Shown: positions 1-64,000 of the stretch, piece after piece | Layout of the letters: each line of letters begins with the position of its first letter | How positions within the stretch are numbered: the first letter of the stretch is position 1 | Assembly (NCBI GenBank): GCA_023515725.1 | Contig: JALDTO010000192.1 | Location: 1-64,000, forward strand | Length of the DNA: 64,000 nucleotides | Direction: 5' to 3' | Source of the DNA: Amoeboaphelidium protococcarum X5 | Taxonomy: Eukaryota > Fungi > Aphelidiomycota | Made by a program: the position numbers and the translations under genes | The notes under the pieces: generated by a model | Told to the model about the DNA's origin: nothing | Database searches by the model: none | What the model saw: the letters and a program-made list of their open reading frames with translations, nothing else

Positions 1-135
1 AAACAGTTGTAAGAAACAAATATTCGTTTCTGCTTTTTAAATAGCGACGCGCTTTTGCGGCTCTCGGATTCCGTACTAGTGCGAGCGTCTCTCCTTCTTC
101 TCGTCTTACTATTAGTTGAATACTCTCCCCCGTCA

Positions 136-155
136 CTCTCTCTCTCTCTCTCTCT
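136..155. repeat. (CT)n microsatellite, about 10 units, upstream of POB3
   Basis: ctctctctctctctctctct read directly. Confidence 0.85.
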
Positions 156-286
156 TTCTTGTGAGTTTATGCCGTCGACTATCCGTTAAATTTCTGCGCG
201 TGTAATTACTGTTACTCGTTCCATTAAGTAAACGGTTTCTCTTTTCTTTATTATTTTATTGGATTTGACGATATAGTAATACAATT

Positions 287-2047
287 ATGGCAGAGGTTTA
301 TGAGTATGAGAACATTTATAAGGGTGGAAAGTCACTTCTTATACCGGGGAGATTGAGAATTGCTAGCAGTGGTCTTGGCTTTAAAGCATCGTCTAGTGGC
401 AAGATTACTACCGTTCCCGCTGGAGACATACGAAAGGCTCAGTTCTTGCGAGGAAGTAACGGACACATGTTGAGAATCAGTCTGAATAATGGCGACATTG
501 TGAAATTTGATGGTTTCCAGTCAGAGGTGGATCAGAATGGTAATTTTACGAGTGGTGGCCATCTGGATGAGATTCGCCGACTGTTCAGAGGTTGGCGCGT
601 TGAGGTGGAGATGAAGGAGACCAATGTTAGAGGTTGGAATTGGGGACAGACTGATTTTGCTGGTAACTCGCTCTGGTTCAATGTCGGTAATAAGCCGGTG
701 ATGGAGATTCCACTCAGTGCTGTCAGTGGCACAACTATGAATGGTAAGACGGAGGTGACCATTGAGATTAAGCCACCCACTGAGGATGAATTAGAGCTGG
801 CAGGCAAAGATGGAGCGCGTAGTGATCAATTGGTTGAGGCGCGATTCTATATTCCAGATTTGGTAGTATAGGGTGGTAGACCGAGTGCAGCAGATGCTGA
901 AGGTGGTGATAATCAAGAAGAAGAAGATGAAGAGAATATGGACGTGGATCAGAACTAGGACTAAGATTCTGCTGCCAATATCTTTTATGAGACTGTCAAA
1001 GCTAAGGCTGATGTTGGGCAGTTGGTTGGAGAGCCATTGGCGCTAATTGAAGATGTCCCATTTATCACTCCTCGTGGTAGATACAATATGGACTTGTATG
1101 AAGACAGCATCAGATTGCATGGTAAGTCTCATAATTACAGAATACCTTACTAAAGTATCAAGTCTCTCTTTGCACTTACACGCCCAGACGATATTCATGA
1201 GTTTATCGTCATTGGGATGGATCCACCTCTCCGTCAGGGTCAGACTAGATATCCGTTCCTGGTCATCTAGTGTGTGAAGGATGTTGATTTAGAAATTGAG
1301 CTGAATCTGGATGCTCTATCTGGTGACGCGTAATCTGCCGCAATGAGTTAACAACAGAAGGAGGATTTGTTGAGAACCTAGTTTGGTGGCAGGTTAAGAT
1401 TGAAGTACGATGCTGAAATGTATTAGGTGCTTGGTGCCCTTCTGAGTGGCTTTAGCGGGATCGACCTGACTAAAGCTGGAATGTTCAAGAGTCATTTTAG
1501 TAATCCTTGTGTAAAGTGCTCAATCAAGGCCAATGAAGGATATCTGTACTTGCTGCAAACTGAAGGCCTCTTTTTGCCTAAACCGACTCATCATTTCAGG
1601 TATGAGGAAGTATCTCACATTGTCTTCTCTAGAGTTGGTAGTGATTCTAGTAGTAGTACGGCAAATAAAACTTTTGATATGAAAGTGTTCTTGCGAAATA
1701 CTGCTGGTTTGACGCTGCCATTTAGTGGACTGGAGAGGGAAGAGTACGATAAGTTGGTTTCCCATTTCAAGGCTGTCGGTATTAAAGTCCGCACAGAGGT
1801 TAGCGTGGAGTAGGTGGCTATCACTGCTCTGGATGGTCTGTCTAGTGACGACGATGATGATGCCGGTGCCGGTATGATTGAGTCTGACAATGAGAAGGCT
1901 GGAGGCATGAACGGTATGGACATGGACAGTGACGAAGATGACGAAGATTTCGTGGCCGGTGAGGAGAGTGACGTTGCCGAAGAATTTGATGAGAATTATG
2001 AGAGCGATGAGGATGAGGAGGATGCAGACGATGGTGGTGAGCAGTGA
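287..2047 (+). CDS. POB3: FACT complex subunit POB3/SSRP1, 586 aa
   Basis: Track ORFs 287, 1427 and 1814 share one frame and join through TAA/TAG=Gln; motifs RGWNWG, FITPRGRY, PPLRQGQTRYP, CSIKANEGYLY; acidic tail; TGA 2045-2047. Confidence 0.95.
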
Positions 2048-2093
2048 ACAGTTGTATATTTATTATTCATAGTCCGATGTTCTCGTTAGTTAT

Positions 2094-5000
2094 TCATTCT
2101 TGTGTTCTAATGACGGTCATACCTTAGTTGTGTCTGCGTAACGTTAATGCCGTTGCAGGCCAGAATAGATGATCCGGTTGAATAGTGACCATTTTCTAGT
2201 GCCCAGCCCTACTAATCACTTCCAGTCTAATCTCCATCAATTCAGCATTCAAATTATCATCTTGACTTGAGGTGCAAGATACAAAAGCATCACACCACTT
2301 GTCTCCTTCGCCATGCTATGATTACATTTAGTCGAATCTGCGTCCATTTAAAGTCGTAATGTAAAATCCGCCAGTTAATTGAGCTGCGTGAGCTGGAGAG
2401 CCAACCATCACTGATGAAATATAAGGCATTCTGGACAGCACGTTGATCGTATAACGATTAACCACATTAGAGTAGGTATCTTCAATGATTTTCATGGACG
2501 GCATTTGTATATTACATCCACACCAGCGAATGTAATTGCAATCTTCTTCATGATGGTCCAGATAGAGCTGAGCAGGTTGGAACGTGACTTCGATTTCGGT
2601 GCAGTTTCGTAATACTCTTGCAATTGCCACTTAACCGCCATCATATCCCGGTAGAGACCATTGTTACTCAATGAGGTGTAGATCAGATGCTCTAGCAACA
2701 AACTTCTAGTCGATCGCCAATATAATGTCTCCACACTCAAATGGTGATTGGAATGACTTAAACGTCCTTACAACTTATAATATCGTGTGCCTCTCTTTAC
2801 ACGCACTCAATAGACAATCTTTCCATTGTTGGGAGAGGCCCATCACTTCAGATATTGGCAGTGGTTAACACTTGGCAGGAAACATACGCAAGCATGGAGC
2901 TGATGTTGCTAAAGTAGTAGTGATAGGTAAGAGAGCAACATTGCGTTAGTTAGCTAGTATTTGAGCAACGCATCTAATAGCATCAGATATAAAAAAAGTG
3001 GGCAGGCAAAAAGACAAATCATCAACGGAGTTGTGATCACTAACAATGCCATGGATCCGTCCAATATCATCCACCAACAAGGCACCAAAGTGTTCGCTTA
3101 TACTTTGGCCCAGATAGTAAAACTCACAATTACCACTGCCACCACCAATACCTGACCCATCTTGACCTGTTCTACCAAAAGACTCTGCTACACACTTCAC
3201 AGCCACGTCTTCCACGGTAAGCTGTCCATCGCAATGCGCTAAAAGCAACTTGAACTTAGCACTCAGTGCAGGTGGATGAAGACTGTATGTTGCTTCTGCA
3301 TGATCATTACTGCCCAAGAATTTCTTCACAGGACTCTTCTGACGGATACTCTACCATGTTGATTATGCGGCCATATCAAATCTTAAAATGACAAAGTTCA
3401 TATACGGATGGATGAAAACCGGATACGCATCAACTTACTAGCTGTCTGTGAAAGTGACCAACACCTTACATAGATAAGATGGCACAACGCCAGAATCGCA
3501 CACAATCAAGGCATGCTCCCAATTGGCAACAAATCCTATGCCACTGAAACTATTCTACAGACAGCCATCTACGAGTAGAGGCATCCGACTCTGTACTCTT
3601 ACTAGACACCTTATACAATCCGAGTACGCCAATTTCCCATTACTTCTCTGCGCGTATACTGGTCTCTAAAACTCAACCATCTGCTACTAAGTCGAATTAT
3701 TAATGGCCGGGGAAAGCTTTCTCTCCTGATACCACTAGTGACCTTGACCACGCGCGTATACAATACACTTGAGTGCTTCATTATCAGCTTGAATTTTGAA
3801 TATAGACTTTTGTTCAGTATATGGAACACAGAAGCCTTTCAGTGATAGAGTGCTGACATCTGAACACTTTTGAATTACAGAGATGAAGTCATCCACATTT
3901 GACAGAGTTTATTCATTAGCACACTATAAGATCATCCTGTCAGCAACTTTATTATGGCCCGCTTATACTATGGTAAATCCAACATTAGAGACAAATACGC
4001 CTTTAAACGGAATATTGAGAGTACGTGCCATAGTGTATGTGATGTTATGTAAAATAGAGTCTCCAAGTTGAAGAAACTTGCTAGGCACGCATAGTTCACT
4101 CAAATCTACAACATCAATTGTACAACAAACTTTATCACCGTTACGAGACACTTCAACTATGACACTTTGCCCCACACTGCAGTTAAGAGCCTCCTCGAGC
4201 TGTATGAAATTGAATATCTTTATTCCATTCACACTTGCAAGAATATCACCTGGTTTCAATTTTCCGTCAGCTGGTCCATCATGTAATATAAATTTACATA
4301 CCAGCATACCAGCTAGATTCTTCACCTCAGCCCTGAGAGCCTCTTCTTCAGCTCCACTCATACCAAGATGTCTTAGACGATTGAATGTGGCAAACTCAAA
4401 CTCTACCAAGATATCACCTCGTTGTATACACGACACACCAGATCTAACAGCTTCAAAAGCACGTAATACTCCTCCCAGAGGTAGATAGAACGAATGATTA
4501 CTCTACTTTGCCGCACCAGCATTCAGGCCTATTGCGTTACCCTTTGAGTTTATCACTGGAGATCCGCTTGATCCACAACTAGTGCCAGTGGCAGCCTGGA
4601 TGTAGAATGTATTGAAATCGCTATAAGATCCAACACCATACTGTGGAGCCTCTCTGTCAATGCGCGCGATAAATCCTTGCTGAATAGACAGCTTCTCACC
4701 GGCATCGTTCCCTATAACACGCACTTCTACACCAACTTATGCACCATCTGGATCCAAAACAATTTCATCAATATCCATATACTTGACATCGGATACAGGA
4801 TCAAACTTCAACAGGCCAAAATCATGTATAGGATCGACATAGACACAACGCAGCTGGATCTCTTCATAGTTGGCAAACGTGCCCTTAATGCGAACGGGTC
4901 CTACTGAACATACATGTCTATTAGTGAGCACTAGTCCTTGCGCCTTATCTACCACAAATCCTGACGCGTTGTATATGCCAGCTCTATTTGTGTCCACACT

Positions 5001-5312
5001 GCGCACTTCATTCACCTAAAGAGACACGATGGATCTGATTGCCTTGTCCACCGCAGACTGCCATCTCCTATCAGCCACCGGATCGGAAGACAAAGTGCGG
5101 CATCTATTGAGATACGTCTGGGGAGGACTCAGCGGGCCTGGAACTTTATCAAAGTTAGTGTGGACGGTTTTCTGCATAACTCCATTTTAAAAGTCATCAA
5201 CGTGATCAGCTATCAACAACTGATCTTGCAAGTTGATCTCGTCAAAGAGATTCTCAACGCGTGCACTCAAAGTTCTACTTCGTATCAAGTTATCAGAATT
5301 CTCTCTACTCAT
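2094..5312 (-). CDS. NMA111: Nma111/Ynm3-like HtrA serine protease (duplicated protease/PDZ modules), about 1072 aa
   Basis: Five track fragments are in one frame; LVLTNRHV (His), DPIHDFG (Asp), GSSGSPV (Ser), [10 protein letters not shown]; C-terminal [10 protein letters not shown]; TGA 2094-2096. Confidence 0.9.
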
Positions 5313-5557
5313 ACTTCCTACTTATAATGAAATGTATTTACTATGATACCTAAAAAGAGCGCAGAGAATAGCCAATGCATCAAGATCGATCAAGTGAACC
5401 GAAGTGATGACCTGTCCTCCCATGGATCATGCCGACATTGTTTCAACTTTAGCGTTGTCCATTGAGCAGTAAAGAGATGACATAAAGTGTAAGTATAGTA
5501 AGTAAAGTATATGAGTATAAGAAGTACTACGCGCGTTTATTATCACTGTAAATACCA

Positions 5558-7549
5558 TCATTAATTTTAGTAAATTGAGTAAGATGGCCCGGAGGTTGTG
5601 TTAAGATTGAGAGGGATTGTAATGGCCATCGATGTCATGCTGGTGTTTTACGACTGCGCGGCATACTGCTGTTACCAACGTACCTACTTCAACTTGCTGT
5701 GCCTTCTCTTCAACAAGACGCATACTGTCACAGTAATAACCACAGCGAGGAAAGCAAATGAGCCCGCAATTACGTAAATTAACACCAAGTTAGCAGTAGG
5801 AGCGCCTGGTGCATCCACGTTTAACAAGCGATCTGACGAGCTTAACGTTGAGTGTGATTGACTGCTGTAAAGTACAGTACCAACATTAAATTAAACAGAT
5901 TATCCAGAAGATACAAGACTACTAGGTGTAGATTGTATTAGAATAGACTGCAATAAGCTAGTAGTTGCTAACACGGCAGTTTTAAAGATAGAACTGACAG
6001 AGTTAATCGACGCGACAGAAGTACCGCTATTATTTAGGAGACTGAGCGTTGAGTTGCCGAAAGATGTCGTCTATATTAGGCTGGCTGCAATGGAGACTTA
6101 AGTAGTCGCTGTGTATTCTGCGATAGAGAAACTACTAGTTATGCCATCTTCAGTGCCTATAATGGTTGTAAGTGCAGATGTAGAAGATGGTGATGTGGTG
6201 GTAGAAGTCCTCTGAGATTTAACAACAGAGCTAATTGGTAGCTTTTGATCCGGCAGCTTGATGATTACGGGCCCAGACTGTTCCGCACCTGGTAGATACT
6301 CTTGTCCAGACACCAAAAGATATGGCCATTGCGAGCCAGCCACCACAGAAAAATTGAAGTCCTACTATTGGTAATAGTCCAACAGTGTATAGTTTTATGA
6401 ATACGTCAATACTGTAGCTTAAGTCTTGTCACCTAATTCGGTAGAGACCGCCAAATACCCATACACATAATAAATCTCTTATATCTAGTTGTAGTATAAG
6501 CCATATGATACAGAATCTTGCCACTCAGCCTAAATTTCATCAGCAGCAGCAGCAGCAAATCGAGTCAAAATTTAAACTGTAGTATTCTGGTAGAACCATC
6601 GCCCCATTATGAAAAGACCAGATCCACCATTCTCCGCTGGCAGAGTTGAAATAGACATTCCAGCAAATACTACACTCTTATCCTTCTCATTCAAAATCGC
6701 ACCTAGAGCAGCGTCAGATCCACCAAAAGAATAACTAAAGCCGCTTGTAAGTCCTATAGAGGAGTAATTACTACAATGTAGCTAATCAAAATACAGTAAA
6801 TTTGGTCGTGCTTTTTAACCAACCAACAGCATTGTATTCTGTTACGTGAACAGAATTTAACGCAAATTACCATCCTTAATGTAAGTGTAGACACTTATCG
6901 AGGAATTCACTGGATTGATAACAGCAAGTGAGGAAGACCGATTTTACGAATTGTAAAATGTTGAATAAGTGGCGAGGAGCATCTTGGCTTTATCATCGTA
7001 CAACAATAAAGTAGTATATACACTAGTTACACTGTCACACCACTCAAATCCTACACAGGGAAGGTCACTTATCATCTTCACCAAAGACCCATTACGCGAG
7101 AAGAGTGCAATGGCAGAATCAACTATAATACCGGGCCTCTTAATGACTGATTCAACCTCATCGGACGTAAAGGAGAAAGCCATTGCAATCTGATTCTTAT
7201 CTTTAAATACAGCAAGACCACGCTAAAAGAAATTATCCAGCACTTGACGCCTGACTACAGGCCCGTAATCTCTACCAGGCCCGCCAAACTGCTTCGCCCA
7301 ATATATAGTAGAATTGCGCAAATCAACTTTAATCAACAAAGCATCCAAACCTCCATAACTTATTTAATTTAAGCAAGAGCCATAGCTTTCACCAGCAATA
7401 TAAGCGATATTATCATCGAAAGGATCAACAACCATCTCGCCGACATTCACATTTCCCAAATTGTAGTATGTGATCTGCGTGTAGTTGAGCGAAAGCACCA
7501 CGCGCATTAGACTTAGTAATCCGGCTAATCTCATGATTTCAATGTCCAT
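5558..7549 (-). CDS. Type I membrane/surface protein: signal peptide, beta-propeller-like ectodomain, Ser/Thr stalk, TM helix; about 663 aa
   Basis: Hydrophobic N-terminus; GGLDALLIKVD...WAKQFGGPGRDYG motif; S/T-rich stalk; TM LVLIYVIAGSFAFLAVVITVTVCVLL followed by KRRHSK; TGA 5558-5560. Confidence 0.75.
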
Positions 7550-7735
7550 TGATTAATAAGCTACACGAGTTGCGATTTAAATAGTCAGGTCAGTCATTCC
7601 ACTTTAAAGGATGACGACAAAAGGATGTGGAATATTCCGTTGTTGAATCGAGAATCTATTATTAGAACACAAATCATATCAATCATTATCACTATGCTAA
7701 CATCATCATTGTATTCATTTTAACACGACTAACGA

Positions 7736-9829
7736 TCATTACCTGCCTTACTATTATGCCGGTGTAACTGTTGTCTAGTAGAGTGGGATAGTTTGGTGAA
7801 CAACCTGCAAGCAAGTGTGCGAGGTCTACTATTGCATTAACACTTTCTAAGCATGCATTTGACGGCGCCTTTTATGAACCATAAACAATACCACAATTGT
7901 GCATATAAACACAAAAGCGGCAATGGCACTAGCAATAATCGAGATCAGGCTTCCAGATACTTGGTTCGCTTGAGATTAATCAACGACATCTAGAAAATTT
8001 GAGGTGGTACTCGACGAACTTGAGGACCCAGGACGAAGATTACTAACAGAATTAAAGAACACTAATGATAGTCGATCAGTAGTAGATTAAATGGTGGTGA
8101 GTGGCTTCATAGTTTAGAGCAGAGAAGTCAAAGTTAGTGTAGAAGTATCCATTTAGTTGGAGGTCATGCTTGATACCAAACCCATTAGAGTAGGTGTAGA
8201 CGATGACACACCTCTGAAAGTAGAGTTTTACATCAGTAGATTCGCAGTAGAGCTTGAAGCTGTTTATACCAAGAAACTTTAAGAGCTATTAAAGATCAGC
8301 GATGATGCTCCATTTAGAGAAGTATGTACAGCTGATGATGTAGCCATGCTGGAGGCCATTTACCAGGTAGTGCTAGTTATTGTCACTGTAGAACTAGGCT
8401 ACGTTGATGTAAGAAACTAGCTACTTGTCGTGGTCGAAGTTGATGTTCTTGTAACAGTAGAGGTCGATGTTGATGTTCTTGTAACAGAAGAGGTCGATGT
8501 TGATGTAGTAGATGATAGGACTTGAGTCGCTTTAGCAGAATCATTGTATAATTACAAAATGTGTGGACCGACGCCAAGTTGAGGAACAGGGAGACCAGCA
8601 GATGAGATGAGCACATACGGATACTTGATGCTGGCCACGTAGGAGAATGGAAATTCAGTTATAGGCACCATCTACAGCTGAGTAAAGTTGGCAGAGTAGA
8701 CGATCAACAAACTTTTCACATTGGTAGATACCTGGTCTTAGTCAGCATCAAATCCGTACACATAATACTAATCCAGCGTCTCATTCCAATAAACACCTGT
8801 CGATACGTCAGCTAGATACTCCATATTAGCCCCAAATCTTGTTACAATGGAAATATGGTTATTCTTGTAATCCCACCTGCCCAGGATGAACGCTCCGACG
8901 CTGGGGTTCGATGTGGATAAAATTTCTGGAGATCTTCCTATTCCAGAGAACATGATAACATCCATTTTATAATTGTATATGATTCGAGATACTTAATCCC
9001 GTCTACTTGAGCTGGCAATCGATGAGTAAAGCTATGTCATGCTTAATATATCAAATCCAACGAAAGATATGTTCGACAGATTCCGATCAAAATCGGCATA
9101 GTGACCACCAATAAATAAAGTATCCTTAACCATCAGAAGAGTTCTAAACTCCATAGAAGAATTTGTCTTAAGCTCAACCGAGTAATTGAAAGGTGACACT
9201 TGGACCAAGTGACCATATCCAATAGAATCATTGACATAATACTAAATGTACGACATCAAAAGACTCTACCTCTGTTGATCATATATTAGATCAGTATGGA
9301 ATGATTTTAGAAATACACCATTTTTGTGCATTGGGAAATTGCCTAAAGCCTTCATTAAGGTGCCATTAGAAGAGTAAATTGCAAGGCCACTATCTCCAGC
9401 ATCTTCCCTTTTATATACTCCCAATACTTGAAGAGATTAAAATGAGAATGGCATGGCAATAAGATCCCTGCCCGGAATATAGGCCAAGCCTTACTAGAGA
9501 TAATGCGTACTATCGTAAAACCTACCAACTGCGCCTAGATCATCACCAGACCCGCCAAATTTCCTGACCCACAGCACTGAACCATTGAGCACATTAATCT
9601 TGATCAATACTGCATCCAAAAGACCATATGCTGACTAATCAAAGATGGGCCCCTCAGCCGCTCCACTGATGTATCCATCAGCACCATTCACGACAAAGTC
9701 ACCCACATATACGCTGCCAAGACCGAGGCTTCTCCAAGGTAACGCGCCGAGAGCAGATTAGTAAAACACTTGCGCAGTTACCTAAATTGAGATTGAGGCT
9801 ATCCACAATAAAATTTAGATTCTAGCCAT
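7736..9829 (-). CDS. Paralogous type I membrane/surface protein, about 697 aa
   Basis: MARIQILLWIASISIQVTA signal; GLLDAVLIKIN...WVRKFGGSGDDLG motif; FPFSYVASIKYPY versus FSVVAGSQWPY in the paralog; S/T stalk; TM ...AAFVFICTIVVLFMV followed by HKRRR; TGA 7736-7738. Confidence 0.75.
8432..8506. repeat. 30-bp coding tandem repeat (about 2.5 copies) encoding TSTSTS(S/T)VTR in the stalk
   Basis: ggtcgatgttgatgttcttgtaacag(t/a)aga repeated. Confidence 0.85.
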
Positions 9830-10093
9830 TTATGCACGATAAAAGCAAAAAGCCAATTGCCTAGAAAAGAAGTGATAGTAAGATACTCATTGAAGGGAAT
9901 GACTCAATAACAACATGTCTAAAAATAGATCATCAATCACAATGAATTGTTATAGAGGTAGCCACCGTACGTGGATGGATAAATACTAAAGCACTTCACA
10001 CAAGCTTTTTTATTAACCATCGCAATCACAACTCATAAAATATAAAATGCAACTATAAGCTAACACTATCGCACAGTCCAGAATCAAATCAAA

Positions 10094-13000
10094 TCAATCA
10101 ATGAAACATTTCTTATCTTCAGGAAGATCTACGGCATTAAAGATGACATGGATCTTCATGCCAGCGTGATACTGTAAGTCAGGGAGTAACTTTGGGGTTA
10201 TCAGAAAGTACTAACTCTGGCCTTCATTACATACAGTGTCAACCAGTTAAGCATGCACCAATCTCTCATTACGAGGATCCATTCCTTGATTGATTTCATC
10301 CACCACACGGAACGGAGATTTAGAAAAACATTATAGAGATATCAAGTACATTATAGTGGAAACAGCACGCTCACCTCCAGACTGACGATGAGAGTTCAAT
10401 GCAACTAATTGTTCAGCGTCACGAAACTTTACAAGAATCTCAACACCCCAATTGGCAAACTAATCTCCCTTTCTCAATTGAACTTCTCCGGCGCATCCCA
10501 ACTTCATAAAATATCTCGAAAATCTTTGACTAATACCTTCAATACATTAATCAATATCCGGCTCCCAGGTCTCTCTCAACAATTTCATTTCATCGTTCAA
10601 TGCCATCAACTGCTATCTATGCTGATCAACCTTGCCAGTCAATTCTTTAATTCTCTTCTCACGATTCTCATACATTTCCACAATCACAGGATCGGTATCA
10701 GCATTAAGTTCCGCTTTAACACGCTCATCAGCCAACATAGTGTCCAACTCGATCAAGTCATCAGGCAAAGTGGTGAAAAACTACTACTCCTCATCCGAAG
10801 GATCTCCCAAACGACGTGCAGCGTTCAAAAGAGCTTGTGCGGCGGTCTTTTTCTACTGTACCTCATCCACCATCTCTGCGGATCTTTTTAAAGCCTCTGC
10901 CAGCTCAGTGCTGCCACTCTTCTACTCTTTCTCCAACTGGTCTTTTAACAACATAGACTGCCACAACTTAAACCAAATCTACGTGCGAACCTCAATATGA
11001 TCCTACCATTGCTAGATGTTCTCCTTCAACGACTTGACAATGGTCAGCTTCTTCTTCAATGCATTGTGATAAACAGCAGTCAACTCCTGCTTCAACTCGT
11101 CATCAGATGGCCGGCTGTTGAGTTCTTCAATGCGCTTTTGTACGGCAAGCTTGGTAGTGGTAAGAGAAGATTTCAGGTTGGCATTCTTGGCAAGGATACG
11201 GCGCTTTTCAGCCAACTTATCGCGGATAACAGATTGAGCATTCAATTCCTCCTTCTTCTATTCAAAATCCTTACCTATTTCAGCCATAGAAGTCTCGTGC
11301 TCCCTAATTTTGTTGACGATAGAATTCAATTCATCCTTACACTGACGAAGCAAGTCCTCATCTACAGTGGCTTTGTTAAAATTCTTGGCATGAGTAACAG
11401 TAGATGTCTTCAAAGTCTTTTATCTAGCACCATACTTTGACGTGGTCCAATTGTACCTGGTGTTACCTGCAATGTAAAATGATAATCCCAGACGGTGAGC
11501 TTTTTCTTCATCGATTCTCTCACCTAGACCAATTGGAATATTATGCAGCCTGGTCAGCTCACACAATGCAACCAATACTGGTTCTGGTCCTTTAAACTAC
11601 TGCAATGCAAAGCAGTCTAGTCCAGCATTCTAAATCTCTGAAATATCGCAACTACTCTGATACTAAGACAATTCTTTCCCCTCAAATTGACACGCATTAA
11701 CACGCAGACCTTACTTGTCATTCAGCTCAGACATCAGCAAATCGTAATCAGATTAGCATTGACAGACAAACATCAGCTGTGTCTACTATCTAACTAGACT
11801 CTCACATGTGTTGACATAACGCGGATCGTTAATGGAAACTTCCAATAGAACAGGATCATAGACGTGCTTCTGGAAAAGGTGACGGTTATTCTTGAGCCAC
11901 TCACAAGCCTTATGAGTATCAGGAGACCATGTACGCAAGTTATCCATTTTCTTCAACTTTTCATTCTCCATAGTATTAATCTTATTCTTGAACATTGATT
12001 AACGCGCATGCATCGCACCTAACTCTTACTTGGCACCATTAAGTGCATTCTCTGCATCATCACAAGCCACCTTGGCATTTCTATAGTTCTTCTGAGCTTC
12101 CTTGAACCTTGAAGTTAGCTCCTCGGCGGATCTCTCATCTTTGCATTTCAACAACTACTTCTCTGTATACTACAACTCCTTCTTGGCTTTTCTCAAATCC
12201 TTCTTGTGTGCCTAGATTTAATTTTCAACATTTTCCAAATCTTCCCTGGTCTCGGAAACCTCCTTAGTAGCTTCCTTCACCTTCTTCTTCAATTGAGTCT
12301 CACCTTTGGTCAGCTGCTTCAGAATGGCATCAATTTCAGCCAGATCTGCATTGCCAACTTCAATATTGTTCTAGCAATCTCTCAGCTTACGAACAAGTGG
12401 AGCATTCGACTCTTTCATCTGCTTTATCTGCTCACTCAACTCCTTCTTACGCTCTTTAGCTTCCAAAAATTATTCTCTAGCATGATTATACTCAATCCAA
12501 GGACGCTTCTTCTCCAACATTGAGATTGTGCGCTTGATCCTCTCATGCTCCTTATAACGTTCAACCTCAGCCTCCATCTCTCTGTTTCTTTAAATATGGT
12601 CAGTCAGCTAATCTTGCTCAATCTACAGAGTCTGCGCTAGTCCCTGCTCAACCTCCTTCTAACTACAGAGTCTATCATACTGATCAACCATAGCCTAACC
12701 ACCAACAGTGCGCATAGTTTCCAACATCAGCTTATTGGCAGACATTTAGGCGAATGAAGCAACACGCTCTTAAGGCAAGAAATTACACAAATTATCCAGA
12801 TTGATGTCAAGATCCGCGACAGTCTTCAGAATAACATCTTCATCCACAGCCTTCTAGTTTAGGAACCAAGTAGTATTGTTAATATTTCTCACTCTATCAG
12901 CCTTGAACTTGCGCTTAATCACCACATCATCGCCATCTCTACCTTGCAATGTGAGTTTGATGACAGCTTCATCTTGACCATGACGCACAAAATCTTTCAG

Positions 13001-13267
13001 CTTTGACGCTCTCTTCAACGTATCAGGACTACATCCAAGACCGAGGCATATAGCACATACAATAGACGATTTTCCGGTACCATTCGCTCCGATGATGAAA
13101 TTGAATTTAGGACCCATTTCCACACTAAGCTTAGAGTACGTCAGAAAGTCTTTCAAATAAATCTTCTTTATAGCACCAGGGAGGAAATTCTACTAAACCT
13201 ACTGCTCAGGAGCAGGAGGTACAACAACATTCATACCACTATTAACAGGCTCCACCAGCGTAGACAT
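10094..13267 (-). CDS. SMC5: Structural maintenance of chromosomes protein 5, about 1057 aa
   Basis: Walker [20 protein letters not shown]; NLCQFLPQER; [10 protein letters not shown]; [15 protein letters not shown]; [10 protein letters not shown]; TGA 10094-10096. Confidence 0.95.
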
Positions 13268-13840
13268 GGCAGGGGTATTATTTAAGCGGTGTATAAATGC
13301 GAAAGTGCAAAACAAGCCGATAGAATAAAAGAAGATAGAGAGATTCGCGTTTTCCGTACAAGGACAGTGAGAGAGAGAGGAACGATAAAACAGAAAGGCG
13401 AAGTGAAACAGGAAATTGACCGAGTACTGAATGCTGAAACGTTGTAAGGCACACTTTACGCGTCAAAGGGCAGCTTGGATTACATGAAGATTTTATCATT
13501 TGGTCTCAGACTGTCTGGAAATTTGTTCTCTGTTTCTAACCGTATGTTATACAGAGTTTCATTGCTATATTTTAAGGCATTCACCGAGATTAATATGATT
13601 CTGAGCCTTCGTCTTTTTAAAAACCTGCGATTTTGTTCCCATTTAACTCCTACATATAATATAAATCTTCCGGCAATCTACACTACAGTTAGTATTTCTA
13701 GTGATGCTTTCTACACGAACGAGACCATTCAAGTGAAACACGCGGCGTTCTGTTTCTTTTCTTCTTGATTGTAGGAGAAACTTTACGCTACATAATCAGT
13801 ACTTCCTCAACAGTCTGGGTTTAATTAATTAGGATACAAA

Positions 13841-16183
13841 ATGTCAACTTTTTAGTATGATAGTACTCTGCCTCAATTACCTGTTCCACCATTGGATCAG
13901 ACTATTGCCAAGTACTTGAAGACTGTGAAGCCATTCTTGAGTGTGAAAGAGTTTGATCGAGTTCAGCAGGTGGCCTAAGATTTTTTGCAGAGCAATATTG
14001 CGTCTATCCTCTAAGGTAGATTGGAAGAACGGTCGAAGCAGGCTGCATAGATTACAGATTGGTAGATTTAGTATTCCTACTTTACCCCCGATGGTAGAGA
14101 TACTGAAGTTTTGCCGAGTCGTTCTGGAGATGATAATGATAGACCGATTCGACCCAGTTGGTTGATTGACTGGTGGAACATGTACTCATACCTCAAGTAT
14201 CGGGAATCTGTGGTTCTGAATGTATCCTTCTTCTTTGTGTTTGATTACAATGCTTTCGATCCTATTACTAGAGCTTCATTGATTTGTTACCATGCTGTCA
14301 AGTTCAAGTAGATGATCATTGACCAGTCGCTCCCTCCTGAAATGGTGAAGACTTATCCTCTGTCTATGGTTTAATATCATTATTTGTATAATGCCTGTCG
14401 CATCCCCAATGAAGGTTAGGATTATGTGGAGGTGTTCGATCCCAAGTAGCACAGATATTTTGCTGTGGCGTACCACGGTTAATATTTCATAGTTGATGAA
14501 GTTAATGCTGACGGATCTGTTTATCAGCCAGAGCAATTTGCTCAAGTTCTAACATCGATAATATCAAACGGCAATTCATCTCAGTCATCTTCAGTGGGAG
14601 CTTTAAGTTCAGGTCACCGCGATGAATGGGCCAAGAATTATACGATTCTGATATCCAAGAAAAGAAGCGAGATTAGAAAGCTCCAAAGCTGCTCTTTTCT
14701 TATTTGTCTTGATTTGGATAGTTGGCCTGTCGATAGAGTGGAATTATCACATTTATGTTGGCACAATTATGGGATTAATAGATGGTTTGATAAGAGCTTG
14801 CAGTTTATTGTATTTGGAAATGGTAGAGCTGGGTTTCTGGGCGAACACAGCATGTTTGATGCTACCACTCCTGCCAGACTGTGTGATTACATCTGTCAGC
14901 AGTCTCTTACGTACATTTAATAGCCACTATAAACGTCTGATGGTGTCAAGCTTCCGTCTGTTTCTCCATTGAATATATAATGTCCTCCTGAGCTATCCAA
15001 AGCTGTTGAAGACTCTGTGCAGTGTTTGAAATAGCACGTCTTAGAGCATGATGTCCAAGTACTTAATTATTAAAGATATGGGAAGGGGTTTGTAAAAAAG
15101 TTGCTCATGTCACCTGATTCCTTCTTATAGATGGCAATATAATATGCATACTTCTTGATGTACAGCTCAAATTGTGCCACTTATGAAAGTGCTGGAATGA
15201 AAAAGTTCTAATGGGGTAGAACGGAGACGTGCAGAAGTGTCACGACAGAATCTGTTGAATTTTGTCAGGCTTTTTCGGATAATAATGTTTCTTACTCCAA
15301 GAAGGCTATGTTATTTAGAGACGCTGTGTAGACGCATTCAAAGTACATGGTGGATTGTCTCTTGGGCCATGGTATAGATCGACATTTCCTTGGTCTGCGG
15401 TTGTCATTGAAAGAGAACGAAGCCATGCCAGCCTTCTTTCTCGATCCTGTTTATAATCTATCCTGTCATTGGACATTGTCTACATCGCAGATACCATCGG
15501 ATTACTTTGAAGGATATGGCTGGGGAGAGGTTGTGCCTGATGGATACGGTGTTGCGTATATGGTACGGGAGGATCGATTCATGTTTAATATTGCTGGTCT
15601 TGTGGGCGATGTAGTTCCTGATTTCGAGACTGTATCCGCTCATTAGAGTCAGTATTTCATTGACAATTATAAAAATATGCGCGTCAAGTGGTTCAAATCC
15701 TGTCTGGCATAGTCTTTAGATTACATTTACGATCTGTTTGAGAAGCAAGAGGCTCGAGATTTGATACCTGCGAAATCATCTGTAGCGCCAATTTGCCCAT
15801 TGAAGCCAAAGAGTGAAGAGAAGGATGAAGGGCGAAAGCAGGCTATACCTGTTACACATGCCAAATCCGAAGATTCTATTAAAAGAGTTGAACGTGCATC
15901 GAGTATACACTCGGTAAACTCTATTCCGCGCAATATTGGCCTCTCTCTAGCTTATCCAAAAAGAGCTCATGCTAAAGATTTATACAGCGTCGAGCCGACT
16001 GGAATCTTAAGTGATGATCTTGGCCTGATTGATTTCGAAATTGAATGGGGAGTTAGCTACGGTGCGCAGTCTGCTGATAGTAACAGTAGTGCTAAAGACA
16101 GTAATAGTAGGCCGGCTGGGAAAAGGCTCGTCAAGTTGTTCAAATCATTAATGTCTCAATCTGATGGTAATGATTAATTGTGA
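13841..16183 (+). CDS. Carnitine O-acetyl/acyltransferase, about 780 aa
   Basis: LPQLPVPPLDQT; NRWFDKSLQF; GEHSMFDAT (catalytic His); TYESA; GRTETCRS; GHGIDRHFLGL; LSTSQ; GWGEVVPDGYGVAY; TGA 16181-16183. Confidence 0.92.
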
Positions 16184-16364
16184 TACCTCAGTCTGAATAG
16201 ATGGTACCTTGTACGCTTATTATTTCGTGTTACTCTCTTGTTATTAAGACTTAAAGATAGGTAAGTGATAGCATGTTAGAGACTATAATATTAATCAACC
16301 GTAATTTATTACCATCAAATAATCCATCTTCATCTTGAAGAACGTTTTCAAGTAGATACACTTT

Positions 16365-17500
16365 TCACACGCCGCTTGGCTTTTCAGCAGACTCTTTACT
16401 GACTGGACTAGGCGCAGACTCCTTCTTCAATTGCGCCATCCAAGTAGGATCCTTGTTAATGGCTGTTTGATCATCCTTCTTACCAATGCCAGTTGCCTCG
16501 ATAATTTTCTGCTCAAGAACCTTTTTCATCCAATCCGGATCGTTGCCAACTTGCGCACCTGTTGTGGTGGCTGAACTTCCAGAGAGAGGCAGAGCTGTGG
16601 CCGGAGCAGAGTTGGGCTGCCCTCCACGCGCGGCACCAGTAACACCCATCTGAATCTAACCTGGTTATTGTTAAAGACGTCTAGTAGAAGTGGATCTTGT
16701 CAATCCACCTCCCGCTCCATCATTTCTTCTCATCGAAGTGCTTCTGGTCAATCCCGCCGGAGTGATAACCGTCTAAGAAGCAGGCATAACATTGACACCG
16801 GTCTTAACCGCCGCTGCCGATGATGAGCTCAACGACGGGCGACCTGCAGCGACAGGCACAGAAGCAGCTGCAAGTTGAGCTTAAATCGCAGCAGATGCAA
16901 TCGCTTAGGCTTAAGGAGAAGTCTCGGCTTTGATTTGACTTGGAACTTGTTGCTGTTCAGTTGAAGCTTATTTAACAGCGGCAGGTGAGCTATCTTAAGA
17001 GACTTTGTCCCCAGCGACACTCTGTGCAGTGACAGCCTTCTCATCTGGTACAGTTACACTCTAAACCAAGCTCTTTTAAGCAACGACATCCACCAACTTG
17101 ATCAGGCGAACGACACTTCCATCAATAACAAAATTGTTATTAGAGACTGAAGATTTGACATTTACATCTGCAGGTGGAGCAGCATCATTCTACTTTCTAT
17201 AGCTCTCGGGAACTTGAAATTTCCAAAAATACAAATTAATAAAGCCCTTCTTAAATGCAGACAAATCAATGACATTCGCACTAGTACTATTAGCAAAGAG
17301 CATATACTCAAAGCATTATTAAAAGCGGGCACCGTCAACATCCATATCAGCCAATAGCTAACAAAACTCTCCCACATTCAAATGACCTTTCGCTCCACTG
17401 TCATATTCTTTAAAAGTCTTTTCAATCATCGACTACACCCAAATTATCTCGCATACACCATCGCTAAATCAAAACAATATTAAAATCTTACACTGCTCAT
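16365..17500 (-). CDS. Protein with N-terminal EF-hand-like pair and Q/A/S-rich low-complexity C-terminus, about 358 aa; probable intron 17433-17491
   Basis: FKEYDSGAKGHLNVGEF loop; frame open from ATG 17429 to TGA 16365-16367; the upstream micro-exon ATG AGC AGT plus a GTAAGA...TGTAG intron is inferred. Confidence 0.65.
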
Positions 17501-17748
17501 GGCTTGACTGATTTTATTCAACAGATTGCTTAAATTAAGAATGACTAACCAAGTTTTAATACAAAGTGCAACAAAACTTGAAACAACGAGACTTTATTCT
17601 CCAGCGATTCAAACGGAGAAACGATTTCGAAATGTGTTGGATCTTTGATGAAATAGCTCATTACGTTTCGCGCCCAAGAGATATAAAGACTGTCTAACTG
17701 GAACACATTGAGTAGAAAAATACTGATACAATTATTAATATAAAAAGT

Positions 17749-18201
17749 ATGGTGCTGAGAAAGAGAGTAAAGACGCCTGCACTGAAATTGTACGCCAAAA
17801 TTCTGAGATTGCACCTCCAACTTCCACCTGCCATGAAGTATCTGGGTGATCAGTATGCAAAGGATGAGTTTAGGCGACATATAGAATGTGATCCAGCGTT
17901 CGTACCTCCATTTCTAAATGAATGGTCTAATTATGCGCGCACATTAGAGTAATAATTACGCTTATCTTAAAATGCCAATATTAATAAAAATAACGGACAA
18001 GAGTCATTTAATAGTACACTTGGAAAGAGCATTGGTGCGAGATTGAGTTCCTTCTCGGACGAGCAACTTGGTCAATTGAATGTTCTTAAACAAGAAGCTC
18101 AGCTGCTGAGGAAGCCAAGTGATGATGAAGTCTCGGATGAATCTGACAGTTTAGATGATTACTTGAATACGTCTAACAGTGATAAAAAATTTAAAAAGTG
18201 A
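17749..18201 (+). CDS. SDHAF3: Succinate dehydrogenase assembly factor 3 (Sdh7/ACN9, LYR family), 150 aa
   Basis: LYAKILRLH, LGDQYAKDEFRRH, FLNEWSNY, SDEQLGQL; TGA 18199-18201. Confidence 0.9.
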
Positions 18202-18592
18202 GTTGAATATTACTACTGTATCGAATGGATTTAGATGATTGCGAAAGTTAATCGTATTATTTGCCATCGTTGATAATTTTGATCTAATGATGATACTTCA
18301 TATATTTTTCTCTGCTCAACTATATTCAAATACTGGAAGACGGCTTTTACTGGTAGTATACAATCTTTTTTTGTAATCATTATCGCTATGAGTACTCAGT
18401 ACAATGCCTGAACATGTATTTAGCTCTGTTGATCGCGCCCCCTTTGCTTTCCCTTTCAGAGGTGACTTCTGTTTAGTCGCCGTCATTCTCTCTCTCCGCT
18501 GGAAAAGAAAGTCTAATTTCATTCAAATTTGAAACTTTGTAAAAGTTTAGAGTTATTATTGAGGGAAGGACTATTTTTTAATTTTAGTATTA

Positions 18593-20551
18593 ATGGGCGA
18601 GTAAGAAATGACTGGATAATTTCAGCATTTGGTAAAGAAGCTTCATTAGCTGTTCTTCATTGACAGTTCCGCAGCACAGTCAGAGTCTGCGACGAAAAAT
18701 CATGAGCATACTTAGAATGTTATTTACGATGGTAAATCTAGTTGGAAGTCGCTGTTCTAATTCATTGGTCCGTCTTATATGATTGCTGTGGGATATATGG
18801 ATCCGGGTAATTGGTCAACTGATATTAGTGCTGGTGCCAAATTTGGCTATACTCATCTATGCATCGTTCTTCTGACATCTCTAATGGCGATGCTGTTCCA
18901 ATCACATTGCGTCCTGTTGGGAGTTGTGACAAGGCGTGATTTGGCTTAGCAGTGCAAGTTGGTGTTTAATCGGCCTGTTAATATTGTTCTATATATGCTT
19001 ACAGAGATTGCCATCATGGCTACTGATCTGGCGGAAGTCATTGGTAGTGCCATTGCGTTGAATCTTTTATTTGGATTACCACTCGAATGGGGAGTTCTTA
19101 TCACAGCTCTAGATGTTCTTTTAATTCTTCGCTGGTGGGGATCATAGTATTAACGAATATATGAAGGAGTTATTTTCGTGCTTGTCCTTGTTGTGGGCAT
19201 TTGTTTTATGGCATAGTTGTTTTATACTAAACCTGACTTTATATCCGTACTAACAGGCTTTAATCCTTTGAATATTTTATAAATGTTCACTCAGACTGAA
19301 CGTCTTTTAATTGCTATCGGAATAATGGGAGCCACAGTTATGCCTCATAATTTATACTTGCACTCGTCAATATGCTAGAATAAACATTTGGTTCACGAAG
19401 ATTCTATAAGTGGTGATGGTGATGACGAATAGATTATATATGGCGTGGATGACATTGAGCTAGATGTGCAGACTTCAGTTAATGAGACGAATCCTTCTCC
19501 GACGAGAAGTACCTTTTAAGACTCAGTGCGACTCACTTTGAGATATGCAACATTTGACATGGTGGTTGCCCTCATATTTGCGTTTATAGTTAATGCCACC
19601 ATTCTCGTAGTCGGAGCATCTGCCTTTTATTCTAATTCCGATGTTCGGAGTGATCCATCGCAGGTTGCTGAACTTTAAGATGCTCACGCTAGTTTGTAAA
19701 AATACATTGGAAGTGGTGCAGCGGCCTTGTTCGCTATTGCTCTTCTAGCCAGCGGTCAAAGTAGTACAATAACTGGTACAATTGCCGGTCAGGTGGTGAT
19801 GAATGGATTTCTGAATCTGAGATTGAAGCCTGTGATAAGGCGATTATTTACTAGAGTGTGCGCTATACTACCTGCTCTCATAACTGTGCTTCTATACGGA
19901 TAGAATGGACTGAATCGACTCTTGGTGATATCTCAGGTGATATTGAGTTGTCAGCTACCATTTGCTCTCATTCCCCTTAATCTCTTTGTTAGCAGTAAGG
20001 AAATTATGGGTGGTGGTCGTTCATTGCGGTTAAGTAGCAGATTTAGCTGGCTATTTAGAATATTAGCAAAGAGTGAACAATATCAAAATCTAGAACAAGA
20101 TAATAATCCTCATACACTGTCTAATAATCAAGAATATGCCGTATCCGGTTGCATGCTCTATCTCTCATGGGTTGTCACTGCTATAGTCGTTATTGTCAAC
20201 ATGTGTCTCGTAATTTCTGCCATTTTCATTTAATAATAATAATAATATTTCCTCTAATGGTCTTTTCGTAACATTTTATTCTACTTCACTTTACACGTTA
20301 TACTTCTCGAATAGTTGGAGCGGCTTGCGATAAGGTTCAACTTAAGCTTTGATTGGTCGAGTGGCGACTTCTACTGTTTCAGCCTCGTCTTTACTTTGCA
20401 AAGCGCTCTATTGATCGCCTATTGGCCCGTCTAATATTACATCACGGTCATTACGTTGTAGTGTACAATTTTGGTCATATTCCGTTCGCTCACTATAATT
20501 TTGTCATAAGAAGAGATTCTAAAGTGGAATAATGAGCGGAAATCAATCTGA
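18593..20551 (+). CDS. NRAMP (SMF-like) divalent metal transporter; homology ends near 20230 and the true stop is uncertain
   Basis: [56 protein letters not shown]; the last TM is followed by (TAA)5 and the first in-frame TGA is at 20549-20551. Confidence 0.85.
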
Positions 20552-21830
20552 ATAGAATTTGAATAATTCAAACAGTTTTGAACATTTCATCAATGTGGGT
20601 AGTAGTGCAGTTGAGTAATCTCCGCCTTCGCAGCGTCGCAAGAGTCCTGCCATGGTTTCATTCTCTGAGGATGCGCTGAGTCCTGAGAGTGGTCAGTCGA
20701 GTGGTGCTAAACAGAATAAGTCCGGGTCGTCTAAGAGTGGTAACAAGAAGCAGAATAGTGCCAAGGACCTGCTGAAGAAGCCATTCAGTTTCGTCAATGC
20801 CGTGACTGAGGTGACCGGTGTCAATTCTGTGATGAGAACAACGCGTGGTGTGCTGAGTGATGTCACTAATGCCGCCTTGAATACTTTCATTGGCGGATCA
20901 GCATCTGACACTGACGTCTAATCTGTGCAGCAGGCTCGCAAGTTGGCTAATGACATATTTAATGCTTTACTTGAGCCTGGAAAGTCGGAGGTGACAATTG
21001 ATAATTTCGTCCCGTATTTTCCATCTCCAGATGAAGCACGCAAGGCTTTCAGACTATTTGACACTAATGGGAACGGTGATATCGAGAGGGAGGAGATGAA
21101 GACTGCGATTGAACAGTTTTTAAATGAGAAGAAGGCTATTGAGACTGGTGTTGCAGATTTGGGAACTGTAGTTGGCCGTTTGGATAGTTTTCTGCTGGTG
21201 ATTACGTTTATTGTGGTGCTGTTCATATGGCTGAGCGTGTTTGGTGTTGCGCTCACTCAGTATCTGTTGACTTTTGGTTCCCTCATCATCCTGTCCGGTG
21301 TTGTGATTGGTAACAGTGCCAAGACCGTGGTGGAGAATATCCTCTTCCTATTCGTGTTGCACCCATTTGATGTAGGTGACAAGATTGTTGTTGATGGAGA
21401 GTTGTATACTGTCAAGAATATCGCCCTTAACAGTACCACCCTGGTTCATGTTGAAGGTAAATTAGCCAAAATTCCGAATGCCATCCTTCAAACTAAGGTT
21501 ATCTATAACTACAGAAGAAGTCCAAATTAGTCTGAGACATTCACTTTATATGCAGAATCTGACAAGGTGGACAAATTGATAGCGCAGTTGGAGGATGAGG
21601 TGACTAAATTTGTTAGAAGGAACGCCAGAGATTATCTGCCCACCGTATCTGTTCATCTAGACAATAACAATGGATTCGCTGATGGAAAGTTGAAGGTTCT
21701 ATTGCGAATTAATTATAAGGGAAACTTTTAGGATATTGATGTTACTCGAAAGCGTCACAACAAGGCAGTGATGGCTTTACGTGAAATTTTGAGTTCTTCA
21801 GCTCTGAAAGATCAAGTCAAGACTGGATGA
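20532..21830 (+). CDS. MscS-like mechanosensitive channel, C-terminal half (EF-hand plus MscS core), 432 aa
   Basis: ARKLANDIF; EF-hand FDTNGNGDIEREE; FLFVLHPFDVGDKIVVDG; IPNAILQTKVIYNYRRS; TGA 21828-21830. Confidence 0.9.
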
Positions 21831-21937
21831 TTATCAATGACATAAATTTACTACATATTTAAAGATTAAATTAAAGTATCTTTGTGTCAATCTCCTATGA
21901 ACGATTATTATTATATTGTTACAGAAACACTTCATTT

Positions 21938-22951
21938 TCATTATGAAGTTCTTCTCTCTCTGCCAGCCTGATTTAGGTACTTCAATTCCATAGACTCTTC
22001 CTGTGGTGATAAGTTTTGAGCAGCGCGTTAATCATTAGCCTGAGTATTCGCGCTACCTCTGATCGCTGGCGTAGGTACGTATGTCCAGAACGGCTTAATT
22101 TAAGTAGGTGAACTATTTTCACTGTTTCCACCCTGTCTACCTTGCTTTCTGCGCTTACGAACAGCAACGTACAATCTCTCCACGACATAGTCGGAGAACT
22201 TGGCTTTAACGATACGCTCAGTATAAGCAGTTCTATGGAATCCCACGGCTATGGACTAGAGTAGAAACTTCTCAATAGCCAATGCCACAAGACCAATGAT
22301 CAGACAGTTCAAAACGCTAGCCAGAGTTCCTTTATAATCGTCACGAGATCCTCTAATGATCAAGACTTCCATAATAGCATTCAACACTACACTGGCAATA
22401 ACCAGAGCCAGATAGTGTCGTAGCACTTAAAAGTACTCAAGTCGAGGCTTGGCCAACTGAGCGTAGTACTTACCCAACAGCAAGTCAATCAACCGCAACA
22501 CAATGACAGGTACAGTCAACCATAACCACGACGATAGAAAGTACGCTGCCCAGGTACATGTCAGAGTGATGAACCAGAACATCATTGGTCTCCCACCAAT
22601 GTTCGCATTTGACTAAAGGTCCAGAAAAGCTACACTTTTGTCATCGATCAGGAATAGATAGTCACATACGGCTGGGATCATCAGAATGACACCGCCAAAC
22701 ACAACATAAACCAGAGTGCGCGCCAAAGGAGGCCAGTTGTTGAACCAGTTGAGAAATCTCAGGAATCTAGGCAACTTCAGACCTTCTTCGCCATCATCCT
22801 GAGACATTGCAGATTCATACATGTCATTCCCAACTTCATCGTATGCAGATTGGTCCAACTTTGTAGATTATTATTATTACTATTGCTACTACTACTGTTG
22901 ATTTAACTGATTGAGATTATCTCCAGATTCTTTCGCCTTCACTCGGGACAT
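21938..22951 (-). CDS. MscS-like (Msy1/Msy2-type) channel, N-terminal multi-TM half, 337 aa
   Basis: Several TM helices ending in AIEKFLLQSIAVGFHRTAYTERI, the motif that precedes the linker/EF-hand in fungal and plant MscS-like proteins; polyQ N-terminus; TGA 21938-21940. Confidence 0.8.
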
Positions 22952-23347
22952 TCTTCAATATAATTAACGAGCTTAAAACCGCGTTTAATATTATATGATT
23001 ATGAATGTTAATCTATATATAACAACTTTAAATTGAAGGAATTCAGGAACTTACGTATTGGGCTCTAGCTAAAGAAATCGACGAGATTTCAAGTTGAAAC
23101 GCGCTCGGTCGGTGCGCCACTTTGGAATGGGCGAAGAGAGAAAAGCCTCTCTACAACAGGGAACTTTTATGCGCGTGGACATTCGTATAGCACTGTCTTA
23201 CCAAGTGTCTACATGAGTGCCATTTTATAAACAATGTACAAAATAAGAGAATCGTTTATACTGCACAAGAGAATAACACATTCAAGAATGGGAATTAAAA
23301 TGAATGGACAATTCTGAGAATGTATATATCAATGTCAGCATATGAAC

Positions 23348-24016
23348 TCACATCAACTTCTTGGTCTGGAAAAAGTTTCTCAAATACCAAAGCTGCCAGA
23401 TACCACTACTAACCAGAATGAGTGTGTTAACGACACTAAACCACTTTACGCGATTATTCGTCGACTCGTTGGTGTCTCTCATCAGAGCCTCGCGCCCTTT
23501 CAAGTACTCCATTTCATTCACGATGGTCTACATGGCATCTTACAGGTATTTTAGCTCAGCCTCCAACGGTTTCAACTTATTAATAGTATCAGAAGGATGC
23601 GTATACTATTCAGCCTCCAGTCCAGTTTTAGTCGTGAAAGAGATGGTTCTAAAATAAGATGGCTGAGGCGCAATACCAGGTGCAAGATTGTTAATGAAGC
23701 AGAGCATGTAATCTGCATACTCATGGGTGGTAAAACTGAACTTGTACTCCTGACTACCAATAGCATCTTTCTTACTGTACAGAACACTACCCGCGGCATC
23801 TGTGAATTCAACATTCAGCGACTAGTACTGACCAGGAGTTGACGTGAATGAGCCAGTTACCAGAACGTCTTTAGCCATGTACATTGAGAAGCACCGTTCA
23901 TTAGTGATGCCACCTTCAGGCAATGCCATCAAGTCAAACGTTATGCCTTTAACTAGTGTCACCAAAGATATTAAAGCTACGCATAGCAATTAAAGCGACA
24001 TTGTTTAAAAGTACAT
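23348..24016 (-). CDS. ERV25: p24/emp24/gp25L cargo receptor, Erv25/TMED10-like, about 222 aa
   Basis: Signal peptide; GOLD-domain Cys pair; MRDTNESTNNRV; C-terminus WQLWYLRNFFQTKKLM; TGA 23348-23350. Confidence 0.88.
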
Positions 24017-24479
24017 GATCTTTATCAGAATTAACCAGGTGTATCTATATAAAGAGAGACGATAACTGATTTCTACGGCGAACGTCGTCGTAGGAAAAGT
24101 CGGATATCATTCCGCTTGAAAACGCGTTCTTTAATTTCCATCCGTGTTGTTCATTGCATTGACGAGATCATTTTAAATGATCCGAGCGAGTACCGATTCC
24201 CTTCAGTCGATTATGCTGAAACTATCACAGTAGAACGCGTCCCTAACAGACATTTTATAAATGTTTGATTTTTCTTATTTGATAAATGTCCTATATAAAC
24301 TATCATTCGACAAAGAGTTCATTCTCTTCACCAAGAGATCGACAGACCACCACTGTTTCTCTTGTTTCAGAATTCTTTTCTCATTCATTCAGCGCTTCTT
24401 TTATTGCAATTCTTCGTAACTCTGACTGCACTGAACACATATTGTATTAAACTCATTTAAAAAATATTATCTTAATAGA

Positions 24480-26039
24480 ATGGAGGTTGTGGATAAGGAA
24501 GTTGATAAAGTACTTAAGAAGCATAAGTAATTTCACAAGAACTGTGTTGAAGAGGTGGACAGTTTGATTGCGTCATTTAATCAGGCACGCAATCAACCGG
24601 CATAAGTTGCATCCTAGACAACCAAGGCAGTGAAGGATATTGCGGCCAATATAACCAACCATCAGAAGGATTATTATGGTAGTTTATCAAAGTTGCAGAA
24701 AGCTGTGGACAAGAAATTTAGCTCTAATGATCTTGATGCTGCTTTTAGATCCGAGTTATTCCCAGCTGGTAATAAGTTTATTGACTATGCAGTGTCTCTA
24801 CATATGGTCAGAGAAGGACTCTTTGATATATGTCAGGTGTTAAATAACGACATGCTTAGAGATACGGAAGGCGGTGCGGTGGATGACCGGTTGCTGACTG
24901 AGCAGGAGACTATCAGGGTGCAGTTTGGAAAGCTGTACAGCATCATTGAAAGTATGGAGAAGGGAGATTTGCAGAGTGCGATTCAATGGGCTTATGAACA
25001 TTAAGATTAGTTGGATTAGAAAGGCAGCGGATTGGAGTTTTAGCTGCGCAGAATGCAATTTCTACTATATCTCTCTGGTGCCAACACTCAAGCTTATAAT
25101 TAATCAAAATTCATGGATGCTGATGGAAACTAGTTCTTGATGGCTTTGAAGTACGCCTAAAAAGATCTTGGTGGTTATGGTCTGTAGTATGGCAAGGAAA
25201 TTGGAAAATTAATGGGCGCAGTGGCTGTGTCTTACAGCATGCAATACTTTGTCAATAGTGGAAATGCGAGTCCCCTTACTAAGATCAAGAATCCATACAA
25301 CTTTCTATTGACATCACCTGCTGTAGCTATAGATGGTAAGAATCCAAAATCTGCTCATATTGCATCAAAACTTGAGAATTTAAAGATTAGCTTTGTGCGC
25401 GACTTTTGCTCCCTCATTGGAATGTCTCAGGAATCTCCGCTATTTAATGTTGTGGATGTTGGTGTCAATTCAATCCCTATTCTGGTGAAACTAAGAACTG
25501 TCATTGATGAGGGAATGAAGTCGAGTAAGAAGAAGCGGGACGACTAGCAAAATGCAAGCACATCAGCTGTAGATGACGGAGAGGATAATGGTCAGTTGTG
25601 GACTACGGTGAGTGAAGTCCTGCCTGTTGAGCTGCCGTTGCCTAAATCCAAGAGATATCATTCCGTGTTCGCCTGTCCAGTGTCTCGTGAGCAGACCAGT
25701 GACTTGAATCCTCCAATGATGCTACCGTGTGGACACGTTCTCTCCCTAGATAGTCTCGTAAGAGTTGCGATGAAAGGACGGACAGGTGCTCAGATTCCAG
25801 CATAAACCACTACATCTGCAACTCCTCTTTCAGCAGGCGCGGCGGGTACAAGCGATAGTACTAACAACTAATAGCCAGGTGATCTAGTAGTGACTGAAGG
25901 TGAGAATGAGATTCAACTAAGAATGAGAAGGGAACGAGAACGTGATTTATTCGCAGGTGTCAACATTAATGCTAAATTGAAGTGCCCTTATTGTCCGCAA
26001 GAGTGCACAGTTGGACAGGGATTACGCGTCTACTTTTGA
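24480..26039 (+). CDS. RMND5: GID/CTLH E3 ligase RING subunit RMND5/Gid2, 519 aa
   Basis: LisH/CTLH region; YHSVFACPVSREQ...NPPMMLPCGHVL...KCPYCP; TGA 26037-26039. Confidence 0.9.
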
Positions 26040-26133
26040 TGATATCGCGTATGCTTTGTTTTTGTTGGAGATTCTGAATGATAGTAGCGCGAGAGAGATT
26101 ATAAATATTCAAAACTTCCGCAGTTTATTATCA

Positions 26134-26743
26134 TCAGCTCTTCACTTTAACAATTTTGGTTCTGATCTCTGTGATTTCCACCGGACAATTACCAGTCTCG
26201 TCATAATCTGCAAAGTCTTCGCTCAAATCCACATTATCAAATACATGACCAGACTCGCAGGTGACTTTGAATCCTTCTGTAAGATGCCAATCTTTAATTT
26301 CCATGTTTCTGCACTCTGCTGATGCTAAAGTCTTGAATGAGGCCTGTTCAGCATCTTCATTCAAGTACACTTGAGTCTTATCTAGGAAATCTACACTATC
26401 ATACTTTTCATCATTATAGGTGAAATTCAAGATCAATATTTAAACGAATAAATCCGACTTAAGTTCATCAACTGAGAACAAAATTTGCACTTCATAACTA
26501 AATTAGCTTCGCCCTTCGAATTAGGGATTGCAACGGTATCATTGCGATTCACTCCTACTTGACTTGAATGGACCTCGCGACATGATGTGCATTAGATCTA
26601 CATTAGGTGATACTAGATTGATGTTTTCCTGAACTGTTAAGAGGATTTGATATTACACTTAACATAAACTCAAAGTCATCGGGAACCTCTATGCTCTTAA
26701 CGCAATCAAATCGCGCTGATAATTATAGACCAAGTACGACCAT
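26134..26743 (-). CDS. CXXC zinc-binding protein (DUF866/C1orf123-like), 160 aa; introns 26598-26656 and 26391-26458
   Basis: CTSCREVH, SKGEANLVMKCKFC, ECRNMEI, DFADYDE; both GT...TGTAG introns are needed to keep the frame; TGA 26134-26136. Confidence 0.88.
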
Positions 26744-27020
26744 TATTTTATATCACGAAATTATTTTTTTTTAATTGAAGGAAAGCAAGTGTGTGATTTA
26801 AACTCTCCTTTGGTAAAAGAGCAATCGGGCATGAAATAGTTGAGTGTGAAGAAGAATGTGGGGGAGATAGAAACGAACACGATAACAACCACGGTACGAA
26901 ACGATGGTATCTCACAGGAGCATCAAGGAAAATCACATGTATCAACAATGAAAGGGGTGAAGAAGTATGATTGCAAGAACGCAGGATGAATACTGGGGTA
27001 CCTTACTACTCTTAAGCCAA

Positions 27021-27091
27021 ATGTCGCTACAAAATTGTCGCTAACACGATCAAACGAATGTCGCTGACAATGTTGTTGACAATGTCGCTAC
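27021..27091. repeat. Array of 4-5 (A/T)TGTCGCT motifs, candidate transposase-binding subterminal repeats
   Basis: atgtcgctac, ttgtcgctaac, atgtcgctgac, (atgttgttgac), atgtcgctac. Confidence 0.7.
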
Positions 27092-27313
27092 ATAAACTGC
27101 GCGTGCGACCAACACTGTTTCAGAAATATCAGCTTCAGTATCAGATATACAGTTGCCTATATCTGACTCTGATATCAGCATTCAAAATAAAAAGTGCCGT
27201 GAGAAGCCTAAAAGAAAGTCGTAGTCAAAATATAGTATGATTTAATTTCCAATCTCAATACTTATTTCATTACTTTTGTAGAGCGAACTTCACTGTTAAG
27301 AGAGATTTTGAGA

Positions 27314-30300
27314 ATGAACACTACCAATGGAATGTCCATCAGCAATTATGTCCCTCCTCCTGGTGCAAGGAAGATCAAGAGGCAGAGAGAAGACGCAGAA
27401 AATGCACCGATCCATCCTGGTAAGACTTGGAAGTGCCCGATATGTAAAAATCTTCATTTCCCATCTAATAAGAAGCCGCACACTAAATTTTGTTTGGAAT
27501 AGTTAAAGAAGAACAACAGTATCGCAGGTTCCGCGAATACTTTGTCAAGTTGGCTGACTGGAGCATCCTTACAATCAGTGGACTCTTTCGCTAATGTACC
27601 AGTTCATCAATCCGCGTCTGATCAGACGCCTGAAACAAATGATATTAATGCTCATCATGATACTACCTCCTCAGTCGAAAATGATGATCAAGTTAATGCC
27701 ACGTTAGTGATTGAGTAGAAAGATTAGAATTGGAGAAGTCATCCCTCCACCGCATTTATAGTCAAGTACACTGATGAGATTGACTACGCCATTAAAGGAA
27801 CAGGTTCGCGCGGCTATCAATGCAATGCAACGTCGTCAAGGTGTCATGGTGTCTGCGATTGCAAGCCGCTGAATCCTCTGTCCTGGCGTGATATCTGGAT
27901 TTATCCGCCTAATCCTTTATTAGTCTCAGATTATATGGAGAGCTAGGATTTTGTGAAGGAGAAAGTTATATTCTGGACGCCAGAAGTGTTTTTCCATCAT
28001 CTTGGTGTTCGCCACATGCCTTGTCCAGTTCATGGCGTTGTGGATGGTCACGTTAAGGTAGCAGGCTGGTCAGCAGTAGGGCCTCGAAAAGTAATAGGCA
28101 TTGGTCAGTCGTATTACATCATGTTCAAGAGGTACAAATGCAATCTGTGTCACTGTGGTACTGGTGGCAGGACTGGTAAGGAGTTTCGTGGAATAGATCC
28201 AGATACTTTGCAGCATCTTCCTCCTCATGTTTAGCAATAGTTGCCGTGTACGGTGATTGACAACACGATCCTGGACAACTAATTGATTTAATTAATGGAT
28301 AGGATGATCATGCGAGGAGTCTCTTTTAATGAGTTTGTAAAGATGTTGGATGAGCTGTTCAACAACTAGCATTAATCAAGACATCTTGCCTATCTGTCCG
28401 CATCAACATTTGTTAGAAGGAACCCATAGAAGACTTTAATGTTTTAAGCTTTGCCTGCACTGATTGACCCATTTCCAGAATTCAGCGACAAAGATTAGTA
28501 TAACGTATCCATTCCATCCACTACTGTTTTAAAGAAATTCTATTATAAGAGCCAAATGGATGTGTATGATCTGAAGAACGCCGCTGTCGCGCAAGTTACT
28601 GGCAAAGTTTTGAGCGGTGATCACACTTTCAAAGCAGCCAAGGTGCCTGTGTCTAAGTCTCAGTAGATATTTGAGGGATTATACTCCTTGGTGAATGAGT
28701 ATGGCCAAGTAGCTGGATTCTGGCTTGTGCCAAACAAAAGTCTGAAAGAGTTGACTGGTGAATTTGAAGTCTTGAAGCAGCGCTATGCGGCCAAAGATGA
28801 AGAGGGTCCTCAGGCTTTCTTCACAGATCTCTGCTGCACTGAAAGAGCATTTCTCTCTGATATGTTTGAATCTCTGTCAGCTACTGGATAAGGATAGCGA
28901 GTACTCTTGGATATATTTCATTTCATGGAGCGGTATCCTGTTAAGAAGAAACATCCTCTATACTCTCTCTTTGCCTCCAACCTCCGCGACGCGATATTCA
29001 TCTGTTCTGAAGAAGACATGCAAGATGTGAAGTCAGTATTACAGCAGCGTGGAGTATCAGATAAGTAAATGGATCAGATCAAGAGAAGCTATCTATTGCG
29101 TAATGGTAAAGTGAGAAGATTTGTTCCACCTGCGGATATTTTGTCGAATAGAATTGATCAGGTGGTCTAAATGTTCAGAGCGGTTAACAGTGAGTTCATT
29201 GATGATCAAGTAATGAAACATCACGAGCGTAATCTGAAGCACGCCAAAGATGGCTGTTTATCAGATCCTCCTGGTGTTGACATGTACTTGCAATTAAAGC
29301 CTGGAGATGATGGATCTTTTAAGTAGTTCAAGTGTTTTAGAGGTACCAGCCAATAAGAAGGATATCACATGATGTTGTACAATGCGTTTTAAGCAAAGTC
29401 TATCTCTCCTGAGCTATATAATGTTATGCTCATGGACTTTGTCTACAGAAGAAATCAAGATGCGGCACTGACCTGTGGGCTGACTCCGGATTTTCATATT
29501 TACAACCCACTAGTGCTGAGCTAAATTAAGCAGTTGTATGTCGACAATGCGAAATACTTCAAGTGTCCTGTTTTTGAGAATCTGACCATTCCACAGGTAT
29601 CTGAATTCTCAAAATCTGTTAAATTTGGCTGTAGTAAGTATTTGGGCAAATCTCTTGATCTAAAGAACATTTCTGACTAGTAGCTGATGATGGAATGCGA
29701 AGGTGGCTTTGATGAAGAACTGATTGATGCACTGGCCGATCCAGTTGAAGTTGATTTGACTGTTATTGATATGGATTAGAGTGATATATCTACTGAGCCC
29801 ATCAAGCTGAACTCTGATGATATGATCTCTAAGTTTGCATTCAATGTCATATCACGTCCCGTCTCCTCCCAAAAAGAGCTCATCTTATTCATGTCACTGT
29901 TTGAACAATATTGCACCAAGAAAAACGGTGATGATAAGTAAGTAGATTATGAGTAAATGGCTGATCGATGGAATTTTCTGGTTTATAACAAGATTGCCGC
30001 CTGCTCAAATTAGTCTGAAGTTGATGATTTGTTATCAGAATACTCTTTTAAAGCACCAAGCCATTTGAAGAGTTTTGAAGATATTGTGGAACGTAAGTTG
30101 GCATGCAAATACGCGATTGATCCATTTAAGGCCCAGTTCAGACAGCTATAAAATCATTTGACTGACCCAACAGCATTGCATATTCCGTTCGAAATTCCGT
30201 AGTTGCATTAGGTGTCTACTGAGTAAACTGTCTAAGTAGTTGAACATGTATCTGTAGAAACACAGACTTCATTGAACAATTTGAGCTGCATCTGTCCTGC

Positions 30301-30877
30301 TACTCAGTCTGTTTAGAGTGTCAATGATTTGCTTGCTACTGCAGATTAGGATATTTAGAGATTAGTTGATAGTATAGACGATGCTTACTTCACCAATCTG
30401 GATATGGGCACTTTGTTCAATCCAGTTTTGGGTCTGCCTGATGGTGATGATATTCCTAGAGTTGACAATTTTGGAGAGAATGTAGACATCAACGAACAGC
30501 CGACCTTTAACTAATTAACTTATCATACCGTCGATATCATTTAAGCTGATACTGGGCCTGTCACAATGACTGAGGCTGTCAATTTGACTGAACTGCTGCG
30601 TTAGAGATTCGGCGACGACGTGTTGACACCTGAAAACGGATTTGTCAATGAAGAAGAGTTGGACAGTAATTTGAGAAGCGAATCAGTGAAACAAGTCTGC
30701 AAAATCTGCTGGAAGCCAAGATTGATGGCTGATTCCAATTAATGTACTGAAGGCCATTCTTCCAAAAGATGCGATGCATCAAGTTAGTTAGACGATTCTT
30801 TGTTGTAAATGCGTACAAGTCTCTATAAAAAGTTCAGAAAGCGTGTAGAAAGAGAGAGAAAGTTGAAATAGACGTGA
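27314..30877 (+). CDS. DDE-type transposase with Cys/His clusters, 1187 aa, uninterrupted under TAR=Gln
   Basis: LSGDHTFK (D1), VNEYGQV, FFTDLCC (D2), LLDIFHFMER (DxxH), GCLSDPPGV, FRGTSQQEGYH (E); terminal CxxC-H clusters; translated end to end to TGA 30875-30877. Confidence 0.8.
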
Positions 30878-30960
30878 TTTTATGAACTGATTGAGTAATT
30901 GAGTGGATATGATCGCAGATCTTCGGTTTCTTCTTACTCATCCCTTGAAATCCGTATAAA

Positions 30961-30993
30961 ATATCGCAACCGACCTGCGGTCGGCAGCGATAT
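30961..30993. repeat. GC-rich hairpin near the right end of the transposon
   Basis: atatcgc-aa-ccgacc-tgc-ggtcgg-ca-gcgatat: 7-bp and 6-bp stems. Confidence 0.8.
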
Positions 30994-31563
30994 AATTTTT
31001 TCCCGACTAGGCGTATAACCATATAATTTGCCGAATACTGTTGTTGAAAGAATCACGTCTACACAATTAGATCCAAGATAGAATCAAGGTCTGTGAATAA
31101 CAATATACGTTTTCAACTTTAATACTAAATAGCAACTGTTTAGATACTGGTTTCCAAGCACTAACAGTGAGCTAATTTTTGTCAAGCTAAACAACGCTCG
31201 TCATCATCGTCATCATCATTATCAAGAAGATTGCTTTGAAACACCGAAAGTCTAAGAGGACAACAACGACGGCGACGGCAAAGAAGAATAGAAACAGAAA
31301 CAAACAGGCGCTTGATCTCTCTCTCCACTCGCTCACAGTTGAAAGCACAGTAAATTTGGGAGAAAGAACGAACAGTCCGAATTGGTTTCGAAACTTGAAA
31401 CGATTGTTATTTATTCTGGCTGATATATTTGTACACATCCTGTCTGCTATTAGCACAATTAGAGTTTGTACCTATCAGTTCAAGGAGTTGAGTGTATACT
31501 TTGTAATTGACAATTTTTGATTTATATTACAACATATCAGTCAGTAATTTTGAGTATTGAAAA

Positions 31564-32631
31564 ATGGGAATTTGTATTAGTAAAGACTCTGCTGAGCAGG
31601 CTGCAAAGAATGCAGAAATTGAAAAGGATCTGAAGGCGTAGAAGGCTGCAATGAAGAATGAGGTCAAGATGTTGCTCCTTGGTGCCGGTGAATCTGGCAA
31701 GTCGACTATTCTTAAATAGATGCAGCTGATTCATGGTAGTGGTTACAATGCTTAGGAGAGAGAATCGTACAAGGAAATCATTTTCTCCAATGTTTCACAG
31801 TCCATGAAGGTGATCCTGGAAGCTATGGAGGTGCTCAAAATTGAATTGTCTGGTGAGTCTAACAAGAAGCACGCCTCTGTGATCCTTGAGCTGCCTCCTT
31901 AGCTGGAAGGTACTGAGCAGATGCCAAAGGAGATTGCTGACGCTATCAAGGCTCTCTGGTCTGATGCTGGAGTATAGAAGGCATTCGCTAGAAAGAAGGA
32001 GTATCAGCTGAATGACTCTGCCAAGTACTACTTTGACAATATTGACCGTATTTGTGCTGCAGGCTATGCTCCTTCTGATCAGGATATTCTGCATAGTCGT
32101 GTCAAGACTACGGGTATCATTGAGACCACCTTTAAAATCGATCAGTTGATTTACCGTATGTTTGACGTGGGTGGACAACGTTCTGAGCGTAAGAAGTGGA
32201 TTCACTGCTTTGAAAATGTGACTGCAGTCATCTTTCTGGCTGCCATTTCTGAGTATGACCAGACTCTGATTGAAGATGAGACTGTGAATCGTATCCAGGA
32301 GGCTTTGACTCTGTTTGACTCTATTTGCAACTCTAAATGGTTTGCCAATACCAGTATGATTCTCTTTTTGAACAAGATTGATTTGTTCAAAGAGAAATTG
32401 ACCAAGAGTCCGCTGACTGACTACTTTTCAGACTTTTCTGGTGGTGACAGTTATGAGTAGGCCAGTGCGTTCCTTCTGAATAAGTTTGTCGAGTTGAACA
32501 AGTCTCCGCAAACCAAGCAGATTTATGCTCACTTTACCTGTGCTACTGACACTGCTTAAATCAAGTTTGTCATGGCTGCAGTGACCGATATTATCATCTA
32601 GAAAAATCTGAGAGATACTGGTCTGATGTGA
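31564..32631 (+). CDS. Heterotrimeric G protein alpha subunit (Gi-like), 355 aa
   Basis: MGIC N-terminus; [17 protein letters not shown]; RVKTTGI; [12 protein letters not shown]; FLNKID; TCATDT; TGA 32629-32631. Confidence 0.96.
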
Positions 32632-32981
32632 GCGTCCCTCATCTTTTAATGTGTGGTGGGATTGATAGCTTTATGAGGTTATTACTTGTGATTGAATTAG
32701 TGAATAAAGTTGGTATAATTTTAACTTGATACTGTTGATTAGGCGAGAGTTAAACGCTACAAAAATTGGCCGTGTTTTCTATGAAGGTTTCCTCCTTCGC
32801 TGTATTTTCAGCCAGATTTGACGTTCAAAATGTCGTCCCGTTTCAAAACCATTTTGAGGCGTCAAACATTGTTTCTCTCCCTGTTATGGTGGCGTGATCT
32901 CCGTTCCATTACTGTACTTCTTTGTTTGTATCTCAGTGTTTGAGTATTGCGATATTGCTATTGCTAAAAAAAATTGTTAAA

Positions 32982-33748
32982 ATGCCTTCAATGAAGACCC
33001 CTTTGTATGGTTTGGATAAGGAACTGGCCGAGAAGTAAGATTCCAAGTATGATCTCAATTAAGAGCAGGATGCCAAGGAGTGGATTGAGAATGTGCTGGG
33101 TGAGAAGGTGTTCACTTCAGGGGATTTTCTGGATGGCTTGAAAGACGGCGTGGTTCTATTAAAATTGCTGAACAAGGTGGCACCCAACACTGCCAAGATT
33201 AACAAGTCTTCAATGCCGTTCCAGTAGATGGAGAATATCGCCAATTTTCTGAATAAGAGCCACCAGCTGTTGGGCATTCCGAAACACGAATCATTCCAGA
33301 CTGTTGATTTGTACGAGAAGAAGAACAAGCTGGCAGTCTTACTTGCTATTTACAGTTTTGCTAGACATTCTTAGAAGTATCTGAGCGATAATGGTATGGC
33401 TATTGATGTTGTATTTCATAGACGTAACATGATGGTATTTATGACTTTGTTAGTGTAGGAAAGCCGTAGTTGCCGCAATTAGGACCCAAGCTGGCGGATA
33501 AACATGAAGTCTCATTCAGTGATGAACAATTGAATGCTGGCAAGAATATCCCCTCTCAGTAATCTGTAAGATTTTTTGTACTGATATTAGATATCAAATT
33601 TGTTGATTGCTAAACGTAAAGTTCGTTGTAGGGATATTAATCTGGAAAAGCTGCAGCGGAAAGAGGTGCGACTTAGAGTGGTATCAATTTTGGTGTTAAG
33701 CGCTAGCCTGTCTCTCAAGGGTCTTTGGGCAACTTGAATAAGAATTGA
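32982..33748 (+). CDS. Calponin/transgelin (Scp1-like), about 211 aa; introns 33394-33458 and 33566-33631
   Basis: YGLDKEL, LKDGVVLLKL, PFQQMENIANFL, FQTVDLYEKKN, GPKLA, calponin repeat GATQSGINFG; TGA 33746-33748. Confidence 0.9.
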
Positions 33749-34636
33749 AATAAGTTATTACTTTTTACTGACCGGGCCCATATGCGCGGTTGGAGAAATT
33801 AAAGATGAATTTGTTAAATTTACTAAAAAAGTTGTTGATTGACACGTCCTTCAAGTAATTAAGTGAGGAGTATTCCACTAGCGTTATGTTTTCTAAATGT
33901 TGCACTAAGTTGTAAGCAACAAAGGTATCAATTTGTCCGAGTTCTTAACAACTTATTCAACGAACAAAACGTTATACAGGACATAGATATGCACAGAGTA
34001 CAAATTCAAAAGTTAAATTCAGCATTTTTGACGATTAATTACATTTAGAGTAAATCGGTAAAGTAATCCAGGTCTATGATGCTCGTTTGTTATTCGCGCG
34101 CTGATTCGTGCGTGAACGGAGTGTTTAAACGTCTTTAAAGTGTACGCGCCAAGTAGAAGGTATCGGAGGCAGAGTTGTCTGTCTTTTCAAGCTGTCTCTT
34201 CAAAACTAGTGAAATCGTCGATTGTCAATGGAGTAGCACACACTATCGCCATAGCGCGGATTAAATTAATAGCGTCAGTGAAGAGTACGCAATGAGCAAT
34301 TAAATTATTGGAATGAAAACATGCGGCAGAAATATTAATGGGGGACTATTGAAATCCAATTAAGCCCTGCATCTTGGTCTAAGGGATCTAGGTGGTAATA
34401 AACTATCACAATCAGGCTAGAATAGTTGCACAAGGACTCCTTAAATTTTACGAATCCCACGCACTGAAAATATAGTCTGCACGCATAAATTATGCCATGA
34501 GTTATTAGTTGGATGTATATAAGTGTGTAATGAAAAAATTATATAAAGTCAGTTCTATATCAATACTTTATTGCGTTCATACCGTTATCATTTCATTATA
34601 ACGCGTTAACGGCAATTCATTTTATCGACACCCCAA

Positions 34637-36298
34637 TCACATGCCCATACCCATGCCCATTCCACCACCCATTGGAGGCATTGGCTCATCCTTCTTAGGA
34701 GCATCCACGATCATGCACTCGGATGTGCTTAATAAAGATGCGACACCACTGGAGTCCACCAAGGCTGTGCGAACAACCTTCAAAGGGTCGATAACACCAG
34801 CCTTAATCATGTCGGTGTATTCTCCAGTGGCGGCATTGAATCCATACTCAAACTGGTCGGCATTCTCCAAGATCTTGCCAACAACCACAGATCCTTCCAT
34901 ACCAGCATTATCAACAATAGTGCGAGCAGGGTATTTAATAGCTTTGCGTACCAACTCTACACCCAGATTCTGATCGAAAGTGTCCAATTTCAGGGATTCA
35001 AGCACCTTGGTAGCCTTCAGTAGAGCAACACCACCACCAGGCACAATACCTTCCTCAACAGCTGCACGCGTAGCATTTAAAGCATCAACGAAGCGATCCT
35101 TCTTCTCACCAACCTCAACTTCACTGGCACCGCCAACTTTGATGACAGCGACACCGCCAGACAATTTAGCCAGACGCTCCTGCAACTTCTCCTTCTCATA
35201 CTCGGAGCTGGTCTCACCAATCAGGGAACGCAGCTGTTCACAGCGAGCATTCAGAGCACTCTTATCACCGTTACCGTTCAGCAGGATCGTATCATCCTTG
35301 GTCACAGTCACAGATCCAGTTGTGCCCAGCATATGAGGCTCCACCTTCTCCAACTTCATATCCAGCTCCTCAGAGAACACTTGACCACCAGTCAGCACGG
35401 CCAAATCTTGCAGAATAGCCTTTCTGTTATCACCAAAGCCTGGAGCCTTCACAGCAGCAACCTGGATCTGACCACGCAACTTGTTCAAGATCAAAGCAGC
35501 CAATGCTTCTCCATCAACATCTTCAGCGACGATGATCAATGGACGGCGTTCGCGAGCACTAATCTCCAGAGTTGGCAGGATATCCTGAATCATGGAGATC
35601 TTCTTCTCACTCAGCAAGATGTAAGGCTTCTCAAACTCAACTTTCTAGTTCTTGGTGTCAGTGATAAAGTATGGAGAGATGAATCCGCGATCGAAGCGCA
35701 TACCTTCAGTGACACTCAACTCGTCATCCAAAGTCTTACCTTCCTACACGGTGATCACACCCTCCTTACCAACCTTCTCCATAGCCTATGCGATCAGATC
35801 GCCGACGTGTTTATCACCATTTGCAGAGATGGTGGCAACTTAAGCAACCTCAGCACTCGTAGTGATATCCTTCTTCTTTTCCTATAAGAACTCAACCACC
35901 TTATCGACGGCTGCCTGAACACCACGACGCATCTCGATTGGATTGACACCAGACGCGACATTCTTCAGTCCCTCCAAGAAGATGGCTCTGGTCAGGACAG
36001 TGGCAGTGGTAGTACCATCACCAGCAGCCTCATTAGTCTTGTTGGCCACATCTTGAACCAATCGAGCGCCCAGATTCTAAAACTTGTCCTCCAGCACGAT
36101 ACTCTTGGCGACGGTGACACCATCCTTGGTGATCTTTGGGGAACCATAAGTTTGTTCAATCAACACGTTCCTTCCTCTTGGACCGAGAGTGACAGCCACA
36201 GCCTTGGCCAAGATATCGACACCTTTCGCCAGTTCAGCGCGTCCATCCGCTCCAAAATTAATCAGCTTGTGTTGATAACGCTTAGATACTTTTAACAT
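34637..36298 (-). CDS. HSP60: Mitochondrial chaperonin Hsp60, 553 aa
   Basis: [44 protein letters not shown] tail; TGA 34637-34639. Confidence 0.97.
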
Positions 36299-36431
36299 TT
36301 TACCAGGATATGATCGCTTAATTACGTAGATCAATCTATTCGAAAGTTAAACAATTGACGTATGTTCTCTATTGATCAAATGAAAATCGCGCTAGTTCAA
36401 TCTAAAAATTTCCCAAATCTATCGCGGATAC

Positions 36432-36439
36432 TTCTAGAA
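36432..36439. promoter_or_regulatory. Heat-shock-element core (TTCtaGAA) in the bidirectional HSP60/HSP10 promoter
   Basis: ttctagaa lies between the two divergent chaperonin genes. Confidence 0.55.
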
Positions 36440-36613
36440 CGTAATGGAAAATTAATTTTGGGTTAAGCGACAACAATTAAGCAGAGCGACTAAGCGAGCG
36501 GGTCCTCAAAGTTTGCGTAGTTGCTGTTCCCTCAATCGCACCTTTTTATATCTTGGTAATTTGAAATTTACATTTAAACTCATTCTTGATTGCTTTATAA
36601 GTATCTAGCTAAT

Positions 36614-36981
36614 ATGGTAAGATTATAATTGAATGGAACAATCTATATGAGTAATATCGCGCATGTACTTGTGTGTAGTCATCTGCAAAGAAGTTGGTAC
36701 CATTGTTGGATCGCGTCCTCGTTCGTCGCGTTAAAGCTCCAGAGAAGACTGCCAGTGGAATTTACATCCCTGAGAAGGCACAAGAGGCTCTGAATGAAGG
36801 ACTTGTGCTTGCAGTTGGACCAGGAAGTGTGAATAATTAGACTGGATAACGCGTGGCAATGTCTCTTAAAGAGGGCGATAAGGTGGTCTTGCCATCGTTC
36901 GGCGGATAGACTGTGAAGGTGAACAGTGAAGAACTGCACTTGTTCCGCGAGAGCGATATCCTCGGCAAGATTGTTGATTGA
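36614..36981 (+). CDS. HSP10: Mitochondrial co-chaperonin Hsp10, 101 aa; intron 36617-36678 directly after ATG
   Basis: [33 protein letters not shown]; TGA 36979-36981; absent from the ORF track. Confidence 0.93.
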
Positions 36982-37103
36982 TCAACTGATGATGATCAAT
37001 GAAATTGTGATACCTTATGAAGACTCTTATAGATTTTGCGTCATATATTTATAAGCTTAGCAAAATGCCTATATAAACTCATTTCAAACAATGTTCTTAT
37101 ATT

Positions 37104-39494
37104 TCACTTTTATTCTTACTGAGATTAAGCAGCATCTTGCTTAGTAGTAGAAGTATTACCTTACGATGAAGCCTAAGACTGTTATTACTAAGGCTTCTGC
37201 TACAACTACTATTACTATAGCTACTGCTGCTGTTATAACTACTGCTTCTTTTATTAGTGTAGACTAGCGACCACAGTCTGCGCCAACTTTAAATTCTATT
37301 AAAACAATGCTGGCTATTTTCGCGCCATTTCCAGTAGATTAGTAGTTGTGATGGCTTACAAATATGATGGATTCTAAGCTAGAACAGTGGCAGCAGAGTA
37401 TGCATTTAAAGGAGCAATATTTGTGAGCGGAGGAAGAGCAACACTAGCCTTTTGTGCCTGTGACTGATTATTCTAATTTAACAACTGGTTCGCAGCATTC
37501 AGATTTAATGGCGGTGCAGCAAGTCTAGCTTTAGATATATCAACAGCAGGAGGACTGGATTTACTGATTTGTGCAGGAGTAGTGGGAGGTGTTTTGAGTG
37601 GAACATCCGCATTTAACCCCGGCTTAACGTCATTTTTATTACCAGCCGCTGATGAAGTCGCGTTAGCAGAGCTGCTATCTGCTTGCAAAGTCTTTGCTTG
37701 AGTCTTTTGCAGAGCAGCACTGAATAGACTTTTGAACAGATTACTCTGAGCCAAGTTGGTCGCAGACTTGAATAAAGGCGACGAGACTGGCGATCGATAA
37801 TTAGTATATCGTTCATACTTTTTGCTCTATACATCGCACGCACTTGCACCATCATCAGTATCCAGATCAGTCTAACCATCCTTCCTAGCAGAGGTAAACG
37901 GCGTCTTCATCGGAATGCCCAATTCTAAATTGGTCTACCGCACAATCTGAGTAGCAATCTTGTTAGCCTCCTGCTTTTGCACTTAATGTGTTTTCTCAAT
38001 ATGATACTTAAGCCCATTCAAATTCTTATATCGCTTGTGGCAAGTCTCGAATGAACACACGTAAGGCTTTAATAATCGAGTGGCAGCATCTGCTTCATCT
38101 TCTTCTTTTCCACAATGACCATGCATTTTGTGATACTTGAGACCATTAGCGTTCTTATAAGCTTTATCGCAATTAGGATGTTGGCACTTGTAAGGTTTCT
38201 CGATACGATTACCATCCTCATCATAGAACTGAGGAGCGTCGCGTATCTTTCGACCATTCTTGGCCGCATCTTTACCAGCGGCATCAGGATCCTCACAGTC
38301 GCTACAAGCTTGCTCATCGCCCTCAGCGCCTGCACCATCTATGCTACCATCCTCTTTACATAGAATTCCAACAGTCACATCATCGATGCCATTAAATTCT
38401 TCGTCGTCACAAGAGTCGCCCTGTCCCGGACCAACAATATCGCTCATCATCCTTAATCTCTTGTTATTGCGCGCAATCTCCTCCTAGGCCTCCTCTAATG
38501 CTTTCAGACCCAAATCATCTTCCACTTCACCGACAATACAAATCAACGGGTTATTGGACCGGCGAATGCTGCGCTTACTGCCTACTCGAGTGACCACAGA
38601 GTTCTCGAAAGCAGAAAGATGTTACTGAAAGCCAATCGACGAGCAGTTACCGAGCTATGAGGGGTTGACGTACTATCTAAACATATCTTGCAACTCTGAA
38701 TCTGAATGCTCCTCAAGCACCTCATCAATCAAGTCGTGGCACAGATCTGACTGAAGGAAATCCTTCTCATCCTCAGAGAAGTACCGACCTCCATGCGGCA
38801 AAGCAGAGCTGAGCGTGATGTATTGCTACCTGTCCTCATTACCACTACTGTTATAATCGGAATCTTCAATAAGGACATGATGCTCCTCATAATGCTGTAG
38901 CAGTTCATGCATGTCAGCGAGAACACGTCCGCAACACGTAAAATCCTTACAAAACTCATCTTCCAGTCTCTGTACATCAGCGTATGAATTGTCATGAGCC
39001 AACAAGCAAATATCATTCAACTGATGCGTATAAGGCAAAATATCAGTCTCCATACTCTTGGATCGCTGGTGTCTATTAGCACCTGAGCCAAATGAATTGT
39101 GTCCACCATTCAAGTGAAAAGAGGCGGCGCTCTCATCATCATCGTCGTCGTCATCGTCATCTGCATCAGAAGCAGAATAGTGACCCTTATCACCGGCGGC
39201 GCTGAAATCTTTATGCAAATCCAGCATTGATAAATTGGAATCCATGACATCACTTGCCTACACGAATTACTCCAAGTACTCCAGATCGGACTGGATGTCA
39301 GATTGGTCGCCATCGCCCGCCGCATCGTCCTCGTTCTCTTATGGCAACACTTCGCTGTCTACTTCATCATTATCGTCCCCTTCAGAGTCGCTACTTAGCA
39401 TGGCGTCAGCTTCTATAATTAATTCAATGTCATGCTCCACATCCTCATTATTGCTCTCAAATTCAAATCCATCCACTTCCAGTTCAGCACTCAT
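37104..39494 (-). CDS. SFP1: Sfp1-like split C2H2 zinc-finger transcription factor, about 796 aa (start uncertain)
   Basis: FCKDFTCCG...LLQHYEEHH; KPYKCQHPNCDKAYKNANGLKYHKMHGH; KRYKNLNGLKYH; polyQ tail; TGA 37104-37106. Confidence 0.85.
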
Positions 39495-39901
39495 GACGCG
39501 CTTGTTGCGATTCCTGAGGCGATACTAGCCGCGTGATTTATTACTTCGCAATAGACTACCATAGATGAAATAAAAACATTTAAAATACTTAATATGCAAT
39601 ATATTCCTACTTTCTATAATTAACTGTATTATGAGACGCGTTCTAGCTGTTCTCATGCACAAGTTCCATCTTTATGCCTTCTGATCCCATGTTGTGTGTT
39701 GTACTTTTTGTTGTGTTTTCGCGAGAATGGAACCATCGAGGCGATCTGAGCAACTGACGCGGCGGTTCTTTGAGGAGGCGCACAGCTCGTTATTAGCGAG
39801 TATACTGCACTTGCACCTACCTACCGGTACGCTGGGCATCTTTAATCAAAATTGGACTATTGAGATTTTAAATACGAAAATGGCTGACAAGAATTTATAT
39901 T

Positions 39902-42900
39902 TCAATCTATTGGTGACCACTGGTTGTTTTCAGTGTATTCCAAAAATGGCTTCAGACTTTCCCTGAGCTTATAGTACTTTCTCATGGCGCGCTCAACCAA
40001 CTGATCAATGTCTTGCATCCTGTCTTATGACTTATGACCGTCATGTAAGTCTGAATTACTGTCACCCTCAAACGAATCCAACCAATAACGCCAATCTTAT
40101 CCGCCTTTTGATCTCATATTCTTCGACATGCCATTAGTGATAATCTCTTTCATCTGCTGCTCAGAGATAGAACGGATAAACACTCCGGACTTTCCTAGAG
40201 GACAAGGCAGAGTTTTGTTCAATTGGTTGGTAATGAACAGTCCTGATGAATCTTGCACATCAAAATCATCTCCTGTCCACAAGTATTTCCAATTTCCAAT
40301 GGGTAGATAAGGACGGCCGTGTCGAGGCTGTGGCGGCTCTTTAGGAGCAACAATCTGACGACGGCGACCAGCTGAGTGTGGAGCCTTTCTACCAGATGGC
40401 GGCTAAAATTACTTCTACGGAGACATTGAGCGAACAATAGGATCCGGGATAGCAGGATCATCAAGAGCAGGACGTCTGCTAAACTATTGGGGTGCAGACT
40501 TGGACAGAGGCGTATTAACATTAACCGGCTCAGTCATCTGTATGATAGCACTCTGCTCAGCATCTCCATTGATTTAGAAAGCGCGTAGTAAAACTCTTGC
40601 AGTTGAAAGTACACTTTCGGTGGCCCAATATCTCACATTGGAGATTAGTCTTCCTTTAGCAGAGTGCTTTCCATCTCTGTTAGGAATCATTATCCTCTAC
40701 TGAATCAGCGAGTCCTCTTCATCAGAAGATTAATTGTCCAACTCCATTTCATCTTCCTGTAGCAGATTAGGATCATCGTCAGGCTTAGGCTCTGAGATTT
40801 GTTGATTTAGCGATTGAATACCAGGAGACGTGACGGGGACGATGAGCAGCAAAGGGCCATACATGAACTGCAATCTCTCCATTTGCATGGCACCTTTATT
40901 GCTATATGGATAATGTAAGTATAAAGAGCGCAGAATGGGATATCCATGTAGCTGATGCTCAACCTAAAGCAGTTTCCGGTGATCCATCAAACTCGAAAAC
41001 ATGCCAGTGAAATGAGCAAATGCCTTCATATGTGCCTCGTCCGACCACACTTGTATATTCTCTTCAGGGACAGAGCCTTCATGAGTTCTATACATGGTGG
41101 TAGATGTAAACACTGCCGTCTCCATCCAACGGTAGAACAACTCTGAATCCTGACGCGTAAGTCTTAATCTTCTGTCAATTATAGGCAAACGCACAATAGT
41201 AGTTTTATTCGCCACTTTGATTCTAACATTAGGGTCCACATTGATTGTGGTATATCCGCCGATATCGGAATGAACATTAGCAATACCGGACAGTCCAGCA
41301 TTCAGGCTACCGAATATAGTTGATTCCAAACCGTCCAATAGATCCCAAGTGTGAAGCTAATCACCATTCCAGAACGAATTACAATACTTGGCACTATCAG
41401 AGTAAGCGGATCGCATAAAGAACACGACATCATTGCCACATTCGTTCATCTCCTTAACAGCCTCGGCATTCAGGCGCGCCCACTCTCGAGGATAGACATT
41501 GTGGAAGGCTTGCGGATTATGCTTCTCAATCTTTCCATCTACTTGATTTAATTGCGACCATATCACACCATCAAGAGGCATGTACTCTGCAAAGTCAGCC
41601 ATCCAACCTTTAACACCATTTTCCAACATGTTCTTCTTTATAATGTTCTTGAACCATTCAAAAGCTTACGGGTTAGACAAATCCACCATGCCTGCTACAA
41701 CTCCCGGTCCACTGGTGACTAAGTAATCAACCAACTTCCAATCTTCGCCGTCAAGACTATGATCAATATTAAAGACGTGCTACCCAGAAGCCTATTATTT
41801 GTGGTGCTCGTCAAATACCGATTTCTTGACCCATTTCTATACCAAATATCCTTTTTCGCTAGCCTCTTTGAAGTAATTATGTTTAAAAGAATCAGGATCC
41901 TTTCCACCACGCTCCACATTGGTCAGAAATGGATTAATGTAAGCCATGACTCTCACGCCATGCTCATTGTACAATTTTGAGATAAACTGCTTCCAATTCG
42001 GATAGAGTTTCCTATCGTTCTCCCAGTTCCACCATAAACGCTTTTAAGTATTTGTGCCTTGAATATTAATCGTGGCAGTCCTTCGATCAGGGAAGCCCGG
42101 CACCAGAAAAGGTACTGGAATGGTCAGATTAATAGGTTACTCTCTAGTACCGACCCAATCTTAGAGCCAGACGGCGGCAACTTTAACATTATGCCTCTAC
42201 AGCTTATTGACAACGTCAAACACCTTGCCTTCTCCGCCTTGAATTCCAACAACAGCTCCATCCTTACCATTTATCCAGTCTGGGAGCATACTCTATCTGC
42301 CGGAAATTCTCTGAGTATAAATGTCAATCAACTCCAACGGCCTCTTCGCATAGAACAGGCTCAATTTACACTGCAGACTCACAACCTCAATTTGACATCT
42401 ATTCTTGACGGTGAAATCAAAGATGGACAATTCAGAATTATGCAAGTACACAGATCTAGATTAAGATGTTATATAGTGAGCAATAGCAGTATAAGTAGAT
42501 AAGGCATCAGCTCCTGCATATGATGGCTCCTTAGGAGGAACATGATTCAAAATATATGTAAGAGGCTATCTTCCTCTGCCAATGCCCTGCTCTCGACTTA
42601 TAATAGGAACTCTTTAACCTTTCAGTGACCAATAGCTAAACTACTCACCCAGGCCGAAAACTTCCTCCTCTTCTCCCATGGAATAAGTCAATATGATTCT
42701 ATCATAATTGCCAAGGCCATTCTAGTTGACATCGTGGACATTGACACTGAACTACAGCTCATTAGAATGACTTTCAGTAAAGTACACGGTATACTTGGCG
42801 ATGAAGGCACTAGATTCATCAGCATTATTAGATGCAGTCGAAGATCTTTGATTACGGCGAGGCTGTCTCTGAGATTGATCATCCGCTTTACTGTACGACA

Positions 42901-43423
42901 GTTATCCAGAGATGACTATGCGATCAATATCAGATGCTGAGCCATAATGCTACTTCCCAGCAGGAACGATACTAATATAATCAATCGTCTAATGAGTGGT
43001 GATGAACTGCGTATTCTGCATGATTCGATACTCACCGTTCCCGGGGCCAACTTTGTCATCACCAACGGCTATCTATATGAACGGTACACCAGCATTAGTC
43101 ATGGACCATACAGGACGTGCTCTAGCGACATCAGATTTGTGAAATATCTTCAGAAAGAACAGAATAGGTGAGTCCTTTGACACAGTAGGCCTCAGCGATA
43201 GTTTGCGAGATATCTTGGCCAGTGGATGTGACTCGGTAGATCCATCAAGGGATATTACAAAATTCTCCGTACTCAACTAAGAGTCCATTACACCTCCAAC
43301 TGACATCCCCACTGTCATTTACTAATCGCCCATAGAAATCATGATGATGATGAGAATTAGTAAGGAGGAGATTGTAAAAGCATTCCAAAATTCCTAACAA
43401 AATCTATATCCAGGCAACAGCAT
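39902..43423 (-). CDS. GH31 glycosidase, sulfoquinovosidase (YihQ-like), with N-terminal signal/anchor, about 1173 aa
   Basis: FGLGEQFS, EQGIGRG, VGIQGG, WLQDW, KRLWWNW, GWMADFAEY (nucleophile), FWNGDQ (acid/base), HSDIGGYTT, YRTHEG; TGA 39902-39904. Confidence 0.88.
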
Positions 43424-44423
43424 AATTGTTTGACACCAAACTATAAACTTTGATCCCCCAATAAAATACGCAGTATACGTAGATCAATCTGCTAAAAAGA
43501 CTTTACTATAGAGATCAAAGCTAATAAAAAAGGGTCAAGCCGGATGATAAATTAACCCACGCTACAACACAATTCAAGCAATGATGATATGAACGTGGGA
43601 ACGGGCAAGCGAGAAAAACTTCGGGCGGATCGGCCCCTAAATCTTTTTCGGTCGTTTCTGAATTGAACTGGTTTGGGCCGCCCTTATGAATTCTGGGCGG
43701 CGTTAACTATCTTATCCATGTTTCGCGCTAGAGTTATATCAATGTTACCTTTCTAGAGAAGACATTATTACTCTGCTTCTAATAACAATTTAACAGATAT
43801 TCAGAATAGTGAAGCAGATGCATATCAAATCAATAAGACGATTACTAGTGATATCAAGTTCAGCTTTATAGAATTTGAGACGCTTAGAATATCAAAGTAT
43901 ACCAGACACCACACAGGCTTTCAAAGCAGCAATATTGTCAAATTTTTAACATTTTAAATCAACCAAGAAGCGCACGACTTACGCAAAAAACCGTCGACCA
44001 CTGAGGTTATCACATCACCCTAAGTAGTGGGTAAACGGGAAGGCAGGCCTGGCATATTTTCTTTTGCTTTGAATGAATATAAGTAAATGGATTTAACCAA
44101 CGCTGTATAAACGGAGGTTGATTACGCGTGCTCTTACTGCAATATTAATGTGAAACGAGGGATGATTCACCAAGCGCGTTAAACATCGCCTAAAACGCGC
44201 AAACAGTCCATTTCAGGCTACGATTGGTTGATGGAAGGGACGCCGCCTGTGCAATATGATCAGGGGTGACACATCCTTTCTTTCACATTTTCATCTCTTG
44301 TAATTTAGCTAGCTCTTCACCTCCTGTATTGGATTGTCTTCTCAGACATTACACTCACACGCACTTTCATATCTTAGGATCTTCTAGTTGAAAGTAATTA
44401 GAATTATTAGCACCTGATTAGAC

Positions 44424-45563
44424 ATGGTTCACATTGATTTACCAGTGATTGACAGGAATGTGGCGTTTGCTGGATTACACAAGGCTGTTGATCATCCTTT
44501 GGGAGCGGATATGAATTTTATTCAAGACGGGATCATGGTATTTCTTCTAGTTGCCCTTATAGCTTGTACGCATTCTTTTCTGCATCGGTATATATTTCAA
44601 CCTCTGTCTCTGGTTATAGTGCGCCGACCTGATGGTTAGCGTATACAATCTCCACCTCCCAGTCCTAAGCTTGGATAGCCGCGATAAAATTTATTGCAAT
44701 AATATTCTACAAATTTGTGGAAGTGCACCACGTCCCTATACAAACTGGTGTCTTACTCTGTTCTGTTCTGTCTTGGATTGTACGCATTGATTGGCGATAA
44801 CTAGATGTTTGTAGGAGCTGACGGACACTGGCTGAGTGATGGATGGTTGCTCAGAGGGTAGTAATTCTCTTTCGATCAGTGGCCTTATATGAGGATAAGA
44901 TATGAAGCTCCAGGTAATCATGGCTATGATTACGCGCTATCTAGACTGTCTGAGTGTTTAAATCTGGATTTTTTGACTTATACCTTAAATCTGATATCTC
45001 AGTCAATTAGGACCACTCTGTCATCGTCACCAATCTTGTTCCACTACCAGTATGCGCTGGCGTACTATATTTACAGCACAATTTTGGTAGTGTTCAACTT
45101 GGAAGGACCTAAATAGAAGGACAAGCTGCAGATGATTGTTCATCACCTGGTCACTATCGCTTTAATTGTCACCTCTTGGTATTTGAAGTAATTTAGGATT
45201 GGATGTATAATTTTGGTGCTTCACGATATTTCTGATCCCATAATGGAGCTGGCCAAGTTGAGTATGTACGCACAGAAGTAGAATTACGCGAATGGATTCT
45301 TTGCCACATTCGCCGCTGTATTTCTGGTATCGCGCTGTGTCGTATTTCCTCTGACTGTTCTCCAGCCTTGCGTCCGTTACCTAGTTAGCACTTATGGATA
45401 TACGAAAGCTATGACCCTAATGCCTCAATTTCCCGTCTTTCTGGTGCTGTTATCGATTTTGTAGATTTTGCACGTTTATTGGGGATCTCTGATTGTGAAG
45501 ATGATCTACGATGCTCTAACAAAAGGCAATGTCGGCGAGGATATTAGAGACGAAGATGAGTGA
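44424..45563 (+). CDS. Ceramide synthase (Lag1/Lac1, TLC domain), about 379 aa
   Basis: Lag1 motif KDKLQMIVHHLVT...IGCIILVLHDISD; LQILHVYW; DIRDEDE tail; TGA 45561-45563. Confidence 0.9.
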
Positions 45564-45763
45564 AAGTTGTTACGTGTAATTTCTTCTTTACTATTATTGA
45601 TTATTTACTGTTTTTATGCTGTTTCTCCATTTTGAGTGTTCTTGGCTGTAGTATTCATAGTCAAGCTTACTGATGAGATTCCTTCATTATAAGAAATCCG
45701 ATTCGTTTCAGCTTTCTTCTTCCTTTGTTTTAGCTTCATTTTTTCCAGTAAAGAACACATAGG

Positions 45764-48492
45764 ATGAATATTGTTGATAAGTCTGTTGGATAGTATGTAA
45801 GTATTCTATCATATTTTTTACTGAATTAATTTACTAAGAACTGCCTGTAGCAATTAGGTGATTGTATCGGAAAGGGTGCCTTTGGAGCAGTGTATAGAGG
45901 CCTAAACAAGGAGACTGGTGAAGTTGTGGCTATAAAGCAGGTGAAGCTTGCAGATATTCCCAAGAGTGAAGTTGCTTCTATTATGGTAATTTGTTCTGGG
46001 TAAATTATATCTAGATGTTAAGCAATTATAAAAATTATATGTAGCTTGAAATTGATCTATTAAAAAAGTTGAATCATTAAAACATTGTCAAGTACTCTGG
46101 GTTCATAAAGACTAAAGACTTTCTGTATATAGTTTTGGAGTTTTGTGAGAATGGTTCTTTGTAGACTACATTGAAAAAATTTGGATAAATTAGTGAGGGC
46201 CTAGTGGCTGTGTATGTCTATCAAGTGTTGGAAGGTTTGATTTATCTTCACGAGGAAGGTGTGGTTCATCGAGACATTAAAGCTGCAAATATTCTTTCCA
46301 CTAAGGAGGGCCACGTTAAACTGGGTGATTTTGGTGTGGCGACAAAGTTGAATGAGCCGTAAGGTGAATCCATGGTAGTCGGAAGTCCATATTGGCTTGC
46401 ACCAGAAGTTATTGAGATGTAATAGCCCGGGACTGCCAGTGATATCTGGTCCGTTGGGTGTACTGTGATTGAACTGTTGACTGGTGAACCTCCATACTTT
46501 TAATGTTCCCCTATGGCTGCCCTATTCAAGATTGTACAAGATGATCATCCGCCTATTCCGGAAGTTGCGTCCAGTGTGGCTTCAGATTTCCTCATGTCTT
46601 GCTTCCAGCGAGATCCTAACTTGCGTATTAGTGCAAAGAAATTGATTAAACACTAATGGCTCAGTGCTGTAAGAAGTAAAATGTCCGCGCAGTCTCCTGC
46701 ACCATAGAAGGCGCCTGCAGATGATAATGCAGTGAAACGTGTGAAATCCAAGCCAGATATCAATAATAAGAACTTGAACACCATGATTGACGATGATTTT
46801 GATACATTTAATATTGATTTGGAGAGTCGTTTGCGTAATAAAATGGATATGCAGGATGCCGATTTTGATGAAGACGAGGAGGATCCATTTGATTTGATAG
46901 AGGGAGAAGTGTAGATGGAGCGTGATGGCAAAGCTAAATTAGCAGCTGAAGTGGCTGATATTGTATCTAATAAGCTGAAGGCCGATGACGCAAAACTGGT
47001 TGACTATCTGTCTCGCCTGCTTTCCCTATTGACTGATCTGAATTTGCAAAGTGATGTGGTATAAAATCATGGTCTATTGCCCCTGCTGCAGCTCTTAGAT
47101 TGCAATCTGTCACTTACTGCCAAGGGTTTCTTGTTAAAAGTTCTAATCAACTTGGGTCAGAGTAAAGAGACGCTAGAGAGTATGTGTTTCCTCGGTGCTG
47201 TTAATAAGATTATTGCATTGCTAAAAGCTGGCTAGGATTTAACTTTGCGACTTCAAGCTGCTGAGTTTACTCAATTGTGTCTCCAAAGCTCAGAGAATAC
47301 TGTGCGCTGTTTTGTCTCTTGTGATGGTCTCAGTACATTGGTTTAGCTTTTGAATGAATCTTATAACAGCCAGCGTAAGAATCTTGTGTTCACAGCTATT
47401 GAGGGGCTCAATGTTATTCTGCATTAGTCTAATAATTATCCTAAAAATGAATTTTGCATGATGTTATCCAAATATGATGCCGTGTTTGTCTTGTTTGAAG
47501 TGTTGAAAGATCTGATTTATGACGATCTATCCGAGACAGAAGGATATATTATCAAGCTGATTGAAGTGATATCTGTCTTCACTCGTTCCAATCTCAAGGT
47601 GAAGGAAGCAATGTCTACCAAGCGGACTATTAAATCTTTTATCGATGTCTATCCTAAGCTTGCTGCCAGACATTAACTGGAATTGCTAAAAGGCATAAAG
47701 AATATCTCAGTTGTATAGTCTGCACTGGATGCTCTGTAGATTCTCAACGGCGGTCTAATGATTGTGAACATGTTATCCCGACATGAGGGGAAATACTTGA
47801 AGGAGATTAGAAATCAGGCTCTGTTCATAGTGTTCAACTTTTGTAGGGTGAACAAAACAAGATTGGAGATTGCTGCCAAGGCTGGTATGATATAGCACCT
47901 ACTGAGGATTGTGCAAACTAATAGTCCTCTCAAGCAGTTTGCGCTCCCAATGCTATGCGATTTGAGTCATGGATCTAAAATATGTCGAGAGTTGATGTGG
48001 ATGCATGATGTGCTATCGTTCTATCTGTAACTTTTGAAGGATGCCCAGAATCCTTACTGGTAGACGTAGGCATTGGATTCTATTGTGGCATGGATGGCGG
48101 AGGAGAGTGATCAAGTGGAGAAGGCTTTGCTTAATGGCAAAAATCTGGACGTTCTGATTCAGGGATTTGTGGAATGTAAAAGTTCCAACATGGTCAATCT
48201 TATTGGTCCGTACCAAAAGTTGCTTAGTAGCTCTCATAGTCTTCCCTCACAGATTTCCAAAGCTCCGTTCATGTAGAAGCTTGTGGATTCATTGTCTCTG
48301 AAGCAGGTTTCCGTCCAGCTGCCGTTGCTCAAGATGCTCATGTCCATTTTGAAAGCCTCCAATCGCCCAGCTCTGATGATGATGACGTACGATGTGGAAG
48401 GAGCTTTAAGCAATCTGGTGCAAGTACAGTCTCCAATCCTGGTGAAGGAGATCACAGCCAAGATTCTGGAGTTTGTAAAGTCCAGCAAATGA
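45764..48492 (+). CDS. Cdc15/Cdc7(SIN)/SepH-like kinase with C-terminal ARM-like region, about 871 aa; introns 45797-45850 and 45986-46044
   Basis: [67 protein letters not shown]; TGA 48490-48492. Confidence 0.9.
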
Positions 48493-48638
48493 TGATAACG
48501 ATTCCACTGATGTTTATAGCAACAGTCCGTATTTATGATGAGATAGCTTGCCCGATATCAAATTTAACTTTAACCGGCTAATAAGGCAATACACATAAAC
48601 GTAAACAGTAAAGTACACAATCAAATTATTATCAAAGA

Positions 48639-49165
48639 TCACTTGTGTTAATCTGCTGGATCTTCTCCCTCAGCCAAAGTATCTTGTTGAGTAATGACTC
48701 TCAGCGCAGACTTGCGAGAGCTCTCCTACAACTCTCCGGCAATCAACAATTCATCCAATATATAGTACGCCTACATAATATCTCAATTAGTTAAACATTT
48801 AAATCTTAAACAACTCATATTTAATGACATCTTACCTTGTTAAAGTTGAAGATTAAATCAAGTTCGCAAACATTGCCAAAGTATCTATCCAGCACTTCAA
48901 CAAAACGATGTATAATCTCCAACACTAAAAGCTCATTAGAATCATTACTGACACCAGCCACAAAGTACAGCGACGCATATCTGCGATACAGCACTTTGTG
49001 ATCTTTATACTCAAGCACATTACACATCTTACTGCGTCTTGCCAGCACGGCAGTGGACACTTCCTTCACAATCCTAGCCTTTTCCTTATTGGGCAGTACA
49101 GCGAACCATTTAGTCAACCTAATTTTGCCTTATCTAGACACCAAGAGCATATACTGAATATTCAT
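48639..49165 (-). CDS. APS1: AP-1 adaptor complex sigma subunit, 153 aa; intron 48771-48835
   Basis: LVSRQGKIRLTKWF, YRRYASLYF, LDRYFGNVCELDLIFNF, AYYILDELLIAGELQE; TGA 48639-48641. Confidence 0.9.
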
Positions 49166-49671
49166 ACTTAATCGAAGCGTAGTTTATCAATTTTATTCAA
49201 ATGATTGGTTTACGTTATAGGAATAAAACTTTGATAGAACGAACAAAAGAACGACAATGAATTTGATGATCATTTAGCGAACACTTAGCCGAGTCATATC
49301 ATGAACCAAAAAAGCAATTCTGTTTATACATTAGGCAACAAAGTTGTGTACAAAATCTTACAGGTGTTTCTACGGATATAGCTAGATGATCGATTGATGC
49401 ATCAGTATTTGAGCGCACTCGACCGAAGCTTTATGCACCTAGTGCACATGCACAACTGCGAATGAATCAGACGAGTTTCAACGCTACGATCAAAAGAACT
49501 GTTTCGTTTCAGCTCCAACTCCACAAAAGATTGTGCTTCTTCTCTCTTCCTTTGTAATAATCATCGCAATTATTTGACTATCTTGTACCGTGCTCATTTG
49601 AATAGTGTACTGATTATATTAACATTTTTAGTTTTGATTTATCTAAGAAGGGACTCTAATCGTAAGTAAGT

Positions 49672-52600
49672 ATGAACAAATTTACGCGTAGATGGAGAGC
49701 AATGTGGTCTGCTCTGTCCATCATTGTTGCCTACATAGTTGCTGATAATAGAAGAAACTAAAAGTCATTCACTATTGGATGTAGTACTGTTCTTGTAGTG
49801 GTACTCTTCTTGACGTAAGATTTTAAAATTGTGTCCATTTAATGACAGCACAATATTATTCTCAATTTTTGTGTAGAATCATCTAGAATATACTTAATCA
49901 GTCCAACATCATATTCCTGAGACTGGCTGAGGAATAGGTTGGTTCGTTTGATTTTGCCGTCACTGCTGACAATGCCATCCCGAATACTGAAAACTTCCTA
50001 GTTAATTATACTGACCTTTCACTGAAGACATAAGGCTTGAGCATCATTAGTGGTATAAGTCCGCGATGGATATTGAGAGCTAATGTCACTTCCAATAATG
50101 GTGAATCTTAATCGGAAGGGGATGTAGCTACCTAGGCAGGCACCGGAGCGTCTACAATAGTTCTAGTTGCGAATACAACTCTGGAAAAATAGATTGGTCT
50201 CTCTACTCTGTGGCCACACCGTAAACTTGGCTTTGGTGAGTGTCACGTTAGTTCTTCACTGCTGAGAGCTCTTGGCGTTCGTCCTAGTCAAGGCGAATAG
50301 TTGAGTCTGAGCATTGGACTGCAAAGTCTTGCCAATGGTCAAGGTATTGGTGGCATCCAGTCTCCCATATCTCAGCCGCCCTCTCCTGCTTCTTCAGCTG
50401 TACCTTAGTCTGATGCACCTTCTCCGCCGCCTGCAGTGGATCCTAGTAATGATTAAACTGTACCTAATGGAAATTAGACAACAACATCTGATCCTTCATC
50501 GACTGATAGTCCCATAGGTTCTGGTAATATTCCTCCCGTTATTGAGATTCCATAGTCATCCGTACCTCCTGCTCTGTAATAGGAGCTAGTGAACAACTAT
50601 AATGCCACTGTCATAAATGGTACTTTGTACCTGAACACCACAACCTTAATTGATAGATTGCAGAGATTTAACTAGTTTAATGTTAATTTTGAGTGCTCAG
50701 TGATTGATGCCATTGATAGTCCGTCGGGGGTATATCCGTAATCCTTAGGTAATGTGGTATATATCGAATAAGATTTTGCACAGCAGATTATAGATGATTA
50801 TCTCAATTCTATTGCGAGCCAGTTGTTGTAATTGAGAAATCCTCTGATTCCGACTCCCCAGATATAGATACCATCTAGCATTGATATTGAGTATTATGCG
50901 ATGCTTGCCGCTATTGTTCTCAAAGATAGGGGAGTCCTTTACATGCAAGATGAAGATGGTAGATCTGCTTCCATAATGGCTGCATCTAATGCTATAATGA
51001 GTACTGTTGGTATGGATTACCCGATTCAGCTTACAGATGTCCTTAATCAAGCTTTATCCATATCACAGTTTATACAAATCTTCCTGAGTGAAGTATTTTT
51101 CACCATCGTGGTTGTACTGATCGTGTTGGCGTTTATTCTGATCACCTCACTGATGACTTCTGACGCTGAAGAGAAGACTTTTGAGTATGGTATGTTGCGT
51201 ATGTTGGGACTTCACTCTAGTAGTCTCATTGTCTTGCTCATCTTCCAGTCTCTGTTATTCAGTATTCCTGCAGTTGTATTTGGGCTTCTGCTCTGCTACA
51301 TGTTCTACATTCCCATTGCTTACTATCTGTCTCTTTCTGTCGGTGTTTTCATCAATCTAAACTTTGCTCCATCTGCTATAGCACTTGGTCTAGTTTGTGG
51401 TCTCCTGCTTCCTATTATTGGAGCTGTTGTGCCTATCAGAAGATCATTGAGCCAGACTGTTCGTAATGCACTTGACATGTATCATAACTCTGCACAAGAT
51501 TCTACTTTGAATATTAAGCGACTGGAGGAGATTGGATTGAGTCTCAATCAGACTGCTATTGCTATATTTCTTGTTGTAGCTGGCTTTATCGTGTATTATT
51601 TGATTCCTTTGTCTTTTATCTTTGGAGATTTAAGCATGTTTTTTCGGATTATGACGGTCATCTTGCTTGGAATGGTGTTTGGTCTCACTATAGTATGTCA
51701 GGCTGTGGAGAAATATCTATCTGTGTTCTTGGTCCGCGTGATGACCTTTATCGCTTTAGACTCTTCACTCACTGAAGTTATCATTAAGAATATGAATGCG
51801 CATGCACCTAGAAATCGAAAGACTGCTGTGATGTTCACCTTGTGTATTGGCTACATAATATTTGCGTCGACCATGTTTACTCTGTAGATAAGTTCTTTAA
51901 ATCAGAGTGTAGAGTGGTTCCTGGGTGCTGATGTTGTTATTAGTGGACCGTCATATCAGTTGCCATTACCTGAGATTAAATTGAGACAGGCGTTGACTTA
52001 GTTACTGCCTAATTCATCTGCTCCAAATTACGCAGATAGAATTGTTGATGGCTTCACCTTTGTCACGTATCCGATTAATCAGGCGCCCAGTGTGACCGGA
52101 ACTAGTTTTCATCGGCTGGCGTATGTCAGTGCTGCCACTTCACAAGTTTATGGTGTAGACGAAAATTTCCTTGATGTTGCTCTCAGAGAGTATGCTGTCC
52201 CGTCGTAGGTGAATTATGCAGATTACTAGTTCACTTATGTTAACGGATAGCCAGATGTTGTTCGTGCCCTGTTCTCTAACGTATCTTAATTTGCGCTTTA
52301 GAAAGCGCCCGCGGATGTAGGATCAAATGTACAGCAAGATAATTTTGGTTATTATTAGAATACATCCCAGGCATATCAAGATGTAATTCCAGTATTGATT
52401 TCGGAAAGTGTCAGGGATAAGGCGACAGTCAATGCGTAAAGTAGATTGATTCTGAATATCCTCTTTACTGCAGTGTATCCGAATCAGAGAAGTTACTTGG
52501 CGATGCCCGTAGCTATGCTCTAGAAAATGCCATATTTCTCATAGATAAATCGACTAATAACCTCGTAGACCCCGGTCTTAGTTTCAATGAATCATTATGC

Positions 52601-53270
52601 CCAGTTTATTGAAGATGTGAAAAAAGTCGTGGATTCTTAAGCTGACGGTTCTGGTTCTGGCGGTGATAACAGTTAACGTACATTTTCATAAAGTATCAAT
52701 GTGAGTGACGTGGTTAAAGGTACATGTCTAGTGAAAATGATTGGAAATGCCACCGATTTGTAAGTTTAGGCGTTCGTCAATCAAATGAACAGTTTGCTTG
52801 CAAATGACAAGTTTAGTGTACAGAATTTGAGAAGTTAGAAGGCTGCCAATGAAAGTGCAACGTCTTTGATCAATGTCCTGTTCGTGTTTGTGGCTTTAAT
52901 CGGTGTTCTGTTAAGCTTTTTTGTGTTACTGCTGTCGTTCACTGCTAATGTTCGGGAAAACTCGTGGTAGCTCGGAGTATTACGAGCAATCGGTCTAACA
53001 AGCAATACAGTGATCAAGATCTTTATATACGAAGCCGTGGCAATAGTACTCTCCTGTGCCATATTGGGCCTGATTTTAGGTCTCCTAACTGCATCTACTC
53101 TGACGCTGCAATCTAATCTATTTAGCGAGCTGCCGTTTAAACTGATATTCCCCACGTTGCTGTTCTTTGTAGTGTTGTTGATGTCTATCGGTCTTGCAAT
53201 TTTTGGCAGTTACATACCGATCAATAGTTTTAACAAGAAGCCTATAGCTGTTGCTTTAAAAGGATTATGA
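49672..53270 (+). CDS. FtsX/MacB-like ABC permease with two FtsX domains, about 1178 aa; intron 49815-49876
   Basis: EEKTFEYGMLRMLG and ENSWQLGVLRAIG loops, each followed by TM bundles; large extracytoplasmic loops; TGA 53268-53270. Confidence 0.8.
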
Positions 53271-53346
53271 AAATTTCTATCTGTATGTTTATCAAAATGG
53301 TATTGAATGAGGCAAATTACAATTCTATTCTTACTTGATAATATTT

Positions 53347-55545
53347 TCATTTCTACGTCATTGACCGCTTGAGGATCGCCTCAAAGTGTCTATCAGGCAT
53401 CTTGAAACTGCTTTTCAAACTCTATGCAGCTTTGTCCTTTCCATTCTGTAACATTACAAGTATCGTGTCCGCCAAAGACTTACCTACCAGGTGTAATCCA
53501 TGCTCCTTTTCCAATTTCAGCTATTGCGTTAAAAGTTTGCACTCTGAGTCAACCGATTTTTAATACCAAGACTTTGATTTCACACTTTTTAACATCTTGT
53601 ACGACGACTACAGAGCATCTAAACGTTCATTTACATCTGTGCACTAACCGGCTTAATAAAGAAATGTATTCGCATTCATCAACTTGTCATCCAGGCCATG
53701 ATAGTAATCATAGAGTGAGCTGATATCTTGCTATTTCAAATATTTAACATAAAGAGTCTAGGCAAGAGGTTAATCTGGCAGCATTTAGAGAAACTGAGGC
53801 AGAGGAACGTTGCGACGAATGTCAAATATGGCAGTATAAATAAAGTCCGCATCATGACTCTGAATTGCTTTTTCAAAAGCGCTGTCATATTACCTCATTT
53901 ACAGCAACATTGGTATCTGATTTCGACTATTACGCTCTTTATCCAGCAGAAGACTTGCAAGATAAGGTCGGGCGATCTAGTAAGCAACTTGAGCAAGTTG
54001 TGCAAACGAGACATCTTTTCCCAATTTCTATAAGATAAGACTGGCCAGCTGTTCATCATTCAACTTGCTCTATAAAATCTTCTTCTTGGCCCAGTCATTG
54101 GCTACAAATTACACCTTAGCATTACAATACTGAGTAATCTTCATAGCGAGATAGTGTTTATTAAGACATAGTAGAGTTCTCAGCAGACCATCCAGTGTCA
54201 AGTCTCGATACTGCTTGAAAGTCAACAACAAGCCTTCATCTTTACATTGAGATATCACTCTGAGGTCTTTAATCAATGATTGAGCTTCTTGCGATGCATA
54301 ACTCGCATCTGAATGGAAGGAACGTCCAAATGCTGCAGCTCGCAACAACTGCTTCTGAACAGATACATGATGCTCGACTTGAGCGGCATCAAGCAAAACA
54401 TCTATTGCACCGCCCATATCCTTAATGCTCTAGATAATGTTAAAGCTGGCGCAATAACGAGCCTCAAAATTCATAAAAGCGTCATAAAGAAGTGCACCAT
54501 CTGACGTGGAGCCAATACCAAACACCTGCTCTTACGAGTCTGATACTCTGCTATAGAAATCGATACTCCCCCCGCTGTGCATAACTCTGCAGCCATCCAA
54601 TTCATTAAGCATGTAGATAGGCGAAATAATACTACTTTGTGTTTACAAACTATCACTATAATCAAATTTAATCCAATCCCCCGATGGGCCGAGCATTAGT
54701 ACCATACCATCATCCAATTGAACCAGAATAGAATCATTACCACACCAACACAATTACTGCGGAATAGTCTCTGTATCAAAGTCAAGATACTGCTTGGTAT
54801 AATCAGAGCTAAGCACCTTTACACATCCATTAGTGTCACAACACGCCAACAGCTTACCATTGTTACTCAGTACCATCTGCATATTGACTGAGAACATCTT
54901 CTTGGTCACTGCATGTGTAGAACTGCATATAACTTGACAACTATCCATATCGGATTGCATCACCTACTCCCTGGTTGATATGAGAATTGACTTGGTAGCA
55001 GAATTAAGTATACACCAAGAGAATGGAGGTTCAAAAAGAGGAATAACCTTTAACAGAGTGGTGTTCATAGAGCGGCAATCATCAATCATAATAAACTTAA
55101 ATTACGATGTCATCACCACAATCTTCTTGAATCTGAATTGCGCATCCAGCAGACTTACTTGCGAATCTTTAATGATGGAATGCATCTCATAACTCCATCC
55201 ACTACTGCCGTCACCATTAGACGCAGAAGTGGTCGAAGCGGATTAAAAGTATCGCCTAATGGAACCATCCTCCAACACAACAATAAGATCGTCTTCAATC
55301 CAACCAACACCGACAATAATACCCAGATCTATGATTATACTAGAGACCAAATGACCAGTCAAAGTGCGTACATCGATCGTTGTTTTCAAAGACTTGGTAT
55401 CCGCGTTCTATGAGTACATGGCCATAAGTCTACCATTAGTATTCATGACCACTTTTAAATCTGTCCAGTTTAATCTGTATGTATCATTCTACCACAACTA
55501 AGTCTTTCTATAATTAACATTTTACAGTAAATACCAATCGTTCAT
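53347..55545 (-). CDS. VPS16: HOPS/CORVET subunit Vps16, about 732 aa
   Basis: N-terminal W...YRK; WCGNDSILV; QKQLLRAAAFGRSF; GKSLADTI; TGA 53347-53349. Confidence 0.85.
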
Positions 55546-56307
55546 TGTTGATAGCCCAGAAATAACTAATGAGTCTTAAATGTTTAATGTCAATTTTTAT
55601 GGCAGGGCGCAAACCAGAGAAAAAGAAGAACTTCGCGCGTAGAATCACTGGTCTTTATAAAAAAGCACACCTACTGCTTTATATGTACTCTGCCGCAATA
55701 TTCTGTTGAAATAACTATACAGTGATATAGTGAGACTCAACATCAATATCATATTCTCCATTTAAACTGGCGTTTTAAAGTCAAATTTGAGCTTGGCAGT
55801 GCTATGAGCTAATGTTTCATAACTTTATTACTTTCACGTTTCACGTTCTATTACATTCGAATGTAATATCAGCGATCAATTCTTACTGTAAGTGCGTGTC
55901 TTATTACATAAGAATTAGAAAATATTAGATGTTATCCGTATGCTTTCGTCGTGAGACTTACATAGAGATAAAGAAGAGAACACCAACAAGAATGTGTAAC
56001 TGCTTCTAGTTTTTCTATACTGTGTGTGAAACTGCCAGGGGCACTCTGTAGAATCAACACTAGTATTCCCCCTTGTTTGCGCCTCAGTTTATCTCTGTTT
56101 CTGTTGAAGACGGTACTGAAGCAGCCGAACCGTCGGCTTAGGTTACCAAATTGAAGGACCTCGGATGAAAATTCATCAAACACTCTTTGACAGGTTGAGG
56201 ATAAAATACAAGTTCTTATAGATCTGATATTTTATGTTACTTATTTTTCTCTACAGTTTCTGCTTTTGAAACTGATATCCACAGAAAATAGAATATTTAC
56301 CACCAAG

Positions 56308-56871
56308 ATGTTCACTTAAATTGGTCTTTTATTGCTTATTGTCGCGTTTGTTTACGCGTCTGTGCTGCCTGATATTACTGTTGGATCGGAGTAGTTGATA
56401 TTTCCTGGCTCCAGTTCTGTAAATGGAAAAACCTGCTCCTAGGATGGCGTATGTGTAAATTTGGTCGATACTGATGAGGTGGTAAGCAGTTGGTCTGAAT
56501 ATGCTGATGAACCACCTATCAGAAAATGCTATTTCTCTGATAAGCCTGGCCTTCCTGCAAAGTCTGAATTCGCTTACAATTATACCTTGAGCGACACGAC
56601 ACCATACCTGACAGCCATCCTCGGCGTGAACAACTGCCTGTATGAGGATATTAGTGGCTATGGTGGAAGAAAAGGTGGCCACTTTCCGGCTGCATTCGAT
56701 GTTAAACTGGAAATTCTGGGGGATAGGCGCGACAAAGAGCACCCTGTGGTCGCTTTGCATTTTTTCGTCAAGCCTGATTCCTCAGTAAGAGATTTCAGAT
56801 TTTAGGTTTTTATCTCGCTTTGGGGTTCATAAGGATCGCCAGCCATTTTGAGTTTTCATCGCACCGATTGA
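56308..56871 (+). CDS. Small secreted protein of unknown function, 187 aa
   Basis: Signal peptide MFTQIGLLLLIVAFVYA; 4 Cys; open frame to TGA 56869-56871. Confidence 0.7.
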
Positions 56872-57223
56872 TAAATTGGTTGGTCGTTAATGAAGAAGAA
56901 TACGGGGGATATGTAACTGGAGAATTTAAATAATAAGTGATTATGACAAGATATATAATAATTGAGATTCCTAACGTTTACCCATCCCTAGCACTACTGT
57001 AGTTATTCTATGGGACGTTTCCGCAATTTCCGCGATCGCCTTTTCCTTTCCATATTCTCTCAATCTCAGCCTTTCGTTTCTCGCTCTCTCCTTTCCCCGC
57101 TCATCATCATCCATGAGCATTAGCATCACAGCTTCTCACCTCCTTCTTACTGTGTTTAAATCATTTATAGATTGTATTTTTCAAGTATCTGAGAGTATTT
57201 AATAAGAATAGTATAGTATAGCA

Positions 57224-60200
57224 ATGTTGGGTCCTAATTTTTATAGCGGAAAATAGGTTCTATCAGATGGTGGGTCTCTCCAGTAGTAGTAGTAGAAGTA
57301 GAATATGGGACTGTAGAACAAAGAGCAGTCAACTATGGAGTTTGATAAAGTGGTGAGCCATATTGGACGAAAGCTTATCTAAGACTCTATCCAACTTCCT
57401 ATCTAATAAAGTGGCTCAGTAAGTGGTAATGACTCGCGTGCCTACAGTTCTCCTTACTCTGCACTGGTCACCCTGTCCATGGAACCGTTGCCTAGCTTCT
57501 TACTATCTCAAATTGAGTCTGTCGAGAGCAAGTGCTTTATGGGATAGTTTCCAGAGTTGGGTAGAGTGTGGACATCGATTGATAATAAACTGTACATCTA
57601 TACCGTTCCATCGAGTCATGGTCAACGTTTAGATGCCGCTGTCTCTGGTAATAATAGATTTGTTCAACAGCAGCGTCAAGATTTTTTCGTTTATGAAGGA
57701 CTGAGCGATCTGGTACTCTTTGTTGAGTTAGTTAAAGTGGACAAGAATGTGCAATAGAATCTGGTTGTTGATGCTTCCACTTTGGAGTATCTCTTGGTGG
57801 TAGGAACGCGTTCCTTTGTCGAGATTCTTGGTGTTAATGCTAGTAATCCTGAGGGACTCACTCTTTTTGATCTTGGCTTGAAATGTGCATTGGGTGATCT
57901 AGTCATGTTATGCTGCCGGGCACTTGAAGGCAGGATTATTCTTGGATGTCGGGATGGAGATTTGTATTAATTGCATTATGCCATGGAGGAGGGCTGGTTC
58001 AGGAGAAAGTGTTACCTGGTTAATATTAGTCAGACTACAATCTCTTGGTTTCTACCGTCCTTTGTCTAGTTGAAGAAGAATGATGCCGTAGTTGATCTTG
58101 TGGTTGACGCACAGAGATCTCTGGTTTATACCCTGAGTGCCAATGGTAATGTCTGGAGTTATCTATCTCTGAATGGCAAGTTTGAAAAGGTGTCCAGTGT
58201 TAATGTTAGGAATGATGTGTAAGCTCTATCCAATGGCGTCATCAAAGACAATATTGAAGTGGTTAATATTTAATGTATCACACCTGTCAAGTATTCAAGT
58301 GGAGTTGAGCTTTGCCTCTTAGCTGTAATTTCAAATGGAGTTAGAGTTTATTACTAGAGTTAGGGTGATGGAAATAAGAGATCTGAGTTGAAAGCTACCC
58401 ATTTGCGAAGTCTCCCTGGAATGGATGAAGAGATGTCACTCACCTCGTACGATACTGCATTCTATAATAACGGGTCTTTTCTGTTGTCTGGAGCTAATAT
58501 TAATGGAAATGCTTTATTTTTCAGTACTCTGGATGTAGGCGCAGTGGTGTTGAGACGCGGATTTGTTGAGGCTGCCAACTTTTCACCTACTTCAGATAGA
58601 ATATGGTCGTTTGCATCTTTGTACAATGAGAATGGTAAACGTGTTGAGAATGGATTGAATGATCTATGTGCACAGGTTTGTACTACTTCTGAAGCATACT
58701 AAATACTCTCCAATGAAGGAATGTACACTGCGATAAAGAAGAGACCGATTGATTATCTTGTAGAGTTGCTCAAGAGTTGCAATGGTCAAGAGACGGAGGA
58801 TTTAAGACGCTTTATTGACTCTTTCTCAGAGGAGCAGTATCATGCGATGTTGATAGCCATTGCCGCCGATAATGTCATTGTCTATTCGTCCGATTCCGTT
58901 GCTGGACCAATGAAGATGTTTAGTAATCAGTTGAAATCGTGTGCTTAGTCGTTATTTTTTAAGCGTGCATACTAGAATAAGCTGTAATTTGAGTCAAGGT
59001 TTGATGGTGCATTCTAATAGTAGACATTGTAACAGCAGGGACAGCAGTAGTAATACTCTCCTTTTAAGAATGGTGGTGGAATCATGGCTGGAGTCGGAGC
59101 TGATATATAGCCATATTTTAGCGTTGCTTATCACTCGCTGGTTTTATACTTTTCTCGCATTTCTAGATGTGCATGGTTTGCGTAGTTGTCTGAATTTAAC
59201 AACCTGAAATAGTCTGGAGAGTTGACTGTACTGTATCAGAATATTGCTGGATTGCTGCAATTTGTCAAGTAGATTTAAGGGTCTGGATCGGTTACCGATG
59301 CACAAGAACTGGCGTTGATTAAATCGTTTGCCGATGTCGTTGATACATTCAGTCAGGGTATTCAGTGTTTATCTATCGTTGTTCCGCCGAAGGCTGATGG
59401 ACTTTGGAAGAAGCTGAATGGAGATAGACCTGGCGATTTTGCCAAGTAGGAGATTGGGGGTCTGTTAACTACATCGAAAGGATAGAGTTAGATGAGAGAG
59501 ATGATTCAAGCTCTAATTAATTAGATGATCGTCAAGAATTCTAATGTCGCCCCAGTTTGTGAAGAACTATCTTCAAAGTGTCTTAAATTCTTCAAGACTA
59601 GTGATAATAAGCTGTTCAAAGCAAGGGAGTTGTTGTAGAACATACCGCTGAGAAGGGGAGATCCATCAAAGTTGATTGATGATGCTTTCTAGCTATTGCA
59701 CTAATCTGTTGGCTCAATAGGCATTGGTCAATTGGAGAGTTATGTCCTCTCTTTCAAATAGTATGGTGCTCCAGAATTGGGTTTGCAATTGCTTCTTGGC
59801 TGTGCAAAGGCGTTTGATCCCGATGATTTATTGACTAGGTATCAGCGCGAAGTTTATGCTGGAAATCCTGTAGAGTTTCCTGTGGCTGTAAAACATAGGC
59901 TAAGTTGTTATGAAATGGCATTGGACTTAATCAGAGACTTCATTAGCACGGCGAAATCTTAGTCTTAGTAGTCTATGGATGTTGTTTTGTAGTCATCTCC
60001 AATTATAAGTGCCGTGATGAATACTTAGGATGACTTGTATTTTATGGAGCGTTTCTATGATTAGATGGTGGCAGAGGGAATGTTGGTGTACTTCGTTAAA
60101 ATGCCGCAATGTCTTCGACTGGTGCAGTATCTGGAGAAGAGATAGTATGAGAAGGCAGAATTTGGTCTTTACCTGAGCTTGTATTATCGCAGCTAAAAGT

Positions 60201-61018
60201 AGTACGTCTAGTCAGTGTAAAAATTGTATGAATATGCGACTTCAGAGCTGTATCCGGCAGATTTGGAAAAGAGAATCGAGATGCTCACCCTGGCCATCAG
60301 TATTGCGGAGAGTAAAATGGCTGAGGGATTTAATGAACAGTTTGTGTCGGAACTGCAAGATTTGTTGGATGTCGCCAATGTATAATGGGAACTTTTGAAA
60401 GCTGTGACTGGTTCAGTTGATATATAGACTCTGAATAGCTTGAATTTGCGTATTTACAGTATCACCGAGCTGTTCAACATGGCTCAGGAGTTGAATTTGG
60501 ATCAGGTGAAGTTGTCGATTATTGCCACCTCTGGGCATTAAGATATGGATATGATTCTGTCAATTTGGCAGAGCATATTAAATCAACAGCCAAGAATTGA
60601 AGACAAGTATAGTGTGATGGTGTTTTTGTGTTAGAAATTCAGAAATAATGAAGTTGTGCTGCCATTGAAGCATGTTCTACCTCTATTTGAATCTGAGGCT
60701 GCCAAAATGGACGCGCCAGACTTCTGGGTGCCTGATATCTTATCAGCTGCCGGATACTCGTAAAAGGACATTGTTTGTGCGTATAACGAGCTATTCGAGT
60801 CGAAACCTGCTCCTTTTAGTGACAGCAGAGCGCAGATGTTCTTACTTGAGAAGTTGCTTCAGTTAATCTCCGTATGGATAAAGTCGCCTGATGAGTTGGA
60901 TATATTTGTGCTGCAGGAACTGCTTGGTTCGTATAAAGTGTTCCTGACAAGTCACCAAGATTCAGATCTTAGTCTAATGCTAAGTAATAATGAAAAAGAT
61001 TTGAGTAAATACAATTGA
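57224..61018 (+). CDS. NUP170: Nucleoporin Nup155/Nup170 family, about 1264 aa
   Basis: MGQFPELGRVWTSIDNKLYIY; GRIILGCRDGDLYQLHY; EEGWFRRKC; KRPIDYL; ELQDLLDVANVQ; TGA 61016-61018. Confidence 0.88.
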
Positions 61019-61083
61019 TATCGCATTGCCAATCAAATTGAATTAATTTAAATTGTCATTTTATCTATCATAATTAACGTTCA

Positions 61084-62433
61084 TCATTCTAAATTTACAT
61101 TTTCCTCTGTATTTTAAGACTTGGTTTACACTTCTACGGTACCATCATAAGGAACGGTCTATTCACGATTCGTGATCCAACGCTGGCCGGGTATTGACTT
61201 TCTAGCCAACTTGAATAAATCTTTACCATCGTCTCTTTTAGATATTTATACCGTCTCTAATTACCCTGAAGGAGCACACACTTCAAGCTCAACAAGTCCA
61301 GACTACCGCAACTTCTTTCCCAAGATACGACTGTAATTTAGATCAATAGAATGTCCATCGCTCATACAACCTTGCTCAGTACTATCGATAGTGACACGCT
61401 CATTCTTCCGCAATATGAAATAAGAGTAATTCCAGTCCTCAAAATTCCTCTTGGACTTCTTAAGATTAATTAGTAGTTGAGACATACCATTCCGCTATTT
61501 AAATCTACACACACCAGGTGCACCATCTGTCTATTTTGAGATTATGGGACACTTTTAACTATGAGGACACGGAGCTATGACAGAGCAAGATTCTGACAGT
61601 TCTCCCTCTGCATTCAGACCATACGTGTTTAAAAGATAATCTCGGGCTGCGTTTACTATCCTAAAGCCTTCAGTAGATCCATGCTCGATAACTAACAGGT
61701 ACTTGCCAGTCTTTTGCCACAGAGCATCCAGCGTCATTCTACGCGAATTATCACTTGGCAGTTCTGTCAGTAAGTTGGCACATATCGCCAGATTATACTT
61801 TTTTGGGTCAGATAAACTGATATATCGCTCCAACCTCATCTTTGTAGTATTGTAATGCTCACTATCGCTGCTAACATCACTACTATCATGATCCATTGAT
61901 GGTGGCAGTTACCCAAAGTAATCAGCGGCGTCAAGCATTTGTTGCGACACGTCAATGCCATAATACTCATCCAGGACATTATACTTATGATTAGACCAAA
62001 CGTCACGAGCAGACATAAGTCCTACACCAGGTCCACATCCAAAGTCTATCACAGACTGAGGAGTAAATTACGAATCAAGATCTTTCAACTCTTCCAATAC
62101 GCGTCGATGTAGTGCATAACTTGAAGGTAATCTTGATGTAAGGTACGCGACTACTTCTCTAGGCCCGTATTCTAACACTTATTTCTTCACAGCTTTATAT
62201 TTGAGTAAAGGACTGGATGGAAGCTTGGATTACGCTGATTATGATACAATATCGATTGATTAATGCTGAGAGTTGAATGCATTACGCCATCGCTCCACAT
62301 CTTCTCTAATTTCCTTCAACTTGGCATTATCACCTTGCTCTTTAATGTAAGCTTATACTGCAACATCAAAGCTCTTTGGAAATTATATCATATATCCGCA
62401 TTTTCGCGTAACTATCCGCAGCGATTACTGCAT
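61084..62433 (-). CDS. RSM22: Mitochondrial small-subunit methyltransferase-like Rsm22/METTL17, about 449 aa
   Basis: AYLTSRLP, VIDFGCGPG, LLVIEHGSTEGF, VIAPCPH..CP, YSYFILRK; TGA 61084-61086. Confidence 0.88.
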
Positions 62434-62775
62434 GATTCTAATTTTATACTACAATATAGCACTGGTCTCTGAAAATTGATCAAAAGTTTGAGTAAAAAGA
62501 TGTCTGGCGCTTGCCCGCAAACAGATTTGATTGATATCATGGCCCACTGACTGAAGGTGGAATTGGCTTTAGGGAATGCTAGAGGAGTTTATTATTTATG
62601 TCTGACTTATCACATATCTAGTTTGTTAGTTATACCTCTTGCCTCTCTTTTACCCACCATCGTCACGCTATTAGTCAATCGAGTTTGGCTAATCAGTTTA
62701 GTTTACGCGTTTCGCAACTTCTGACAACTTCTTTGCCTTAAAATAGCTGGCGACTAAATATTGTCAATAATCAAA

Positions 62776-64000
62776 ATGAATATCAAGTTTGAAAATGAAA
62801 TTGCGCGATATACTGATTTGGATTATGTCAACGCTAGAGAGCATAATCCGGTGTATCTTGATGCGTCTGGAAGCTCTTGTATAGATATCGGAGGGGCGAT
62901 GGCTATATTTGATGATTTGGAATTTACTGATAAAAGCCATCTGCTCAGATTTAGTAGTGATAATGACGTGTAAAATGTTCAATCCGCTGCGGAGTTTGTG
63001 CGAGTTGAATTGGAAAGTTGGACAGCCTCGCTGAGGATACTGAGGTGAATAGCATCAAGAAGTATGTGATAACTTTGCTTCAATGCGCGACGAATGCTTT
63101 AAAAGGAACATCTCACAGCTATGAGTGGAAGCAAAACGTGGAGATTACTCGAAATGTGGTTGGATAAAATCAGAGTGTTCGAGACAACTGTATGATGAGC
63201 AGAGTTTATTGCCCTCGTGCCAGCATTCCTGAATTTATTCTGTCCAAGTCTGGTAAGTAGGTTATTGGTCCTCTCGGGGAGGTTAAATTGGATAGAGAGT
63301 TGTCGAATAAACTAGATTAGCATATCAGGTAAGCTGGACTGTATGGCGTCAGTTTTCTGTAGCGTGTATTTCCAATGCTGCCAAGCCGGACAGTGACCAG
63401 TATATTTGGGGAAGAGTGGTATGTGTATGTACCGCTGATGTCGCATAAGAGTATCTATATTCTGCGCATTGATTTATTTGATATCTATAAATCTGGCACC
63501 ATTACTATTTGGAGATCTAATCGCTTCTCCGGCGCTTAAATGGCTCACTGTCTGACATCCTGGGTATTGTGGGCGCTCAGAGTGTATGATCAGTTGCAAG
63601 ATCTATCCCTTGAACTAAATCAACCAGTTGCCAAGTATTGTTGGACTCCTCCGCATTTGCTGTGCCGAGTGTTCCCGCAGTTGGACGCCTCCAAGCTGGT
63701 TGCCCGTCCATCATTCTCCTATATACATTGAACGGGGCGATAAGATAGATTAGAAAGATGATTAGAAAGATATGAATTAGAAGAATGAAGGGCATGTTTA
63801 CAAACTATACAGTGTTTGGACTGCTAATGCTACTCCCGTTTAGACTGAATTTCTAATTGATTCATATATATGTCAGGGCTGGATATAGCGTAAAAAACTT
63901 TTAAAGATGCCATATTATGAGCTTGGCGACTTGTATCATAATCCGCCTCACGACTTTAAGAAGCTCCTAAAAGTTTTAAACCAAGTTGTGAGTATACTGA
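62776..64000 (+). pseudogene. Frameshifted PD-(D/E)XK-fold plus protein-kinase gene (Crinkler-like architecture), running off the window
   Basis: Coding-like sequence switches frame near 63018 and near 63724; PEFILSK...GEVK...Q motif, then VYKLY...LKMPYYELGDL kinase-like segment. Confidence 0.5.

Follow-up and report, generated by a model that had tools for sequence, protein, structure and literature searches.

The window analyzed here, a 64,000-nucleotide stretch of an Amoeboaphelidium protococcarum X5 contig, carries the parts of an MscS-like channel on two small, intron-free genes that point toward each other. This organism decodes TAA and TAG as glutamine and uses TGA as its sole stop codon, and we read the genome in this way (code 6). 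Both ORFs contain in-frame TAA and TAG codons, and of the four TAA/TAG codons at which the two genomic copies of the locus differ, three are CAA or CAG in the other copy, which confirms the decoding as glutamine. The N-half gene (21938-22951, minus strand) has 337 codons plus a TGA and encodes four transmembrane helices, TM1-TM4, and the proximal linker helix. The C-half gene (20532-21830, plus strand) has 432 codons plus a TGA and encodes the distal part of the linker between TM4 and TM5, an EF-hand, TM5, the pore helix TM6, and the cytoplasmic MscS domains. Between the two stops is a spacer of 107 bp (21831-21937), which would hold the right-hand junction of the inversion described below and the 3' ends of both transcripts. 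A sequence-only reading of this DNA had described two intact half-genes whose own stops are about 107 bp apart, and this description holds: the N-half is a 337-aa ORF with four hydrophobic helices, the EKFLLQSIAVGFHRTAY... motif, and a 70-residue tail, and the C-half is a 432-aa ORF with a linker, an EF-hand (PF13405/PF00036), and an MscS beta-domain (PF00924, 33.3 bits).

In the N-half protein, hydropathy marks helices at residues 84-102, 134-152, 176-194, and 208-226, which are TM1 (22646-22702), TM2 (22496-22552), TM3 (22370-22426), and TM4 (22274-22330; span 22274-22702, minus strand), and AF2 models all four as helices with a block-mean pLDDT of about 65-90. TM4 is followed by a conserved helix, EKFLLQSIAVGFHRTAY...ERLY (22169-22273, minus strand), the most conserved N-terminal motif of the family; it matches the equivalent helix in the paralogues and in MSL10, and K228, V236, F238, H239, Y243, R246, and L260 are invariant in the family alignment. 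The C-terminal tail (residues 267-337, 21941-22153, minus strand) has the linker motif KPFWTY and then ~45 lineage-specific residues, and pLDDT is below 50 across residues 274-337, residue 288 excepted. Public N-half proteins from two strains (336-337 aa) carry the precomputed Pfam label PF25886, 'Msy1'; a PF25886 profile search with a local Pfam copy gave no match for the N-half, nor for an aligned relative (P0009). With Foldseek, MSL10 chains rank 2, 3, 11, and 38 against the N-half model, at weak, non-significant E-values of 0.4-2.3. Based on the label, a 75-bit match to residues 51-263 of an unsplit paralogue (paralogue A), and the invariant motif residues, we identify the N-half as the N-terminal module of an Msy1/MSL10-type channel (TM1-TM4 plus the post-TM4 helix, PF25886), an assignment that uses orthologues and the precomputed label in place of an alignment to S. 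pombe Msy1/Msy2.

The C-half protein begins with a new Ser/Gln/Asn-rich head (residues 1-81, 20532-20774, plus strand, as are all C-half features) that has no clear counterpart in the alignment of unsplit orthologues, where there is only linker-type sequence. The next segment, KKPFSFVNAVTEVTG...DTDV (20775-20918), belongs to the conserved cytoplasmic linker domain and aligns to eight relatives (P0009, P0007, P0008, and P0002-P0006), in which it is on the same chain as the N-half part and after it. An EF-hand at 21033-21113, with its DTNGNGDIEREE loop at 21060-21095, scores above the cut-off with both PF13405 (29.3 bits) and PF00036 (28.5 bits) and is located, as in fungal Msy1/2-type channels, in the cytoplasmic loop before TM5. 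TM5 (21192-21248, hydropathy 2.9) aligns to TM5 of the orthologues and of MSL10. The kinked pore-lining helix TM6a/b (...VVIGNSAK...LHPF, 21261-21368) comes directly before the beta-domain and aligns with TM6a/b of MSL10 (residues 541-580, via an orthologue), FLYC1, and E. coli MscS. Where MSL10 has its gate residue F553, the C-half has a hydrophobic Val. The beta-domain itself (21342-21518) was found with the Pfam profile PF00924, which scores 33.3-35.1 bits on the C-half vs. a gathering cut-off of 20.2, and the best PDB matches of the C-half are FLYC1 and MSL10 (E 2e-27 to 4e-26). The pieces searched were the stretches between in-frame TAA/TAG codons. By domain content the C-half is a member of the MscS superfamily, and a heptamer gated by tension is predicted.

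Three paralogues in the same genome are each a single gene. PF00924 is present at four loci, each in two copies, and no unsplit co-orthologue of the split pair is among them. Single-gene orthologues exist in A. occidentale (KAI3656393, 673 aa), in a Paraphelidium tribonemae transcript (722-aa protein), and in a metagenomic aphelid (761 aa; ENA ERZ4203368 NODE_577, with small introns in the channel gene), and their identity over the alignment is 34-40%. Together the two halves cover all three orthologues from one end to the other, and their only overlap is in the cytoplasmic linker between TM4 and TM5, which varies in length; on paralogue A the C-half takes up residues 450-757, complementary to the N-half match. 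The halves had been said to share no domain content, and we agree, since one is the TM1-TM4 part and the other the linker/EF-hand/MscS part of the unsplit relatives. All 51 of the fungal and other relatives that we retrieved have PF25886 and PF00924 within one protein and, with the unsplit orthologues, bear out the statement that these parts form one polypeptide in that order. Fungal Msy1/Msy2 EF-hand channels, plant MSL10, and Venus flytrap FLYC1 (PDB 8tdj, 8jwe, 7n5d) share the parts and their order: TM1-TM4, post-TM4 helix, cytoplasmic linker domain, EF-hand (in the fungal type), TM5, kinked TM6, beta-domain, and C-terminal domain. All known members, the 51 relatives among them, are one chain (about 670-1100 aa), whereas in A. 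protococcarum the break is inside the TM4-TM5 linker and two convergent ORFs encode the parts.

The neighborhood of the locus is informative about how this came about. In tblastx comparisons with the loci of both outgroups, A. occidentale and the metagenomic aphelid, LYR, Nramp, and the N-half are collinear, and so are EMP24 and CTLH with the metagenomic one, which is the closer. Only 20709-21791, within the C-half, is inverted relative to these loci, in which, as in Paraphelidium, the channel is unsplit and on one strand. The conserved part of Nramp (18779-20236, plus strand), the upstream neighbor of the C-half, is the fixed left side of the inverted segment, and the split locus is the positional orthologue of the unsplit outgroup gene. 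An in-place inversion of the 3' half had been suggested from the letters alone, and synteny with two outgroups now substantiates it, with just the C-half flipped between Nramp and the N-half. Inverted repeats able to mediate the flip were looked for at the locus, where we found TAA-type simple repeats only. Metagenome scans with a protein query and with an alignment query gave no closer relatives with the split, and a word-based search with the whole N-half or a whole orthologue returned the query itself alone.

The split layout is present in four assembled loci, two copies in each of two strains, which represent three sequence lineages: the second X5 copy, 91% identical, is on another contig (C233) of this assembly, and the other sequenced strain has the layout in both copies. 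Each half has its own start ATG and stop TGA, and these are kept in all four copies. Most of the flanking coding sequence is 90-97% identical between copies, and the lowest identity, 69% with indels, is in the spacer bin (21794-21893). The X5 run covers both genes and not the spacers, which may only reflect spacer divergence beyond the 80% threshold. Among the three lineages, pairwise dN/dS is 0.024-0.079 for the N-half (rounded, 0.02-0.08) and 0.036-0.059 for the C-half (0.04-0.06), compared with 0.023-0.034 for the unsplit paralogues and 0.094 for Nramp. The head of the C-half and the tail of the N-half are as constrained as the rest of the halves, while the spacer has diverged with indels. 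In the N-half tail there are 12 synonymous vs. 2 non-synonymous changes (dN/dS 0.04, with the other two frames above 1.9), and codons 1-85 of the C-half have 8 synonymous and 3 non-synonymous changes between copies, the first three (codons 5, 18, and 29) being synonymous. These substitution patterns point to strong purifying selection on both halves, new termini included, comparable to that on the unsplit paralogues. Retention of both halves, as had been proposed, is consistent with values of 0.02-0.08, at which neither half is neutral. In a relative-rate test the C-half had 68 vs. 36 unique changes with one outgroup and 50 vs. 46 with another; given this outgroup-dependent hint of faster evolution, some change of function is possible.

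Just upstream of the C-half ATG there is a 76-nt block (20448-20523, plus strand) that is identical in the two X5 copies and contains CTATAAT. From its position we believe that it is probably the new core promoter or 5'UTR of the C-half. A uniqueness search found the block at these two loci only; a structured RNA or a repeat was considered and rejected (no Rfam match, fold z-score of -0.66, unique to two loci).

Several other explanations deserve consideration. The inversion could be an assembly artefact or a minor somatic variant, and the locus was inspected via short contigs rather than long reads (15 runs are listed as containing it, none of which is on record as RNA, and those compared were short assembly contigs). 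Misassembly is nevertheless unlikely, and we give this explanation almost no weight, because one layout recurs in four independently assembled loci of two strains, the 107-bp stop-to-stop junction is bridged by short assembly contigs from two samples of this organism, one of them the probable source sample, and each half has gained a conserved start or stop of its own and a terminus under constraint. The sequence-only reading also raised trans-splicing of two pre-mRNAs into one mRNA for a single-chain channel, with TGTAG at 20457-20461 as the proposed acceptor. Split genes are joined by trans-splicing in Giardia, a frame is open from 20415 into the C-half, and the acceptor would be inside the perfectly conserved 76-nt block. 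However, perfect runs of at least 60 nt are frequent between the copies (42 in the aligned blocks searched, in the first 45 kb of the window). Substitutions are synonymous-biased as far as the TGA of the N-half, whose last codon has a TAA>CAA change, and from codon 5 of the C-half, and therefore both new termini are translated rather than intronic. All four copies have kept the ATG and the TGA, and the N-half 3' and C-half 5' regions have no extended complementarity, the best being 18 nt at 78%. With codon constraint reaching the N-half TGA and starting from the C-half ATG, we disfavor trans-splicing and consider it highly improbable. It is also very unlikely that the flip turned the C-half into a 3' extension of Nramp, giving an Nramp-EF-hand-MscS fusion. 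The two are in the same orientation about 300 bp apart, the Nramp frame in the window-type copy has no TGA until 20549-20551, and one public annotation does join them (966 aa), but a 2-bp indel and further ones separate the copies right after the end of Nramp (TAA run, ~20232-20246), so the frame downstream is not conserved. In the C233-type copy there is a TGA 216 bp ahead of the C-half ATG and the annotation has two genes (573 and 432 aa), the annotation of the other strain likewise has the C-half as a 432-aa protein, and 20296-20394 is only 79% identical between copies, with gaps.

A further question is whether the two proteins still work together. The C-half (TM5-TM6 plus cage) might be a minimal channel alone, with the N-half in another role or as a loose regulator. 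All MscS core elements are kept in the C-half, the outer helices TM1-TM2 are weakly resolved in MSL10 (PMC10560256), and there is the modest C-half rate asymmetry with one outgroup. On the other hand, the N-half is constrained like the unsplit paralogues, and this extends to its post-TM4 helix, which in relatives is in contact with the core. We also know of no stand-alone function for a pore-less four-helix fragment. TM3-TM4, part of the well-resolved core in MSL10, are encoded on the N-half (PMC10560256), and overall we find separate roles unlikely.

Layout, synteny, and selection together support fission by inversion in A. protococcarum, an algal parasite. We consider it likely that this was a lineage-specific fission of an Msy1/MSL10-type channel via an in-place inversion of ~1.4 kb, and that the halves re-associate as a two-subunit channel. 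The comparisons show that the ancestor was a single gene convergent with Nramp, whose product had TM1-TM4, a variable cytoplasmic linker, an EF-hand, TM5-TM6, and the cytoplasmic domain of MscS. The segment flipped in the lineage of A. protococcarum began midway through the linker and ended shortly after the stop codon. The N-half retained the promoter and the ATG but is now terminated by a new TGA, and the C-half, now head-to-tail behind Nramp, begins at a new ATG; in all three diverged lineages of the copies both genes have stayed intact, with strong purifying selection on each. The cut would be in a flexible cytoplasmic loop between even sets of helices (4 + 2), and therefore each half could insert with native topology. 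The TM4-TM5 linker of AtMSL10 is flexible and could be resolved only in part, the resolved core being TM3-TM6 (PMC10560256). The halves would re-associate non-covalently, with TM4 packed against TM5 and the linker domain against the cytoplasmic cage, and the rebuilt heptameric channel would have seven N-subunits and seven C-subunits. The conserved new termini may help the halves find each other. We infer from the gene sequences that the channel, once a single protein, is now probably assembled from two.

The closest precedent is the aphid sodium channel, in which the ancestral gene was cut in a cytoplasmic inter-domain linker and two genes (DI-II and DIII-IV) encode a heterodimer; the halves are nearby in opposite orientation, which was attributed to an inversion, and both are kept and taken to form one channel (PMC4954994). 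Outgroup synteny and unsplit orthologues indicate the same type of split here, i.e., an ancestral single gene and adjacent halves in opposite orientation. The channel family is different, and the aphid channel is a 1+1 pseudo-tetramer, in contrast to the 7+7 expected for A. protococcarum. The aphid halves are ~23 kb apart and come with expression and RNAi data (PMC4954994). In A. protococcarum the halves are seen to be under purifying selection, and a two-subunit channel would need both to be expressed and jointly required for channel function. More tentatively, and in our view rather improbably, the N-half could be a dissociable sensor, with the C-half heptamer forming pore and cage and a separately expressed N-half (TM1-TM4 plus the post-TM4 helix) setting tension sensitivity by its level or its presence. 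If so, the parasite could retune the channel across its life stages (walled cyst, amoeboid zoospore, and intracellular plasmodium) by the ratio of two gene products.

For the family, the split is a natural experiment in the construction of MscS-like channels. It implies that the TM1-TM4 module and the pore/cage module can still be worth keeping as separate proteins. What the outer helices and the TM4-TM5 linker do in gating of the MSL10/FLYC1 type is not yet settled. Experiments on split channels could take the natural cut site as a ready design, and the locus is a clean, datable case of gene fission by a kilobase-scale inversion.

A genetic code with TGA as the only stop, TAA and TAG being sense codons, is the sole reading that gives long open frames in the window, whose source assembly is 23.6 Mb. 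The encoded proteins have identical or almost identical public counterparts assigned to Amoeboaphelidium protococcarum. Under this code, the coordinates and motifs that the sequence-only reading gave for the two halves of an MscS-like channel all proved correct. The N-half gene lies on the minus strand at 22951-21938 (337 codons, ending in TGA) and encodes four hydrophobic helices, then a strongly conserved helix, then a 70-residue tail, while the C-half gene lies on the plus strand at 20532-21830 (432 codons) and encodes a Ser/Gln-rich head and a conserved linker segment, followed by an EF-hand, two helices, and the MscS beta-domain. Their stop codons are separated by 107 bp. Comparison of the window with the other copy of the locus, on contig C233 of the same assembly (G000:C233:647894-650669), shows four differences that involve TAA/TAG. 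Three are to CAA/CAG, and one of these is the final codon ahead of the N-half TGA. Searches used stop-free pieces, and translations reading through TAA/TAG, like the joined N+C sequence, were confined to scripts.

The genome has four PF00924 loci in two copies each, and the other three are single ORFs of 791-940 aa that have N-terminal helices and the same post-TM4 motif, together with a linker, an EF-hand, and the MscS core. The N-half matches the closest of these paralogues at its residues 51-263 (75 bits) and the C-half at its residues 450-757 (176 bits). A 108-aa stop-free piece of the C233 N-half, used as query in an exhaustive HMMER search, retrieved 16 proteins, among them the public 337-aa protein itself and full-length relatives of 673-969 aa matched at their own residues 163-444, including Amoeboaphelidium occidentale KAI3656393 (673 aa) and a transcript-derived protein of Paraphelidium tribonemae (722 aa). 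When aligned with MAFFT, the two halves tile these proteins end to end and overlap only within the length-variable linker. All 51 further relatives, retrieved with the C-terminal part of the orthologue as query, combine PF25886 ('Msy1') with PF00924 in a single chain of 730-1118 aa. The unsplit paralogues and the tiled orthologues bear out the proposal that these are complementary halves of what was a single channel gene.

The convergent arrangement is real. The C233 copy is collinear with the window at ~91% over the entire 2.8 kb with an identical layout, and both loci of the other sequenced strain (GCA_023515745.1; L016 and L017) are convergent as well. In that strain, the annotated N-half is 336/337 aa long, and one of the two loci also has an annotated C-half of 432 aa. 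The stop-to-stop junction is bridged by short contigs of two samples, the probable source and a second one with the same organism label. The four copies fall into three sequence lineages: C233 is nearly identical to one locus of the other strain, whereas the window copy forms a lineage of its own, as does the remaining locus. One lineage is common to both strains (dS 0-0.02) and each strain has a different second lineage (dS 0.15-0.32), as would fit genomes that are hybrid or duplicated and differ in their second parent; genome-wide duplications have been described in strains X5 and FD95 (PMC10608142). Elsewhere in the window, ~4 kb at 26995-31033, read from sequence as a transposon, has no counterpart in C233, where the alignment resumes directly beyond; this block is an insertion or deletion in one copy only.

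In A. occidentale, the single channel gene is convergent with the gene for Nramp, which in the window lies upstream of the C-half in the same orientation, and a LYR gene follows Nramp. A metagenomic aphelid contig (L020; ENA ERZ4203368 NODE_577) has the order G-alpha, CTLH, EMP24, channel, Nramp, LYR, one further gene, and carnitine acyltransferase, with every part of the channel gene on one strand and small introns. By tblastx, the window's LYR, Nramp, and N-half are collinear with both outgroup loci, and EMP24, CTLH, and the acyltransferase with L020, whereas 20709-21791, within the C-half, is flipped relative to both. Only the C-half segment is inverted, as expected from the proposed in-place inversion of the 3' half, and since the gene is unsplit in both outgroups, the unsplit state is ancestral. 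The flip took place on the A. protococcarum branch, before the split of the three copy lineages (dS about 0.15-0.32). Inverted repeats flanking the inverted segment were looked for at the locus and none were found. In this part of L020 (5380-5430 and 5588-7678), small introns that change the frame break the channel gene into three called ORFs, with a short masked (N) run immediately upstream; GC is 49% in the metagenomic relative and about 40% here. G-alpha (window 31539-32633) is also inverted relative to the otherwise collinear L020, so that 18 kb hold two inversions of kilobase scale that each affect a single gene.

Between the window and C233, dN/dS is 0.045 for the C-half and 0.069 for the N-half past its poly-Gln run, with 0.046 for the C-half head (codons 1-130) and 0.041 for the N-half tail (last 71 codons); head and tail give values above 1.9 when read in either of the other frames. 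Informative pairs among the three lineages give 0.024-0.079 for either half, compared to 0.023-0.034 for the unsplit paralogues of the same genome and 0.094 for Nramp. Copy-to-copy identity falls, with indels, in intergenic stretches, to 69% in the bin covering the stop-to-stop spacer (21794-21893) and 79% ahead of the C-half (20296-20394). These patterns indicate that both halves are working genes. Within otherwise diverged intergenic DNA upstream of the C-half ATG, a 76-nt block (20448-20523) is identical in both copies and has CTATAAT about 35 nt ahead of the ATG. Its identity is only mildly unusual, because coding DNA here often has perfect runs of at least 60 nt: a search of aligned blocks within the first 45 kb of the window gave 42.

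Among relatives of solved structure, Arabidopsis MSL10 and Venus flytrap FLYC1 are the best matches. [quoted passage not shown] In MSL10 cryo-EM, linker residues 335-386 and 397-431 are unresolved, the linker is fully disordered in lipid, and the well-resolved core is TM3-TM6 plus the C-terminal domain (PMC10560256). The AF2 model of the N-half has helices within residues 60-270 (block-mean pLDDT about 65-90), and residues 274-337, except 288, have pLDDT below 50.

Trans-splicing of the two RNAs could in principle restore one chain, but it is unlikely, because the stretch that it would require to be intronic is constrained at the codon level and a search for a complementary stretch between the RNAs found none. 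One public 966-aa gene model instead fuses Nramp to the C-half. This is probably a gene-prediction artefact, as Nramp in the window-type copy stops at a TAA run that has no TGA close by, the copies are in different frames directly past that run, and annotation of the other copy type gives two genes. In the window (20219-20551), five TAA codons come after the Nramp end ...AIFI, and the first TGA in its frame is at 20549-20551, within the C-half ORF. The TAA run of C233 has a 2-bp indel, and in that copy the frame downstream differs and a TGA comes early. Judging from these frames, translation in the window copy must terminate in the TAA run or close to it, although TAA is Gln elsewhere.

The helix counts of the two halves are even (four and two) and their ends would be cytoplasmic, so that each half could insert into the membrane independently with native topology. 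An aphid sodium channel is likewise encoded by two oppositely oriented genes cut in a cytoplasmic linker, with an inversion held responsible (PMC4954994), and is a precedent for the pair described here. TM3-TM4, part of the resolved core in MSL10, are now carried by the N-half. Less probably, the halves may have independent functions; the N-half lacks a pore and is not known to function alone. Its strong conservation is best explained by continued seven-plus-seven assembly with the C-half, which would make this a two-subunit channel.
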